Shown here: positions 1 through 64,000 of the stretch, one piece after another
Position numbering within the stretch: position 1 is the stretch's first letter
How the letters are laid out: each line of letters opens with the position of its first letter
IMG/VR virus record: IMGVR_UViG_3300039159_000198
Length of the DNA stretch: 64,000 bases
Reading direction: 5' to 3' (one strand)
Origin: a virus
Taxonomy: Duplodnaviria > Heunggongvirae > Uroviricota > Caudoviricetes
Notes under the pieces: generated by a model
What the model saw: only the letters and a program-made list of their open reading frames with translations
Database searches by the model: none
What the model was told of the DNA's origin: nothing
Program-made: the position numbers and the translations under genes

Positions 1-370
1 ACAAGTAAAGCGGCCTGCTTAATCCTGTTGACGTTACCCCCAATTTGAATTGTTCCTCCACCAGAAGACAAACTCCTAATGGCTTCCACCTGGTTGACGT
101 TACCCCCAATTTGAATTGTTCCTCCACCCATTGTTTTGTTAGGTCCTGTATTTCCTTGTATTCTAACCCAAAAAAGGATTCCAAAAATGACCAAATTTTA
201 TCGTATGAGATATAAACACATCCATTTTTTTTATTGTAATAAAAAATAACTTTATCATTTTTCATAAAGAAAATGATATCCTCCCATTTATCTGTTTTAT
301 ATATGATTAACCCGGAATATTCTTCGTTCAGGTAGTTGATGATTGAATGTTTTAGTTTATCGTTCATAAT
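1..370 (-). repeat. 5'-truncated paralog of the 3408..3728 gene (duplicated segment; window starts inside it)
   Basis: bases 60..370 are ~90% identical to 3440..3730. There is also an internal 35-bp direct repeat at 26..60 and 88..122. Confidence 0.6.
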
Positions 371-574
371 AAGCAAAGATAGGACAAAATAATTAAACTA
401 CAAAAAAGTGGGGATAAATTTTATATGAGTAAAAATACTTATATGATTTTATTTGGTAATCAAGAAAAAAGAATTATCTTTGTAAAAAAAAATAAAGATT
501 ATGAAAAACATACACGTATTACTAAAGTTGGTATAATTTTTGTATATTTGTAATGAATTTAAAATCATATATAA

Positions 575-1045
575 ATGGCATACGTTTATACTTATACAAG
601 ACTTGATAAAAATGAAATTTTCTATGTAGGAATAGGTTCTGATTCTAATTACAAAAGAGCAAAGAATAAGTCAGTAAGAACTGATTATTTTAAAAAAATT
701 ATAAATAAATCTGAACATAGGTTAGATATAGTCTTTGATAACCTTAGTTGGGAAGAGGCTTGTAAAAAAGAAATAGAACTTATTGCTTTGTACGGAAGAA
801 AAAATTTAGGAAAAGGAACTCTTATAAATTTTACTGATGGAGGAGAAGGAAGAAAAGGTTCTCAAAACAGAATAACTCCAACTTATCAAATAGATTTAGA
901 GGGTAATATTTTAAAAGAATGGATTAATATAGAAGCTATATGCAAAGAACTTAAAATTCATAGACAAAGTTTATATGATGCTCTCAATAGTAAAGTATTA
1001 CCTGTAATAAATTTATGTGGGTATATAAGAAAGATTATTCTTTAA
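575..1045 (+). CDS. GIY-YIG family homing endonuclease
   Basis: N-terminus YVYTYTRLDKNEIFYVGIGSDSNYKRAKN contains the GIY...YIG motif and the conserved R and N. It is paralogous to 27655..28350 (both start MAYVY). Confidence 0.8.
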   Translation: MAYVYTYTRLDKNEIFYVGIGSDSNYKRAKNKSVRTDYFKKIINKSEHRLDIVFDNLSWEEACKKEIELIALYGRKNLGKGTLINFTDGGEGRKGSQNRITPTYQIDLEGNILKEWINIEAICKELKIHRQSLYDALNSKVLPVINLCGYIRKIIL

Positions 1046-1273
1046 TAAAGATTAATGATATACTAACAAAGTTAGAAAATGAAAAAGTCAGAAGAATAAA
1101 CAATCCTACACCTGGTAAAAGCCTATCGCAGTATTACAGTATGATTTAAACAACAATTTTATAGCAGAGTATAAATCTGTTACAGAAGCATCAAAGAAAA
1201 CATTAACAAGATGTTCGTGTATAACACAATGTGTTAATCCAAAATACAATAGAACAACAGCAAACAATTTTAT

Positions 1274-1897
1274 ATGGAAAAGAAAAAAAATTTATGGGTA
1301 ATACCAACGAACAAACCAAGTAGATTATTAAAATTTGCAAACGAGTTAATGTTTGACAAAGATACGGAATTACGTGATAAAAGAGGAGTGCATGTATATA
1401 TCACATCAGATGAAGAAATTAAAGAGGGAGATTGGTGTTTTGAATTATATAATGGTCAATCACAAGCAACTTCCCCTAAATTCATTGATGAAAAAGGTAA
1501 TGTTTGGTGGTTGAGAGTAATGAATATGAATTGTTCTGCAAATGACCCAGAATGTAAAAAAATAATCCTAACAACAGACCAAGATTTAATCAAATCGGGT
1601 GTTCAAGCTATTGATGATGAGTTCTTAGAATGGTTTGTTAAGAATCCAACTTGTGAGTTTGTTGAAACTTTTTATTCAGATAAAGATTTAGATGGATATT
1701 GGAAAGGTATAGAACAATATCAAATAATCATTCCAAAAGAAGAACCTAAACAAGAAACACTTGAAGAAGCTCGCAGATTGTATAATGAGAGGGATGTGTC
1801 GGAGTATGCTTATTATTTTGAATCATGTTATGCAAAAAGACCTATGGAAACACCTTTACCTCCTAAACAGTGGTTTGAACAATTTAAAAAGAAATAA
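1274..1897 (+). CDS. hypothetical protein (207 aa)
   Basis: long ORF with ordinary protein-like composition. Confidence 0.5.
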   Translation: MEKKKNLWVIPTNKPSRLLKFANELMFDKDTELRDKRGVHVYITSDEEIKEGDWCFELYNGQSQATSPKFIDEKGNVWWLRVMNMNCSANDPECKKIILTTDQDLIKSGVQAIDDEFLEWFVKNPTCEFVETFYSDKDLDGYWKGIEQYQIIIPKEEPKQETLEEARRLYNERDVSEYAYYFESCYAKRPMETPLPPKQWFEQFKKK

Positions 1898-1929
1898 GAT
1901 ACAACCTCACTTACCGGTGGGGTTTTTAA

Positions 1930-2316
1930 TTATAAATCACTTTTAATTTTTAAAATTTCGTCTTTAGATACTTGTGTTACAATTCTAGTTAAAAAGTCAT
2001 CCAAATAATAATCATCACCAATAATATTTAATATCGGCATTTGTTTTTTTCTGATGTAGGTCATATCCTCAAATTCGGAGGTATCGGTTTTGGAGTTATA
2101 TGAAAATTCAGCGGTTGATGTTGCGGTTTTTGTAAACATATCATCTTTTTCTTTTGGAGTGAATTTAATAGTAATTGTTATAATATAATTTGGTTTGCGT
2201 CCCAAGAAACTCGACGATACATCCATATCGTAATTACGTAAAATAATTCTTTCCACATAATGATTATTGGGGTTTAATAGGTGATTATATTGAGATTCTG
2301 TTATAATGTATTTCAT
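1930..2316 (-). CDS. hypothetical protein, ITE-leader family (N-terminus MKYIITESQYNHLL)
   Basis: shares the conserved N-terminal leader with >=11 other genes in the window. Confidence 0.5.
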   Translation of the reverse strand: MKYIITESQYNHLLNPNNHYVERIILRNYDMDVSSSFLGRKPNYIITITIKFTPKEKDDMFTKTATSTAEFSYNSKTDTSEFEDMTYIRKKQMPILNIIGDDYYLDDFLTRIVTQVSKDEILKIKSDL

Positions 2317-3350
2317 ATTTTAAAATGTATTTTACCAGTAACATTTACGATTTTTCTTATTTGTTGTTTGGAATGTGTTTTGGAGATTGGAGTATCTGTT
2401 AAATCCAAATAACCTCCAACTGAGGTTAAATTCCCGAGGGATTCAATATTGGTATTCAATAAATCCACCCATCCTCCAACTGAAGTTAAATTCCCAAGTG
2501 ATTTAATATTGGTGTTATTTAAATCCAAATCACCTCCAACTGAGGTTAAATTCCCAAGTGATTCAATATTGGTATTCCTTAAATCCAAATCACCTCCAAC
2601 TGAGGTTAAATTCCCAAGTGATTTAATATTGGTGTTATTTAAACCCAAATAACCTCCAACTGAGGTTAAATTCCCGAGGGATTCAATATTGGAATTCCTT
2701 AATGCCAAATGGTTACCAACTGAATTTAAATTTCCAAGGGATTCAATATTGGTATCCCTTAAATCCAAATCACCTCCAACTGAAGTTAAATTCCCAAGTG
2801 ATTTAATATTGGTGTTATTTAAACCCAAATAACCTCCAACTGAATTTAAATTTCCAAGGGATTCAATATTGGTATTCCTTAAATCCAAATCACCTCCAAC
2901 TGAGGTTAAATTTCCAAGGGATTCAATATTGGTATCCCTTAAATCCAAATCACCTCCAACTGAGGTTAAATTCCCGAGGGATTCAATATTGGTATTCCTT
3001 AAATCCAAATCACCTCCAACTGAGGTTAAATTCCCAAGTGATTTAATATTGGTGTTATTTAAACCCAAATCACCTCCAACTGAGGTTAAATTCCCGAGGG
3101 ATTCAATATTGGCATTCCTTAATGCCAAATGGTTACCAACTGAAGTTAAATTTCCAAGTGATTTAATATTGGTATTCCTTAAATCCAACTCACCTCCAAC
3201 AGAATATAATGGATAACCTCTTTTCTTTAAAAAAAGTTGTAATGATTCCCAATCATTATTGAACATTTCCATGTTAGGGATGTGTAAGATTTCAGGTTTC
3301 TCATTCTCTGTAATTAACTTACATTGAGATTCTGTTATAATGTATTTCAT
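2313..3350 (-). CDS. leucine-rich repeat protein with ITE-leader (MKYIITESQ); ~14 near-identical 20-aa LRR units
   Basis: protein repeats LGNLTSVGGDLDLRNTNIES. The DNA shows a 60-bp near-perfect tandem repeat, since each 60-nt sequence line begins aaatccaaat. Confidence 0.75.
   Translation of the reverse strand: MKYIITESQCKLITENEKPEILHIPNMEMFNNDWESLQLFLKKRGYPLYSVGGELDLRNTNIKSLGNLTSVGNHLALRNANIESLGNLTSVGGDLGLNNTNIKSLGNLTSVGGDLDLRNTNIESLGNLTSVGGDLDLRDTNIESLGNLTSVGGDLDLRNTNIESLGNLNSVGGYLGLNNTNIKSLGNLTSVGGDLDLRDTNIESLGNLNSVGNHLALRNSNIESLGNLTSVGGYLGLNNTNIKSLGNLTSVGGDLDLRNTNIESLGNLTSVGGDLDLNNTNIKSLGNLTSVGGWVDLLNTNIESLGNLTSVGGYLDLTDTPISKTHSKQQIRKIVNVTGKIHFKI
2400..3200. repeat. 60-bp tandem repeat array (~13-14 units) encoding LRR units
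   Basis: the period is 60 bp and the units are >90% identical. The repeat lies inside the CDS 2313..3350. Confidence 0.9.
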
Positions 3351-3407
3351 ATTAAATAAATATAAGGGGTTGGGGAATTAACTCATAGTTTATTGATAGA
3401 TTTGTTA

Positions 3408-3728
3408 TTATCTAATGTTTTCCCATCTTTTGTCTCCGGAAATTAAATCAGTATGGGTTGTCACTCCCAATTTGAATTGTTTCTCCACCCATTCCTTTGT
3501 TAAGACCTGTATTTCCTTGTATTCTAACCCAAAAAAGGATTCCAAAAATGACCAAAGTTTATCGTAAGAGATTAAAACACATCCATTTATTATATTGTAA
3601 TAAAAAATAAAATTACCATCTTTCATAAACAATATGAGGTCTTTCCATATATCCGCTTCATAAATGGTAAGTCCCGAATATTCTTCATTCAGGTATTTAA
3701 TTATCCTATGTTTTAATTTATCTGTCAT
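3408..3728 (-). CDS. hypothetical protein (106 aa); a paralog copy is truncated at the window start
   Basis: long ORF. Most of the gene is duplicated at 60..370. Confidence 0.5.
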   Translation of the reverse strand: MTDKLKHRIIKYLNEEYSGLTIYEADIWKDLILFMKDGNFIFYYNIINGCVLISYDKLWSFLESFFGLEYKEIQVLTKEWVEKQFKLGVTTHTDLISGDKRWENIR

Positions 3729-3802
3729 AAGAGCAAAGATAAGAATAATAAATGAATATCCAAATAGTTTTTTATTCCATATAATTCTACTATCTTTTCA
3801 AG

Positions 3803-4174
3803 ATGAAAATAGATAGAGAAAAAGTTTATTTAAAATGTGATAAAAGATGTGCTTATTGTGGAAAAGAAATCACCTTAAAACAGATGCAGGTGGACCACAA
3901 GGAACCCATCTTCAGGAACTATACGGATGATGAATTAAAACGATATAACCGAGGGCGGGGAACAAATGATATGGATAATCTATTACCAAGTTGCGCGAGA
4001 TGTAATAGATGGAAGAGCACATACACTATTGAACAATTCAGAAAAGAAATATCCCTTCAAATAGAAAGATTAAATAACCACAATAATAATTACAGGATGG
4101 ATAAGGATTATAATTTAGTTACGGAGACAAATAACCCTGTGGTATTCTATTATGAAAAAGGGTCGGGGATTTGA
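3803..4174 (+). CDS. HNH endonuclease
   Basis: CAYCGKEITLKQMQVDHKEPIF ... NLLPSCARCNRWK gives the Cys-pair, DH and N...CxxCN elements of an HNH domain. Confidence 0.75.
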   Translation: MKIDREKVYLKCDKRCAYCGKEITLKQMQVDHKEPIFRNYTDDELKRYNRGRGTNDMDNLLPSCARCNRWKSTYTIEQFRKEISLQIERLNNHNNNYRMDKDYNLVTETNNPVVFYYEKGSGI

Positions 4175-4200
4175 ACGACCCGGACATACGGAGAGATTGG

Positions 4201-4848
4201 TTAAAACGATTTTCCCTTTTTCAAATTATCTTGTGCCCACATTGGTTGTAAGTTAGTAAAATGACAAAGACTTAGTAACTCTTCTTCTGTGTTTGCGGAA
4301 GATAACGGTATTTTATGGTCAATATGCCACCCATATAATCCATAATTATCCCAAGACATGACATCAACAAATAATCCTTCAAGATAGTTTTTTAATTCAT
4401 CAGGAGTACAACCAACGATTTCAAAAGTTTTATTTCTCTTAGTAATGTTTTTTATTAACATATATTTTTTAATTCTACGTCTAACACTTTCAGTTAATTT
4501 AGTTTTAGGGTTTGTACGGTATTTTTTCCTATTCTCTTTAACTTTTTCCGGGTTATTCTCTTTCCATAATTTACTATACTCGTTTTGTTTTTCCCTCCAT
4601 TTTTTCTGAGATGATTTAACTTTTTCAGGGTTATTCTCTTTCCATTTATTTAGACGTTCGATTTTTTCCTCTTTAGTACGTTTATCAAGTACTCGGGGGT
4701 TATACCCTTCAGTTTCCCTACGAATTCGGTCTTTTTCTCTCCTACAGTCATTACAACCATTTCTTCGGTATTTAGGTGCGTGAGAGTATTGTCGAAATGA
4801 AGTTTCGGGTTTAGAGATATTACAAACGTTACATATTTTCATTACCAT
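4201..4848 (-). CDS. HNH/His-Me finger nuclease with N-terminal zinc ribbon and lysine-rich linker (homing endonuclease-like)
   Basis: C-terminus GWHIDHKIPLSSANTEEELLSLCHFTNLQPMWAQDNLKKG and N-terminus CNVCN...CNDC. It is paralogous to 7915..8580. The start was moved to MVMKICN at 4848. Confidence 0.65.
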   Translation of the reverse strand: MVMKICNVCNISKPETSFRQYSHAPKYRRNGCNDCRREKDRIRRETEGYNPRVLDKRTKEEKIERLNKWKENNPEKVKSSQKKWREKQNEYSKLWKENNPEKVKENRKKYRTNPKTKLTESVRRRIKKYMLIKNITKRNKTFEIVGCTPDELKNYLEGLFVDVMSWDNYGLYGWHIDHKIPLSSANTEEELLSLCHFTNLQPMWAQDNLKKGKSF

Positions 4849-5203
4849 AATAATAAATATCTTAAAAAAGTAATAACGCCTCGGACCATATGGTAGATTG
4901 TGAAAAACAATTATTAAATAAAATAGTAAAGAATAAATCCATTCGTTCATACCTATGTTCCGTTCCAAACCTCCCTATCGGTCAGTTTTCACTACACTCC
5001 GGATTCACTCACAGTTTCATTCTTTACTATTTTAAACCTATAAGCTTAAATTTAATTTATATTTTAAACCTATACACTTAAAAAGTAATTTAATGACAAA
5101 GGTACCACTTTGTGGTACTAATGGCAAAGATTTACTTTATTGCCAATCGTTTAAACATAAACCCTAATTGGCGGGGTTTATCCTATGACTAAAAGTAACC
5201 ATA

Positions 5204-5243
5204 TATCCCCGCCTAACTACGAAGGTCCCCGCCTAACTACGAA
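5204..5243. repeat. 20-bp tandem duplication CCCCGCCTAACTACGAAGGT x2
   Basis: two exact adjacent copies. Confidence 0.9.
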
Positions 5244-6031
5244 GGTCCCCACCAAACGACAAGACTCCCCGTGGTCGGTCTGTGACACTCCCTGTGGTCG
5301 GTCTATCGACACAACGATGAGGTGGTATTAATAATCGTTTATGGGGCGATAATATAGATTAGGGGATAAACCCCTTATATTTTTTACTTATCGTTAATGA
5401 GACGATGTATAATGGACTTTATTAGATGACATTAAAACTAAGTCCTACGGACAATATTAGATGTCATTTCCTTAATCCCACTTATTACCACCTCCTTATC
5501 TTTGTTATCACAAAGTTAATTGTCGAGGTCATAAATGACCACATATGACTTGTCTTCCTCTGAAGGGACATATAATGGTCGTATCGGTCCACTCCTGAGG
5601 TCGGTCTGTGACACTCGTTGAAGTGATACTATACTACCATAACACTCATTTCATTCGTTTCCCCGCCTCTTGTACCACTCCTTACTCTTTTCGCCAGGTT
5701 TTATCTATAGTAAAAAATTACCTCTCACACTATCAGGAGGGGGAAAAAAGTGGTCTTTACAGTATGACCAGCCACTAATCGGTGGTAAAATGTGGTAGAG
5801 AATGGTAAGGACATTTACCTAAAAGGCGGGGAAAAGGATTATCCCCTATGTATCGTCCCCCTGACATTTTGACAAATCCAAATAATTACCTCTAAAGTTA
5901 TCATCAAATAAATTTTATTTTATCAACTGACATGGTGTCAGGACCATTCCCCGCCTGTTTATAACTTTATTTTTATACGTACCGGAACTATACTTAACTG
6001 TACTTCGAACAATCCGGGTACAGAAACACAT

Positions 6032-6280
6032 ATGGACAATTTAATATTCAACTTAGATAGGATGGAAGAGAACCAAATTCGAGTGGTCATCACAGATAGG
6101 GGACAGATTCAAAAGGGGGTTTTATATTTCGAGAGGGTGAAGAGTGGTTTTAATAGGAAACCGATAAGCATGAATTCGTGGGCGTGTGTGGACGCCAAGG
6201 TGGAGGGGTTATATGATATGGGTGGGGACTACAGTTCTTTGGACATACTCAATAGATGTCAGGACCTAATCCGGTCCTAA
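6032..6280 (+). CDS. hypothetical protein (82 aa) inside the ORF-poor region
   Basis: only ORF >60 aa in 5.08-7.14 kb, with weak support. Confidence 0.25.
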   Translation: MDNLIFNLDRMEENQIRVVITDRGQIQKGVLYFERVKSGFNRKPISMNSWACVDAKVEGLYDMGGDYSSLDILNRCQDLIRS

Positions 6281-7086
6281 CCTCTCTGTCGTAGATGTCA
6301 ACAACTGATAATGGGTGGGGAATAACGTCCCCGCCTGTGACTATTAGGGTTATTTTTTTTGTCTTGTAAGGATATTATAAATCCCGACAACTAACCAACC
6401 AAAGAATAGGTATTTCAATAAGTTTCTCATAACGATAATTTTTTTGTAAAGATAATACAATGTATGGACTTTTACAAGAGATATGATATATTTATTAGAG
6501 AATGTGATTGTTCCCCCACGGTAGGGGATTTACCACTCAGTTCCGGTCAAAGACATAAGTGAACGTAAAGAGATGGAGATTATCTTCAAATATATAACCA
6601 TTATCATCCTACCCGGACAACTTGTCCATTACGTGTGGGAATTTTTTGTTTCCGGTCATCACTAAATGGGGGAAGATTATCATCTTCTATGGCGTGGGGT
6701 TTAATAAAAAAAATTAAAGAGATGTGGAATCTACAACTCTGACGAGTTGGTTTACCCACTCTCTTCCACCACTACGGTCCGACCCCATCCGGATTGTCTC
6801 TTCCTCTAACGAGGAAGTTGTGACGGTAATGTGGTACTCCCTTCATTACATTCCGGTCGGTCTATCGACTCAAAGGTAATGAATTAAAATGACCCCGCCT
6901 AATAGTATCAAAATTATTTTACCACGAATGCTCCTTTTTAATGTGTCTCGGTAATTTCCACTTCATTAATACATTTATTGCCACCCCAAGAATAAAAGAG
7001 GTTAAGAATAATAGTGGCGAGTTCAATTCCACAAAGATGGTAGAGAATACCACCATCAAAATAAAGGTTAGTTGTTTCATAAGTTT

Positions 7087-7155
7087 TATAATTAATTGTA
7101 GTTAAAGTATATAATTAATTGTAGTTAAAGTATATAATTAATTGTGGTTAAAGTA
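7087..7155. repeat. 3 x 23-bp tandem repeat TAATTAATTGTAGTTAAAGTATA
   Basis: direct reading of the sequence. Confidence 0.85.
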
Positions 7156-7599
7156 TATATAACACTATTTATTATCATGACAGCAGAAGAAACAAAACAA
7201 TCCTATATGTTTAAAATCGTTAGGAGAGCCCTAATGAAAGAATACCCATGGATTAATGACGTACAGTTAGATGATAATGAATTCGATAGTTACAAATACT
7301 CCAACTTCATATACCTAACCATTAACCCAATTATATTAGGTGAAGAACAAGGGTGGGACCTTGCCCCTTGGACCATTAGAAATATAAAGAATAACAAACC
7401 CGAACACTCTCCCGTATTGGGATTGTACTTTAAAGGGGGTCACGACTACAAATCTACCGTTGATGAACTTAATGACTTCACCACAGATATTTGTCGTTCC
7501 CCCGCCATACCCGATGAACTTAAACTACCAAAACCTAAAAATACTTTCTACATCTCAGGGTATGACCTTACTGACAACCTGACAATACAAAACATTTAA
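7144..7599 (+). CDS. hypothetical protein (151 aa)
   Basis: long ORF. Confidence 0.45.
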   Translation: MVKVYITLFIIMTAEETKQSYMFKIVRRALMKEYPWINDVQLDDNEFDSYKYSNFIYLTINPIILGEEQGWDLAPWTIRNIKNNKPEHSPVLGLYFKGGHDYKSTVDELNDFTTDICRSPAIPDELKLPKPKNTFYISGYDLTDNLTIQNI

Positions 7600-7914
7600 C
7601 ATATAAGTTATGAACAGGAGGGGAGGTGTCATGTTAATAACTTATACCCACCCCGGGTACCCCCTGTGGGGCGGGGTACACCCCCTCCCCCCTCCCGTAT
7701 CCCCCCTTACTATATGTCATAATGTCAGTTTTACCCCTTTAATCCCCTGAATAAAACAAAAAAATTTTTGGGGAAAAATTACCCCCTCCGGTACTATGGG
7801 AACAAGTCTTTTCTAAAAACACGACCTTATGTTTTGGTGAGGGTGTAATTCTTAAAAAAAATTTTTAGAAAAAATATTGATTTTTATGGGTATAATGCCT
7901 ATATCATATACGAT

Positions 7915-8580
7915 ATGAATGAGACCAAATTATGTAATAAGTGTAATTTAGAATTACCTATTAGTGAATTTTATAAAGAGGGGGGGGGTAAGTTAAGAAC
8001 CCCTTGTAAAAAATGTCGTAGTGATATAAATCGTATTAATCATAAAAAATGGAAACAAACTGAGGTGGGGAAACTTAAAACCAAAGAATGTAAAAAACGA
8101 TATAAACAGAAACTATCTAACGAGAAAAAAATAATTCGAGAGGAGAAGAACAGGGTGAGATTACTTCAACGGGAATTAAAGGTTAAAGAGACGGAGGAAT
8201 GGAAGGAAATAAAGAAACAAAAAGACAGAGAACGTCAATCTAAAAATTTTAAACATAAATGGGATAATGACGAATTGTTTGATATAAAGGTTAGGTTGAG
8301 GAATTTAATACGTAATTCTTTTAGGAGACAGGGTTATAAGAAGTTTAATATTTCAACGGAGGAAATTGTTGGTATGGGTTATGATGACTTTAAAAAATAC
8401 TTGGAATCTAAATTTATTGATGGGATGGATTGGGATAATCGTGGGGAATGGCATATTGACCATATCGTTCCTTTATCATCCGCTAATACTGAAGAGGAGT
8501 TAATCTCACTTAGTCATTATACTAATTTACAACCATTGTGGGCTGAGGATAATTTAAAGAAGGGTGATAAGATTACTTAA
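7915..8580 (+). CDS. HNH/His-Me finger nuclease with zinc ribbon (paralog of 4201..4848)
   Basis: CNKCN...CKKC at the N-terminus and EWHIDHIVPLSSANTEEELISLSHYTNLQPLWAEDNLKKG at the C-terminus. Confidence 0.65.
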   Translation: MNETKLCNKCNLELPISEFYKEGGGKLRTPCKKCRSDINRINHKKWKQTEVGKLKTKECKKRYKQKLSNEKKIIREEKNRVRLLQRELKVKETEEWKEIKKQKDRERQSKNFKHKWDNDELFDIKVRLRNLIRNSFRRQGYKKFNISTEEIVGMGYDDFKKYLESKFIDGMDWDNRGEWHIDHIVPLSSANTEEELISLSHYTNLQPLWAEDNLKKGDKIT

Positions 8581-9020
8581 ATCTATCATATGGTCCGGGT
8601 CATTCAAATCCCCACCCTTATGGTGGTTGTATAATCCGAGGAACTAATTTATAATTTACGAATATTTATTACTATGTAATATACTATAACAGAGAATAGA
8701 TTACGAAAACTTTTCGTAAATTATATGGATTCAATGTATGATTTAAAATATAAAGGGAGTACTCGAGAGTTTGTGGATATGTCTTAACAATAGATACTCA
8801 TTTTTACTAATGAGTTATTACTCCATTATTTAAAAGAGAGATTTCCGGATGTGGGAATAGACGGAATAGAATAAGACCCCCCTTTAACGAGTGGGGTTTT
8901 TTTTATATCTCTCCCTGTCCGGTTGCTCACTTCGTTCGGTTTAATCCCCAGCCCCTTTTTATTGAAATATATTTGGTGGTTAAGTAAAAAGTTATATCTT
9001 TGTTCCCTAAATTAAAATGG

Positions 9021-9491
9021 ATGAAACATACCCCAAAGATTACAAAATTAAAACAACGAATGATTGAGGAGACCTTAAAAGATTTTAAGTGTCTATTGGT
9101 TAGGTACCGTGATTGTAGGGGTGATGACGATTTGGTTAAGGAATTCTGTTCAAGAAATAGAAATCCTTTATTTGATATTACCTCAATTCAATATTTTCAA
9201 ACGGGGTTAAAGTCCAAGGGATTTATTGAGAATGGGGGGGAACCTGTTAATGAACATTATATTCCAAGGGTTAAATCCACAGAGATTATATTTGAGGAAT
9301 TACATAAGAATCTTGATATGGGGGTTGAGGTGTTTACATATTTGATTAAGAAGTATTCATCCACCATTTCATTAACTAAAGATGAACATAGTAGGATTAC
9401 AATATTAACAAAGGGTAAGGGTGTTATGAATTATCTTATGTATGAAGAGGCGGGGATTGAGGTCCCGGGACTAATGGAACATATTGGGTAG
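9021..9491 (+). CDS. hypothetical protein
   Basis: ORF preceded by a TATCTTTG promoter box at ~8996. The start was moved to MKHTPK. Confidence 0.5.
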   Translation: MKHTPKITKLKQRMIEETLKDFKCLLVRYRDCRGDDDLVKEFCSRNRNPLFDITSIQYFQTGLKSKGFIENGGEPVNEHYIPRVKSTEIIFEELHKNLDMGVEVFTYLIKKYSSTISLTKDEHSRITILTKGKGVMNYLMYEEAGIEVPGLMEHIG

Positions 9492-9587
9492 TTATTCGTA
9501 TACTGCGTCGTCCGGACTCCCTTCGGTCGGTTTAATCCCCCACCCCCCTTTTTTCCAATATTGATATATTTATAATTAAAACAAATT

Positions 9588-9920
9588 ATGAAACACATAT
9601 TAAATGATTTATCAAACGAAGAAAAAAATAATATTCGTGAACAACATACAGGTGGAATGAAAGTAATGACTGAAAATTTCAGTAAATTAATTAATTCTAA
9701 ACTTGGGAACTCTAAACCATTGGTTAATGAAGAAATGAAAGAAGGAAAATCATCCCCAATTAAAGAATTGAAGAATGATATTCATAGAGCATTAACTCAA
9801 AAAATGTCAAAAACAACCTCATCAGGAGAACAAGGAAAATTTAATCATGAAGAAGTTGAAAAAGATTTAAACCAAATATTAGACGACATTCAAGATGTTG
9901 TTAGAAGATATAGAAAATAA
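9588..9920 (+). CDS. hypothetical hydrophilic protein
   Basis: ORF followed by the terminator at 9926..9954. Confidence 0.5.
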   Translation: MKHILNDLSNEEKNNIREQHTGGMKVMTENFSKLINSKLGNSKPLVNEEMKEGKSSPIKELKNDIHRALTQKMSKTTSSGEQGKFNHEEVEKDLNQILDDIQDVVRRYRK

Positions 9921-9925
9921 TATTA

Positions 9926-9954
9926 AACCACCCTAATCGGTGGTTTTTTTTTTT
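9926..9954 (+). terminator. intrinsic terminator
   Basis: AAACCACCC taatc GGTGGTTTTTTTTTT. Confidence 0.7.
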
Positions 9955-9998
9955 AATATATCAAAACTATTTTGTATCTTTGTAAAAATTATAAAAGT

Positions 9999-10382
9999 AT
10001 GGAATATTATAGTGAGTTTTTAGAAGATGTGATTGTGGTGGTGGCATTTAATGATGACCCACTATATCCACAAGTTAAGGAATTTTTTAATGAGTATGGT
10101 TTTGGATTTATGGTTCCCGGACAAAATCTTATGATTATTGATGGTGAGGTACTTGTTGGAGAACCTGACGATAAAGATATACTAAAATTTATTGAGGCTC
10201 ATGAGGTTGCTCATATAATGTTTGGTCATGATGGTCCAAGAAATGACCAAGACGAATTGGAGGCAGACTTGGGAGCATATCATTTATTGAATGAGAAAGG
10301 TCATGTAAAATCAATTGAATTATTATTAAAACATTTTAAAGAACGACACGGTGTCGAGTTTAATAAAAATATGTTGGAGTAA
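9999..10382 (+). CDS. hypothetical protein with HExxH motif (AHEVAHIMFGH); possible ImmA/IrrE-like metallopeptidase fold
   Basis: HEVAH motif. There is a promoter box TATCTTTG at ~9975. The start was moved to MEYYSEF. Confidence 0.4.
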   Translation: MEYYSEFLEDVIVVVAFNDDPLYPQVKEFFNEYGFGFMVPGQNLMIIDGEVLVGEPDDKDILKFIEAHEVAHIMFGHDGPRNDQDELEADLGAYHLLNEKGHVKSIELLLKHFKERHGVEFNKNMLE

Positions 10383-10409
10383 TTTACTTTTATCTAAGTA
10401 TTTATTGTT

Positions 10410-10742
10410 ATGGATAGAGTGGAAGAAATCGATTATAATTATTTGAATTCGATATATGATGGTTATAAAAAATCCGGAAGGCGACCTGTTAGTTACGCAG
10501 GTGATTACAACGAGGTTTATTATTCTTATGAAAAAGATGGTGATAAGGCATTCGAATATAGTTGGGTTGATGGGGAGATTAAAATTAAAAACTCGGATTA
10601 TAATACAATACGAAATATGTTTGGTTTAGGCACTAGTCAAATTTTGAAAATCTATAAACAATTTGTTTTTGATAAAGTGGGTGATAAAAGGATTTTTAAT
10701 ACAAATACCCCTTTCGAACTTCAACTAACGCTCGCTTGGTAA
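10410..10742 (+). CDS. hypothetical protein
   Basis: ORF. Confidence 0.45.
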   Translation: MDRVEEIDYNYLNSIYDGYKKSGRRPVSYAGDYNEVYYSYEKDGDKAFEYSWVDGEIKIKNSDYNTIRNMFGLGTSQILKIYKQFVFDKVGDKRIFNTNTPFELQLTLAW

Positions 10743-10743
10743 T

Positions 10744-11022
10744 ATGAAAATAGTGATTACAGAATCTCAAAATGACCGAATAATTAAGTTAATGAAACAA
10801 CTTGGGAATGATTATACAGATTCTGAAGGAAGAATATTAAAAACGGATATTGAAGTTGAATATCTACCCGAAAGAGAATTATATATGATTTACCCAATAT
10901 TTTATGTCAAAAGTAGAAAAGAACTTCCGTATAATTTTTATAAACATGTCTTATCCCAACGACTTGAAGATTATTTTGGTGTTTCAGTTCATACTGCAGC
11001 TGCGAGAGTTAAAGTAATTTAA
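10744..11022 (+). CDS. hypothetical protein, ITE-leader family (MKIVITESQNDRII)
   Basis: conserved N-terminal leader. Confidence 0.5.
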   Translation: MKIVITESQNDRIIKLMKQLGNDYTDSEGRILKTDIEVEYLPERELYMIYPIFYVKSRKELPYNFYKHVLSQRLEDYFGVSVHTAAARVKVI

Positions 11023-11033
11023 AAATAATTCTT

Positions 11034-11810
11034 TTAATTACCGAACAAATTCTTTAAATTAAATTTTTTAACAAACGAGGAGAAAGCCTCTTTATAAGAT
11101 GCCTGAGTTTCATCACTAATTTTTGTTGTAAACTGCCAATTCCAATAAAAATTATTGTTTGGTTTAAACCCGTAGAATGAGTGAACCTTTTTTTGTGTAT
11201 CCACAACATCAATACCTTTCCAGTTTTGACCGGTACAGATAAACCCACTTTGAATGTCTTTAATAATATTGGATTCCCCTAGTGTTGCATGTCTATTTTC
11301 CAACCAAGTTAATCTCTCGATTAGTTTTTGATAATACATATTTGTTTGACCCCACCTAACAGAAGAAAAGAAAATAACAGCGTCAGATTCAAATAGTTCT
11401 TTAGATATTTTCCAAAGTTCATCGTCTTTTTCATTAATTGATGCCCAACATCTATGATTCCCTGTTGGATTTTTTACTTTGTCCATTAATTTGGATTTCA
11501 TTAGACCACAACTATTCCCATCTTTTCTGGACACATTTCCTTCACAGGAAACAATGTTTAATTCTGGAACATCAATAAGAACTGACTTATCGTTAAGGTA
11601 TTCATTAATTACCATGGCAAGGATTGTTGATTTTGGAATATCAATATTGTCTAAATTCCAATTGTATCTGTTTGAACAGGGTAATAAGAGAACCTTATCA
11701 AATTTTTGAAGTTCGGTTATGGTTTTCTTAAGTTTTTTTAAATTACCTGTAGAAGTATTTTTCTCGGTGATATTGTATTTGTCAAAAAGTTCGTCTAATC
11801 TATTGTCCAT
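11034..11810 (-). CDS. hypothetical protein (258 aa)
   Basis: long ORF. Confidence 0.5.
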   Translation of the reverse strand: MDNRLDELFDKYNITEKNTSTGNLKKLKKTITELQKFDKVLLLPCSNRYNWNLDNIDIPKSTILAMVINEYLNDKSVLIDVPELNIVSCEGNVSRKDGNSCGLMKSKLMDKVKNPTGNHRCWASINEKDDELWKISKELFESDAVIFFSSVRWGQTNMYYQKLIERLTWLENRHATLGESNIIKDIQSGFICTGQNWKGIDVVDTQKKVHSFYGFKPNNNFYWNWQFTTKISDETQASYKEAFSSFVKKFNLKNLFGN

Positions 11811-11885
11811 AATTATAAATATCCGTAAATTTACTTTAATACAGGGTTATATCAACCCTTTTTGATATGTAAGGTATTTATAAAT

Positions 11886-12251
11886 ATGAGAATTATTAAA
11901 TTAACAGAAAATGACCTAACCCATTTAATTAAAAGGGTAATTATGGAAACCAAGGAAAATTCTATTGAATATAGAGTTGAACATTTGGGTACCTTATATG
12001 GTCAAGATGACTATGAATTGGGGGCTTATGTTAATAATGAAATAATTGGACTTATTGAGTACGTAATTTTTGAGGAGATAATCACGATAAAAAATATATT
12101 AGTGAGACCTGAATATAGAAGAAAAGGTTTTGGTTCCAAGATGATACAGTATTTAAAACAAAATCATCCGGAAGCAACATACAAACCATCCATTAAAACT
12201 GATTTGGGTGTTAAATTCAAACATAAACATCACGATAATATATTTATTTAA
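11886..12251 (+). CDS. GNAT family N-acetyltransferase
   Basis: ILVRPEYRRKGFGSKMIQYL matches the acetyl-CoA binding motif A (R/Q-x-x-G-x-G/A). Confidence 0.6.
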   Translation: MRIIKLTENDLTHLIKRVIMETKENSIEYRVEHLGTLYGQDDYELGAYVNNEIIGLIEYVIFEEIITIKNILVRPEYRRKGFGSKMIQYLKQNHPEATYKPSIKTDLGVKFKHKHHDNIFI

Positions 12252-12252
12252 A

Positions 12253-12630
12253 ATGAGATACGTAATTACAAAAGACCAATTTCACAAGGTTATTTATAGT
12301 ATCCTTGATGGTATTGTTAAAGACGGTAGAATCGTTAAGGAAAACAACCCATATTCAAGTACAGGAGGGTATGATATTGCTTTATATGATGGTGATACCA
12401 ATAATGAAGACAATATAGTTCTACAATATTATTATTTCCCATCTGATGATGACGAATATGATGGTTATAGTGAAGAACGTGGGAAATTACATGTCAATTT
12501 TAAATTAGATAATAAACTAAAAAACCTTCTATCTATTAGACAATCAAAAATATTAGATATTATTGGAGATTGGGTTAGTGATAAATTTAACGTTGATGTT
12601 GATGAGGTTGTAATATATCCAAATATATAA
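12253..12630 (+). CDS. hypothetical protein, ITE-leader family variant (MRYVITKDQFHKVI)
   Basis: leader-like N-terminus with K replacing E. Confidence 0.45.
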   Translation: MRYVITKDQFHKVIYSILDGIVKDGRIVKENNPYSSTGGYDIALYDGDTNNEDNIVLQYYYFPSDDDEYDGYSEERGKLHVNFKLDNKLKNLLSIRQSKILDIIGDWVSDKFNVDVDEVVIYPNI

Positions 12631-12634
12631 TATT

Positions 12635-13627
12635 ATGAAGAAATACGTAATAACAGAAGAACAATACGATAGATTAGTAAATCTAAACGGAATCAAACTT
12701 AAAACTGAATCCACTAAAGAAATTGATGAGGATTTAGGGAAATGGTTTAAGGAAAAATGGGTTGACGTTAGTAAAAAAGTTGATGGGAAACATCCTCCTT
12801 GTGGGAGAAAAGATGCCAATGGTAAGGCGTATCCAAAATGTCGTCCATCAAAAAAAGTGTCCAAAGAAACTCCTAAACTGGCGTCGTCATATAGTAAAGA
12901 TGAAAAAAAATCTATGACCCAACAAAAAAGAAGAGCAGAAAAGAATGACCCAAAGATTGGGAAAGGGAATAAACCAACTATAACTAAATTTGATGAGGGT
13001 ATTATAAAAAGTCCTTATAGAATATTAGTTGAAAATTTATCACCAACAATACGTAGAAGATTACCATTTGATAATTTTGAAAATGATTTAGAGTGGGGTA
13101 TCCTTGATGAGATGAACCCATGTGATTTTGACAAAATCGGGGAATTCATCTCTGAAGCTTGTGATAGATTGAAAGATATGTATCTTGACGATGTTCTTGA
13201 CTCAACAATAGCGTCCGCAAAAGATAAAGATGAACTTTATTATTATTTTGTTGATAGATTTTCAAATTATTTGGTTAAAGAATATAAAAGAAGATGTGGA
13301 GTTATGAATGAAAACGATGTTGAAGATAGTTTTTATGGTTCAGTTGAAGAAACCAATTTTGTTGTTGGTAACTTATTAATGGAAGCCGAATATCAAGGAA
13401 AAAAAGTTACCCTTAATAAACCATTTTATACCCCTGATGGTCCTAAAAAACGTTCGGTATATGTTAAAAATGGAAAAGGGAATGTTGTAAAGGTTAATTT
13501 TGGTGACCCTAATATGAAAATTAAAAAAAGTAGCCCATCTCATCGTAAATCTTTTAGAGCAAGACATAATTGTCAAAATCCGGGACCAAAGGATTCTGCG
13601 AAATACTGGAGCTGCAGGGCGTGGTGA
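12635..13627 (+). CDS. hypothetical protein, ITE-leader family (MKKYVITEEQYDRLVNL), 330 aa
   Basis: conserved leader. The protein is basic and lysine-rich in its central part. Confidence 0.55.
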   Translation: MKKYVITEEQYDRLVNLNGIKLKTESTKEIDEDLGKWFKEKWVDVSKKVDGKHPPCGRKDANGKAYPKCRPSKKVSKETPKLASSYSKDEKKSMTQQKRRAEKNDPKIGKGNKPTITKFDEGIIKSPYRILVENLSPTIRRRLPFDNFENDLEWGILDEMNPCDFDKIGEFISEACDRLKDMYLDDVLDSTIASAKDKDELYYYFVDRFSNYLVKEYKRRCGVMNENDVEDSFYGSVEETNFVVGNLLMEAEYQGKKVTLNKPFYTPDGPKKRSVYVKNGKGNVVKVNFGDPNMKIKKSSPSHRKSFRARHNCQNPGPKDSAKYWSCRAW

Positions 13628-13633
13628 TGAAAA

Positions 13634-13939
13634 TTATATAACCCAATTCTTATATGATTTGAATTGACCCTTTATCATTCTTAAAAAAGATGAGTAATCA
13701 TAATTTTCTGAAATACAGAAAGAATATACCTCATCTTTTTTAAGAGTTTTAACTTCTTGAGTAATTCTATTATATATTTTATATTCTTTAAGATAAAATT
13801 CGTCTAATTTTGAAATGATATTCAATATAGTTTCATCAGTTTCTCCATTGTCGATAAAACAATAATATCCATTATATCTTTTTCTATTATTACCTTGACT
13901 TAATATTTTACTCATTATGGATACATCACCTGTGTCCAT
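13634..13939 (-). CDS. hypothetical protein
   Basis: ORF. Confidence 0.4.
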   Translation of the reverse strand: MDTGDVSIMSKILSQGNNRKRYNGYYCFIDNGETDETILNIISKLDEFYLKEYKIYNRITQEVKTLKKDEVYSFCISENYDYSSFLRMIKGQFKSYKNWVI

Positions 13940-14291
13940 ACCTAAATTATTAAAATATCCTTAAAAAAAATACTAAAAAAAAAAATGTTGTCTGACGAGT
14001 ACCCAAAAATTTTGGATATAGTAATTAACCATAGTGATTTAGGTTCCTTACAAATATTTAGAGTCGGTATAGGTATGAAATATGAGGATTCGTTAAAGAT
14101 GAAAGAGTCTGATATCGATACTCTCATAACAAAAATTAAAAATCTATCAAAATATATTTTCTCATCTCAAAATGAAAAAATTGAATCAGTCTATTTCTAC
14201 GACCCGGAACAATATTAAATTAAAAAAAATTTTATCCCACCCATTGCCGGTGGGATTTTTTTTTGTATCTTTGTTGGAAATAACATTAATT

Positions 14292-14693
14292 ATGGTTTTG
14301 AGTGACGAACAAAAAAAGTCGACGGACATTTTGGTTAAAGTACTAAACAAGAAATACCCATATATTGTTGGTGTAGAAGTTGTCATGTCAGATTTTACTG
14401 AATATAAAACTTTAATTAATTTTAATTTAAAATTTAATAAGGATAAAATAGAAACTTATTTTAAAAGAAAGACTGACTATAATCATAAATATTTTTGGAG
14501 GTTTGGTAATTTATGGTGTATGTCCAATGTTCAGGACGGAATGGAATTAATAATCACGGAAATACAAGAAGATTGTGACCTATTTTATAAATCATTAGGT
14601 TGTGAATGTCAATTTAATACGGGATGGGAAAATGACGGAAACTACCGAACCGTTAAATTCATCACATTTATTTTAGAACAAGATATTAATTAA
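14292..14693 (+). CDS. hypothetical protein
   Basis: the start was moved downstream of the terminator-like hairpin at 14231..14262. A promoter box TATCTTTG lies at ~14266. Confidence 0.45.
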   Translation: MVLSDEQKKSTDILVKVLNKKYPYIVGVEVVMSDFTEYKTLINFNLKFNKDKIETYFKRKTDYNHKYFWRFGNLWCMSNVQDGMELIITEIQEDCDLFYKSLGCECQFNTGWENDGNYRTVKFITFILEQDIN

Positions 14694-14707
14694 AAAAAAA
14701 ACACAAA

Positions 14708-15733
14708 ATGGAAAGAAAGTTAGCCAGTATTAGAAGAATTAGTGATATTCAAAGTATTCCCGATGCGGATATGATTGAACTATCTATTGTGGATGGTTGG
14801 AAAGTTGTTATAGCAAAAAATGTTGGTCATAAAATTGGAGATTTGGTAGTGTATTGTGAGGTTGACTCATTCTTACCAATTCGTGATGAGTTTGAATTCT
14901 TACGTAAATCATCTTATAAGAAAATGGGTGACCAAGAAGGTTTTAGATTGAGGACCTCAAAACTAAGGGGGCAAATTTCTCAAGGACTTATCCTCCCAAT
15001 CAATGTGGTTCCAATTACACAGTTTGCGACTGCTCATGATTTACCTGAAGGTATGGACGTAACCGATATGTTGGATATAGTAAAATACGAACAACCAATT
15101 CCCGCAGAACTCGCTGGTAAAGTGAAAGGGATTTTCCCAAGTTTTATGCGTAAAACTGATGAGGAAAGAGTTCAAAATTTATCAGATGAATATGTGGAAA
15201 TGAAAAATCATACATATTATATAACCGAAAAGTTGGATGGTTCATCTGCGACATTCTACTACAATGATGGTATATTTGGTGTTTGTTCTCGTAATTTAGA
15301 ATTATTAGAAACGGAAGGAAATACTTTTTGGGAAGTTGCTCGTGAATTAGATTTGGAAAACAAATTGAGAAATTATGGAGTTAATTTATCGATTCAGGGG
15401 GAACTTATCGGAGAATCGGTGCAAGGAAACCCATATAAACTCAAAGGTCAAACAGTAAGATTTTTCAATATTTTTGATATTGATACTCAGGAATACTACG
15501 GATTATCTAATTTTCTAAGATTATTAGATGTGTTAGAGTTAAATTCTGTTCCAGTCCTTAGTAGGGATTTCAAATTACCGGAAACCATTGATGAATTATT
15601 AACTTATGCCGACAAGAAGTCAGAGTTAAACCCTAACTTTGATAGAGAGGGATTAGTGATTAGAAGTTTGGATAGAAAAATCTCATTCAAAGTGATATCA
15701 AATAAATTTTTACTTAAAAATGACAAAAATTGA
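14708..15733 (+). CDS. ATP-dependent RNA (polynucleotide) ligase, nucleotidyltransferase motif I KLDGS
   Basis: ITEKLDGSSATFYY (KxDG lysine-adenylylation motif) with downstream EGLVIR and GELIGES motifs typical of Rnl-type ligases. Confidence 0.6.
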   Translation: MERKLASIRRISDIQSIPDADMIELSIVDGWKVVIAKNVGHKIGDLVVYCEVDSFLPIRDEFEFLRKSSYKKMGDQEGFRLRTSKLRGQISQGLILPINVVPITQFATAHDLPEGMDVTDMLDIVKYEQPIPAELAGKVKGIFPSFMRKTDEERVQNLSDEYVEMKNHTYYITEKLDGSSATFYYNDGIFGVCSRNLELLETEGNTFWEVARELDLENKLRNYGVNLSIQGELIGESVQGNPYKLKGQTVRFFNIFDIDTQEYYGLSNFLRLLDVLELNSVPVLSRDFKLPETIDELLTYADKKSELNPNFDREGLVIRSLDRKISFKVISNKFLLKNDKN

Positions 15734-15983
15734 GAAACTAATTGTAAAAATGATTGAGGATAGTTACGGCTATCCTTATATGACTTACGATAAAAAAGAA
15801 CAAACTTGGACCAACAACTTTTTCTTATTCGATATTAAAACGGAGACGATTTATACATCGGATAATGTTAGGGTAGGCTTATCTAAAAAATTTGGGACGA
15901 AATATATTGAGAACAATTATTTTGATTTAATATCAAAATGGTTTAAAATGAATAATAAATATGATGTAAAACACGTTGTGTAG
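15720..15983 (+). CDS. hypothetical protein
   Basis: ORF. Confidence 0.4.
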   Translation: MTKIEKLIVKMIEDSYGYPYMTYDKKEQTWTNNFFLFDIKTETIYTSDNVRVGLSKKFGTKYIENNYFDLISKWFKMNNKYDVKHVV

Positions 15984-16004
15984 TATTTATACATTAAGGG
16001 GTAT

Positions 16005-17462
16005 TTGAATATGATTCAATTACAAAAGATTAGACAAAAAATTACTATGAGAGACAAAATTAAAAAAATAATAAAGGAAGAAGTTGGAGTTCCCGAAGGA
16101 ATCGTTGAAACTGCGGAATTGATTTATAATCAAGTAATTGATAAATTAAATTCTTTATCCACTACGGACGAAAATAACGATAAATTTATGTTTTATTTGA
16201 AAGGGGATTATAAAATATCCGATTATAAATTTAAAAAAATTGAGTTAACCCTCGAAATTGTTCGTACAGATGAGGTTAGTGAGGGAAAAATTCTTGGAAT
16301 GTCTTTTATGTTTGCAAGTAAATTGGATAATAAAAATGTAATATTACACCATATACCAACTAAGAATAAGATTGAATTATCCATAACTATGGCAATTCCT
16401 GAAGATGGTGATTTAAATGATGTAATTAAAGAGTTTGAATCCGAAAATACCCTAATAATAAGCTCATTAACTCATGAATTAATGCACTCGTATGAAAAAT
16501 TTAAAAGACCAACATATGGGGTAACAAGTCGAAGTGATTATGATGCATACACAAATCTTAGATTTGGAATTGAACCTATTGACGATTTATTACATAATCT
16601 ATATTTCATCCATTCAATTGAAAACGTTGTTAGACCAAGTGAGGTTGCCGCTGATTTAAAATCCGGTAATATTAAAAAGAGTGAGTTTTTAGAGTTTTTA
16701 AAGAGTAATCGAGTTTATCAAATGTTAAAAAAAATTAATGGTTTTACTTATGAAAGGTTTAAAAATGAATTATTAAACTATGATGATATTATAAGAGAAA
16801 GATTAACCGATAGTGGTATTGACAATATTCCGGAAAATAATGAAGAACTTGTTGAAATGGTATTAAGATTACTTAGGGTTACTTTAGTTAATGGTAAAGA
16901 GAGTTCGTTGAAACGAGATTTAACCACTGACTTTTTTGAGGAAATAACGGGGTTTTCAGGTAAAAAAGAACAAGTTTTTGATAACTACATTAAAAAAATC
17001 CAAAAATACGATAATAATGACAGTTTTTTTAAAAATGAAGAAAAAATGTTTAAATTTATTTCATATAATTTAATTAAAAAAATACATAAACTATATTCTA
17101 TTTTGGAAAAAAATAAAAAAACAAATGAATCCATAATTAATTGGGATTTATACCATAAAGTTAAAAAAACTCCAATTGTTATTGAAAATGAATCTCATTT
17201 TGACGATGATAATGAAGGTCGAAAAGTAAAACTGATTCAAAAGTACTTGGATAATGTTGTAACCCCTTCAAATGACCTTATTTGTGATGCAAAGGTTTTT
17301 AGGTTTAGTAATAGTGGAGATTATAATGTTAGAATTTGGGTTAATCAAAATAAAAATACCCACCGAGATGAATTTAACGATTTAGTTGATTCTACTTGGG
17401 AATACATATTTAATATGTTTGAAATACCTGTTTCGGTTCAAAAAATTAACTCTGAATGTTAA
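16005..17462 (+). CDS. hypothetical protein (485 aa) with HExxH motif (THELMHSYE)
   Basis: long ORF containing a candidate zinc-metallopeptidase motif. Confidence 0.5.
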   Translation: MNMIQLQKIRQKITMRDKIKKIIKEEVGVPEGIVETAELIYNQVIDKLNSLSTTDENNDKFMFYLKGDYKISDYKFKKIELTLEIVRTDEVSEGKILGMSFMFASKLDNKNVILHHIPTKNKIELSITMAIPEDGDLNDVIKEFESENTLIISSLTHELMHSYEKFKRPTYGVTSRSDYDAYTNLRFGIEPIDDLLHNLYFIHSIENVVRPSEVAADLKSGNIKKSEFLEFLKSNRVYQMLKKINGFTYERFKNELLNYDDIIRERLTDSGIDNIPENNEELVEMVLRLLRVTLVNGKESSLKRDLTTDFFEEITGFSGKKEQVFDNYIKKIQKYDNNDSFFKNEEKMFKFISYNLIKKIHKLYSILEKNKKTNESIINWDLYHKVKKTPIVIENESHFDDDNEGRKVKLIQKYLDNVVTPSNDLICDAKVFRFSNSGDYNVRIWVNQNKNTHRDEFNDLVDSTWEYIFNMFEIPVSVQKINSEC

Positions 17463-17469
17463 AAAATAT

Positions 17470-17496
17470 AACCCTCCTATACCGGAGGGTTTTTTA
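17470..17496 (+). terminator. intrinsic terminator
   Basis: AACCCTCC tatacc GGAGGGTTTTTT. Confidence 0.7.
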
Positions 17497-17534
17497 TTTA
17501 AAAATAATTACTTATCTTTATCAAAAAATAATTT

Positions 17535-17987
17535 ATGGAAAATTCACATATAGTCGAATGGGATTTAAGAGGATGGATGGGAGTTAATGAACCGACACCA
17601 AACGCTCAAAGAGAATGGAATAAAACTTTAATTTCTTCAATAAATTTAATTTCAGGTAAAATTAAACAGTCATCATTAAGAGGTGGTGCCGACACAATTA
17701 TTATTCATCCATACCTTGAGATAATTCTTCATCCCGATATCTATGATGACCATAGAAAAAAATTGAATAACATGGACGTGATTTTGGACCCAACAATGGA
17801 AAAAGACCGAATCGAAATAAACAATAGAAAGGTGTTGGAAGATTTACGATTAATACCATTATTTACTGAAGGAGTTGATGGAGGTATGTCCACAGTTGAG
17901 TTTAAACCTATTAGTTCTTTTAGTGAGGGAGATGTTATAAAGTATATTGAAGGGCTTGTTGGATTTGTAATTATTAAAAACATTTGA
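17535..17987 (+). CDS. hypothetical protein
   Basis: ORF. Confidence 0.5.
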   Translation: MENSHIVEWDLRGWMGVNEPTPNAQREWNKTLISSINLISGKIKQSSLRGGADTIIIHPYLEIILHPDIYDDHRKKLNNMDVILDPTMEKDRIEINNRKVLEDLRLIPLFTEGVDGGMSTVEFKPISSFSEGDVIKYIEGLVGFVIIKNI

Positions 17988-18279
17988 TAAGAACAAGTGG
18001 GAACACTTTAGATATATTTTAGAAAGTACATTACCATCATATAAACATTTCACCCAATTATCGTTAGAATATGAAATAAAAGACAACGGTTACCGTAAGT
18101 GTGTTTGGCGTTTGAGAATTAAAAACAATTCAGGATTATATGAAGAAATGAATTCTCTATCCAAATTTTGTGGAATTAATTGGGAACATATGTTTCATAC
18201 ATCTTCTTATAATTATGGTGAAATGATATTAGAAATGACTGAAATTAATAACGAACCAATGTCTTCGGTATGTTGGTAA
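17971..18279 (+). pseudogene. protein-like open frame (103 codons) with no start codon, +1 relative to 17535..17987; possible frameshifted continuation
   Basis: continuous open frame with non-repetitive, W/C/H-containing composition, but no ATG, TTG or GTG near its 5' end. Confidence 0.3.
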
Positions 18280-18716
18280 ATAAAAAAAAATAAAAAAAAT
18301 GGAAACTGACAATTTGGATGAATTAACCACACGATATAATAGTATTTATAGTCAATTATGGAGTGATAGATTACTGAGAGTGTTAATGTCATTTGAAGGA
18401 AATGGTAATCTTTGTAGTGAAATAGAATTACCCAAGAAAAAAAAATCAGAAAAACCAAAATTTAATCAAACAAAAAAATAACCCTTTAATTAAGGGTTTT
18501 TTTAATTATACCTCTATTTATAAATATGGAATACACTATTGATAACGAATCCAAGACACTAACAGTTTTAAGTAATGGTGGTGGTATTGGAGAAATAAAA
18601 ACATTAATGGAAACATTTAAGGGGTATACTCTCTTAACTGGACCTCAAAAAGAAAAAAAAGAATGTGTTTGTAACCCTAAAAAGGGTGGAGACGGCATTT
18701 GTAAATGCGATTAACA

Positions 18717-18761
18717 TGAAATACATTATAACAGAAACACAATATAATAATCTTATTTGAG
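18717..18761 (+). pseudogene. truncated ITE-leader gene remnant (MKYIITETQYNNLI-stop)
   Basis: ATGAAATACATTATAACAGAAACACAATATAATAATCTTATTTGA. Confidence 0.45.
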
Positions 18762-18990
18762 AAAATAAAAATGAGAATGACGTTTTAGATTACTTAATGG
18801 AATTATATCCTGAAATAAATAATTTAGATGTTAAATACTATAACGGAACCAAAGGGTTTGGTAAAACATTCTCAAACCCAAAAACTAAAGAAGTTCTTTT
18901 TAGAACGGTAAAACCCCACTCCAATGATTGGACATCAGGAGAAGGGTTAACTTCAAAATCAGTTATAAAACTTTTAGTACAACCTTTATT

Positions 18991-19431
18991 TTAAATTTTT
19001 ATTTCAAAACGATTTCTCATAACCTCAAGTTTATCTTCCGGAACTCCATGCTCATTAACTCCTCCGTGTCTGTTTTCAACAATTAATGAATAAACTTTAT
19101 ATCCGTGTTTTTCCGCCAAGTCAAAATAAGGTTTCATCTCCCATTCTTGTGTGAATGTGTTTGATACAACAATTCTTTTAGTTTGGATATCAGGGTTATC
19201 AAGAGCAACCATACTTTCTTCCACACCTTCTTGACACCAAGCGTGAGCATATTTTAATTGTGATGGGTCAAATTCATATTCCCCATTAATAGTTATAAAA
19301 TACATATCAGCTTCGATATGGATACCACCAATTGATTCTGCCAATGTTGATTTACCACATCCTGGTTACGGAACCCCCCTTAAAAGGAATAATTCCTTCA
19401 GGGGGGTTATATTTTTTGTTAATTTATTCAT
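18991..19431 (-). pseudogene. T4 Pnk-like polynucleotide 5'-kinase domain interrupted by an in-frame TAA inside the Walker A motif
   Basis: minus-strand translation reads MNKLTKNITPLKELFLLRGVP-stop-PGCGKSTLAESIGG...IVVSNTFTQEWEMKPYFDLAEKHGYKV. Removing 6 nt (TAACCA) would restore GVPGCGKST. Downstream motifs resemble the T4 Pnk kinase domain (IISDTN, ETFAKEYGWKV). Confidence 0.55.
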
Positions 19432-19548
19432 ATTTTTTAATTTTTAAATATATTTATATTAAGAGGTGTTCCTGAATTAGAATACAAATATAACTATTAA
19501 TTTTAATAAAAAAAAATAATAATGTCAAATTTTACTAGTAATTAATTT

Positions 19549-19884
19549 TTAGAAGTTGTTTTTATCTACTGATGAAAAACTTAAAATTGACACCCCTAAT
19601 TTAGCAGCAATTGCCGTTAACAATGCTTCGTCATCAGTACCCCAATTACCTAACTCATCTTTAGTTAAGGTTAATTGACTATCTAATTGATTATTAAACC
19701 CATTAACTATATTTGATTCGTCTAAGGTTACTGTTCCAAATTGAACTTGGAAATTAGTTCTGTCAGCGCCCGGGACATAAGGTCTTGCAACTGCCGTCAT
19801 GTACTCTAAATTTTCGGTAGTTGAACTGAATGGGTTAATCTCTGTGGTTTTTTTTGCCGGCGGATTGATTTTTGATATTAACAT
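19549..19884 (-). CDS. hypothetical protein
   Basis: ORF. Confidence 0.4.
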   Translation of the reverse strand: MLISKINPPAKKTTEINPFSSTTENLEYMTAVARPYVPGADRTNFQVQFGTVTLDESNIVNGFNNQLDSQLTLTKDELGNWGTDDEALLTAIAAKLGVSILSFSSVDKNNF

Positions 19885-19986
19885 ATGTGTTTTTTTTTTT
19901 AATTTTAATTTATTTTATACAAATATAAATACTTCAATTATTGATTAATACAAAAAATTTTAATATCTTTTAATCAAATTTAAAAT

Positions 19987-20421
19987 ATGACAAAAGTAAA
20001 AATTTCAACAGACAAAGGTGATATGATTGCCGAATTATACGACAATGAAACTCCAATTGCCGTAAACAACTTTAAAGATTTAATTGGAAAAAAATTCTAT
20101 GATGGATTAAATTTCCATAGAGTAATTCCTAATTTTGTAATTCAAGGTGGATGTCCAAATGGTACTGGTAGTGGTGGACCAGGTTATAACATACCTTGTG
20201 AAGTTACCGCACCTAAACAATTTCATGATAAGGGAGTTTTATCAATGGCTCATGCTGGTCGTAATACAGGTGGTTCTCAATTCTTTATTTGTCATAACAG
20301 ACAAGGAACCCAACACTTAGATGGGAATCATACTTGTTTTGGTAAAGTAAATGAAGGTTTAGATGTAATTGACTCCATCAGAGGAGGAGATAAAATCAAC
20401 TCAATTACTGTGATTGACTAA
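19987..20421 (+). CDS. cyclophilin-type peptidyl-prolyl cis-trans isomerase
   Basis: FHRVIPNFVIQGG, GTGSGGPGY and SMAHAGRNTGGSQFFI are cyclophilin signature blocks. Confidence 0.9.
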   Translation: MTKVKISTDKGDMIAELYDNETPIAVNNFKDLIGKKFYDGLNFHRVIPNFVIQGGCPNGTGSGGPGYNIPCEVTAPKQFHDKGVLSMAHAGRNTGGSQFFICHNRQGTQHLDGNHTCFGKVNEGLDVIDSIRGGDKINSITVID

Positions 20422-20499
20422 AATAGTTGATAGTTTGTATTATAAACCCCTTAGTTGGGGTTTTTTTGTTGTATTTATTCAATACAAGTATTTATTAAT

Positions 20500-21189
20500 A
20501 TGGGAAAGAAAATTAAAGTTCGTTTAACCGAACAAGAACTAATAGATTTAATAACAAAACAACTCACGGGAAAAGATAATATGGATATTTTAAAAGATAT
20601 TCTATCTAAACCGTCTAACACACCAAAGACCTCATCAGATTCTCCAATTATAAAAAGTAATGGGGATTTCACTCAATTGGATTTAAACACTACGGAGGGG
20701 TTTAAAGCTTATGAGGCAATATCGGATAAGTTTATTGGTGGAAGGTCATCTAATTTACTAGGTATTAATGGAAAGATGTTGGCAAACGCAGCCAAACAAT
20801 CGTTTAATAAATTTAAATCATATGTTCCTCCTGAATTAGCATTAGCCCAATTGGCTACGGAAGGTGGATTTTCAAATAATCCAAACTCAAGACCAATTAG
20901 GACTAAAAACCCATTTAATGTTGGTAATACAGATTCGGGGTCAAATGTTAAACGAGGTTCAGTTGAAGATGGGATTCAATCTTATTATGATTTAATGGCT
21001 AAAAATTATTTATCTAACGGTAAAAGTGTTAATGATTTAATTGATAACTTTGTTAATTCAAAGGGACAAAGATATGCATCAAGTAATAACTATGAAAATA
21101 TGGTTAAAAAAATATCCTCACAAGTTAATCAAATGTCACAACCAATTTATGCGTCATTAACAAATAAATCAAACACCGGATTAGCGTAA
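20500..21189 (+). CDS. putative cell-wall glycosidase (glucosaminidase/GH73-like domain)
   Basis: AQLATEGGFSNNPNSRPIRTKNPFNVGNT resembles the FlgJ/GH73 glucosaminidase core. The start was moved to MGKKIKV, after the terminator at ~20445..20470. Confidence 0.4.
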   Translation: MGKKIKVRLTEQELIDLITKQLTGKDNMDILKDILSKPSNTPKTSSDSPIIKSNGDFTQLDLNTTEGFKAYEAISDKFIGGRSSNLLGINGKMLANAAKQSFNKFKSYVPPELALAQLATEGGFSNNPNSRPIRTKNPFNVGNTDSGSNVKRGSVEDGIQSYYDLMAKNYLSNGKSVNDLIDNFVNSKGQRYASSNNYENMVKKISSQVNQMSQPIYASLTNKSNTGLA

Positions 21190-21192
21190 CAA

Positions 21193-21462
21193 ATGTCGAT
21201 GGATTGTAAAAAAGTTGAAAGTTTATTAGACTCTTTTTTTGGTATTAGTCATATCCATCCATACCCTGTTGTTAGAATATCTAAAGAAACTAGGTCGACT
21301 TATGATGGAGATTACCCATATTTTGAATTAGTTTATGAGGCAAATAATTATAACCACCCATATGATATGGAGAATATGATTGAACTAATTACCGGATATA
21401 CTGGATTAAAGGAAGGTCGAGACTACTGGTTAGGAGTGACTTGGGAATTATTAGAAGAATAA
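21193..21462 (+). CDS. hypothetical protein
   Basis: ORF. Confidence 0.4.
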   Translation: MSMDCKKVESLLDSFFGISHIHPYPVVRISKETRSTYDGDYPYFELVYEANNYNHPYDMENMIELITGYTGLKEGRDYWLGVTWELLEE

Positions 21463-21465
21463 CAT

Positions 21466-21699
21466 GAAATACATAATAACAGAAAGTAAATTAAACCATA
21501 TTCAGATGGTATGATGAAGAATATTGGACACATGTTTCAGACCATAGAAAACCATATAGTCCAATGTTGTATATTGAAGACCAACAATTACTTAATAGTT
21601 TGGAAGGTTACTTTAATGACAGTTGGAAAGAAGGATTTAAAGAGTGGTTCACAGAAACATTTGATATACCAGTTAACACCGTAGATTATTATATATGAT
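21466..21699 (+). pseudogene. frameshifted ITE-leader family gene (MKYIITESKLNHIQMV-stop, then an open frame in another phase)
   Basis: the leader ORF stops after 16 codons. A protein-like frame (WYDEEYWTHVSDHRKPYSPMLYIEDQQLLNSLEGYFNDSWKEGFKEWF...) continues in a different phase up to 21699. Confidence 0.4.
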
Positions 21700-22024
21700 A
21701 GACTTATATCAAAGAAAGGCATTACAAAAAATAATTAACAGTGATATTATAAAAGATATCTACCCAGTTATTGACAATATTGAAGTTCATTATTTTGAGA
21801 CCCCCAGTAATTTTTTTACTGACGAATTACGTTTAAATATTTATTTGAATGACCCTGAAGCAAATAAGATTAACCTATATGACAAATTTCAATTTGACTA
21901 TCATTGGTTAATCGACCATCATATTCGAAAGTTATTACCTTACTTTAGTATTGATAATGATAATACCGCGATTAGATATCGAATTTATGATACAAATTTT
22001 GATATAATCGAAAAAAACTATTAA
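21695..22024 (+). CDS. hypothetical protein
   Basis: ORF. Confidence 0.45.
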   Translation: MIDLYQRKALQKIINSDIIKDIYPVIDNIEVHYFETPSNFFTDELRLNIYLNDPEANKINLYDKFQFDYHWLIDHHIRKLLPYFSIDNDNTAIRYRIYDTNFDIIEKNY

Positions 22025-22025
22025 G

Positions 22026-22223
22026 ATGAATTTTATAAAATATGCAATAGTGTGGATGGGTTCTAACTTAGCAGTACCTTTTTGGGTTGTTGGACATGTT
22101 CATTTAACGATGAATGTCTATGAGGACATTTATGAAATCATTGCCTCTATTGGGATGAATATTTTAGTTTTAATTGCGTTTTGGTTGGAATGGAAAAAAC
22201 ATAAAAAAGATGAGACAAAGTAA
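22026..22223 (+). CDS. small membrane protein (2 predicted TM helices)
   Basis: hydrophobic segments AIVWMGSNLAVPFWVV and IIASIGMNILVLIAFWL. Confidence 0.4.
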   Translation: MNFIKYAIVWMGSNLAVPFWVVGHVHLTMNVYEDIYEIIASIGMNILVLIAFWLEWKKHKKDETK

Positions 22224-22268
22224 TTACAATATCAAATAATGTAATACATTTATAAAAAACACAAATAT

Positions 22269-22460
22269 ATGGCAAATTTAACCCAAGATGAGAAAGCGAG
22301 ATTATACAATGATATGATTATGCGTTATCAGAGAATGCAAGAAGAAGTGAGACAAATTAAAGCTGAAAACTTTGAAGTTTCCGATAGTGACCAAGTAAAA
22401 ATAAATTTAATTGAGTCTAAGATGAAACGTTTGTTTAATGATTCTCAAAAATTATACTAA
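22269..22460 (+). CDS. hypothetical protein
   Basis: ORF followed by a terminator. Confidence 0.4.
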   Translation: MANLTQDEKARLYNDMIMRYQRMQEEVRQIKAENFEVSDSDQVKINLIESKMKRLFNDSQKLY

Positions 22461-22462
22461 TA

Positions 22463-22487
22463 AAAACCCCTCCGAAGAGGGGTTTTT
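22463..22487. terminator. bidirectional intrinsic terminator between convergent genes
   Basis: AAAACCCCTC cgaa GAGGGGTTTTT. Confidence 0.75.
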
Positions 22488-23139
22488 ATTTTACGTTAAA
22501 CTTGAATCCTGTTAATTTTTCAACATTAATTTTTTTAACTCTTAAAGTCTCAACATCTCGAATTTTTTCATCAGTATTTGGAAAAATATATGATATATAG
22601 GTTTTAGTTTTTTTAATATAAATAACTTTCCATGTTTTGGTTGGAATAGAAATTTTTGACACACCAAATACTCTTATAACCCCAACAGCACCAGACCAAA
22701 CGTGAATACTATCATTTTTTAATGACAATTCTCTTGTCATGACTTCAATCTTTTTCCATGGTCCGGCATTACTATAGTGTGGTTGAGGAATCATGTTTGA
22801 AAAATAAAAACACTCATCTTGTATTCGAGGTGTTTGGCAAAGATTATCCGCGGCTGGCATAACATGACCTTTATCTAAACCACTTCCAACATAATCTTTT
22901 GATAAATTGGTCTCATTTATTAATTGAGGGTCAGGTTTAAAATTATCTTTACGTTTAAGAGGTGTTGAGCAACTAACCATAGATTTGGTTGTCCACCATT
23001 CAACTAAAACGGGATAATGTTTTGATTTACTAAATACGGTTGTGTAATTAGTGTGTTTAATTCTAATAGTGTCTTGGCAAAATAACAATGAAGATACTAA
23101 TACTAATCCTAAAGTTAAAATAATATTTTTCATAAACAT
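22486..23139 (-). CDS. secreted DNA/RNA non-specific endonuclease (Serratia-nuclease/EndoG-like)
   Basis: N-terminal signal peptide MFMKNIILTLGLVLVSSLLF and active-site-like LDKGHVMPAADN (DRGH-type motif). Confidence 0.65.
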   Translation of the reverse strand: MFMKNIILTLGLVLVSSLLFCQDTIRIKHTNYTTVFSKSKHYPVLVEWWTTKSMVSCSTPLKRKDNFKPDPQLINETNLSKDYVGSGLDKGHVMPAADNLCQTPRIQDECFYFSNMIPQPHYSNAGPWKKIEVMTRELSLKNDSIHVWSGAVGVIRVFGVSKISIPTKTWKVIYIKKTKTYISYIFPNTDEKIRDVETLRVKKINVEKLTGFKFNVK

Positions 23140-23198
23140 AAATACGATAAAAATGTATTTATGATAATAACATTATACTTATTGTTATATTTATAGAT

Positions 23199-23699
23199 AT
23201 GGGAACTAAAAGATTTACAATTACGGAATCAGAAACTGAGTCAATCAAAAAACTTTATATGATTGAACAGTCTGAAGAAAAAGGAGATAGAAATTTCTGC
23301 CACGGTGGAAATGTTAAAACATTAAACGATATAATGGGAGATGATGAGTCTGAAGATTATATTGATGGTGTTACAATTAGAAAAAATGGTGTTAATGGAT
23401 TAATAGATAGACTTGAGTTATTAAAAACACTTAGATTACACCCAAAAGTTTCAGACGGAGGAGAACATTTGGCATCTGAAGTGATGAATCATCTTAAATC
23501 TTATAAACCTTACAACTATTTTGACGAAACAAAAAAGGAATGTAACAAGGTAATGAATAAAATCATTGAACTTTATAGAGAAAATGAATCTGGTGAAGAA
23601 TTAGTTAAAGATATTGAAAAAGTTTATCAAATGAATCATGTGTCACCTCGAGCTAAAGAGTTCTTGAAACACGGAATTTCAATGATTAAAGGTCAATAG
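23199..23699 (+). CDS. hypothetical protein, ITE-leader family (…KRFTITESETESIKKL)
   Basis: leader motif after a 4-aa extension. Confidence 0.45.
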   Translation: MGTKRFTITESETESIKKLYMIEQSEEKGDRNFCHGGNVKTLNDIMGDDESEDYIDGVTIRKNGVNGLIDRLELLKTLRLHPKVSDGGEHLASEVMNHLKSYKPYNYFDETKKECNKVMNKIIELYRENESGEELVKDIEKVYQMNHVSPRAKEFLKHGISMIKGQ

Positions 23700-23757
23700 G
23701 TTGAGTTTTTAGAAAATATAGTTTATAATTAGTGTTCCAATAGGGACACTTTTTTTT

Positions 23758-24141
23758 ATGTCAACACAGTCACACATCGATAAGGTAGTGTTAAAGGCGA
23801 ATTTACTTTCGTACCCATCTCATGTTGGTGCCCCAAAAATAGAAATGGTTGATTTATCATCATTTAAAAAAAACGGCACTGAACGAGTAAATAAAATTTA
23901 CGATACAAAATATAAAGAACTCGTACGAGAGTCTGAGGACCTTTATAATTCATTTATTCTTAATCAGGAGGTCTATGGGTCAAATTATAGATTTGAGCCG
24001 ATTATGGGTCAAATTTACCACCTATACGAGGATGTTAATGGAAATAAATTCCTATCCTTAATTGAACCAAACACTTGGAAACAAAAACACATATATTCAG
24101 TTCTTTTAAATTCTAATATGACATGGACCAAAATAAATTAA
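23758..24141 (+). CDS. hypothetical protein
   Basis: ORF. Confidence 0.45.
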   Translation: MSTQSHIDKVVLKANLLSYPSHVGAPKIEMVDLSSFKKNGTERVNKIYDTKYKELVRESEDLYNSFILNQEVYGSNYRFEPIMGQIYHLYEDVNGNKFLSLIEPNTWKQKHIYSVLLNSNMTWTKIN

Positions 24142-24409
24142 AGAAATTGTGTGAACTCGCATTAGAATCAAGGGAAATTACAATAAAAGAATTTTTAGCA
24201 TTACCAACAAACAAATATGATGAAGAAGTTGAAGAATGGGTTCACGATTCTTACACACTATTTATGACCCTTGAAGATACAAATAATAATCGAAAAGGTA
24301 CTACGAATTTGTTAGAAGGTCTTTTTGGTTTTGAGTGCGTTGTGAATTTTTCTTAATAAAATCTATTTTTTTAAAAAAAAAAAGTATTTATTATTAAAAA
24401 AAAATAGTT

Positions 24410-24706
24410 ATGCAACAAGAATCAGTTTGGACCGTTTTAATCACAGTTGTAACCATATTAGGTTCTACAAGTGCCTGGAGATACTATGAAAAAAGAGCGA
24501 TAAGAAAAGAAAAAGACGATGACTTTGTTCGTCACGATTGTAAAGACCGTATTACCAAATTAGAAACATTACTTGAAACTTCGTCAAAAGAAAAAGACGA
24601 AATGAGAACAACAATTTTAAAACTAACAGAATCTGTTGCTCAATTAGCTATTAAAGTTGAGTTCTTACAAAAAGAAAATAACGACCTTCGTAAATCAATA
24701 AGTTAA
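24410..24706 (+). CDS. membrane-anchored coiled-coil protein
   Basis: TM helix VWTVLITVVTILGSTSAW followed by heptad-rich sequence. Confidence 0.4.
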   Translation: MQQESVWTVLITVVTILGSTSAWRYYEKRAIRKEKDDDFVRHDCKDRITKLETLLETSSKEKDEMRTTILKLTESVAQLAIKVEFLQKENNDLRKSIS

Positions 24707-24990
24707 GAGTCGAATCTAATATAGGTTTGAACAACCGAATCCGGAAAAAAATATACGACAGAATCTTGAATTAATACTTGGGCGAGCGTTTCGTCTAAAA
24801 TAGTTTCATTGATTGTCTCACCTAACATAACAACAGCCTCTAACATAATTGAATTGTTCTTAACACTGGTGCTCATCGAGTGAATCTTAATACGTGACAT
24901 ATCCCCATAGAATTCTCGTACCGCATCTCCTCGGAAATCATTAATATAACTTTCAATTAACCGAAAAAATCTTCTTTTATTATCTAACAT
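24703..24990 (-). CDS. hypothetical protein
   Basis: ORF. Confidence 0.4.
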   Translation of the reverse strand: MLDNKRRFFRLIESYINDFRGDAVREFYGDMSRIKIHSMSTSVKNNSIMLEAVVMLGETINETILDETLAQVLIQDSVVYFFPDSVVQTYIRFDS

Positions 24991-25215
24991 TATTTTAAAT
25001 ATAGTAATAAAAAAATTAAATAGAATAAACTATCTACCTTGACCCTTATAAGTTTTTTTATAACTTTTTGAGTTTTTAAGTTTTGATGTTTTGTTTTTTG
25101 AATGAACACCATGACGACTAACTTTTGGAGTGTCTAACTTAACCGATGAATTTGTTGTTGTTTTTGCCATTATACATTTTTTTGATATTTATTATTAAGT
25201 AAATTACCAAATATT

Positions 25216-25467
25216 ATGAAAAAATTTTTTAGAGAGTTATTCAATGATGATAACTCAATTAATGAAAAAAGTGTTGTTGGATTTTTAGCGTTTATTGTGA
25301 TGGTTGTTTTTGCGGCATCAGACATTATTACCGGATACGTAGGTAAGGACTTAGTAATTAATGAATTTATATTTAACTCATTTAAGTGGTTAGTTTTAGG
25401 TTCATTTGGTATTGGTTCGGTAGATAAATGGATTAATAAAGGTAAAGATAACTCAACCAAAGAGTAA
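25216..25467 (+). CDS. small membrane protein (2 TM)
   Basis: hydrophobic helices and a terminator at 25475..25503. Confidence 0.4.
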   Translation: MKKFFRELFNDDNSINEKSVVGFLAFIVMVVFAASDIITGYVGKDLVINEFIFNSFKWLVLGSFGIGSVDKWINKGKDNSTKE

Positions 25468-25474
25468 ATTAAAC

Positions 25475-25503
25475 AAACCCCTCCAATAAGAGGGGTTTTT
25501 TAT
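25475..25503 (+). terminator. intrinsic terminator
   Basis: AAACCCCTC caataa GAGGGGTTTTTTAT. Confidence 0.7.
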
Positions 25504-25740
25504 TTCAATAAAAAATTCTATATTTGTCCCATGACAATAGATATAACAAAAAATACAAAAAGACAAGTAATTTACGAGGATGAAGAAACAACTACCATTT
25601 GGAAGTATGACTCATCTGTAACAACTTTTGGACCTGTAGAGGTTGAAATTAGGTATAAAAAGGGGCATACATGGGTTGACCCATCAAAAAAGAAAAGTAT
25701 TGGTGATTTAGTTACCGATACTAAAAAAACAAAGAGGACT

Positions 25741-26376
25741 TTAAAATCCTCTTAATTCTTTATTTATTAAATATTTTAACCTAACTAATGTTTGTCGGTC
25801 TAATTTAGGTATTAGTTTTTCAGTGTTTTCTAATAATTTTCTTGGGTCTCGAGATTCTTGAGTGTTATTAATTTCTTTTACCTCATCTATATCCCAATCA
25901 TTTATTTCCCAATTATCATAACTAGTGTCTTTTAAAACACCAGAATAAATATCCCAATTTCCATCATTATGTTGTTGATTTAATGAACCAAATACCCAAT
26001 CTTTATCGTAAGATGAAAATTTTGATTCATGATATTCAGTAAAAGTACAACTACCATTTACAGAATATTCTACCGAATAATCATTTGCTTGAGGAATTTT
26101 AAGTTGTTCCATTAAAGACTTATCATTTGTTTCAAAAATTTGAGACAATAAATCATCATTAATTTCTATAAATTTTGCAAAAAATTGTACATCCTCTTCC
26201 GTTATAGTCTCACCAACAAAATTTGCAACATTTTGAAGGATAGATTCATAATCGTTATAAATCTCTTCATAATCATTGTTTAAGTCCTGCCATTCAAACC
26301 CATTATCAATAATGTGACCTGAAATATAAACTAATATTTTTTTTGGGTATTTTGAAAAATTACTTTGGTCTGCCAT
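25741..26376 (-). CDS. hypothetical acidic protein
   Basis: ORF. Confidence 0.5.
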   Translation of the reverse strand: MADQSNFSKYPKKILVYISGHIIDNGFEWQDLNNDYEEIYNDYESILQNVANFVGETITEEDVQFFAKFIEINDDLLSQIFETNDKSLMEQLKIPQANDYSVEYSVNGSCTFTEYHESKFSSYDKDWVFGSLNQQHNDGNWDIYSGVLKDTSYDNWEINDWDIDEVKEINNTQESRDPRKLLENTEKLIPKLDRQTLVRLKYLINKELRGF

Positions 26377-26411
26377 ATCAATAAATATAACAAAAGGTGG
26401 TTTTCGCCACC

Positions 26412-26693
26412 TTATCTTTGTTCCTTTAAATAATTGACTAAGTCTTGAAGTTTGTTAGCGTCTTTTGGATTGAAAATAAATTCATCAAACGCCCCATAAT
26501 TACATTGTCTTCCAAAAATATAATTTATACCATATTTAACTCGTTTCCAAAATGGTCTTTTAGTTAAATGAATATGAAAATAACAGGATGGATATTTTTC
26601 CCCATTATCTAATTCATCCTCACTATATAATATCATCAATTGATGCTCTATGGAATGACACCCACAAATTAATAAGTCTTTTTTATCATCCAT
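26412..26693 (-). CDS. hypothetical Cys/His-containing protein
   Basis: ORF. Confidence 0.4.
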   Translation of the reverse strand: MDDKKDLLICGCHSIEHQLMILYSEDELDNGEKYPSCYFHIHLTKRPFWKRVKYGINYIFGRQCNYGAFDEFIFNPKDANKLQDLVNYLKEQR

Positions 26694-26695
26694 AT

Positions 26696-27418
26696 CTATA
26701 TAAAATTAATTTCATTTGTATCCGGATTCCAATCAACGGTCATTGGTTTTTGAGTGTAGTTATATCTCTCGTCTAACACTGCAGTGTTGAAATGATGAGT
26801 ATTTCCTTTTTGAACATAGCCATAACCTGTGTGAATATGACCACAATTGTGTATTTTAGGGTTCAATCTCTCTAATCTTTCAGACAATAACTCACAACCC
26901 AAATTATCGTGTCTACGACCATCCACGGTATCTAAAATACCAAATGCAGGTCCATGAGTTAATAATATGTCAGTATCATCAGGAATTCCTTCCCATTTAC
27001 CTGCCAACCCCGGTCCATTTTTAGGTAGATTAAATGCCCAATCATAAAACCATGGTTGCCAAGGACTACCATAGATTTTAACTTCTCTTTCATCACCAAC
27101 TTTGATTACCAACTCACTATCTTGAAGATATGTAATACCTGAATAGAACTCTAAAATTTCTTTTACTTTTTCTACATTGTCTTGGAACCCCCAATCGTGA
27201 TTTCCAGCAATAAATACCTTATAAGTATAACCTTCAATATTTTGAAACCATTTACAAAACTCTCTAATTTCGTGTTCGTAACCCATAGAAGATATATCTC
27301 CACTATGAATCAATAAATCTCCTCCCGGTAAATCTCCGGTGATTTGTTTATGTTTGTTGTGTGTGTCCGATAAAAAAGTTACTCTCATTAGTTCTAATTT
27401 TTTACAAAGATAATACAA
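26696..27418 (-). CDS. calcineurin-like metallophosphoesterase
   Basis: metallophosphoesterase motifs GDxHG (HSGDIS), GNHD (AGNHDWG) and GHxH (GHIH). A promoter box (TATCTTTG on the minus strand) lies at ~27400. Confidence 0.8.
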   Translation of the reverse strand: MYYLCKKLELMRVTFLSDTHNKHKQITGDLPGGDLLIHSGDISSMGYEHEIREFCKWFQNIEGYTYKVFIAGNHDWGFQDNVEKVKEILEFYSGITYLQDSELVIKVGDEREVKIYGSPWQPWFYDWAFNLPKNGPGLAGKWEGIPDDTDILLTHGPAFGILDTVDGRRHDNLGCELLSERLERLNPKIHNCGHIHTGYGYVQKGNTHHFNTAVLDERYNYTQKPMTVDWNPDTNEINFI

Positions 27419-27654
27419 ATATTTCTATTCTTCATCATAATCTTTTCTATTTTCAAGGTCTTCATTGTAATCCGTACGTTTTTTATGGGTATTGGAAATA
27501 CTTTTAACCCATGTCCCGGTAAATCCTAATAATAGGATAAGACCTATCGTAATAATATTTGATGTCATATTTGTTTTTTAATCAATTCTTTATATCATTC
27601 TTCATCACCTGGGTCATTATAACCCCAAGTTAAAACGTATTCAAGTGTGATTAT

Positions 27655-28350
27655 TTATTGTTTAAATCTAAATATAAAATTACCGGACGTTTTATTCCTC
27701 CCATTCAAATTATTTGAAATGGAGCTCGGATTAATTCCTAATTGAACTGATGCTGTTTTAGTACTATCCCATTCTTTAATAAATTCATCATCTTCTGTAT
27801 ATTGTAAAATTGGTTTAAATTGTTGTGGAGCTGGTTTTCCAAATCTTATAGAATGGTTTGTTTTATAAAACTCTTTCATTTTACTTGAGGATTTTTCACT
27901 TCTTTTTTTTCTTTCTTCATCGGTTAAACTATCCCAATGTTTTTTAACACCTTCTCGTCGTTTTTCTTTTTCTTTTTCAGCGTTTTCACCGTGAAGTTCA
28001 TCGTAGGTTTTATCTTTAAAAAATTCTTGTATTTTAGTTTTACTTTCTTGACTATGACCTAATCTGAATCCATCACCCCCTTCAGTTAAATTACATAATG
28101 TTCCAGTTTTATTATTTTTTCTACCATAAAAATTAATTAATTCAATTTCTTTATTACACGCATCTTCCCAACAAATATCATCAAACAAGATATCAACAAC
28201 ATATGGTGTTTTTTTTGTTATCTTATACCATATGTTATTCCTACCATATCTATCAAAGGCTCTTTTGTGGTTATCATTAGAATTCAATCCAATACCTACG
28301 TAGAAAATTTCATTATTATCTAATCTTGTGTGTTTATATACGTACGCCAT
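27655..28350 (-). CDS. GIY-YIG family homing endonuclease
   Basis: MAYVYKHTRLDNNEIFYVGIG...R...N...E and a C-terminal HTH-like region (FIKEWDSTKTASVQLGINPSSISN). Confidence 0.8.
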   Translation of the reverse strand: MAYVYKHTRLDNNEIFYVGIGLNSNDNHKRAFDRYGRNNIWYKITKKTPYVVDILFDDICWEDACNKEIELINFYGRKNNKTGTLCNLTEGGDGFRLGHSQESKTKIQEFFKDKTYDELHGENAEKEKEKRREGVKKHWDSLTDEERKKRSEKSSSKMKEFYKTNHSIRFGKPAPQQFKPILQYTEDDEFIKEWDSTKTASVQLGINPSSISNNLNGRNKTSGNFIFRFKQ

Positions 28351-28415
28351 TTATAGTGTTTACTATAAATAGTTTGATAATATTGAAAAGTGGTGGTATG
28401 ATTAAAAAAGTTAGC

Positions 28416-29081
28416 TCAATCCCACCATTTTTCCATGTTTTCTTCCATTATTTTGAATAACAATTTTCTTGCTCTATCGTGGTTAATATATCCAATATTC
28501 ATTGCGATTATTTGTTTATCATCCTCACGACCTTCTCTACAAAAAATTCCCTCACCATTTAACACTCTTTTATAGATTAATGGGTATTTTTTGAAGTAAT
28601 CATCAAAGTTTTCTTCAAGTAATTTAGTCTCCAAACTTGAGGTGCCTAGTCCATCTTCAATAGGTTCAACCCAGTATTTAGTTTTATGGTAATCTGCGTA
28701 TTCGCTTGAATAGAAATCGTCTTGAACTAATCCCATTAACTTAACACAAAGTCTCATTCTACGAGCATCTTGTTGGGCTCTAGTATGTCTGTCATGACCA
28801 CCAATATAGTCAGCCTGAGAAGATAATTTATGTTTTAACATCTCAAAAATATAACTTGAATCCCAATTTCGGTCTTTCCAAATAATAGGAAACCAATACC
28901 AAAGATTTTTAACACCTTGTTTAAATATATTATGATAATATCTACCTTCATGATTCCACCATATAGGTATAAAATATAATTTTCTTACAATCCACAATCT
29001 TTTACTTCGTTCGTCATCCCATTGGTCAAATATGTCTTTTTCTGGTTCCATAGTATTATTTTTTTTTACAAAGATAGTCAA
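28416..29081 (-). CDS. hypothetical protein (221 aa)
   Basis: ORF with a minus-strand promoter box at ~29065. Confidence 0.5.
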   Translation of the reverse strand: MTIFVKKNNTMEPEKDIFDQWDDERSKRLWIVRKLYFIPIWWNHEGRYYHNIFKQGVKNLWYWFPIIWKDRNWDSSYIFEMLKHKLSSQADYIGGHDRHTRAQQDARRMRLCVKLMGLVQDDFYSSEYADYHKTKYWVEPIEDGLGTSSLETKLLEENFDDYFKKYPLIYKRVLNGEGIFCREGREDDKQIIAMNIGYINHDRARKLLFKIMEENMEKWWD

Positions 29082-29206
29082 AAAACTTTAAAAAATAAAA
29101 CCCAACAAAAATAAATTTATTGGGTCTTAAAGAGATGGTTATTTGAAACACCCTAAAGAGGTGATGTGTTATCAATAAATATTTTAAAAAATTAAAAAAG
29201 CACTAC

Positions 29207-29461
29207 TCACACCATTATCGTGTATCTTTTTTTAAAAACAATATTAATCCTTTTATTATGTAATTTAGACCAAAAGTTATTTCTTAATCGTTTTAGGGAT
29301 TTAAAATCTTCTACAGAGTGATTACCTGATATAACATATTTCATATCCCAAAGATTAAAACATTTTTCGGAGCATTTTAAATGGTCAATAGTTTTAGATG
29401 AATCTAAAACTTTGATAACCCACTTATAATCTTTTAATGCTGAAGTCATGTTATTATACAT
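29207..29461 (-). CDS. hypothetical protein
   Basis: the start was moved to MYNNMTSAL, which is preceded by a minus-strand TATCTTTG box at ~29475. Confidence 0.4.
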   Translation of the reverse strand: MYNNMTSALKDYKWVIKVLDSSKTIDHLKCSEKCFNLWDMKYVISGNHSVEDFKSLKRLRNNFWSKLHNKRINIVFKKRYTIMV

Positions 29462-29492
29462 TGTTATAATTTTTTTACAAAGATAATCTTTT

Positions 29493-30317
29493 TTATGATA
29501 ATAGTGCGAAAAATTCTTTAAAATGTTTAATTCTATCGGGTAACCCAATTGTTCCACCATTTACTCGTTTAGTAACTGATGTTACTGTAGCGTCATCAGA
29601 ACCCTTATCACAAATAGTCCAAAGTTTATTTGATTCAAAAAAGAATGCGGCAGAATCTAACGGATATTTTGTCGCAACTAAATCAGGATTACTAATCAAA
29701 TCAACGCCTAAAAAATCGCCTAATCTTTTATAATTTTCTTTACCTGTGCTCTGCAACGCACCTCGACCACGAAACTTAAATCCTTCTTTTGTTGATTCAT
29801 CACCGTTACCCATTCTTCCCCCATACACTTTTGATGCGATTTTTTCAGGATTTCCTGCATACGACTCAGATAAATTTCCTGGAAAGTATTTTGGAAAAAT
29901 CTTTTTAAGACCATCGGCAGAATAATTTAAATTTTCTCGGAATACTTTAAACCCCCTCGATTCGTGACCACATTGAGCCAAGAAATGGGCTAATCTTAAT
30001 GGTGTTGTTATGTTAAATTTTTTAGCAGTGTCAGGAATCTGTGATATAACTGAATCCGGAACATGTCCTTTAAGTTTTTCTAATTTAAAAGGACTATTAC
30101 TTGGTGTTATTGTATTAACCGATTCAATAACCGGTTGTGGGAACATTTTTGACCAAGTACCATCGCCAACGATTCCATCAGGAGTTAAATCATGGTCTAT
30201 TTGCCATTTTTTCACAACCTTTTCAGTGCCTAATCCAAAAGTACCATCTGGTGTAAGTCCTAATTTTGTTTGTAGTTTTTTTACGTCGTTACCTTTCGAC
30301 CCCACTTTTAATAACAT
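29493..30317 (-). CDS. endolysin: N-terminal peptidoglycan-binding domain + glycoside hydrolase family 19 (chitinase-like) catalytic domain
   Basis: LQTKLGLTPDGTFGLGTEKVVKKWQ (PG_binding_1-like) and AHFLAQCGHESRGF...YGGRMGNGDE...FRGRGALQSTGKENY (GH19 lysozyme motifs). Confidence 0.75.
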   Translation of the reverse strand: MLLKVGSKGNDVKKLQTKLGLTPDGTFGLGTEKVVKKWQIDHDLTPDGIVGDGTWSKMFPQPVIESVNTITPSNSPFKLEKLKGHVPDSVISQIPDTAKKFNITTPLRLAHFLAQCGHESRGFKVFRENLNYSADGLKKIFPKYFPGNLSESYAGNPEKIASKVYGGRMGNGDESTKEGFKFRGRGALQSTGKENYKRLGDFLGVDLISNPDLVATKYPLDSAAFFFESNKLWTICDKGSDDATVTSVTKRVNGGTIGLPDRIKHFKEFFALLS

Positions 30318-30437
30318 AATTTTAGTTTTGTATTGTTTATAATAATAAATATTATATAAAACAAAAAGGTCACCTATTAAAGTAACCTATTTTACAACCA
30401 TCATTATTTTTAATTCTCTAATTTATTTACTCGTAAA

Positions 30438-30758
30438 TTATTTTATTGTATCCAAAACTTTTTGAGTGGATGTGGAGTCAACGGTTTCAATATTTTGTGT
30501 TTCAGTGTTACCTGTTACAGTTGTTTTTGATTTACCCCAAAAACTTTTTTTAGTTTCAATAAAGACGGTATCTATTCTAACATTTTCTTTGGAAATTTTT
30601 AATTCTTTAGACATTATAAGTTTTTCTATTTTTAATCGGTCAATAAATTTTGTTAAAAATTTAATTTTTGTGATAACTTTAACGACTTTTTTTTCCGTTA
30701 CAGAGTCACTTTGTTTTTGAATTGTATCGGACACTTTAATGTTGTTAATACTTTTCAT
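30438..30758 (-). CDS. hypothetical protein
   Basis: ORF. Confidence 0.4.
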   Translation of the reverse strand: MKSINNIKVSDTIQKQSDSVTEKKVVKVITKIKFLTKFIDRLKIEKLIMSKELKISKENVRIDTVFIETKKSFWGKSKTTVTGNTETQNIETVDSTSTQKVLDTIK

Positions 30759-30859
30759 AATTATTGAATCTGAATAGTTAACCGAAGAATTACTTGTTTC
30801 TTTAACCCCACATGAAATTAATAAAAAAAAAACATAAAAAATACTATATTTCTCATAAT

Positions 30860-31144
30860 TTATTTGATTTTACCTAATTCTTGTAATACTGTTATTTTTG
30901 AAACCGCAGCAGATAATGAACTGTCGGATTTTCTTAATTGAACGGTAAGGTTATCAACCTTAACTTCTAAAGTCTCAATTTTTTTATTTTGGTTATATTG
31001 AATTTCTTGGTTTGATAATTTAATGTCAACATATAGATACCCAATTGCGATTAGGACAATGAATAATAATCCCTTTACAGGGTCTTTTGAAAATTCTTTA
31101 AAGTTTATTGGAGGTTTAATTGTGCCCACTGCTGAGTCAACCAC
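30860..31144 (-). CDS. membrane-anchored coiled-coil protein
   Basis: TM helix LLFIVLIAIGYLYV followed by coiled-coil sequence. Confidence 0.4.
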   Translation of the reverse strand: MVDSAVGTIKPPINFKEFSKDPVKGLLFIVLIAIGYLYVDIKLSNQEIQYNQNKKIETLEVKVDNLTVQLRKSDSSLSAAVSKITVLQELGKIK

Positions 31145-31327
31145 TGTTTTTTTTTTGTTGCCATTTTTTTTTGTTTTTAAAAGGTTATAAGGATAGGCTA
31201 ATTCATAAAAAAAAATAATTTTACGGATAGTATCTTGGTATTAATAAATACCAACAAACTTCATTAATTAAGTGGAATTTGGTAAAATATTGATAAAAAA
31301 AATACCCACCGATTGGTGGGTATTTTT

Positions 31328-32374
31328 TTATGTGGTTGGTATTGGTTGAGGTTCCACTAATTGAGGGTGAAATCTTTCCTGAATTCTATTGGATAAGTTA
31401 GGTACCAATTGAATTATAGGTCTATCAATTTCTTCTAAATCTTCCATTACATCATCGTGCTCGTATTCAATTTCGGATGGTTGAGATTCTGAGTTGTCAT
31501 AACTCTTTTTTCTATTACAGTCCAAACGTACTTGTTGTATAATTTCATCAGAACAAAAATCTTGATTGGTTTTATCCGATTTTAAGATTTTCATAACTAC
31601 TTTATACATATAGTCATCAATTTCTAATTCTAAAGAATCAACTCTAGTGTCTGAAGAATCCCAAAAACTTAATTCTCGTTCATTATCAAGAGATTTAAAA
31701 GAGGCAAATTTTAACCCTGTTATTTTATTAATAAAATAAACTAAAATCCCTCTTTCCCAATATCGTTTAAAATAATGTCTATCTCTTTTATATGTGGTAC
31801 ACCATTTGGTTGCGGAACCGTACTTTGATGACGACTCAAAAGTTAAAGGTCTTAAAACCAACCAAGTATTATCTTCATACTCTTTATGAATTTGAAGTTT
31901 CATCTCTTTTTCCGTTTGTTTTAGGGTTGCCAATGACACTGAAGACCTAAGTTCATCAATACTCTTATATGATGTAACATCTTTATTTGATATTAATCCT
32001 TTCTCGTTAAAATTACGAAAAGAAAGGAAATCACGAACATCATCCGTATCAAAATTATCAAAAAAGTGATGATAAATAAAAAGTTCATTATTTGGAATAT
32101 TCTCATAATTAAACCCAAGATAATCCATTCTTTCTTTTACATGAATTAATTCACTTTTAAATGTTTCTGTACCAAATCGTTTGTCAAAGTCATATTTATT
32201 TCCAAAAAGTTTACAAAGTAATGGTAAATATTTATTTGTATTTGTATTATCCATTTTTGTAAATAAATCCATCACCGTAATGTTTAATTCCGGATGTTGA
32301 TTTTTAAGTTCTGTTATTTTTGACATAATTTTTTGTTTTTCTTTAATTATACTTTTTTTAGGTTGATTAGTCAA
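31328..32374 (-). CDS. hypothetical protein (348 aa)
   Basis: long ORF. Confidence 0.5.
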   Translation of the reverse strand: MTNQPKKSIIKEKQKIMSKITELKNQHPELNITVMDLFTKMDNTNTNKYLPLLCKLFGNKYDFDKRFGTETFKSELIHVKERMDYLGFNYENIPNNELFIYHHFFDNFDTDDVRDFLSFRNFNEKGLISNKDVTSYKSIDELRSSVSLATLKQTEKEMKLQIHKEYEDNTWLVLRPLTFESSSKYGSATKWCTTYKRDRHYFKRYWERGILVYFINKITGLKFASFKSLDNERELSFWDSSDTRVDSLELEIDDYMYKVVMKILKSDKTNQDFCSDEIIQQVRLDCNRKKSYDNSESQPSEIEYEHDDVMEDLEEIDRPIIQLVPNLSNRIQERFHPQLVEPQPIPTT

Positions 32375-32624
32375 ATTCTCTTGGAAAATGTCTCTCTAAA
32401 GTTTCCAATCTATCTTCCGCATCACATAACATAGATAACGCTTCTTCTGCGTTATTATAAAAATCTTTGGTTGAATGGTCACCAATACCAACACCTTTTT
32501 CTCCTAATAATTTTAAACTTAATAAAGCCTTTGATTTGTCAAGCTCCGCTGATAATCTTAACATTGTGTGCAAATTTTTATCCATATATTTTTTTATTTG
32601 ATAAAAATGTAGTAAATTTGTATT

Positions 32625-33050
32625 ATGAAAACAATTACCTTACTCTTATTTATAATAATTCCATTTATTGGATTTCCTCAGGACTCAGATTTAATCTATG
32701 TACCTGACCAAAACACACTTGTTGCAACCTATAACAACAACTACAACTCTATCGGACTTTATATTGGAGGATATGTAACAACGTCACTTCCTAACCCATA
32801 TATCTATACAACACCAGTTTCAAGATTAAACCGAATTGGCATTAGTTTAACCAATCACAAAATTAGTTTGATGGGTGGAGTTTTTATGGAAAATTATGTT
32901 GATAAAGTTAAATTTAAACCAGACGTATGGGTTAAAGTATATCCATTAAGAATTTTGACTAACACGGAAAAAGGGTTTGATTTTGTATTGGCAATTAACT
33001 ATATGGATAGTGTTAGATATGGTGTTGGGGTATTAATCCCATTTAACTAA
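32625..33050 (+). CDS. secreted/exported hypothetical protein
   Basis: N-terminal signal-like MKTITLLLFIIIPFIGF. Confidence 0.45.
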   Translation: MKTITLLLFIIIPFIGFPQDSDLIYVPDQNTLVATYNNNYNSIGLYIGGYVTTSLPNPYIYTTPVSRLNRIGISLTNHKISLMGGVFMENYVDKVKFKPDVWVKVYPLRILTNTEKGFDFVLAINYMDSVRYGVGVLIPFN

Positions 33051-33062
33051 TATTTATGTTAT

Positions 33063-34034
33063 ATGACAGAATTAAATCCAAAAATAATAGAGAGACTTAA
33101 CAATTATTTCTCAACCAATACGTTTAGAGTAGAACAACCGATGGGGAAAATGACACCACCAGGAGCCTTTGCAGATGTTAAAGTATTGATTACCGGAGAT
33201 AAAGAAATGACATCATCTAGAGGTCAAGAAACATATATTACATATTCTTTAATCATTCAAAATTCTAGTTCTTTGATGAATCATCTAACTAAAATGTTTA
33301 TGAATGGTAATCAAGAAATTGATATTGATAGTAGAGATATGTCTTTCTATCTTTTATCAAACCGAGTTGACGAACAATTAAATAAATTTTTAAAGTATTT
33401 TAGTGTGGAAAACCCGGTGATATGTACAAAAGTAATTGATGAAACTAATAGTAATTTAAACGAAAATATTATAATGAAAGATAAATTAAACGATTTAACT
33501 AAAGTATTAGTTGAAGACATTTTTAAAATTTTAGATACTGAAAAGGTTGGTAACTTTACACTACCTGAAGATTTAGATTCTGGGGAAATGATTTATAGTC
33601 ATCCAAGAATCGAAGGGTATACCGTTAATCTCCATTTAAGTTTAGACGAAAATGTTGAAAGTTTTGAGGTTGATGGTGATTTAAGATATGGTGATAACAC
33701 AATTAATGTATATGTGGTATCAAACCCTAATATGAATGAAGAATCAATACAGGAGTTAAATGAAGAGTTAAATGAGGTTGTTAGACATGAGTTAGAACAT
33801 GTTAAACAGTGTGATAATAACCTTCGTAGAACTAAAGAACCTAAAGACCCTGAAAAGTACTATACTCAACAAAAAGAATTGGAAGCTCAAAGAGCTGGTT
33901 TTAGGATGAGACCATTAAAAGAAAACGTCACTTATGAATCGTTGATTCGAAAATGGTTTAAAAAATATCACCATAGACATACCTTAACGTTAGAACAACA
34001 AGAAAGAGTTATTCAAAAAATTCTTTCTGAGTGA
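33063..34034 (+). CDS. hypothetical protein with HExxH motif (VRHELEHVKQ)
   Basis: long ORF. Confidence 0.5.
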   Translation: MTELNPKIIERLNNYFSTNTFRVEQPMGKMTPPGAFADVKVLITGDKEMTSSRGQETYITYSLIIQNSSSLMNHLTKMFMNGNQEIDIDSRDMSFYLLSNRVDEQLNKFLKYFSVENPVICTKVIDETNSNLNENIIMKDKLNDLTKVLVEDIFKILDTEKVGNFTLPEDLDSGEMIYSHPRIEGYTVNLHLSLDENVESFEVDGDLRYGDNTINVYVVSNPNMNEESIQELNEELNEVVRHELEHVKQCDNNLRRTKEPKDPEKYYTQQKELEAQRAGFRMRPLKENVTYESLIRKWFKKYHHRHTLTLEQQERVIQKILSE

Positions 34035-34038
34035 TAAT

Positions 34039-34659
34039 TTATCTAAATTTTTTTAATATTTTTCTAATGGTTACGGTTAATGCTTGACCACTTAGGGCGA
34101 TAACTCCAGATGCTAGTAATCTTTCGGTGATTTGTAATGCCGATTGTCGTAAATTTGTTGAAGATTCCGCGATAGAAAAAATATCAAAGATAATTGGTAC
34201 TAAAAAACTATAGGCGGCAACCTCAATTAATGAACCAATTGTTATATTAATTGAACTTAAGAAACTAACAAACGCAGATTTTAACTCGTTACCTTTGGAT
34301 AGGATTTCTTCAAATTGAGGAAAAATACCTTCTTCTTTTATTTTTTCCATTAGTTTGGAAATACCTCTTTTATTTTCAAAAAACAATAGTGAGGCAACTG
34401 CGGCAATAATTAAAGTTTGTTGGTTATCATTCAAATCGAAATTACCGGTTTTAATGAATTCGTCTAAGGGCATCATTAACCCCCCTACGGATGTTCCCCA
34501 AGTTAATAACATCTTAAGGTTTAACCCGTAAATTGTTTTTAATCTATTGACAATATTTTCCGTAAATGAATACAATGTTTTCATGTCTTCAGTCATTTTA
34601 GATTTGTCTTGTTCTGTTAAAATTGTCTTTAGTTGAGACTCTGTTATTAAAAATTCCAT
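34039..34659 (-). CDS. hypothetical protein, ITE-leader family (MEFLITESQLKTIL); hydrophobic C-terminal half
   Basis: leader motif. The hydrophobic C-terminal half has a glycine-zipper-like segment. Confidence 0.5.
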   Translation of the reverse strand: MEFLITESQLKTILTEQDKSKMTEDMKTLYSFTENIVNRLKTIYGLNLKMLLTWGTSVGGLMMPLDEFIKTGNFDLNDNQQTLIIAAVASLLFFENKRGISKLMEKIKEEGIFPQFEEILSKGNELKSAFVSFLSSINITIGSLIEVAAYSFLVPIIFDIFSIAESSTNLRQSALQITERLLASGVIALSGQALTVTIRKILKKFR

Positions 34660-34688
34660 ATTTATAAGTATATTAACTATTTATAAAT

Positions 34689-35288
34689 ATGAAACAAAAG
34701 ATAAATCCCAAATTAAATATTGGAGATAAAATTATGTGTTGGTACATGGATGGGGAAACTTCAGTTCCTCCGGGTACTACGGGTACTGTAACTGAAGTAC
34801 TAAGAGACCCATTTGATGATGGACGTATGATTAGCGTTAAATGGGATAATGGAAGTAATTTATCAATGATTAGTACTATCGATATTTGGAAAAAAGTCAA
34901 GGAAGAACAAATAGATGAACAAACCGGAAGCGCCCCATATGATTTCTATTCCAAAAATCCTGATATATTTGATAATTTTGACTGGCGTTTTTTTAGAAAA
35001 TATTTGGATTTAGTTAGGGAAACGGGTGTAGTCAATGTTTTACATTCCGCACCTCTTCTTTATTCGGGTAAACAACATATTGACCGATATTATGGTGAGG
35101 AAGCGTCAAATCCTGAGGCTTTTGAAGAATTATTGAATATTGCGGATGAATCAAGAAATAAAATGGCCCAAGGTGTTATGAGTTGGATGGACTCTAAAGG
35201 TCAAGAAACTGAATTAGATAGGGTTAATCGTAATTTAAGAAAATTATCCACACAGATAGTTCAAATGTGGATAAAGTTCTATAATTAA
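34689..35288 (+). CDS. hypothetical protein
   Basis: ORF. Confidence 0.5.
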   Translation: MKQKINPKLNIGDKIMCWYMDGETSVPPGTTGTVTEVLRDPFDDGRMISVKWDNGSNLSMISTIDIWKKVKEEQIDEQTGSAPYDFYSKNPDIFDNFDWRFFRKYLDLVRETGVVNVLHSAPLLYSGKQHIDRYYGEEASNPEAFEELLNIADESRNKMAQGVMSWMDSKGQETELDRVNRNLRKLSTQIVQMWIKFYN

Positions 35289-35638
35289 AGTTGTTTAATT
35301 TTTCTTTTTGGTGTTGGTTCATAATAATCATTATCAAAATCCGGCACTATTTCAGGAGTAAACTCTAAACCAGTTTCAAAATTATTCACAAACCATAGTT
35401 TGTGTCGTTCTTCGTATGTTAATTCTTCACAAGAGTTTTCACCCCACCTTTGATAGAATTCGTCATCAACCAATAACTTATAAATAAATTGGTCTTCATT
35501 CCACATTAAATCCGGGTCACCTTCGGAGGTTTCCAAGAATTTGGTGAATAAAATGTGCAGGTTAAGATTGATTTTATACTTCATCAGATTCCTCGTCATT
35601 AAAATCAATATATTGACCCTCTTCAACTTTACTATCAA
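35285..35638 (-). CDS. hypothetical protein
   Basis: ORF. Confidence 0.4.
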   Translation of the reverse strand: MIVKLKRVNILILMTRNLMKYKINLNLHILFTKFLETSEGDPDLMWNEDQFIYKLLVDDEFYQRWGENSCEELTYEERHKLWFVNNFETGLEFTPEIVPDFDNDYYEPTPKRKIKQL

Positions 35639-35807
35639 TGTATTCTCTAAGTTCTTTCATATATTGTAAGAACCCCAATCTCAACCGGTGAAATTCTGCA
35701 TCTTCAATTTTATCCCAATGACTATAACTTTCAAAGCAATAGTCAAACCCTTCTTCGTCCATTCTATATTGGACTGATTCCCATAATTCTAATTCGTCTT
35801 CTGTCAT
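35574..35807 (-). CDS. hypothetical acidic protein
   Basis: ORF. Confidence 0.35.
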   Translation of the reverse strand: MTEDELELWESVQYRMDEEGFDYCFESYSHWDKIEDAEFHRLRLGFLQYMKELREYIDSKVEEGQYIDFNDEESDEV

Positions 35808-36241
35808 TTTTTTAATTTATTTTTTAATATGTTAAATGTTTTTCTACCCCCAATCAAATCTTTTGTTTTTGGTAATATTCTTATATCATCACTATTAGTA
35901 AATTTTGTAACTTCAATATCTAAATCCGAAATCAAATTAACTATATCTCCTTTATGGTCATTGTGAATATCCACCCACGGATAAGGTAGACCCCGATTTT
36001 TATGACCCCAACAAGATGCAGTTGTTCCTATATTACGATAATTTAATAATACAACTAATTCCCTAACACCTTTATCTATGGTCATCCCTAAAACATCTGT
36101 AATTGTTTTTGATTTTTCATCTATATTGTTATAACGAGTTTTATCCATTTTGTTCTTCATAAATTTTATAATCAAAATACCAAGGTTGGTCAGGACCTTC
36201 GTTTTTAACAATTTCATCTGCAGCATTCTTTGCATCCTCAT
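35804..36241 (-). CDS. hypothetical protein
   Basis: ORF. Confidence 0.4.
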   Translation of the reverse strand: MRMQRMLQMKLLKTKVLTNLGILIIKFMKNKMDKTRYNNIDEKSKTITDVLGMTIDKGVRELVVLLNYRNIGTTASCWGHKNRGLPYPWVDIHNDHKGDIVNLISDLDIEVTKFTNSDDIRILPKTKDLIGGRKTFNILKNKLKK

Positions 36242-36504
36242 AACTATAATAGGATTCCAAAAAATGACGGGAATCAGTATTAATAAATGGTTCCCTGTGA
36301 CTATTTCTCCAAACTATAATATACATTACTCAACTATTTTATTTGATTCGTCATTGTTTAATATCTCAGAGTTAAATTTAGTTAACATATATTGTACTCC
36401 GTCTATTTCAACTAAAAACCTAAAATATGTTATAGGAACGTTTGTTGAAAAAATTTCTTCCGATACACCGGTTGGGTCTAAACTACTTATTTTGATTTCC
36501 ATAA

Positions 36505-36936
36505 TTACTCAACAATTTTATCTGAATTGTTATCAATCTCTTTCATTTTTCCAACCAATTTTTCAAGACCTGAAAACATTTGATTTTGTTTATCCTTATA
36601 CATCTGTCTCATATCTTCCTGTCTACCGTCACTGATAAAAGTTTTACTAACCAATTTCTCAACTTTGTTAATTAACTTTCCTTTGATACTCATCGGTGAT
36701 GATTCAATTGGAATGAAGATTATTTGTTCCAATTCATATTTATCAAATTTCAATTTGAATTTAACCGAACGGGTGTATTTCTCAATAACCTCCAACTCAA
36801 CATTCAGATAAACGGTTGGACCTAATTTAGCCCAATACATTTTCCCATCTTCTTCAGGTCTCGGTAGTTGAACCCTGACGTTAGAACCAATAATATTCTC
36901 CAACATAAAATCTATATATTTTTCTCTAATACTCAT
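36505..36936 (-). CDS. hypothetical protein
   Basis: ORF. Confidence 0.45.
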   Translation of the reverse strand: MSIREKYIDFMLENIIGSNVRVQLPRPEEDGKMYWAKLGPTVYLNVELEVIEKYTRSVKFKLKFDKYELEQIIFIPIESSPMSIKGKLINKVEKLVSKTFISDGRQEDMRQMYKDKQNQMFSGLEKLVGKMKEIDNNSDKIVE

Positions 36937-37307
36937 TTTAATTGTGTTTTTTTTTTGTAACTAAAAGATAGGCATTCTCAATTGATGTGTTGATATCTAT
37001 TGAACTATTTTCTTCTTTAATTTTTTTGGACAAATCCAAAACTTCTTTTCTTATTTTTAACTTTTCCGCCTCAATAAGCATTTCGTAAACAAATTCCTCG
37101 TTTGTCATTTTTTATTATTTTTATGGTTAATATATTCGTTTAATATAATATCTGATTTATCAGACAAGTAATCTTTCTTGGTTAACCACGAAATTAGTTC
37201 TGTCTCACCTAAAATATAGGAATCTGTCATTGATTTAATAACAGATTCCTCATCTAAAAAAGAATAATGGGGAATGTTTGATTCGTATATAACTTCTAAT
37301 TTTTCTC

Positions 37308-38387
37308 TCATAATTCTTCGTCTTTATTCCAAAATGGCTTACTATATGTTGGTCGTATTTGTTCCCAAATGTACGAAGAATAATCTTTCTTATCGAACAT
37401 TTTGAATAATATTGGTTGAAGGTGGTTATCTTGTTTTAATACCCACTCTGCAAACACTTTTCTATCGGTTACTGGTTCTTTATCATTATATTTCCCATAC
37501 ATGGACCCATCAAATAATTTACCAGCGTATTCTCCATATTGAAAATACCCATACCTTAAGTCTCTAACAACCCCTTTTATCCATTTGTCAAATTCATCTG
37601 GAACATTTTCCAAATAACCTGAGATGTCTTCACCATTTTTTAGTGTCTCCCAAACAGAAACATTTGAAAATCCGGTTAGGATTCTATGAAGACGAACATA
37701 CTCTTTTCCTTTTATCTTCATTCTAAACCCATTTCTAAATCTAATGACAAAACCTTCTTGGTTTTTCTTAATGATTGATTTAAGGGTCTTATAATCGTCA
37801 ATACCGTCATATCGTTTAACAACAGGAAATCCGGTTGCCTCGCAAATTTGAACAACTGATGAGTAATCAAATTCTTTACCCGAAACTTTACTAACCATAG
37901 ATAGAACAACCAACTTTTCTTCATTGTCATAATCTAAAACAATACGATTTTCAGGATAAATAATTTCAACTAATATACTATACCCTTTTGGTAATGGTTG
38001 AATGTCGTATTTGGATAATAACTCTCTACCTTTTATTGATTGCTCTGAAGTGAATGAACCTTTACTTGCGAAAACCCAATTCCCTTCATACCAAAATAAT
38101 ATCCCCAAAGAACCATCCATTTTTTCAAACACTTCAAACGACTCAGTTGGTATTTCCTCTTGAGTATGTTCTTCCATATTGAAAAACTTATCAAATGATT
38201 TTGCAACAACATTTCCGTCATTATCCAATACCAGCCCACGGCACATTTTAGTTATTTCATCCCATTTACCCTCATATTGAGTTTTTCTTGAATAATTGTA
38301 TATTGCAATTGGCAGGGTTGGATGAGAGTTTTTCTCAATCAAACCGTCAGTTACGTACTTGTCTATAATTTTTATGTCTATTGTCAT
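37308..38387 (-). CDS. T4 Rnl1-like RNA ligase
   Basis: motif I FEKMDGSLGILFW (KxDGSL as in T4 Rnl1 K99) and overall length ~360 aa. Confidence 0.7.
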   Translation of the reverse strand: MTIDIKIIDKYVTDGLIEKNSHPTLPIAIYNYSRKTQYEGKWDEITKMCRGLVLDNDGNVVAKSFDKFFNMEEHTQEEIPTESFEVFEKMDGSLGILFWYEGNWVFASKGSFTSEQSIKGRELLSKYDIQPLPKGYSILVEIIYPENRIVLDYDNEEKLVVLSMVSKVSGKEFDYSSVVQICEATGFPVVKRYDGIDDYKTLKSIIKKNQEGFVIRFRNGFRMKIKGKEYVRLHRILTGFSNVSVWETLKNGEDISGYLENVPDEFDKWIKGVVRDLRYGYFQYGEYAGKLFDGSMYGKYNDKEPVTDRKVFAEWVLKQDNHLQPILFKMFDKKDYSSYIWEQIRPTYSKPFWNKDEEL

Positions 38388-38617
38388 GATTTCTTTAATA
38401 ATCCGATATAATGTCCAAATATCTTAATTGTTTTTTTATGTCTGTATCTAATTGAAAATGGAACCCATCCGGAGTTAAGTGGTACCCCAAATACACCCCG
38501 CCCAAATATACGGAACCACCATAATTTTTTGCCCTTGTAATAATAAAAAATCTTCATGGTACAAATATAAAAAAAAAATCCTCAATAAATGAGGATTTTT
38601 AAATAATTTATTTTTTA

Positions 38618-39472
38618 TTATTTTAGACCGTATAACACTTGAGTATTGGTTCCCAACTGAGTTATTGGGACATTACCTCTCCATTTTTCAATCCATTGTT
38701 GTTGTAACAACATAGGTGTTAATGTTTGTTGTCTTAATCTGTTAGATTCCGCTTCGGCTCTTGCGTTTGCTAATAACGCTTCGGCATTACCATTAGCCGT
38801 CGCCACTTTAATTTTCGCCTCGGCCTCGGCTTGTTTAACTCTATTCTCAGCCATTAATGCCGATTGAACTGCGTTGTTCTTAGCGTTGATTGCTTTCTTG
38901 AATGAATCCGGATAGATTAGATTTGATGTGAACTGATTTAACACAAATCCTTCCTTATCTAATTGTACTATTAAGATTCTTCTAACCTCAATCTCAAATA
39001 TCTCTCTATTTGAAATCAAACCATCTGCGGTATATTTGTTCGCTGCCAATCTAAAGGCATCATACACTGCGGTTTTTAAGAATCCTTCTTCAATTTCAGG
39101 TAAACTTCTTCTATATTTGGCGAAGATTGTTGGAACCTTTTCTCGTTTAACAGAATAATTCATGATTGGAGATACACTAAACTCAGACCCATCTTTTGAA
39201 TTCACAATAAATGAATTGTCTGTACTACTATCTTTATCCAATTTATATTCTTTATGTTGAATATACGTTGGAAATTCATAAATCTTGGTACTAATTGGGT
39301 TATAAAACACAATACCCGTACATTCCGTAACATCATCAACTCCTTTACCTGAACCATAAAGATTCACTTTAACCCCCACGTGACCTGCATCAATACGTTC
39401 ACAAGAATTCGCCAAGAAAAAACTTACTAACATTAAAACCACGAAACCTAATACAAACTTACCTCTACTCAT
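38618..39472 (-). CDS. SPFH/band-7 (prohibitin/stomatin-like) membrane protein
   Basis: N-terminal TM helix and a C-terminal Ala/Glu-rich coiled-coil AENRVKQAEAEAKIKVATANGNAEALLANARAEAE typical of band-7 proteins. Confidence 0.8.
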   Translation of the reverse strand: MSRGKFVLGFVVLMLVSFFLANSCERIDAGHVGVKVNLYGSGKGVDDVTECTGIVFYNPISTKIYEFPTYIQHKEYKLDKDSSTDNSFIVNSKDGSEFSVSPIMNYSVKREKVPTIFAKYRRSLPEIEEGFLKTAVYDAFRLAANKYTADGLISNREIFEIEVRRILIVQLDKEGFVLNQFTSNLIYPDSFKKAINAKNNAVQSALMAENRVKQAEAEAKIKVATANGNAEALLANARAEAESNRLRQQTLTPMLLQQQWIEKWRGNVPITQLGTNTQVLYGLK

Positions 39473-39506
39473 TTTTTTTTACTTTTTTTTTTATAAATTA
39501 CTTTTT

Positions 39507-39737
39507 TTAATCTTTTTTTTCCTCATTACTAAACACACTTTTCATATTTTTAAGGAACATAACGATGTTATCCTTAAAATAAAATATAGGACCCATAGTG
39601 ATTAACCCTAATATTAATAAACCCAAGTAGAACACATATGTATCACTGACGTTCATTAAATCAAATGATAAATTAACCATTTCAATCCAAAAAAATGTTA
39701 TAATAAAAGCCGTTAAAAATATTAAAATTTTCTTCAT
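39507..39737 (-). CDS. small membrane protein upstream of the SPFH gene (NfeD-like partner?)
   Basis: 2 TM helices, located immediately 5' of the SPFH gene on the same strand. Confidence 0.35.
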   Translation of the reverse strand: MKKILIFLTAFIITFFWIEMVNLSFDLMNVSDTYVFYLGLLILGLITMGPIFYFKDNIVMFLKNMKSVFSNEEKKD

Positions 39738-40202
39738 ATTATTTTTGAATTATCATGTTTGTGTTTGCGACAGGAACTCTCATCACAGGAATTGCTGAAT
39801 TACTTTCTTCACTAGTTTTTTGCATTACCTCATAAAACCCATCTTGGTATTTTACAGTAGAAACATTATCAAATGTCTCTAGTGTGTTTGACTCTCCTCT
39901 TGGTCCTGACAACAACTGAGCTCTTTTTAGTGTTGTGTAAAAAATTAATGTTTGCATATTTGTTTGTTTTTTATTTTTACAAAAATAGTTGTTTTATTTT
40001 ACTATCCAAACTTATTTCAAGGTTATTTTTATTTCCAACACACTGAAACTTTGGATTATCATCCCATAACATTCCTCTCTTTTCAGGAGGAACCATATGA
40101 CAATTATGTTTTTTGTTATGTTTTATGGAATGACCAATTATTTTATCATTCCAATCATTTCTAACCGACCAAGGGCATTCTTTACAAGTATTTTGACACA
40201 TA

Positions 40203-40829
40203 TTACCCAACAACCCCCTTTAATTCATCCGTGTGATGGTCAAATAACATATCTGACATAATATCACGTTTATCCATCATTCTTATGATTTCGTCCATAT
40301 TATATACACCAAACATTGGATGACCATCCATACCAACATCCATTTTCTTACCTCTACCAAATCTTAAATTTGTCGGGAGATGCACGTGCCCGTGGAGATG
40401 GATATGTCCTTTATTTAACCCATCGTAAGAGGCGATTGGATAGTGAAATAACACAAATGTTTTATTTTTATATAAAACCCTCGTATAATGATTGACACTT
40501 GAGAATAATTCCTGAACGTTGTCCCGGTTATTCTCCACATGATGGTCGTGATTCCCAAGAATTAAATGAATTTCTTTACATATAATTCTATCTCTAAACT
40601 TTTGAATGTTTTCAGCACCCCCGAAGCTCCAATCCCCAAGATGAATTAACACATCGTCTTGTCCAACAACACTATTAATGTTATTGACAATTGTGTTATT
40701 CATTTGTTCTATTGTTTGAAAATCTCTTGTTTCGTCAATAGGAATACTACCATCAGGTAGTCTCCAAGATGTTACTCCACGGCAAATATTTTTATGTCCG
40801 TAGTGAGTTAAGTATCCGAGGTAATCCAC
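40203..40829 (-). CDS. calcineurin-like metallophosphoesterase
   Basis: LGDWSFGG, GNHDHH and HGHVH metallophosphoesterase motifs. Confidence 0.75.
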   Translation of the reverse strand: MDYLGYLTHYGHKNICRGVTSWRLPDGSIPIDETRDFQTIEQMNNTIVNNINSVVGQDDVLIHLGDWSFGGAENIQKFRDRIICKEIHLILGNHDHHVENNRDNVQELFSSVNHYTRVLYKNKTFVLFHYPIASYDGLNKGHIHLHGHVHLPTNLRFGRGKKMDVGMDGHPMFGVYNMDEIIRMMDKRDIMSDMLFDHHTDELKGVVG

Positions 40830-40862
40830 ACTTTACGTGCAGAACCCTCGGATGTAGTAGTT

Positions 40863-41798
40863 TTAATTTTTAACATATTTATTATTTTTTAATTTATTAA
40901 TGTATTTTTCTTTATCATATCTGAGACCATTATTATAATCATCAATTAATTTTTCACATAATGATTGTTCAAAATAATAACCATTCCAATTAATAATTCT
41001 ATTAAACAAATCTAACAATTTGATATCACTATCATCATTTTTTAGCGATTTTTTAATATTATCACTGTGAGTAATAATTTGACAATTGGCGGGATGTCTA
41101 ATTATTTCAGGGAAAACTTCTAAAACAAATCCGTTTTTTCTACCAAAAATATGGTCTCTAACATATGAGTTTTTATTCCTATTATTCTTATCGTATAATT
41201 TACCGATTTTTAATTTATCAATCCCGATTGTGTTTTCGTTTATTACTTGTCCAAACCAATTAGACATATCACGATAAAAACGATATTCATTTTTCTTATT
41301 TAGTGGAATCCAAACACCTCGTTCCTCATTTATAACCCTCATTTTTTGTTTATATTCATCAGTAAATTTAAGAGAAGATTTATAACCAATTTTTTGTTTA
41401 GTTTCTTCACTCATTTCCGGTTTAATATACCCATTTAATCTTTTTAAATCATTAGTTTTTTTTCTTTTAAGTTTGGATTCTTCAGAAACTTTTTTACCCT
41501 TCATCCCTTTTGAACAATTTAGTCTATAGTTTTCATCAACTCTTGATTTTATGATTTTAGATACTTTTTCTTTTAGTTCATTAGGCCATTTATTACCATA
41601 ATTTGGATTACCTTCCCCGTGTAATTTACATTGTTTACACTTAAATGTATTTAAATCTAATTTATAAAAATATGTGGGTATAAATGAACATTCTTTACCA
41701 CATTTATTACACTTAATTAAATGTTTTTTACGATGGCATTCGTGACATATTATTTTTGATTTACCTGATAATTTTTTTTTACATATTTGACATTCCAT
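40863..41798 (-). CDS. zinc-ribbon protein with C-terminal HNH-like nuclease motif
   Basis: N-terminal CxxC pairs (CQICKK...CHECHRKKHLIKCNKCGKEC) and C-terminal DHIFGRKN...HPANCQIITHSDN. Confidence 0.45.
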   Translation of the reverse strand: MECQICKKKLSGKSKIICHECHRKKHLIKCNKCGKECSFIPTYFYKLDLNTFKCKQCKLHGEGNPNYGNKWPNELKEKVSKIIKSRVDENYRLNCSKGMKGKKVSEESKLKRKKTNDLKRLNGYIKPEMSEETKQKIGYKSSLKFTDEYKQKMRVINEERGVWIPLNKKNEYRFYRDMSNWFGQVINENTIGIDKLKIGKLYDKNNRNKNSYVRDHIFGRKNGFVLEVFPEIIRHPANCQIITHSDNIKKSLKNDDSDIKLLDLFNRIINWNGYYFEQSLCEKLIDDYNNGLRYDKEKYINKLKNNKYVKN

Positions 41799-41861
41799 AA
41801 TAATATTTTTTATATAAAAATATAAGGTTATGGTAAAAGTCAGTGTCAGTTGTAAATAATC

Positions 41862-42371
41862 TTAATCATACTGCAAATATAATTCTTTTTTTTCAAACCA
41901 CAAAGGTTTTTCTCTATTTTTCCAATTGGCAAATCCTGATTTTGCTCCAATATAATAATTTCTGTAAGATTCCGTTACAGAATCAACTTTATATTCGTCT
42001 GGCATCGCTTTCGGTGGTTCAGTAAACCCAATGTCAGAAATACGTGGTTTATTTATTAAACACCACTCAATAACATCTCGAGATTTATGACGTTTACCGT
42101 ATCGATAAGAATATTCATTACATAATTCTAATCCAAGCTCGCACAAATAAAGATAATTGGATAATGAATTCCTTGACCATATTGAACAGGGATGGTTTTT
42201 ATGAGATAACTTGTACGGTACTTGGTCGGTTACTTGGTCGGTTACATGGTCGGTTACATGATGAACCGAACATAATAATTGTGCGGTTTCCAAAATCATT
42301 TTAACAACGTGCTTGTCTACGTGATATTGTGCGGATAAAGTGGGATTTTCATCCAAAAAAAATATATTCAT
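41862..42371 (-). CDS. hypothetical protein with VTDHVTDQVTDQV tandem repeat
   Basis: ORF with 12-bp tandem repeats at ~42225..42262. Confidence 0.45.
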   Translation of the reverse strand: MNIFFLDENPTLSAQYHVDKHVVKMILETAQLLCSVHHVTDHVTDQVTDQVPYKLSHKNHPCSIWSRNSLSNYLYLCELGLELCNEYSYRYGKRHKSRDVIEWCLINKPRISDIGFTEPPKAMPDEYKVDSVTESYRNYYIGAKSGFANWKNREKPLWFEKKELYLQYD

Positions 42372-42569
42372 AATTTTAATAGTTTGGAATAAAAAAAAAT
42401 GTGAAGAAAAAAAAAAACAAGTGAGAGTGATATGGCGAAAAGTAAATTACCAAGATACTATTAGTTAAATAATCGACTTCTCACTTGTGTTAGATAAAGA
42501 TAATTGAGTATTTTTAATATGTCAAACATAAAAAGGTAAAACTTATGGTATTTATGATAAAATTAAGTT

Positions 42570-43496
42570 ATGAGAGTAAATTACGGAATAGGACAATTGT
42601 CGGCATCTGAGAAGTCAGATATATTGGACCAACACAAAAGTTTATACAATGGTTATAGAACAATGCAACCGGAAGTATCCAATACTCAACCATTATATGT
42701 TTATGACGCAGCCGGTGATAAAGACGGACTTGTTGTAAATAATAAAGGTGAAGTGAAAAAATATACAAACTTTGGTATTAACGAAGAAGTTAATAAAAAC
42801 TCAATGTGTGAGTGTGGTGGAGAGATGTATGAAGGTGAATGTATGGAGTGTGGTAATATGATGGGTGAAGGAACCGGACATTTGGATGATATCTACAACC
42901 AAAAAGATTTAAACCTAAAACATGGTGATTTTGACTATGTTGAAGGTGGTGGAAATGATTATGGTACTTTTGAAGGGATGCACAAGAAAGAGTATAAGGA
43001 AGACGATAATGACAAATATGTTAATTATGATGATAATTTTGAAGACACCGATAATGAAGATGATGGATTTGAAGATATGGAATTAGGTAATGAAATTGAA
43101 GAACAAGGTGGAAATGCCCCAGATATGAATACTGATTTTGTGGAACCAGCATACGATTTTGATTCAAATGGACCTGATTCGGTTTATCCTGTAAATGAAT
43201 TTGATGATGAGGAGTATGAATATGAACCAATGAAGTCAGCATGGGATGACGATGATGAAGATGTGTCAGAACAAGATGTATCAGGAACTCAAGGGATTTA
43301 TGGAGATATGGACAAAGCGTATGACTTTGATAGTGATGGTCCGGGTAAAGGTGGTCCATACCAAGAATCATCATATGAAAGTGTGGTCGATGAAGAAGAT
43401 GAATGGGAAGAAATTGACACTGATTTACAAGAAGAGTTTAAAACCCAAAAGAACAAAATTACAGAAATGTTTAATAGAATGAACAAATACAATTAA
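42570..43496 (+). CDS. highly acidic (D/E-rich) protein with N-terminal Cys cluster
   Basis: CECGGEMYEGECMECGN followed by >35% Asp+Glu. A terminator lies at 43502..43528. Confidence 0.5.
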   Translation: MRVNYGIGQLSASEKSDILDQHKSLYNGYRTMQPEVSNTQPLYVYDAAGDKDGLVVNNKGEVKKYTNFGINEEVNKNSMCECGGEMYEGECMECGNMMGEGTGHLDDIYNQKDLNLKHGDFDYVEGGGNDYGTFEGMHKKEYKEDDNDKYVNYDDNFEDTDNEDDGFEDMELGNEIEEQGGNAPDMNTDFVEPAYDFDSNGPDSVYPVNEFDDEEYEYEPMKSAWDDDDEDVSEQDVSGTQGIYGDMDKAYDFDSDGPGKGGPYQESSYESVVDEEDEWEEIDTDLQEEFKTQKNKITEMFNRMNKYN

Positions 43497-43501
43497 AAAG
43501 T

Positions 43502-43528
43502 AACCCCTCCTAATACGAGGGGTTTTTT
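43502..43528 (+). terminator. intrinsic terminator
   Basis: AACCCCTCC taatac GAGGGGTTTTTT. Confidence 0.75.
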
Positions 43529-43566
43529 ATTTATAATATTTTGGTTTTTACTATATTCCATAATAT

Positions 43567-43890
43567 TTGTTAATAAAGAATATTATGGAAATTAAAGAAA
43601 TTGTGTCGTATTATCTAAATGAAGAAACCAATATAGTTGAAGTCTCGTTTAGAACCATTGATGATGAAGAGGATGTATTAAGAAATGATACAATTGATTA
43701 TGCAATCGTGGAAGAGTATGGGTTTGACCTTATAACCGAGTCGTTTGATTTTTTTGGTGATGATGATGAATTTGAGGGTGGTATTCATGAGGAAGAAATT
43801 ATTGAACTAGACGAGGATGAGTTAATCATATTCTTAAATGAATACTATATGGTTAATCCACTACAACTACCAAAGAGTGAGTTTTATTAA
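43567..43890 (+). CDS. acidic hypothetical protein
   Basis: ORF, D/E-rich. Confidence 0.45.
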   Translation: MLIKNIMEIKEIVSYYLNEETNIVEVSFRTIDDEEDVLRNDTIDYAIVEEYGFDLITESFDFFGDDDEFEGGIHEEEIIELDEDELIIFLNEYYMVNPLQLPKSEFY

Positions 43891-43945
43891 AACACTATTT
43901 GATAATATTTGACTATTTATTTAAATAACCTAAAAAATATTAAAA

Positions 43946-44188
43946 ATGACTACAGATATTAACGCTCTAATTGACTTCTTCAAAAAATATACCTCAAATA
44001 ATGAACTAAAGGATGAAATGGGTGAACAAGATGATGCTGGCGCCTCCTCAACCGGTGGCGGTGGGGGGTCTATTCCTAAATGGGAAGACACTTATACAAC
44101 AACAAGAGGTAAATCAAATCCATTAATGAAGTCAGGACAAAAATGGCAAACGGGATTAACTCGTGGTGCCGCCAATCAGATTTGGTAA
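43946..44188 (+). CDS. hypothetical Gly-rich protein
   Basis: ORF. Confidence 0.4.
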   Translation: MTTDINALIDFFKKYTSNNELKDEMGEQDDAGASSTGGGGGSIPKWEDTYTTTRGKSNPLMKSGQKWQTGLTRGAANQIW

Positions 44189-44221
44189 TAACGATATATT
44201 TATAATTAAAATACTTGAGAT

Positions 44222-45268
44222 ATGGTACAACCAAAATATAGCCCTGAAGAGGCTTTACAAAGAATAAAGTTAATGATGGAATATGATTCCTCAAAGACTT
44301 TAGATGAAAATAAAGAAGTTATTTCAGAACAATATGTTGCACCCGCAGCAGTAGGAACTGCGGTAGGAGCAGCGGCTGGTGCTGGATTAGGAGCGACAGG
44401 TGTTTTAGGTGCTGTAGGTACCCAATTACCCGCCATTTATGGGGCAACAGCGCTTGCTGCAGCAGAAGGTACAGGAGTTGCAGGTGTTTTAGGTACATCT
44501 CTTGGTATTAGTGCGGCTTCCGCAGGAGCCATTGTTGGGGGTGCGGCAGCATTAGCTGTTTTACCGTTAGTTTATTGGTTAGTAACTAAAGATGACGGAA
44601 TGGGTAAAGTTAAGAAAATATTTGAAATGTGTTCATCAAATTCTGTTAACATTGCCAAATTACCTCGTAAATTACAGGATACTGATTTACGTTCAATGAC
44701 GGATAGTATTGAGGACGCACTTGTAAATGATAGTTACGGATTTCAGGGAGGGACAGATGAAGAAAAATTATTTGGAACCTTTAAAAAACTTGAATCGGGT
44801 ACAGCATCTGATTTTTGTGCGTTAGTTAAATATTATAACAAAAACTCAGATAGTGGTGACTTATTCGATGATTTAGATAGTGATATTGATTCAGAATCTG
44901 AGTGGAAACAAATATATCGACCAATAAGAAATTGTGTTGAAGATTCTCTATTGTCGATAAAAGACGTGGCTCCGGTAAAAACAGGAGATAGTAAAAAGAA
45001 AAAAGTGGGTGGTGGTTATAAACCATGTTCAGGTACATATTCTTTTGGTTGTAAATCAAATGCAATTGCAAAAGTACAAGGATGTTTAGGATTAACCACT
45101 GACGGTAAATTTGGTAAATTAACTAAATCTGCATTAAGTGGTAAAGGATTTACATCATTTACAGATGCTGATATCACTAAAATATGTAACAAACCAATTG
45201 TTCCATCAGTTGAACCTGAAGTTTCAGGTGAGGATGTATCATTAGACCCATCAAATACAAATTTTTAA
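44222..45268 (+). CDS. Ala/Gly-rich membrane protein (glycine-zipper-like segment)
   Basis: AVGTAVGAAAGAGLGATGVLGAVG...ALAVLPLVYWLV. Confidence 0.5.
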   Translation: MVQPKYSPEEALQRIKLMMEYDSSKTLDENKEVISEQYVAPAAVGTAVGAAAGAGLGATGVLGAVGTQLPAIYGATALAAAEGTGVAGVLGTSLGISAASAGAIVGGAAALAVLPLVYWLVTKDDGMGKVKKIFEMCSSNSVNIAKLPRKLQDTDLRSMTDSIEDALVNDSYGFQGGTDEEKLFGTFKKLESGTASDFCALVKYYNKNSDSGDLFDDLDSDIDSESEWKQIYRPIRNCVEDSLLSIKDVAPVKTGDSKKKKVGGGYKPCSGTYSFGCKSNAIAKVQGCLGLTTDGKFGKLTKSALSGKGFTSFTDADITKICNKPIVPSVEPEVSGEDVSLDPSNTNF

Positions 45269-45280
45269 AATAATATAATT

Positions 45281-46258
45281 ATGAAATTTAACATAACTGA
45301 AACTGATATTAAAAACATATTAGAAATGCATTCTGATATGAAGAAAAAAATAATCACAGAACAAATTGGTAATTCGGGTATAGACTCTCAACTACAGGTA
45401 TTTGTTGATAATGGTTGTGTGGTTAATGGGGTTGTTACTCCAATGACAACAACAAACCCTCAAAAAAAATTCGCAATAAAACAAGAAAGTACCAAAACAC
45501 CAGGTAAATTTAGATATTATTTTATTGATTTTTCTTATGGAACCATAGAAAATGGTGAATTTGTTATGGGTACTACCAAATGGAAGTGTAATTCAAAATC
45601 AATTGACGACAAAACAAATCAAACCACAAATATTAGTAGAACTAAAGAGGAAGGTGATTGGAAAGAAATTAAAGATATAACCGACACTGTTGAGAATATT
45701 AATAACCCTAAAATGTACGAGAAGAAAGTAGTAAATGGGGTTACTCTATACCGAAGTATTGTTAGTCGTGGTATTGCATCCGGTTTAACTGAAGTTCAAA
45801 AAAATCTAATAAAAAAATATATTGATAAAGGGTATAAATTAAGGAAAGATTTAGATTCTGAAGAAAGTAAAACTTGGCAGTCTGAAGTTGTTAGTCCGGC
45901 AAGTGAAGGAATTTTTTCACAAGATTTAATTATGTACTTCTCACCATCTAATGTTGTTGGTGCTGCTGGAACTAGTATTGAAGACCAATTTAATAAAGCG
46001 ATTAATAGTCAAACTCCAACAAGTAAAGGTGATTGTAGAGATACTATAAAGGCCTATTATGAAGCTTGGAAAACTAAAAAACGAATTGAACCAAACACAT
46101 TTAATCCAATGAAATCAAAAGTACAGGCATGTGCTAATGAGTTTGAAGGTAAGTGGGGAGGAGTTCTTAGTTCAATAGATAACTATATTACAACTTTAAG
46201 AGGTGGTTCAGGAGGACCATTATCCTATGGTGACGACGCTAAATGGAGATTGAAATAA
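45281..46258 (+). CDS. hypothetical protein, ITE-leader family (MKFNITETDIKNILEM)
   Basis: leader motif. Confidence 0.5.
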   Translation: MKFNITETDIKNILEMHSDMKKKIITEQIGNSGIDSQLQVFVDNGCVVNGVVTPMTTTNPQKKFAIKQESTKTPGKFRYYFIDFSYGTIENGEFVMGTTKWKCNSKSIDDKTNQTTNISRTKEEGDWKEIKDITDTVENINNPKMYEKKVVNGVTLYRSIVSRGIASGLTEVQKNLIKKYIDKGYKLRKDLDSEESKTWQSEVVSPASEGIFSQDLIMYFSPSNVVGAAGTSIEDQFNKAINSQTPTSKGDCRDTIKAYYEAWKTKKRIEPNTFNPMKSKVQACANEFEGKWGGVLSSIDNYITTLRGGSGGPLSYGDDAKWRLK

Positions 46259-46914
46259 TGTTAGAAAAAAATATAAAAAAGGCCCTATTAGAGGCTAAAG
46301 ACAACAAAGAGAAACTTTTAATTGAAGAAAATTTGGTTAAAAGTAGAATATTAATGATTGTTGAATCTGAAAGTAATATTAAGAATTTTAAAAAATTACC
46401 TAAGAGAAAACAAGAAGTAATTGCATACACACTTATAGAAGAAATTCGTTTTTTAAGTGAAAACAATATACTAAACGAACAATTAATGGATGTTTTAGGT
46501 AAATTATTCGGTAGTAATGGTTTAAGTTCTATTACTCAAACTATCGTTGAGCCGATGGTTAGTTCTTTATTAAGTAAACTTGGATTAGGCGGGTTTTTTA
46601 AAAACTTTTTAACCTCATTTTTAGTTTCAGACCCAAGAAGATTGGCGAGTGCTCTTAAAAGTTGTGAGGAATTATCAAAATTAATTGCAGAAACATTGTC
46701 CGAAGCACTTGTAATGATGTTAGGTGAAAAGGCAGGTCTTGAAGGTAAGGGTTACTCATTTATGAGAAATGCTTTGGGTGGTGCGGTAAAAGACACTCAT
46801 TTTATTTCTAATTTAGAAAAACAATTGGCCTCTACTGTTTGTGGAGTATTCAACGGTTTTAATCAAAAAGCCACTCAGGTGTATAATAAATTACAACCTG
46901 CAGTTACGACATAA
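46243..46914 (+). CDS. hypothetical protein
   Basis: ORF. Confidence 0.5.
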   Translation: MEIEIMLEKNIKKALLEAKDNKEKLLIEENLVKSRILMIVESESNIKNFKKLPKRKQEVIAYTLIEEIRFLSENNILNEQLMDVLGKLFGSNGLSSITQTIVEPMVSSLLSKLGLGGFFKNFLTSFLVSDPRRLASALKSCEELSKLIAETLSEALVMMLGEKAGLEGKGYSFMRNALGGAVKDTHFISNLEKQLASTVCGVFNGFNQKATQVYNKLQPAVTT

Positions 46915-47026
46915 TGGGACTAAAAATCCATTATATAAATTAGATTTTAAAAACAAGGGGGGTGTTTAACTTATCTAAAAAAAAAAGAAGGTAGTAATAC
47001 CTTCTTTTTTCATTTAACAACAATTC

Positions 47027-47773
47027 CTATTTTCGTTTAAGAATTTCTTTTTCATAATAGTCATCAAAACCAACCATCATATCTGTCATTGATTGATTTT
47101 TCTCAAGACCAACAATTTTATCAATTAACCCAAATTCAAGTGCTTCGTCCGAATTAAACCATTTATCGTTTCTTGATGATTCAAGCATCTCATCAAAGGT
47201 TTTACCACAGTTCTCCGCTAATATTTTAAATAATAAATAATTATACTTTTCAGCTTCAAGTTGACCAATTCTGGTATCTTGAACATTTCCAGTAGTTCCG
47301 TGTGATACCATGTGAGTCATTACTTTTGAATAAATCAAAGAAGACCTTTTACCTTTAGTACCTGAAGATAGTAATACTGAACCCATAGACGCACACATAC
47401 CAATATTGGTTGTTGCAACATCAGCAGTAATAAAGTTCATGGTATCTCTAATACCTAACCCACTCAATACACTTCCTCCGGGTGTTTGTAAGTACAAGTT
47501 GATGTCTTTTTTCTTATTCAAATTATCCAAGAAAATAAGTTGAGATTGGATAATATCACCCATTCTGTCATCAACGGGACCTGAAGCCCATAGAATTCTA
47601 TCCATCATAAGTCTTGAAAAAATATCCATTTGTGTAACCCTCATTTCTCTTTCTTCCAAAATGTATGGAGTCATGGAGTTTTGAATATGGTTATTAAAGT
47701 TGTGTAAATCCAACGACGGTTTACCTAAATGTTTTGTGTAATAACTTTGAAATTCTTGTCCTATGTTCATCAT
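47027..47773 (-). CDS. clpP: ClpP-family serine protease
   Basis: catalytic Ser context GMCASMGS, His context MTHMVSHG and Asp context NSDEALEFGLIDKI. A minus-strand promoter box lies at ~47785. Confidence 0.85.
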   Translation of the reverse strand: MMNIGQEFQSYYTKHLGKPSLDLHNFNNHIQNSMTPYILEEREMRVTQMDIFSRLMMDRILWASGPVDDRMGDIIQSQLIFLDNLNKKKDINLYLQTPGGSVLSGLGIRDTMNFITADVATTNIGMCASMGSVLLSSGTKGKRSSLIYSKVMTHMVSHGTTGNVQDTRIGQLEAEKYNYLLFKILAENCGKTFDEMLESSRNDKWFNSDEALEFGLIDKIVGLEKNQSMTDMMVGFDDYYEKEILKRK

Positions 47774-47831
47774 ATGTTTTAATTTTTTACAAAGATATGT
47801 AATAATAAATCAACCACCAAAAAAAAAATTA

Positions 47832-48164
47832 TTATTCTTCGGTTTTTGTTACGATTTCAGGGTCATTTACCTCAATATCTGATGGGTCGATTTCTTCGTT
47901 ATTCTCATCACCATTCATACTAACGGCAGTTCCTTCCGGTAAATCTTGTTCACATTTATAAATGTGAATTTGTTCGTTTTGACTAAATACAATAACTTTC
48001 TTTGCATCGTCATTCAGTTTTACGTCTCCTTTAATATCAACGACCACACCTTCTCCGTCTTGAAAGATTAAACCTAACGCTCTTGCGAAGATTAATGATG
48101 CGTTAAGTAAATCTTGAACGTCTTGTTTTGTGTCCCCTTGTTCTGGGTTTGTATAATTTTCCAT
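47832..48164 (-). CDS. acidic hypothetical protein
   Basis: ORF. Confidence 0.4.
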   Translation of the reverse strand: MENYTNPEQGDTKQDVQDLLNASLIFARALGLIFQDGEGVVVDIKGDVKLNDDAKKVIVFSQNEQIHIYKCEQDLPEGTAVSMNGDENNEEIDPSDIEVNDPEIVTKTEE

Positions 48165-48273
48165 ATAATAAGTTTTTCCAAAATTTAAGAAAAACTTTTA
48201 ATAAAAAAAAGAGCGATGGAATGTTTTATCTTATTTTTATTTTATATCTTTGTCAAAATTAAATTATATAATT

Positions 48274-48528
48274 ATGCCATATTTTAGTACATATGTTGAT
48301 ATTGAACCGGGTGAATACATCGATAATTGTTCAGGTTCAGAGATTAAAGAATTAATTAACATTCTTGTTGAGGAGGGACATTTGGATGGAGAGCCTGTCA
48401 CATCTGACGGACATCACAACTTATTGGACGAGGAATGGGTAAAGATAATTAGTAAATTATCCAAGTCCCGATTATTGTTATCCAATGATGAGGAAGAGAT
48501 TATTAGAAATATCTCAAATAGATTATAA
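48274..48528 (+). CDS. hypothetical protein
   Basis: start moved to MPYFSTY, downstream of the TATCTTTG box at ~48242. Confidence 0.4.
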   Translation: MPYFSTYVDIEPGEYIDNCSGSEIKELINILVEEGHLDGEPVTSDGHHNLLDEEWVKIISKLSKSRLLLSNDEEEIIRNISNRL

Positions 48529-48917
48529 GTAAAAAATATATGGGTAAATTTAACGCTAAAGTGTTTTTAGATGAAAAACAAGAAGAACATTATAAGAAGT
48601 TTGGTGTTTATGCCGACACTAATAGTAAGATTGCCGAATGGATAGAAGAGTACCATAAAATCGAATTAGAAAAAATAATACAAAAAAACTTGACAATTGT
48701 GTAAACTTTTTGTAAGTTTGTGATAGTTATTAAAAACACAGGTAGAAATACCTAAAAAAAAGAAAAATGAAAAACACTAATAAACATATGAACGTCGTGA
48801 TTTGGAATCAACAATTTAGTAATTGTTCGTATCCGCGTATCTCTCATACAAGTTCAGATAGTTTATCAAGTGATTTAACAACAATATAAGGTAGTTAAAC
48901 CGACAACACAAGATAAG

Positions 48918-48951
48918 AATCCTGAACTCAAAAAGTTCAGGATTTTTTTTT
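48918..48951 (+). terminator. intrinsic terminator preceding the tRNA array
   Basis: AATCCTGAACT caaaa AGTTCAGGATTTTTTTTT. Confidence 0.75.
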
Positions 48952-48960
48952 ATAAAAAAG

Positions 48961-48991
48961 TTTGGTAGAATGAAAATAAGGATTACCTTTG
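48961..48991 (+). promoter_or_regulatory. Bacteroidetes-type promoter (TTTG / TAccTTTG) driving the first tRNA array
   Basis: TTTGgtagaatgaaaataaggatTACCTTTG, ~50 nt upstream of tRNA-Ser. Confidence 0.55.
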
Positions 48992-49039
48992 TCCCATCAA
49001 AATAAAGGAACGTTATTTGACATATTGATAAAGAAAAAT

Positions 49040-49127
49040 GGAGAGTGAAGCAGTGCCATGGAGGTGCGACTAGTCTTGAAAACTAGGTCCCGTTCATTCG
49101 GGTGGGGTTCGAGTCCTCCGCTCTCCG
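49040..49127 (+). tRNA. tRNA-Ser (anticodon TGA), class II
   Basis: 7-bp acceptor GGAGAGT/GCTCTCC, anticodon stem CTAGT/ACTAG with loop CTTGAAA, long variable arm CCCG-ttcatt-CGGG, T-loop TTCGAGT. Confidence 0.75.
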
Positions 49128-49309
49128 CGGGTTAGTTAATATTTTATTCTACACCCAAAATAGAAGGCAGTCCGGAGTGACTGATGATGAACGTAATTGT
49201 GGTAATCGTTCTTTAACTAAAAATATCTTACCTGTTCGTATAAAAGTGGTACACTTGTCTTTGACACAAGCGGAAGAGGAGCGTTACCTCTACAGGTTAC
49301 AAAAAATAG

Positions 49310-49391
49310 GGTCAGATGCTAGAGTGGTTAAATAGGTTAGTCTGCAAAACTAATGACATCGTCATCGTCGGTTCGAATCCGACTCTGACCT
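49310..49391 (+). tRNA. tRNA with anticodon GCA (Cys) and an unusual 13-nt variable region
   Basis: acceptor GGTCAGA/TCTGACC, anticodon stem TTAGT/ACTAA with loop CTGCAAA, T-arm GTCGG-TTCGAAT-CCGAC, variable region TGACATCGTCATC. Confidence 0.5.
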
Positions 49392-49398
49392 CAAAAAA

Positions 49399-49470
49399 CG
49401 GGGTGTATTCTCGGAGTGAGAAGCCTGCCTTGGACGCAGGAAGCGGGAAGTGCAACTCTTCTCACCCCGA
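49399..49470 (+). tRNA. tRNA-Pro (anticodon TGG)
   Basis: C1-G72 acceptor CGGGGTG/CACCCCG, D-stem TTCT/AGAA, anticodon stem CCTGC/GCAGG with loop CTTGGAC, T-loop TGCAACT. Confidence 0.6.
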
Positions 49471-49540
49471 CTATTATTAGTCGTAATAAAAATATTTGGT
49501 TCAAATACGACTTTTACGACATATGAATATATTTATATAT

Positions 49541-50074
49541 ATGGAAGAAATTATTAAAAATTGTAAAACAATATCTGAGGCGGTTAGAAATACTCTTGGA
49601 TATGATAATGGTAGAACTAGAAAAAAATTTTTGTCTATTGTTGAAGAACAAAACTTGGATATTACACATTTAAGGTCTAAATCCTTTTTATATGAAAGGG
49701 TTATTAAAAAATGTCCTGTATGTGGTAAAGAATTTGAGGATTTAGTTGGACACCAAAAACAAAAAACAACTTGTTCATATTCTTGTTCTAATACATATTT
49801 TAGAAGTGGGACATCAAACCCCAATTGGAAAAATGATAGTTATAGGTCAACTTGTTTTGATAATCATAAAAAGGAATGTATAATTTGTGGTGAAAATAAA
49901 ATTGTGGCGGTACACCACTATGATGAAAATAGAAATAATAATAAATCAGAAAATTTAATTCCATTGTGCCCAACACACCATCAATATGTACATTCAAGAT
50001 ATAAAAGTGAAGTTATAGGAACAATAAACAAATATCGTGAAGAATTTATAACAAAAAATAATTTGACTTCGTAA
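49541..50074 (+). CDS. HNH endonuclease inserted between tRNA genes
   Basis: CPVCGKE...CIICGENKIVAVHHYDENRNNNKSENLIPLCPTHHQYVH (HNH motif). The start was moved to MEEIIKN. Confidence 0.7.
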   Translation: MEEIIKNCKTISEAVRNTLGYDNGRTRKKFLSIVEEQNLDITHLRSKSFLYERVIKKCPVCGKEFEDLVGHQKQKTTCSYSCSNTYFRSGTSNPNWKNDSYRSTCFDNHKKECIICGENKIVAVHHYDENRNNNKSENLIPLCPTHHQYVHSRYKSEVIGTINKYREEFITKNNLTS

Positions 50075-50077
50075 CTC

Positions 50078-50165
50078 AGTTGGTATATTACCAAACTTTT
50101 AGTTTGGGAATCACACATTCTCGACGAAGGGTTCGGTGGAAACCCAAGAATAGATGATGAATCTA
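50078..50165 (+). ncRNA. tRNA-like remnant (canonical D-loop AGTTGGTA and a TTT-anticodon stem-loop CCAAA-CTTTTAG-TTTGG) lacking a foldable D-stem and T-arm
   Basis: CTTCGT...ACGAAG acceptor-like pairing but no canonical T-arm, so likely a degenerate tRNA-Lys. Confidence 0.3.
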
Positions 50166-50308
50166 TGTCCACCACATTCTCCCTTGAAACATTAAGGTGA
50201 TGTACTAAACTTTTAATTTAGGAAAACAGGGTCAGTACCTGTCAGGGGAACGAGGAGACTGTTATTAATTCATAGTCCTGATGGAGAAGGAATCATAGAA
50301 TTAAATTT

Positions 50309-50379
50309 ACCTCGTTGGCGTAATAGAAGCGTATTTGTCTTACATACAAATGGAGGTGGAGCGTAACCATCACGAGGTA
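50309..50379 (+). tRNA. tRNA-Val-like (anticodon TAC) with non-canonical T-loop AGCGTAA
   Basis: acceptor ACCTCGT/ACGAGGT, D-stem GCGT/GCGT (G-U pairs), anticodon stem TTTGT/ACAAA with loop CTTACAT, T-arm GGTGG-AGCGTAA-CCATC. Confidence 0.45.
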
Positions 50380-50384
50380 CAAAA

Positions 50385-50458
50385 GGGAACAACAGGCAAG
50401 GTGCCGAGCAGGTCTGTAAAACCTCACTGGGTTGGTTCGATTCCAACTGTTCCCACCA
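50385..50458 (+). tRNA. tRNA-Tyr-like (anticodon GTA) with genomically encoded CCA
   Basis: acceptor GGGAACA/TGTTCCC followed by ACCA, perfect T-arm GTTGG-TTCGATT-CCAAC, anticodon loop CTGTAAA on a 4-bp stem AGGT/ACCT, weak D-arm. Confidence 0.5.
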
Positions 50459-50507
50459 ATAATTAAAACACACTTGAACATTTTAATTAGTCGGTATATT
50501 TATAGGT

Positions 50508-50984
50508 ATGGGAGACATATACATAACAAAAGACCAATTGCTTAAAAAGATGAAAGTAACTGAACAATCTGAAAAGAAGGGTGAAGATAAATCACCTGAA
50601 CTAACCGAAACAGGTAACATAGGTAATTTAATTTCAACATTATTACATTCAAGAAACCAAGCACATGTATTTCATTGGCAAACAAAATCAAACTCATCTT
50701 TTGCCGAACATATGGCATTAGGGGGATATTATGATGGGATTGTTGAACTAATGGATGGACTTGTGGAAAGTTACCAAGGAAAACACGACATTATCACAGG
50801 TTATAACTCTTCAAAACTTGAGGATTATAAAGGTGTTGAACAATTAATTTCGTACTTTAAATCAATAGATTCTCAAATTGAGAAAGACCGAAAAAGTGTT
50901 AAAGAATCATACCTTCAAAATCAAATCGATACCATTCAGGAATTGATTTATTCTACGTTGTATAAATTAAGATTTTTAAAATAA
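50508..50984 (+). CDS. Dps/ferritin-like DNA-binding protein
   Basis: IGNLISTLLHSRNQAHVFHWQTKSNSSFAEHMALGGYYDGIVELMDGLVES matches the Dps helix A/B pattern (L..LL...H..HW...G..F...H......E..D.L.E). Confidence 0.5.
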   Translation: MGDIYITKDQLLKKMKVTEQSEKKGEDKSPELTETGNIGNLISTLLHSRNQAHVFHWQTKSNSSFAEHMALGGYYDGIVELMDGLVESYQGKHDIITGYNSSKLEDYKGVEQLISYFKSIDSQIEKDRKSVKESYLQNQIDTIQELIYSTLYKLRFLK

Positions 50985-51048
50985 GAGAATAGTGTTTTCA
51001 TACTAATCCCTCTGATTAAAAGTCGGGGGGATTTTTTTTATAAAAAAG

Positions 51049-51079
51049 TTTGGTGGAATGAAAAAAAGTATTATCTTTG
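51049..51079 (+). promoter_or_regulatory. Bacteroidetes-type promoter (TTTG / TATCTTTG) for the tRNA-Phe array
   Basis: TTTGgtggaatgaaaaaaagtatTATCTTTG, 32 nt upstream of tRNA-Phe. Confidence 0.55.
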
Positions 51080-51110
51080 TACTCACAAAAGAAAACAATT
51101 ATCATTATTT

Positions 51111-51182
51111 GGTACTGTAGCTCAGGGGTAGAGCACTTGGTTGAAGCCCAAGGTGTCGTTGGTTCGATTCCAACCAGTACCA
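51111..51182 (+). tRNA. tRNA-Phe (anticodon GAA)
   Basis: acceptor GGTACTG/CAGTACC, D-arm GCTC-AGGGGTA-GAGC, anticodon stem CTTGG/CCAAG with loop TTGAAGC, T-arm GTTGG-TTCGATT-CCAAC. Confidence 0.8.
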
Positions 51183-51258
51183 CGGAGTCCCGAAATAACG
51201 GGAAACCCCCACTCCCATATGGCAGCCGGTCCGTTAAGCCGGTGAAGTGGGGTAAAAT

Positions 51259-51332
51259 TGGTCTGAAGCTTATACAGTAAAGTACTCGACTGTTAATCGA
51301 GATTCTTGCAGGTGCAAATCCTGTCAGACCAG
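51259..51332 (+). tRNA. tRNA-Asn (anticodon GTT)
   Basis: U1-A72 acceptor TGGTCTG/CAGACCA, D-stem GCTT/AAGT, anticodon stem CTCGA/TCGAG with loop CTGTTAA, T-loop TGCAAAT. Confidence 0.65.
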
Positions 51333-51463
51333 CAAACAAGGAAACAACCCCTGAGTTGGTAAGGCCTTACCCGGACTCAAGAGAAGTAAAGTTACCAAAT
51401 GGGTGCGTAACGCCTTGGACTACAACGGGCTTCATAGAGGTATAAATAGTTGTAGTCAAAATT

Positions 51464-51535
51464 GCTTCTATAGTAGAATGGTAAGCACGCATTCCTGATA
51501 AGAATGAAAAGAAGGTTTGATTCCTTCTAGAAGTA
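51464..51535 (+). tRNA. tRNA-Ile (anticodon GAT)
   Basis: acceptor GCTTCTA/TAGAAGT, anticodon stem CATTC/GAATG with loop CTGATAA, T-arm GAAGG-TTTGATT-CCTTC, weak D-stem. Confidence 0.65.
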
Positions 51536-51548
51536 CAAAATAATATAT

Positions 51549-51622
51549 GGTGATTGTAGCTGAATTGGTAAAGCGTCTGATTGTGGTTCAGGAGATTGTG
51601 GGTTCGAGTCCCATCTTTCACA
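51549..51622 (+). tRNA. tRNA-His-like (anticodon GTG) with extra 5' G and imperfect acceptor
   Basis: anticodon stem TCTGA/TCAGG with loop TTGTGGT, T-arm GTGGG-TTCGAGT-CCCAT, acceptor G-GTGATTG/CTTTCAC with two U-U mismatches. Confidence 0.45.
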
Positions 51623-51847
51623 CGACATCTCCCAAAGGGAGAAGGTCCTGGTCAGAGATTTATTCTTGCAAAGGCAATACCTAAAGTTGCCCGTCTAATC
51701 TACGGGATTAGTTAAAAAGAGAGACAGTAAATCTGTAGTTAAAAGGTAGAGTGTATTAATAGACGAAAAAGGGTTTGGAGTAGTCTGACGTCACCCATCG
51801 CATTTAACCATAAACCCCGAAAGACCCGAAACGTCTCTCTTTATTTT

Positions 51848-51919
51848 ATTTCTATAGTTCAACGGATAGAACAATTGACTACGAATCAATAGATGGTGGT
51901 TCGAATCCATCTAGAAATA
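51848..51919 (+). tRNA. tRNA-Arg (anticodon ACG)
   Basis: acceptor ATTTCTA/TAGAAAT, D-arm GTTC-AACGGATA-GAAC, anticodon stem ATTGA/TCAAT with loop CTACGAA, T-arm GGTGG-TTCGAAT-CCATC. Confidence 0.7.
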
Positions 51920-51928
51920 CTAACATAC

Positions 51929-51990
51929 GGGTCGCAGACAAGGTGTCGGTCAGGTCTCTAAAACCTCGACGGCTTGTTCTAAAAATTGGA
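51929..51990 (+). pseudogene. half-tRNA pseudogene paralogous to the 50385 tRNA; anticodon loop CTCTAAA (CUA, amber-reading)
   Basis: GGGTCGCAGACAAGGTGTCGGTCAGGTCTCTAAAACCTCG aligns with GGGAACAACAGGCAAGGTGCCGAGCAGGTCTGTAAAACCTCA, but the 3' half (T-arm and acceptor) is absent and is overlapped by tRNA-Ser(GCT). Confidence 0.4.
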
Positions 51991-52074
51991 GAATAGATTA
52001 ATATTGGTTCGTGATGGCATCCTGCTAAGATGTTCCGGGTAAAACCGGTGAGGGTTCGATTCCCTCGTTCTCCG
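51988..52074 (+). tRNA. tRNA-Ser (anticodon GCT), class II
   Basis: acceptor GGAGAAT/GTTCTCC, anticodon stem GCATC/GATGT with loop CTGCTAA, long variable arm CCGG-gtaaaa-CCGG, T-arm GAGGG-TTCGATT-CCCTC. Confidence 0.7.
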
Positions 52075-52343
52075 CAAAAACCTGGTCCCCGCCCTCACAA
52101 TGTGTCTAAGGAACACAGGAGCTGAAAGTACAATCGGGGCGAATGTGGTGGGACACTTTAAAATCTTAGGTACAACGATAAGTTAGCGGGTTCTTATCAA
52201 CTGCCGAGGGGTCAAGGACCAAGGACGGCTCATATCCGACCTTAGAATGGAGCATTACCATTTCTCGGTACAAAATTTCTTAAATATTTCTTTGTCAATT
52301 CAAAACTTATCCATACCTTTGTCGAAATTAAAAACAAAGAAAT

Positions 52344-53186
52344 ATGAATAAGTTAAAAGTAATGTTTAAGGAGAATTGGAAATCAATATTGTTTTCTTAT
52401 TCTTTATTCACAATCAATTCAATATTAATGGTTATGTATCCCAAAGTATTGGGTAATTCCATCGACCACTTAATTGCCAAAGATTATTCTTACATTTGGT
52501 ATTTAATTTCTACATTCGTGGCAATCATGTTTTTTGGGTATATCAGTAGAATTTACGACACCAAGGTATTCTCCGGAATTTATAGACGATTTGCGTCAAA
52601 GGAAACACATAATCAACTTGAGAATGATGTCGATACGAGTAAGGTTAATGGTAGATTAACTCTGATGAACCGTATTGTTAGTTTCTTTGAGCACGATATG
52701 TTGGTGGTATTACAGACAATCATTGGAATCATTGGAGCCGTTTATTTCTTGGCGTTGGTGAGTTTACCAATAGTTGGGTTTTTAATCATCACAACAATTT
52801 TAATCTTGGGAGCCACATCATATTATTCACCAAGAATTGCTCAAATCACCAGTCTTTATAATGACTTGTCTGAAGAACAAACGGATATTGTCTCCACAAG
52901 AAATATATCGGGAATCAATAATTTATTAAAACGAGGACAGAAATTGTCTCTTAAATTATCATCAATTGACGCGAAGTTTTCAATTTGGATTCAGGCAATC
53001 GTGTATGGTAGTGTAACGTCTTTATTAACATATTATGTTATGTATAATAATGTTACGGTCGGGAGTGTATTTTCAACATATCGGTATATGTTTGATTTTT
53101 GTAATGCGCTTCTTGGTGTCCCAACTATCATCACATCATACATCAACATTAAAGATGTTATTAAAAGATTAGAAACCGAAAATTAA
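52344..53186 (+). CDS. polytopic membrane protein (resembles an ABC-exporter transmembrane domain without an ATPase)
   Basis: multiple hydrophobic helices and a promoter box TACCTTTG at ~52316. Confidence 0.4.
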   Translation: MNKLKVMFKENWKSILFSYSLFTINSILMVMYPKVLGNSIDHLIAKDYSYIWYLISTFVAIMFFGYISRIYDTKVFSGIYRRFASKETHNQLENDVDTSKVNGRLTLMNRIVSFFEHDMLVVLQTIIGIIGAVYFLALVSLPIVGFLIITTILILGATSYYSPRIAQITSLYNDLSEEQTDIVSTRNISGINNLLKRGQKLSLKLSSIDAKFSIWIQAIVYGSVTSLLTYYVMYNNVTVGSVFSTYRYMFDFCNALLGVPTIITSYINIKDVIKRLETEN

Positions 53187-53234
53187 TTTGGTGAATTAAA
53201 AAACATTTATTACCTTTGTAAAAAAATAAACGAT

Positions 53235-53561
53235 ATGATATTAGAGAAAGAATTATTGGACTTTACAAATTGGTTATACGATAACAATTGGAGATTAATC
53301 GGTGATGGTATGTGTTTGAATACCAAAACAAAAGATGTGTCTAAAATTAACGAATTGGTGGTCCGAAGTAAGACCTTGGAAAATTATGCCCCACAAAAAT
53401 TTCAAATTGGAGAAACGGTTAGAATCGTTGAGAATGGTGATGAGGTATCAATCGTGAATGTTAAATGGAACAAATACGATAACGAATATAAATATTGGTA
53501 CGAGGACGAAGAAGGTAATGATTGGTATGGTTATCACGATGAGTTTGAATCAATATCATGA
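53235..53561 (+). CDS. hypothetical protein
   Basis: ORF with a promoter box TACCTTTG at ~53210. Confidence 0.45.
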   Translation: MILEKELLDFTNWLYDNNWRLIGDGMCLNTKTKDVSKINELVVRSKTLENYAPQKFQIGETVRIVENGDEVSIVNVKWNKYDNEYKYWYEDEEGNDWYGYHDEFESIS

Positions 53562-53666
53562 TTAAAAAAATTATCTTTATTTTATCCCTGATATGGGATA
53601 AAATTAGAATGAAACGGAAAAGCAAGTGGGATTTATAAAATAAATAAAATAAATAAAATAAAATAT

Positions 53667-54938
53667 ATGGAACAACATAAAGACATTTTCTATATTATCT
53701 CAAAAGAAAACGATAGACAAGTTAGAGGCATTGAACTAATCGCTTCGGAGAATTACACGAGTGATGAGGTTATGAGAGCGGCGGGTTCGTGTTTAACAAA
53801 CAAGTATGCCGAAGGATATCCGGGTAAAAGATATTATGGTGGTTGTGAGGTTGTTGATGTAATTGAACAAATAGCGATTGATAATGCTAAAAAATTATTT
53901 GGAGCGGAATACGCAAATGTTCAACCTCATTCCGGGTCACAGGCAAATACTGCAGTATTTCATGCTTGTTTAAACGTGGGTGATAAAATATTGGGTTTTG
54001 ATTTATCTCACGGAGGACATTTAACACACGGTTCACCGGTAAATTTTTCCGGTAAATTATACACATCAAGTTTTTATGGAGTGGAGGAGAATGGGGAATT
54101 TGACTATGATAAAATTCAAGAAATAGCAACCAAAGAACAACCAAAATTAATCATTGCTGGTGCGTCTGCTTATTGTCGTGATATGGATTTTAAACGTTTT
54201 AGAGAAATTGCAGATTCAGTTGGAGCGATATTATTGGCCGACATCTCACACCCTTCTGGTTTAATTGTGTCAGGACTGATGAATAATCCAGTTCCACACT
54301 GTCATATAGTTACAACAACCACACATAAAACATTACGTGGACCAAGAGGTGGTTTAATTATTATGGGTGAGGATTTTCCAAATCCAATGGGGATAAAAAC
54401 ACCTAAAGGAGAACTGAAAATGATGTCAAATTTATTAGACCTAGCAGTATTCCCGGGCAATCAAGGTGGTCCATTAATGCACATAATTGCTGCCAAAGCA
54501 ATCGCCTTTGAACAATGTTTAAGTAATGATTTTTACGAATATTCGGTACAAGTTCAAAAAAACGCTAAAGCAATTGCTGAATCATTTACTAAAAGAGGTT
54601 ATAATTTAATCTCTAATGGAACTGATAATCATATGATTCTAATTGACCTTAGAAATAAAGGAATTACAGGTAAAGAAGCGGAAGAAGTGTTGGGTAAGGC
54701 GGACATTACAGTAAATAAAAATATGGTACCCTTTGATGATAAATCACCTTTTATCACATCCGGTATTAGAATTGGAACACCTGCCGTTACCACAAGAGGA
54801 TTAGTGGAAGAAGATATGGAAAGTATTGTTTCTTTTATTGATACTCTATTAGTTAGACGTAATGATGACTTTATTATTGATAGTGTAAAAAGAGGTGTAA
54901 ATGAATGGATGAGTACAAAACCAATATTTAACAAATAA
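53667..54938 (+). CDS. glyA: serine hydroxymethyltransferase
   Basis: 423 aa with the PLP-lysine region [17 protein letters not shown] and [12 protein letters not shown], both diagnostic SHMT blocks. Confidence 0.9.
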
Positions 54939-54954
54939 AAAAAAAACAAATGAA

Positions 54955-55179
54955 ATGGTTGAGGGGTGGTATAAGGGTTTCTGTAGGAACAATTATGTCG
55001 CTTATTGGGATGGAGAAAAGTTCCAACACCTCCGGTATAAATTCGGATTCATGTTGGACACAATAGAACATTTTGAGGATGTTAAAGAGAAACGATTAGA
55101 TGGGTTTGTTCCGGTTGAGAGAATTGAAAGATTGGCTCCGGATGAGCAATGGAAAATTAAAGATGAAATAGGATATTAA
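54955..55179 (+). CDS. hypothetical protein
   Basis: ORF. Confidence 0.4.
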   Translation: MVEGWYKGFCRNNYVAYWDGEKFQHLRYKFGFMLDTIEHFEDVKEKRLDGFVPVERIERLAPDEQWKIKDEIGY

Positions 55180-55180
55180 G

Positions 55181-55780
55181 ATGATAGATAATTTAGAAGT
55201 AATAAAACCATTATTGAATTTGTCCGAAAAGGGGGATTTTTATTCTTTAATGATTTTAAAGAGAAAGAAAGACCAACCGGAAGGTGAGAGAGATAATCAT
55301 CAGTCGGTTAGAACAATCAAAACATATTGTATTGATAGTATTGACCATCTTGAAAAAAGATACAATGAAATCAAACAAGTATGTGAGATGTTTAAAGCAA
55401 GAGCATACATCCACGTACAGAAACAAAACCATAGTGATGTTTCATTGGATATGTTGGCATTACTTGCTGAGAGAATCAAAAATGGTGTGAAAAACCAAAA
55501 AGGTTTATTTGATTCAGTTGTGGGTCAAATTAAAACACACGAGAAAAGATGGATTATTGATGTTGATACAAAGGACAAACAATTCCTGAGAGACATTACA
55601 ATGGATTTGATGGAGATTCAACCGGTGGGGAATAAAGTTGAAAAAGTAATCCCAACCAAAAACGGATTTCATTTGATTACTTGTAAGTTTAATGTGATGG
55701 AGTTTAAGGAAAAGTATCCGGACGTAGAAATCCATAAAAAAAATCCGACTTTGTTGTTTTTACCGAATAGTTTAGAATAA
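55181..55780 (+). CDS. hypothetical protein
   Basis: ORF. Confidence 0.5.
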   Translation: MIDNLEVIKPLLNLSEKGDFYSLMILKRKKDQPEGERDNHQSVRTIKTYCIDSIDHLEKRYNEIKQVCEMFKARAYIHVQKQNHSDVSLDMLALLAERIKNGVKNQKGLFDSVVGQIKTHEKRWIIDVDTKDKQFLRDITMDLMEIQPVGNKVEKVIPTKNGFHLITCKFNVMEFKEKYPDVEIHKKNPTLLFLPNSLE

Positions 55781-55854
55781 AATTAAACCCCCTCTACGTA
55801 ACGAAAGCGCTACGACACGTACTATCTGGCAGGTCAGGTGGGGGGTTTTTAAAC

Positions 55855-55937
55855 AGTCAGGTGGCGGAATTGGTATATGCATAACTATAAGGTTGAAAGC
55901 GATTGTTATTTTACAGGTTCGAATCCTGTCCTGACTA
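55855..55937 (+). tRNA. tRNA-like gene X1 (Leu/Tyr-type D-arm GGCGGAATTGGTA, canonical T-arm ACAGG-TTCGAAT-CCTGT) with non-canonical anticodon region
   Basis: acceptor AGTCAGG/CCTGACT. The only 5-bp stem in the middle (ATAAC/GTTAT) encloses a 19-nt loop. It is a paralog of X2 and X3. Confidence 0.4.
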
Positions 55938-55949
55938 CAAGTATTAAAT

Positions 55950-56264
55950 ATGAATATAGATTTATTTAGACATTGGATTCCTGATTTAAGACAAACAAAG
56001 AACAAGAATGCTTATGTTGCAAAGCAATGTCCTTTCTGTCCAAGAACACCACATTCAAAATCATTTAGAATTAATCTTAAACTCAAAGTTTGGAAATGTT
56101 ATCAATGCGGTAGAGGTGGTAAAAATTTTAATAAATTTGTTCATTATTTAAAAGGTAGGGACTACAGAAGAAATAGTATTAAATACTTGAAGAGAATAGG
56201 TCGTCAACCAATGAGTATTCCTATTGTGGTTCAATACGGATGTGAAAGTTCATTACCGTTTTGA
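55950..56264 (+). CDS. zinc-ribbon hypothetical protein
   Basis: CPFCPR...CYQCGRGG. Confidence 0.4.
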   Translation: MNIDLFRHWIPDLRQTKNKNAYVAKQCPFCPRTPHSKSFRINLKLKVWKCYQCGRGGKNFNKFVHYLKGRDYRRNSIKYLKRIGRQPMSIPIVVQYGCESSLPF

Positions 56265-56307
56265 CGTACAACCCGTGAGATAGAAAGACGAATAAGCGGG
56301 TTAAATT

Positions 56308-56397
56308 GGTCAGGTAGTTTAATGGTAGAACAGCTAGATGACTCAGATACTGATTCTGATAATATTGCTTATACAGGTTCGAATCCTGTTCTGACTA
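56308..56397 (+). tRNA. tRNA-like gene X2 (class-II length, same T-arm as X1 and X3), anticodon unresolved
   Basis: acceptor GGTCAGG/TCTGACT (two G-U pairs), D-arm GTT-taatggtaga-AAC, candidate anticodon stem TCAGA/TCTGA with loop TACTGAT (no U33). Confidence 0.4.
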
Positions 56398-56743
56398 CAA
56401 ATAAAGTTCAAAATAAATAAAGATTGGGTTCATTTTATGATGATTATGAGCCCGATTTTACGTATATTTGAGCCATAAAATAAAATTAACTATGAAAAAA
56501 CAATTTGATATGCTTTGAGGTCTACTCAACAATAGACTGAAAAGTTATGAGTATAAATGTAAACAGAGCCAAGTTCAATAAAGAGACTTGTTCAAAAGAT
56601 TACAAAAGAATTTTATTAGACGAATTATACCCGATGTATTGGGATGAGGGTCTAAATTTCATACACGGTCATTCGGCTTCAAAATACAGAAGTCACAAAA
56701 CGTGGAAATACAATAGAAAAACACAATATAAAGAATAGGAATA

Positions 56744-57247
56744 ATGAGTGTAAAACACAGTAAATGTTTAGTATTAGATTCAAATTTTATACCAAGAAGT
56801 ATAATTTCAACTGAGAGAGCGTTTGTAATTAATTACAAGGGTAATGCGGTTGTCTTGGCTGAGCATCCTGAACTTTTTTTACATCCTGTTTATAAATTTA
56901 AAAAACCATCAATTATTCGGGTTTTTAAGTATGTTAAAACACAAATCCATAAGGTTCCGTTAAATCGTGAAAACGTATATAGAAGAGATGGTTTTTGTTG
57001 TGTTTATTGTGGTGATGAAAATCGTAAAACATTGACGTTAGACCACGTAATACCTCAATCAAAGGGTGGTAGAGACTCTTGGGATAATTTGGTTACTGCG
57101 TGTAAAAAGTGTAATAGTGAAAAGTCAAATTTAACTTTGGAGGAATATGGTAAAGAAATACCTCAACCAAGGAGACCTCACTATTTAATGTTAATGAAAC
57201 AGATTACACACATCCCAAAAGAATGGGAAGATTATTTATTCTTTTAA
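56744..57247 (+). CDS. HNH endonuclease located between tRNA-like genes
   Basis: CVYCGDENRKTLTLDHVIPQSKGGRDSWDNLVTACKKCNSEK, a classic HNH motif. Confidence 0.75.
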   Translation: MSVKHSKCLVLDSNFIPRSIISTERAFVINYKGNAVVLAEHPELFLHPVYKFKKPSIIRVFKYVKTQIHKVPLNRENVYRRDGFCCVYCGDENRKTLTLDHVIPQSKGGRDSWDNLVTACKKCNSEKSNLTLEEYGKEIPQPRRPHYLMLMKQITHIPKEWEDYLFF

Positions 57248-57254
57248 AGAATAA

Positions 57255-57403
57255 GGTCAGGTGGCGGAATGGTAGACGATAAAGTGGGTTACCCTTAGAG
57301 TAAAACCTATCATATATAAAATAAAGGCAGTTTACTGCTTATGATAGTCATTGGTAAATTTGAAAATGTTACTCAATTACAGGTTCGAATCCTGTCCTGA
57401 CCA
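57255..57403 (+). tRNA. tRNA-like gene X3 with ~70-nt internal insertion (intron-like or expanded arm)
   Basis: 5' GGTCAGGTGGCGGAATGGTAGACG and 3' ACAGGTTCGAATCCTGTCCTGACCA are typical tRNA ends. The interior contains an 8-bp hairpin CTATCATA/TATGATAG. Confidence 0.35.
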
Positions 57404-57620
57404 CAAAATTTAAGAATTTGATAGTTCCCGGTGATAATCGCCGTTATCTAAGACAATGATAAATAAAAACAGACATATAACTTGCGTCAGTGGTAAATGA
57501 ATGTGAGGTTCGGAATAGTCAACCAAACCAAGAGACCGCCGAGGGTAAACACAGGGATGACCCCTGTCCACCCCCCAAGATGAAATATCGGAAAATCATT
57601 CTGTCTGTTTTTTTTACATG

Positions 57621-57693
57621 GATATTGAATCACAATTGGACGTGCGACCGGTGTAAGGCCGGGAGGATATAGGTTCGAACCCTATCAATATCC
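57621..57693 (+). tRNA. tRNA-like gene, candidate anticodon TAA (Leu) on a CCGG/CCGG stem
   Basis: acceptor GATATTG/CAATATC, T-arm ATAGG-TTCGAAC-CCTAT, D-stem CAC/GTG, anticodon loop TGTAAGG with G at position 33. Confidence 0.4.
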
Positions 57694-57734
57694 CAAAAAT
57701 TAAACTTTTTTTTTAATCACGTATATTTATTAAC

Positions 57735-58028
57735 GTGAAAAAATTTATAATCACAGAAGAAGAAAAAGATGAAATATTGTCAAAATATAATCTAATAAAA
57801 GAACCGGACAATAACTTTTTGAAATTTAGATACTCAGGAAATGAGTTCCCAACGGATGAAATGAGGGAATGGTTTCGTAATAAGGTTGAGTATATGGATG
57901 AATGGGATGAATTAGATAGAGATTTACAGATGGACATTGTTAGAAATAATTTTTTTGATGTTTTCCACGATGAACTATCTGATTTAAGTTATATGGAAAT
58001 GTTAGATGTTTTTAATAAATGTTATTAA
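57735..58028 (+). CDS. hypothetical protein, ITE-leader family (MKKFIITEEEKDEIL)
   Basis: leader motif. It is a tandem paralog of 58030..58413. Confidence 0.5.
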   Translation: MKKFIITEEEKDEILSKYNLIKEPDNNFLKFRYSGNEFPTDEMREWFRNKVEYMDEWDELDRDLQMDIVRNNFFDVFHDELSDLSYMEMLDVFNKCY

Positions 58029-58029
58029 T

Positions 58030-58413
58030 ATGAAAAAATTTATAATCACCGAAGAAGAAAAAGACAACATATTAGGTCAATATAAAGAAGTAAAAGATAC
58101 TCCAATAGATAGACGAATGTTAGATATTGATTTAACACCAATGACTATGGCAAAAATTAAATCCAAAGGATTAACACCATATTATATTGAAGGGACTAAT
58201 TTAATTGAATTATCCAGTCATATAAAAAATTCTAAAGTAACTTTTGGACTACACAGACCAACTGAAGTATTTTTATTCTCTCAGGATGATTATGAGAAAA
58301 TTAAAAAAATGTCTGATAACATTAATGAGATGATTGAAGTTAAAAAGAAACAAATTGAGTTGTATAAACAATACATTCCGGCGGTTGCAATAGAACTTAC
58401 AAATAAAAAATAA
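58030..58413 (+). CDS. hypothetical protein, ITE-leader family (MKKFIITEEEKDNIL)
   Basis: leader motif. The start was moved to the second ATG. Confidence 0.5.
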   Translation: MKKFIITEEEKDNILGQYKEVKDTPIDRRMLDIDLTPMTMAKIKSKGLTPYYIEGTNLIELSSHIKNSKVTFGLHRPTEVFLFSQDDYEKIKKMSDNINEMIEVKKKQIELYKQYIPAVAIELTNKK

Positions 58414-58631
58414 TTTTTTTTCAATAATACTTGACACTTTTATAAAAAGGTGTATATTTATTAGAAATTACAATAACACAGAAAATGAAAACTTTAAATA
58501 CAATACTATTATTAACAGGAGCGGAGAGTAGAAATACAACTCGGTCGGAGATGGTATGATGTATTGTTAAGTAAATAATAATAACTGATTAAGTCCATCT
58601 CCAAAAGAGATGGATTTTTTTTTACATTATA

Positions 58632-58662
58632 TTTGGAGAAATGAAAAAAAGTGTTATCTTTG
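58632..58662 (+). promoter_or_regulatory. Bacteroidetes-type promoter (TTTG / TATCTTTG)
   Basis: TTTGgagaaatgaaaaaaagtgtTATCTTTG, upstream of the small ORF 58677..58793. Confidence 0.5.
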
Positions 58663-58676
58663 TCGAAAGAAATAAT

Positions 58677-58793
58677 AACGATGAAAGAAAACGAAACAGA
58701 AGGTACACCGTACCAAGAATTAGAAATGGTATATTCACCAATTTTAGGAGTCACATATGAATTAGTTGATGTGATTGAAGAAGAAGAAAAAGA
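58677..58793 (+). CDS. small acidic protein (38 aa) not in the ORF track
   Basis: MKENETEGTPYQELEMVYSPILGVTYELVDVIEEEEKE with its own promoter box. Confidence 0.3.
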
Positions 58794-58802
58794 ATAAAAA
58801 TA

Positions 58803-58833
58803 TTTGGTAGAACGAAATAAAGTATTATCTTTG
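58803..58833 (+). promoter_or_regulatory. Bacteroidetes-type promoter for the tRNA-Glu/Ala/Asp array
   Basis: TTTGgtagaacgaaataaagtatTATCTTTG. Confidence 0.5.
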
Positions 58834-58882
58834 TACCATCAAAAAGAAAAACAAGTTATTTGATATATTGGTAATATAAATT

Positions 58883-58953
58883 GGCCCGGTCGTCTAAAAG
58901 CAGGACATAGTACTTTCAATTCTAAAACCGGAGAGCGTTACTCCGTCGGGCTA
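58883..58953 (+). tRNA. tRNA-Glu (anticodon TTC) with non-canonical T-loop AGCGTTA
   Basis: acceptor GGCCCGG/TCGGGCT (terminal G-U pairs), D-arm GTCT-aaaagca-GGAC, anticodon loop CTTTCAA, T-arm CGGAG-AGCGTTA-CTCCG. Confidence 0.5.
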
Positions 58954-59095
58954 CTAACATCGATGTTACGAAATTTAATGTAAACTTAACTGTAGAAAGA
59001 ATATAAGTCTCATAAGGTATCTTGAGCAAAGCTTGATAAGGGTGTTAATCTAGGCGGTGTACAAGGGTTTGGTCTTGTATATTAAATTTCAATTG

Positions 59096-59167
59096 GGGGG
59101 TATCGTATAAAAGCAATTACAGTGGTTTTGCAAATCACAGAACACGGAGCGTTACCGTGTACCTCCA
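59096..59167 (+). tRNA. tRNA-Ala (anticodon TGC) with G3-U70 identity pair and T-loop AGCGTTA
   Basis: acceptor GGGGGTA/TACCTCC (G3-T70 wobble), anticodon stem GTGGT/ATCAC with loop TTTGCAA, T-arm CACGG-AGCGTTA-CCGTG. Confidence 0.65.
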
Positions 59168-59177
59168 CAAAAATAAA

Positions 59178-59209
59178 TTTGGTTATTAAAAATATAATAA
59201 CTATCTTTG
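59178..59209 (+). promoter_or_regulatory. Bacteroidetes-type promoter for tRNA-Asp
   Basis: TTTGgttattaaaaatataataacTATCTTTG, 17 nt upstream of the tRNA. Confidence 0.5.
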
Positions 59210-59225
59210 TTAAAGAATAAAAAAA

Positions 59226-59296
59226 AGTCTATTGGTGTAATAGTAACATATATCTCTGTCACAGATAAGTCGACGTAGCGTAAACGTCATAGACTG
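59226..59296 (+). tRNA. tRNA-Asp (anticodon GTC) with T-loop AGCGTAA
   Basis: acceptor AGTCTAT/ATAGACT, D-arm GTGT-aatagta-ACAT, anticodon stem TATCT/AGATA with loop CTGTCAC, T-arm GACGT-AGCGTAA-ACGTC. Confidence 0.65.
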
Positions 59297-59312
59297 CCAA
59301 AAAAAAAAACAT

Positions 59313-59383
59313 CGCGGTAAGGTGTAAAGGTTGCATAGGACTCTCATAAGGTCTATGGGGTGGTTCGAATCCATAATCCGCAA
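59313..59383 (+). tRNA. tRNA with CAT anticodon (Met or lysidine-Ile), C1xA72 and imperfect acceptor
   Basis: D-arm GTGT-aaaggtt-GCAT, anticodon stem GGACT/GGTCT with loop CTCATAA, T-loop TTCGAAT, acceptor CGCGGTA/ATCCGCA with mismatches at pairs 6 and 7. Confidence 0.4.
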
Positions 59384-59645
59384 AACAATCGAAGTTAATC
59401 CACCTCCACGGGGTGATTGTTGGAAACAGGTAACGCTGGCTGAGAGATTAACAAACGTTCATTAAAAAAATTTTTGTATTACTATGTGTTGTGACCCTAA
59501 CTATGGTGTCTTGTATGAAAAAAACTAAAACTGAAGGAACGACTGAAGTAACAGATACTACTAAGGTAGTTATTGATTCATCAAATGTTGACTCGGTTAA
59601 AGTTGATTCAGTTAAAGTTATTAAATAACTAGCCATTACTGAATA

Positions 59646-59680
59646 AAAAAAAAACCATCGTAATGATGGTTTTTTTTTTA
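59646..59680. terminator. bidirectional intrinsic terminator
   Basis: AAAAAAAAAACCATCG taa TGATGGTTTTTTTTT. Confidence 0.7.
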
Positions 59681-60280
59681 TTTTAATAATTCTTTAATTC
59701 GGTCAATATCTTCTTTAAGACCCGTATAATTCATCACATTTATTGAAGACCCATTAGGACTTATAGTCTTCATTAGTGCTTTTCCTATGTTATCCGCATA
59801 TGAAGATAAATAACCACCTTCACTATCAGACGAAGTATTATCTGTACTATTAGACGATGTGGATGTATTGTTAGACTTTTTAGAAACGTGAACATGATTA
59901 TCATGTCCTTTAACCCCAAAAGTTAATACCGCCTTATCATTACCGGATTCTTGATTTTTAACGTATCCCAGTTTAATCAACTCGCCAACTAATTTATCAG
60001 CATCACCCCTATTTGAAGAACTTACGGATTTTCCATTTATAATCGCAATATCAACGGCATTACCTGATTCATGTCTTGTTCCTGAATCGTGACCTGATAC
60101 TGCTGTAGTTATATCTACTTTAAGATTAGCATTTTTTGCTGCGGTTTGAACGTCTTGTAAAAGAGAAAGATTAATATTATCTTTCGATGGTGAACTACCA
60201 CCAACAACGCCATCTTTAAAATTTACATTATCGTAGATGTCTGATGCCTCAGTTAAATTATATTTTTTTGAATTATACAT
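59678..60280 (-). CDS. LAS-superfamily (peptidase M15-like) zinc peptidase, probable peptidoglycan hydrolase
   Basis: SGHDSGTRHESGNAVDI (H-x6-D) and GVKGHDNHVHVS (HxH), zinc-ligand motifs of D-Ala-D-Ala or L-Ala-D-Glu peptidases. Confidence 0.45.
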   Translation of the reverse strand: MYNSKKYNLTEASDIYDNVNFKDGVVGGSSPSKDNINLSLLQDVQTAAKNANLKVDITTAVSGHDSGTRHESGNAVDIAIINGKSVSSSNRGDADKLVGELIKLGYVKNQESGNDKAVLTFGVKGHDNHVHVSKKSNNTSTSSNSTDNTSSDSEGGYLSSYADNIGKALMKTISPNGSSINVMNYTGLKEDIDRIKELLK

Positions 60281-60333
60281 AGTTTTAATTTATACTAATA
60301 AATACTTCGGTATTGAATAAAAAAAAATCCCGA

Positions 60334-60663
60334 CTAATTGTCGAGATTTTTACTGTATGTTAATCTTTTTATTGGTGTCTCAACCTCGTCAATTATGATT
60401 GGTTCCTCTATTGGGTCTACAAATGGTTCTACGATTGAAGGTTTACTTCTTATTAAACCATATGTTATCCATCTATACCAAATTCTTTCATGAAGGTAAT
60501 ATTGTATGGGTTTATAAACCAATTCAGCAATACCGAACATTGCACCAATTTCAACTTTTCCGGTTATCAACCATATAATTAAAAAACCTATTAAGGTACT
60601 GATTATTCGATAACTCACTGTTTTTGCTAAATGTCTTTTAGCGGATACCTTAATTGGACTCAT
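60334..60663 (-). CDS. small membrane protein
   Basis: two hydrophobic helices. Confidence 0.4.
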   Translation of the reverse strand: MSPIKVSAKRHLAKTVSYRIISTLIGFLIIWLITGKVEIGAMFGIAELVYKPIQYYLHERIWYRWITYGLIRSKPSIVEPFVDPIEEPIIIDEVETPIKRLTYSKNLDN

Positions 60664-60843
60664 TTTTAAAATTAATTTTATTCAATTCTTTTATTGTTAT
60701 GATATTATTTTTCCAGTCTTTCCAAACTTCAAATTCTAATAAATCCTCTAAAGTTTTTTCATGAACTAATACAAACCCTTCCGGAGCATTTCCTTCAAGT
60801 TTTCTAACCTGTCCTTCTTGTTCCAAAATTCTCTTAATGTCTA

Positions 60844-61437
60844 TCATTTTAAATAGTTTAATAATTGTTCTTTAACTCCTGATTGTTTGATTCCTTCGTT
60901 TTCTCTTGGTGTGTGAACGAAGTTAGATAAACCCCACTTTTGTTCTCTACCTTGAGTGTCTTTTTCACCTAGTTCCAAATCGTCGATACAAGCCCAATGA
61001 GTGATATCGGGATGGTCGGTTAGATATTGTTTAACTTCGATACATCTTTGTTGTTCATACATAGTTCTTCTAAACCATTCAAATTCATCAGGTTTAACAC
61101 AACCGATGTATCGTTTGGTAAATGCGATTGGTTTTTTTATAATTCCTTGTGATAGGTAATACTCCCCAATTTCTTCTAAAGTAGCGAATAACCTCCAGTC
61201 AGAGGAAACAACGATTTCGGCCCCGGTTTCTTCCAATACCTGATTTAATACCTTGATGGACTTTTTATCAAAATCATCAAATCTAACATCCACCGGTGAT
61301 GTTCTATCACTGGTCGCATCAGGATTAAGTTTCTTATACTTTGCCCATTTTTTGGAACGACCACCCCAATTATTAAAAAGGGCTATAACTCCGTCATTAT
61401 CCAAAAACAATATTGATTTTTTTTCGTCTTTTCCCAT
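60844..61437 (-). CDS. HAD-superfamily phosphatase, candidate polynucleotide 3'-phosphatase (T4 Pnk phosphatase-domain-like)
   Basis: SILFLDNDGVIA (HAD motif I DxDG[TV]), EIVVSSDW (motif II) and ACIDDLE (motif IV). A minus-strand promoter box lies at ~61465. Confidence 0.4.
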   Translation of the reverse strand: MGKDEKKSILFLDNDGVIALFNNWGGRSKKWAKYKKLNPDATSDRTSPVDVRFDDFDKKSIKVLNQVLEETGAEIVVSSDWRLFATLEEIGEYYLSQGIIKKPIAFTKRYIGCVKPDEFEWFRRTMYEQQRCIEVKQYLTDHPDITHWACIDDLELGEKDTQGREQKWGLSNFVHTPRENEGIKQSGVKEQLLNYLK

Positions 61438-61626
61438 TTTATATGATATAGTGATTGATTAAATGTTTTTACAAAGATAATAAAAAATGATTAAAAAAGA
61501 AATAAATAAAGAAAAAGCTATTGAGATGTATATCGTAAAAAAGAATTAAGACATTTTTTTAATTACATATATGAAGATGGAAATGTAACCAAATTAAATA
61601 GAAAATATAATAAATTTAAAGAACTT

Positions 61627-61818
61627 TTGGGTGATTCTGACCCAATAAACAATTTAACAATTAAAAAATATTCATTAACCGGTAATTTGATAGATACTTA
61701 TAAAAGTATTCGTAACGCTGGTAAATATAGTGAAATTCCACATCAAACATTATATCTTAATATAGTCAAAAAAAATAAAAAAGAATATAAAGGAGTTAGG
61801 TGGGAAGTTTTTCAATAG
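61627..61818 (+). pseudogene. remnant of a GIY-YIG endonuclease C-terminal DNA-binding module
   Basis: YSLTGNLIDTYKSIRNAGKYSEIPHQTLYLNIVKK...KGVRWEVF resembles the C-terminal HTH/NUMOD-like tails of 575..1045 and 27655..28350. Confidence 0.3.
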
Positions 61819-61835
61819 TCCCACCTAACTCCATT

Positions 61836-62183
61836 CTAAAACATAATTACGTTATTAAAAAACTCTTCTTCCAAATTATCTTTGGTTTCTCCGGGTTCTC
61901 TTAAAATATGAGAAGGAACAATTAAAAAATAAACTTGGTCCTTACATCTATTTTGGAATACTGAAAAATAACCCATATCAGGTAATACCGATTCTGGTTT
62001 AAATTGTTCATATACACCGGGTTGATGTAAATCATCCCAAACATCAAAAGTACCATTTGAATTATAAACTATTTCAGTACTTTTATATTTTAAATTAACC
62101 ACCAAATAGTGTTGATTGTTTCCGATATTCCTAATCCAATAACTCTCCACTAATTTTTCATTATCGTTATTCTCCATATTCAT
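61836..62183 (-). CDS. hypothetical protein
   Basis: ORF. Confidence 0.4.
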   Translation of the reverse strand: MNMENNDNEKLVESYWIRNIGNNQHYLVVNLKYKSTEIVYNSNGTFDVWDDLHQPGVYEQFKPESVLPDMGYFSVFQNRCKDQVYFLIVPSHILREPGETKDNLEEEFFNNVIMF

Positions 62184-62511
62184 CTTTTTCTCTTTTATAA
62201 ATATAATTTTTATACTTATGAATTATTCTTATTTCATACGGAATTCTTAAAACCGCTAAATAGATATTAGAACGTTTCTTAACGTAGTGTTCAACATCTT
62301 CGGAGAACAAAGATAAGTTTTTTTCTCTTGCTCTCATCACCCATTCTAATTTATATTGTTCCTCATAAAGATATCTTCGTCTTTCAATTAAATCCCATAG
62401 TAATTCGGGTGTTAAAAGACCCAATTTTTCTAATGTTATAATTGTGATATGGGTTTTATCATTTAATTCGGTGATATTCCTTTTCTTTCCCTTTGCTCGT
62501 TTATAATTCAA
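62167..62511 (-). CDS. hypothetical protein
   Basis: ORF. Confidence 0.4.
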   Translation of the reverse strand: MNYKRAKGKKRNITELNDKTHITIITLEKLGLLTPELLWDLIERRRYLYEEQYKLEWVMRAREKNLSLFSEDVEHYVKKRSNIYLAVLRIPYEIRIIHKYKNYIYKREKDEYGE

Positions 62512-62529
62512 TTTTTTTAACTCCCTTCA

Positions 62530-62820
62530 TTATTCTTCGTAATTATATTTTGATAATTCATTCCAAATTTCTTGAGATGTCGTTATTTCACTCATTTCTG
62601 CGGTGAATCCGTTAATCCCTTTTCTGTATTCATTTGGATACCATTGTTCTTCACCATTTAATCTAATATACACGGCAAATGAGTTTAGATTCCATTGAGG
62701 TTTAAGTTCATTATTTGGGTTATGAGTACAATCTCCGGTCCAAATATCAATACACCCTTCGGTACAATTATATCTTGAGAATTTAACCCAACCTTCTTCA
62801 ATTCTTTCCGGTGTTTTCAT
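62530..62820 (-). CDS. hypothetical protein
   Basis: ORF. Confidence 0.4.
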   Translation of the reverse strand: MKTPERIEEGWVKFSRYNCTEGCIDIWTGDCTHNPNNELKPQWNLNSFAVYIRLNGEEQWYPNEYRKGINGFTAEMSEITTSQEIWNELSKYNYEE

Positions 62821-63068
62821 TATTGATATTTTTCTCTAATTTCATCGTCATCATTATCCTTGTCATCTGATTCATAATATTTTTCTATTTCATTACCTAG
62901 TTTATCCCATTTTTCAGCTTTTTTCTTGTATTTGTTAATTTCAGAATCAAACATTTTTTGTATTTCATAATTAGCTTTTTCCGTAGTCCCATATTGATGA
63001 TGGATTTTTTGTAATTCGTCTTGAATATTCATATTAATAAGTTTTATTTGTTTTAGTTTATTGTACAT
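62820..63068 (-). CDS. hypothetical acidic protein
   Basis: ORF. Confidence 0.4.
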   Translation of the reverse strand: MYNKLKQIKLINMNIQDELQKIHHQYGTTEKANYEIQKMFDSEINKYKKKAEKWDKLGNEIEKYYESDDKDNDDDEIREKYQ

Positions 63069-63381
63069 TGTATGGGTTATCTATAAATGAATAACTTTTT
63101 AATGTCGTTAATGGATATCTTACTCATAGTTTACATACAAAGATATGTCAAGTGAACTACCTACCCACACAAAGGCGATGAATGGGTTTACACTCCGTTA
63201 TATAAATCAAGACTAATCTTTAAATTAATTACAAAAAAAAGATGGGACGATAAAACAGAATTAAACCTTTAACTGTTACTAATTCCATTTATGATATTAT
63301 TTACCGAACACTCTTATATAGTTCCATTTATATTAGAATTAAGAAAGGATGATTAAAAAACCATCCTTTCTGTAAAATAAC

Positions 63382-63621
63382 TTAGTCTTTTGACTGTTCA
63401 ACCATTTTTAGAAATGGATTATAAACAACCTGTGTTGTTATAAGACACGACTTTTCTTGTTTGAGTGTTGTGTGGTTTTCTGTTTCTAAAACACTGCTAC
63501 CATTTACAAAGTAACTGTCTTTTGTATTATCAATGTTTACCACATTTTGACCACCTTTTACATAATGACCATTTGAACTTTTTGGTGCCACATTTACACC
63601 TTCTAAAATTTGATTTTCCAT
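63382..63621 (-). CDS. hypothetical protein
   Basis: ORF. Confidence 0.35.
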   Translation of the reverse strand: MENQILEGVNVAPKSSNGHYVKGGQNVVNIDNTKDSYFVNGSSVLETENHTTLKQEKSCLITTQVVYNPFLKMVEQSKD

Positions 63622-63639
63622 TTTTTAATTTATTTATTT

Positions 63640-64000
63640 ATTTATTTATTGAATTCCTTACTGAAGTCCATACCGAATCACTCACTGAAGCCCATACTGA
63701 ATAATATACTGAACCACTTACCGGTTCACTTATTGAATCCCTTATTGAATCCTTAACACTATTACCTATTTCCATTTGTGATACGATTTATTGACCCCCA
63801 TACTGAATTACTCACTGAAGTCCATACTGAATCCCTTACTGAAACCCATACTGAATTACTTATTGAAGCCCATACTGAAGCCCATACTGAATAATATACT
63901 GAACCACTTACCGGTTCACTTATTGAATCCCTTATTGAATCCTTAACACTATTACCTATTTCCATTTGTGATACGATTTATTGACCCCCATACTGAATTA
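63640..64000. repeat. nested repeat region: ~117-bp direct repeat (63689..63805 = 63883..64000) built from 12-bp CCATACTGAA-type subunits
   Basis: exact long duplicate plus short periodic units. The minus-strand ORF 63762..63965 would encode SVW-SV tetrapeptide repeats. Confidence 0.7.

Follow-up and report, generated by a model that had tools for sequence, protein, structure and literature searches.

The window, which is the whole 64,000-nt stretch of viral DNA analysed here, contains three tRNA-like RNA genes (X1, X2, and X3) set among small open reading frames (Table 1). Their T arms are identical: the window has exactly three copies of the 17-mer ACAGGTTCGAATCCTGT, which start at 55913, 56373, and 57379 of the plus strand, and 100 shuffles gave none. 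Every copy is followed by (C/T)CTGAC(T/C) and an A, and the complementary (A/G)GTCAGG lies 5' of each. All three genes have a 7-bp acceptor stem, a 5-bp T stem with a TTCRANY loop, and a D stem-loop with GG. The initial annotation had described them as three related tRNA-like elements, and the shared T arm, the pairing acceptor, and the A73 present in each bear this out. It had also given all three a common GGTCAGG start, from which X1 departs by beginning with AGTCAGG, and a Leu-type D arm (GTGGCGGAAT(T)GGTA), which is found in X1 and X3 but is replaced in X2 by a class-I type arm with a 4-bp stem.

Table 1. Positions of the tRNA-like genes, their parts, and neighbouring features in the window
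Feature	Position	Strand	Description
tRNA array (ARAGORN)	49040-52075	+	same strand as X1-X3
Isolated 5'-module start	55832..55841	+	GGTCAGGTGG; within terminator-like hairpin 55788-55850, directly upstream of X1
X1	55855..55937	+	tRNA-like RNA gene, 83 nt
X1 acceptor	55855-55861 / 55930-55936	+	
X1 D arm, Leu-type	55864-55880	+	stem G10-C26, C11-G25, G12-U24
X1 cargo	55881-55912	+	5-bp stem ATAAC/GTTAT enclosing 19 nt, followed by TTT
X1 T arm	55913-55929	+	A73 at 55937
104-aa ORF	55950..56264	+	between X1 and X2; CHC2 (DnaG-type) zinc ribbon
X2	56308..56397	+	tRNA-like RNA gene, 90 nt
X2 acceptor	56308-56314 / 56390-56396	+	wobbles G1-U72 and G7-U66
X2 D arm, class-I type	56317-56331	+	TAGTTTAATGGTAGAAC; 4-bp stem
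X2 cargo module	56330..56368	+	CAGCTAGATGAC TCAGA TACTGAT TCTGA TAATATTGC; also found without tRNA scaffold
X2 cargo	56332-56372	+	
X2 T arm	56373-56389	+	A73 at 56397
63-aa ORF	56547-56738		
HNH endonuclease	56744..57247	+	167 aa; stops 8 nt 5' of X3
X3	57255..57403	+	tRNA-like RNA gene, 149 nt
X3 acceptor	57255-57261 / 57396-57402	+	G1-C72
X3 D arm, Leu-type, weakened	57264-57279	+	GACGA in place of GACGC
X3 cargo	57280-57378	+	nested hairpins including CTATCATA...TATGATAG and GCAG-TTTA-CTGC
X3 T arm	57379-57395	+	A73 at 57403

Folds constrained to a cloverleaf-like shape lie no more than about 1.2 kcal/mol above the minimum free energy (-16.7 versus -17.3 kcal/mol for X1, -19.4 versus -20.2 for X2, and -36.5 versus -37.7 for X3). 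Whole-RNA folding z-scores are -0.35, -0.79, and -2.17, respectively, and the A+T-rich interiors of X1 and X2 have no significant structure by themselves. When hidden Markov models of the family modules described below were run on the window, the 3' module matched only X1, X2, and X3 (36.8, 33.1, and 34.0 bits), and the 5' module matched X1 and X3. The isolated 5'-module start just upstream of X1 possibly derives from a member that has since disappeared; in the closest relatives, the slot behind the p199 gene, which holds this copy in the window, is occupied by a different family member.

The ORF between X1 and X2 matches Pfam PF01807 (E 9.8e-07) and has primase-like PHROG matches. The segment from 56547 to 57247, previously taken for one HNH gene, is in fact two ORFs in different frames, the shorter of which had no family match. 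The location of relatives of the 167-aa HNH protein (75-81% aa identity) varies from one related phage to another, as would suit a mobile gene of the homing type.

The anticodon region

The earlier statement that X1, X2, and X3 lack a standard anticodon arm held, as neither ARAGORN nor the Rfam tRNA model found a usable one. A covariance-model search had been proposed at that stage; with the Rfam tRNA model, X1 (41.8 bits) and X2 (45.4 bits) score above threshold, but their alignments pass over the anticodon region, where 19 nt and 32 nt, respectively, are treated as a local insert, and X3 has no match. ARAGORN labels X1 'tRNA-???', places X2 in a shifted register (5-bp stem and 7-nt loop, CUG), and makes no call for X3. 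A 5-bp anticodon stem with a 7-nt loop and U33, in register after position 26, is absent from all three. The interior hairpins reported by the initial annotation were all recovered, namely the X1 stem around 19 nt, a UCAGA/UCUGA hairpin in X2 whose 7-nt loop (UACUGAU) has no U33, and the 8-bp hairpin formed by CTATCATA and TATGATAG in X3.

In the wider family to which these genes belong, ARAGORN called a tRNA in 50 of 215 members and in 43-54 of 215 when the interiors were shuffled. This equal rate indicates that the family has no anticodon arm beyond chance. The anticodons called are scattered; Leu anticodons were assigned to 8 real members, compared with 1-8 (mean about 3) after shuffling. 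With ARAGORN and Rfam, the Leu anticodon (NAG/NAA) and long variable arm of a class-II tRNA(Leu) were not found in X1-X3. tRNA finders overlook genes of this kind or report them as tRNAs whose anticodons are arbitrary, and the scattered isotype calls, made at the same rate on shuffled interiors, imply that both the tRNA counts of such phages and arguments from their codon usage are contaminated.

It is thus highly improbable that the genes are decoding tRNAs with an intron or with an expanded or recoded anticodon loop, as in suppressors and frameshift suppressors. Such a reading can draw on the Rfam scores of X1 and X2, on the stem and CUG loop called in X2, and on the excess of Leu anticodons over the shuffled mean, but it is at odds with the unchanged call rate after shuffling, with loops that lack U33, and with members whose interiors are only 10-20 nt long and capped by tetraloops, which terminate many of the inserts. 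Inserts of that size are too small to hold both exon halves plus an intron. The core of a self-splicing intron takes roughly 200 nt or more, so that interiors of 10-145 nt are too short for a group I intron. Beside the D arm and the T arm, no conservation of anticodon-stem halves is seen. Rfam detected no intron family, either in the window region at permissive E-values or in 13 related loci at gathering thresholds, and all its families other than tRNA scored far below threshold (E > 0.6) at these elements. The 7-9-nt loop of a suppressor is likewise missing: the loop of X1 has 19 nt, that of X2 lacks U33, and X3 has none. Since the ORFs of the window are intact under code 11 (e.g., a 423-aa SHMT), there is no hint of recoding. 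Among the three possibilities raised initially, the tRNA-derived, non-decoding RNA fits the evidence, and the intron-containing tRNA and the suppressor do not.

A scaffold family with variable interiors

We defined an AGTCAGG-scaffold family by a 5' (A/G)GTCAGG with U8, a 3' ACAGGTTCGAATCCTGT followed by (C/T)CTGAC(T/C) and A73, a non-tRNA insert between the D and T arms, and a phage context; X1, X2, and X3 have all of these. At least 120 viral contigs of IMG/VR contain the 23-mer ACAGGTTCGAATCCTGTYCTGAC, and a locus has 1-9 copies among the matches listed. Among 185,579 prokaryotic species genomes it occurs in 18 contigs, every one of them derived from a metagenome-assembled genome, and it is absent from the isolate genomes in this set, which argues against mimicry of a host tRNA. 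No full member was found in cultured phages, where a scaffold-only query returned partial T-arm matches to ordinary tRNAs, and positions 55000-58000 of the window showed no similarity to cultured phages. We found no description of the scaffold family in the literature.

The 216 unique members begin with AGTCAGGTGGCGGAAT(T)GGTAGACGC, a 5' end that was not imposed by the search. Their acceptor and T arm are nearly invariant, part of this invariance being ascertainment, as members were gathered with scaffold-derived patterns. Acceptor and T-stem positions are paired in 96-100% of members, and one-sided changes lead to G-U. The D stem covaries at pair 11-24 (CG in 151 members, UA in 18) and at pair 12-23 (GC 142, UA 9, AU 8, CG 6). 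Pair 3-70 is U-A in 216 of 216 members; 92% have A73 and 83% have U48, and A14A15 and G18G19 are retained. X1, X3, and about half of the family have the full Leu-type set (A73, A15:U48, G18G19, and a 3-bp D stem); X2 has A73, A15, and U48, yet its D arm is of the class-I type. The canonical tRNA-Leu genes of these phages served as a control, and their acceptor and T arms are clearly unlike those of the family. Judged by these substitution patterns, the scaffold is shown to be under selection as an RNA fold. Across unrelated contigs, its primary sequence is closer to invariant than the fold alone would need, a hint that a partner may read the sequence or that a process at the DNA level may be involved. 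There are also chimeric or hybrid elements with a second T arm, a 5'-only copy (locus L220), and a copy without its 5' part (locus L116); the partial copies, including the isolated 5'-module start in the window, show that some family members are debris.

Family members lie on the same strand as canonical tRNAs within 2 kb in 208 pairs to 0 and on the same strand as each other in 109 pairs to 0. A canonical tRNA is found within 2 kb of only 50 of 179 copies, and many members stand in RNA arrays with no intervening ORF. The flanks are unconserved except for aAaAT immediately upstream and CAAA immediately downstream, and a CA(A/T) trailer also follows the canonical tRNAs of these phages. Comparison of members and flanks shows that the conserved unit stops exactly at the tRNA ends. 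No upstream hairpin or promoter emerged, with flank folding barely above shuffles and a sigma-70 scan at background. Clustering the ORFs of 120 loci revealed no linked protein, the best family being present in 18 of 120; the top ORF families resemble, by sequence, ordinary phage genes (terminase, GIY-YIG-type endonuclease), and HNH and GIY-YIG-like genes are frequent near family loci.

The interiors, which we refer to as cargos, range from 10 to 145 nt and fall into about 180 unrelated classes among the 216 unique members, so this small sample already amounts to a catalogue of unstudied RNAs. Within classes, interior identity is 0.84-0.96 (mean 0.89), compared with 0.62-0.68 for the 80-nt flanks and a floor of about 0.55 for unrelated flanks; sequence comparison thus shows the cargo to be conserved inside a class and different between classes. 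The interiors are more stable than dinucleotide shuffles (mean z -0.54, p 5e-11). For one cargo class carried on diverged scaffolds, 8 of 25 pairs have double compensatory changes, among them pairs in the T-stem, acceptor, and cargo helices. Many cargos open with a single-stranded stretch. No universal cargo motif was found, only modest k-mer enrichment (AGGT, GTAA, CCTAA).

Individual cargos recur in other settings. The cargo class of X1 sits on the same scaffold in two further viral contigs with unrelated flanks. The cargo module of X2 is identical at 39 of 39 positions to 9288-9326 of L266 and about 95% identical in L264, and it tips long hairpins in L267, L270, and L269/L264, whose closing stems differ and covary. 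A small-protein ORF in X2 (ATG at 56322, MVEQLDDSDTDSDNIAYTGSNPVLTTNKVQNK) is considered coincidental, because the same nucleotide module lacks the start codon in two other contexts. One exact 22-mer query found the X3 cargo nowhere else, a search for orthologues of the X2 D arm gave no matches, and antisense targets of the three cargos within the 64-kb window were limited to chance-level matches.

Proposed carrier RNAs and their alternatives

We propose, with a probability of roughly 60%, that X1, X2, and X3 belong to a large phage-specific family of non-decoding, tRNA-processed carrier RNAs, which combine a tRNA(Leu)-derived scaffold with a variable structured cargo. The constant scaffold, derived from a class-II tRNA(Leu), comprises the acceptor stem together with the T and D arms (acceptor/T minihelix and elbow), and a variable, usually structured cargo of 10-145 nt takes the place of the anticodon and variable arms. 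Transcription is predicted to occur with the phage tRNAs or in their manner, and processing by RNase P at the 5' end and by RNase Z after A73. CCA addition is also predicted, since CCA is not encoded. Folding into the L-shaped top half would define the ends precisely and protect against nucleases, much as the engineered tRNA scaffold does. Any specific function would putatively reside in the cargo, which most likely binds a host or phage factor, and the targets could include host defence or translation factors.

Members with a Leu-type D arm, such as X1 and X3, may in addition be leucylated, since everything on which E. coli LeuRS depends (A73, A15:U48, G18G19, and the D/T-loop contacts) is retained, although decoding would be impossible. 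PMC9976931 gives these same elements as the identity of tRNA(Leu) and describes E. coli tRNA(Leu) as still charged once the anticodon and variable arms have been removed. With the identity set retained, RNAs that are aminoacylated and yet take no part in decoding become conceivable.

Other explanations account for parts of these observations. The elements could be decayed duplicates of tRNA(Leu) left by recombination and homing-endonuclease traffic in tRNA islands, with a functionless interior and with only their RNase P- and RNase Z-recognised ends kept, as sites at which a polycistronic transcript is cut between small genes. The small ORFs on both sides of each element in the window, the HNH and GIY-YIG-like genes common nearby (with the HNH gene moving among relatives), the 5'-only and other partial copies, the second-T-arm chimeras, and the poorly structured interiors of X1 and X2 all agree with such an origin, which we nevertheless consider unlikely: interiors stay 0.84-0.96 identical across contigs with unrelated flanks, their helices carry compensatory changes, they are on average more stable than shuffles, many members lie in ORF-free arrays, and a minority of the copies (50 of 179) lie less than 2 kb from a canonical tRNA. 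It is also rather unlikely that the invariant acceptor, T arm, and elbow are the active part and titrate a tRNA-binding factor (candidates being a defence toxin that targets tRNA acceptor ends, LeuRS, EF-Tu, or a modification enzyme), the interior needing only to avoid an anticodon arm. Acceptor and T-arm conservation far above that of the canonical tRNA-Leu of the same phages, the retained LeuRS identity set, and the presence of several copies per genome would suit a sponge of this kind, and a host partner would fit the lack of a co-occurring phage protein (at best 18 of 120 loci). In its pure form, however, titration leaves unexplained why distinct cargos are conserved and covary and why a cargo module also sits on hairpins that are not tRNA-like, and no bacterial tRNA with such an acceptor and T arm offers itself as the model, given that the 23-mer is absent from isolate genomes.

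The invariant 25-nt ends might instead serve mainly as recombination or homing sites through which co-infecting phages swap inserts, any role as RNA being secondary. Identical ends around unrelated interiors, one cargo in unrelated neighbourhoods, sharp module boundaries, 5'-only and hybrid copies, a 39-nt cargo segment that is 100% identical in otherwise unrelated contigs, and mobile endonuclease genes close by are what such cassettes would leave behind. Stem changes that maintain RNA pairing (G-U and double substitutions) would not be needed at a DNA site, though, and the strict co-orientation with tRNA genes and the lack of a consistently linked recombinase or endonuclease make this explanation very unlikely. 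More tentatively, these phages of freshwater bacteria (probably Bacteroidota) might possess a natural modular RNA display, in which an almost invariant, probably leucylatable tRNA top half presents hundreds of different structured RNA modules. Host tRNA enzymes or a single sequence-specific partner would recognise the top half, and recombination at the invariant ends would let the modules pass from genome to genome and from one scaffold, tRNA-like or plain hairpin, to another. Small effector RNAs would thereby form a repertoire of cassettes, whose logic would resemble that of integrons or of the synthetic tRNA scaffold.

That scaffold, engineered by Ponchon and Dardel, keeps the acceptor, T, and D arms but exchanges the anticodon stem-loop for an arbitrary structured insert, and in E. 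coli it is processed as a tRNA would be and protected from nucleases (PMC3753655); the phage family has the same architecture. If the carrier reading is true, phages reached the solution of RNA engineers for stable, precisely processed foreign RNAs in bacteria. The engineered version is man-made, based on tRNA-Lys3 or tRNA-Met, and uses one scaffold per construct, whereas the phage family is natural and has a tRNA(Leu)-type chassis. In the phage family the variable arm is replaced too, the cargo often begins single-stranded, and many members lack the anticodon-stem-like helix that the engineered scaffold retains at the insertion point. With bacterial class-II tRNA(Leu) itself, the family shares the D arm (GCG-GAAT(T)GGTAGA-CGC), A14/A15, G18G19, U48, the T loop, and A73, but it has no anticodon arm, its acceptor and T arm are unlike those of the phages' own tRNA-Leu, and the D arm of X2 is class-I.

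The family may also illuminate unexplained small RNAs of phage tRNA clusters, e.g., RNAC and RNAD of T4 (species 1 and 2 RNAs). These are likewise small stable RNAs in a phage tRNA cluster, co-oriented with the tRNAs, and they adjoin a homing endonuclease gene; a tRNA-type T arm (CCGGGTTCGAATCCCGG) terminates RNAC. Their sequence match to the family is confined to the universal T loop (11-14 nt), they have no Leu-type D arm, the acceptor-like pairing of RNAC is imperfect, and T4 has a single copy of each rather than a family with a constant scaffold and variable cargo. Gammaherpesvirus tRNA-miRNA chimeras (TMERs) are non-decoding and employ a tRNA-like module that tRNA enzymes recognise; they belong to a eukaryotic Pol III setting, and a complete tRNA-like unit precedes their cargo hairpins on the 5' side. 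The bacterial Y RNA YrlA is another non-decoding RNA with a reused tRNA-like module through which tRNA enzymes recognise it (PMC4201824). YrlA has its ends in the Ro-binding stem, unlike the acceptor ends of the phage family. Neither TMERs nor YrlA have an insert that replaces the anticodon arm on an invariant scaffold. Compared with tmRNA, the family lacks G3:U70, the tag ORF, and the pseudoknots, has a true D stem, and is far smaller, and ARAGORN and Rfam made no tmRNA call in the window. tmRNA resembles the family in having tRNA-like acceptor and T-arm ends around a large non-tRNA interior, and phage copies of tmRNA occur in the same islands.

The three elements and their family

Reading positions 55500-57800 of the window bore out the presence of three tRNA-like elements, X1 (83 nt), X2 (90 nt), and X3 (149 nt), whose coordinates are tabulated below. 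They belong to a family with a constant scaffold (acceptor stem, D arm, and T arm) in which a variable interior, or cargo, replaces the anticodon and variable arms. Three exact copies of ACAGGTTCGAATCCTGT, all in plus orientation, stand at 55913, 56373, and 57379 of the 64-kb window, and none turned up in 100 shuffles; each copy is followed by a 7-nt strand pairing with (A/G)GTCAGG, then A73, then CAA. The Rfam tRNA model matches X1 (41.8 bits) and X2 (45.4 bits) above threshold, but only with 19 and 32 nt, respectively, of the anticodon region set aside as a local insert; it does not match X3. ARAGORN, which called nine ordinary tRNAs at 49040-52075, returned X1 as 'tRNA-???', X2 as Gln in a shifted register, and no call for X3. 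The claim that all three lack a standard anticodon arm thus holds. Folds constrained to the acceptor, D, and T stems lie about 1.2 kcal/mol or less above the unconstrained optimum, and X1 and X2 are weakly structured.

Some details of the initial annotation need correction: the 5' end of X1 is AGTCAGG, not GGTCAGG; the Leu-type D arm assigned to all three is found in X1 and X3, and that of X2 is of class-I type (TAGTTTAATGGTAGAAC); and the single HNH gene at 56547..57247 is in fact a 63-aa ORF and a separate 167-aa HNH ORF in another frame. With its class-I D arm, two acceptor G-U pairs, and borrowed cargo module, X2 looks like a hybrid.

An exact scan found ACAGGTTCGAATCCTGTYCTGAC in at least 120 IMG/VR contigs, many with 2-9 copies. 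Nearly all extracted members begin with AGTCAGGTGGCGGAAT(T)GGTAGACGC, a 5' end that was no part of the search pattern, and their interiors are mutually unrelated. The 216 unique members pooled from all fetched loci were gathered with scaffold-derived patterns, which makes the invariance of the ends partly a matter of construction: 86% have the acceptor AGTCAGG/CCTGACT, 72% the same T arm as in the window, 92% A73, 83% U48, and about 97% U8. Interiors of 10-145 nt (median 52) fall into about 180 classes, 153 of them singletons. Rfam has no model for the family, and we found no description in the searched literature or by sequence-string search. Among the loci listed, L012 has the most copies (seven exact 23-mer matches within 5 kb); there and in L264, the stretches between members appear structured and lack the scaffold. 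Locus L268 (metagenome contig Ga0307935_1002657, 5429 nt) does not differ from the window in the ~230 nt examined around X2 and probably derives from the same phage population.

The scaffold is neither a host tRNA copy nor an ordinary phage tRNA-Leu. In a set of 185,579 species, each represented by a single genome, the 23-mer ACAGGTTCGAATCCTGTYCTGAC occurs in only 18 contigs, all from MAGs and half from Bacteroidota bins; no full member was found in cultured phages; and the canonical tRNA-Leu genes of family-bearing phages have a quite different acceptor and T arm.

Coordinates of features in the window and in comparison loci (L-numbers)
Feature	Locus	Position	Strand	Details
X1	window	55855-55937	+	
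X2	window	56308-56397	+	
X3	window	57255-57403	+	
(A/G)GTCAGG 5' acceptor strands	window	55855, 56308, 57255	+	pair with 7 nt 3' of ACAGGTTCGAATCCTGT
GGTCAGGTGG	window	55832-55841		first 10 nt of family 5' module, inside terminator-like hairpin 55788-55850
Structured stretch	window	57465-57612		long closing stem AAACAGACA...TGTCTGTT, G+C-rich multibranched core, then T run
tRNA-like element, different scaffold	window	57620-57698		8-bp acceptor GGATATTG/CAATATCC, T arm ATAGGTTCGAACCCTAT
tRNA	window	51259-51332		anticodon loop CUGUUAA (GUU, Asn), unusual T loop UGCAAAU
tRNA-Cys(GCA)	window	49310-49391		82 nt, long extra arm
93-nt family member	L122	6669-6761		
Dense RNA island	L264	4789-6383	-	five or six family members in 1.6 kb
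Long-insert tRNA-like genes, other acceptor/T-arm sequences	L222	6294-6457		
	L037	6420-6518		
	L050	1916-2035		
	L063	7082-7190		
	L124	12303-12417		
	L136	10694-10810		
	L138	4626-4742		
Phage tmRNA	L072	5724-6218		Rfam 68.5 bits
Phage tmRNA	L014	1088-1533		Rfam 59.1 bits

Conserved scaffold, portable cargo

Across the family, pairing at acceptor and T-stem positions is 96-100%, and a single change there results in a G-U pair. The D stem, which played no part in the ascertainment of members, covaries at pairs 11-24 (CG 151, UA 18, AU 2) and 12-23 (GC 142, UA 9, AU 8, CG 6). The cargo class GTGCCATTGGGG..G..CCAAGAAAG occurs in 43 contigs on diverged scaffolds, and an alignment of 22 distinct sequences has double compensatory changes in 8 of 25 consensus pairs, located in the T stem (AU/GC, CG/UA, AU/UA, and GC/AU/UA), the acceptor (CG/GC and AU/GC), and the cargo (GC/AU; CG 18, UA 4). 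Flank conservation is limited to aAaAT immediately 5' of position 1 and CAAA immediately 3' of A73; a CA(A/T) trailer also stands 3' of canonical tRNAs in family-bearing phages. Strands agree with those of nearby tRNAs in 208 pairs versus 0, and between family members in 109 versus 0. These observations speak for selection on the scaffold at the RNA level and indicate that the conserved unit is exactly a tRNA-sized transcript, which, as judged from its sequence, has tRNA ends and no encoded CCA.

Family members are almost certainly non-decoders. ARAGORN reads 50 of 215 members as tRNAs, their anticodons scattered, and 43-54 of 215 when the interiors alone are shuffled (ten trials), so that the conserved scaffold accounts for every call; many short cargos are plain hairpins with tetraloops. 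This unchanged rate, together with window ORFs that are intact in the standard bacterial code, speaks against the suppressor or recoded-anticodon tRNAs initially proposed. The alternative of intron-containing tRNAs fails on size, as group I introns need more length than the interiors offer, and Rfam finds no intron.

The cargo, too, is modular and under selection. Within cargo classes, which are small samples, interior identity is 0.84-0.96 (mean 0.89), as against means of 0.62-0.68 for the 80-nt flanks in the same comparisons and a floor of about 0.55 for unrelated flanks. Compared with dinucleotide shuffles, interiors also fold more stably (mean z -0.54, p 5e-11, n=165). The X1 cargo (TAACTAKAAGGTTGAAAGCGATTGTTAT) recurs on the same scaffold in two more viral contigs with unrelated flanks, and X2 segment 56330-56368 has a 39/39 identical counterpart in a viral contig that is otherwise unrelated, and counterparts of ~95% identity in others. 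In three of those contexts, the ~35-nt X2 module, CUAGAUGAC-UCAGA-UACUGAU-UCUGA-UAAUAUUGC, sits at the tip of an ordinary long hairpin, each time without the tRNA scaffold and with a closing stem of different sequence. No other result indicates as clearly that the functional part is the insert, which is portable, and that the tRNA-like body serves as its carrier. With one exact 22-mer as the query, no second copy of the X3 cargo was found.

An ATG in the X2 D loop opens a 32-codon frame (56322-56420; MVEQLDDSDTDSDNIAYTGSNPVLTTNKVQNK). Small ORFs in L266 and L264 keep its DDSDTDSDN stretch open as well, but in L267 and L270 this stretch has no start codon. We judged a small protein here to be coincidental to the conserved RNA module.

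Proposed carrier function and its alternatives

The family combines a constant RNA fold with tRNA ends, variable conserved cargo, and no anticodon arm; its genomic setting is tRNA-like, and it is restricted to phages. We read it as a tRNA(Leu)-derived, non-decoding carrier of structured cargo. RNase P and RNase Z would excise the RNAs, CCA would then be added, and the L-shaped top half could confer precise ends and stability, as in the engineered tRNA scaffold, the closest system in architecture, whose acceptor, T, and D arms do so for inserts as long as about 250 nt (PMC3753655). The features by which LeuRS of E. coli recognises its tRNA (A73, A15:U48, G18G19, and D/T-loop contacts) are kept in X1, X3, and about half of the family, and tRNA(Leu) stripped of its anticodon and variable arms can still be charged (PMC9976931), which makes leucylation of these members plausible. 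The primary sequence of the acceptor and T arm is more invariant than folding alone needs. This keeps two other models live, a decoy whose invariant acceptor/T arm is bound by a sequence-specific partner and a cassette whose ends act at the DNA level, either of which could coexist with the carrier role.

The closest natural analogues in setting are T4 RNAC and RNAD, small RNAs of unknown function in a tRNA cluster (PMC3014915, PMC9697503); RNAC has a T arm, without homology to the family beyond the T loop. tmRNA, YrlA, and viral tRNA-like structures share with the family only the idea of a tRNA-like module. Non-decoding tRNA-like RNAs of phage tRNA islands are a known kind; what is new here is the combination of a constant scaffold with variable cargo.

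Signs of recombination and further RNA elements in the islands

This part of the window forms an RNA-rich island that follows the gene of a conserved 199-aa protein (55181-55780), relatives of which occur in 340 viral contigs, the longest of them 309 kb. At the X1 slot, the closest relatives carry another member, a 93-nt RNA that includes a second T-arm-like hairpin. This RNA is conserved (L122, L123, L124, L128, L135, L058, L220, and L264) and has the family acceptor, a compensated T-arm variant (AGAGG/CCTCT), and the internal hairpin GGTCGGTTCGAGTCCGATGG. Relatives of the HNH gene (56744-57247; 75-81% aa identity) lie up- or downstream of the 199-aa gene at varying distances in loci L122-L145 of related phages, a shifting position typical of mobile homing genes. 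None of the protein families accompanies the RNAs consistently, the best occurring in 18 of 120 loci among those listed.

Partial family copies also occur, 5'-only in L220 and 5'-less in L116, and the GGTCAGGTGG fragment after the 199-aa gene may be what is left of the member that fills this slot in related phages. Other elements with different acceptors and long inserts exist in such islands; the seven tabulated genes extend the insert-bearing architecture beyond the AGTCAGG scaffold, and some have a duplicated T arm. Partial copies, the fragment, and other-acceptor elements point to frequent recombination. Phage tmRNA genes are present in two family-bearing tRNA/RNA islands.

Directly after X3, the structured stretch has no Rfam family match and may be a further small RNA gene; the fold of 57405-57705 has z -2.1. 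The adjoining element on a different scaffold has a CCGG/CCGG stem and a loop, TGTAAGG, without U33 (fold z -2.77); it received no ARAGORN or Rfam call and has no copy in the loci fetched. The tabulated Asn tRNA scores 53.7 bits with Rfam and was missed by ARAGORN, and the acceptor of tRNA-Cys, GGTCAGA/TCTGACC, is near the family's GGTCAGG/CCTGACC.
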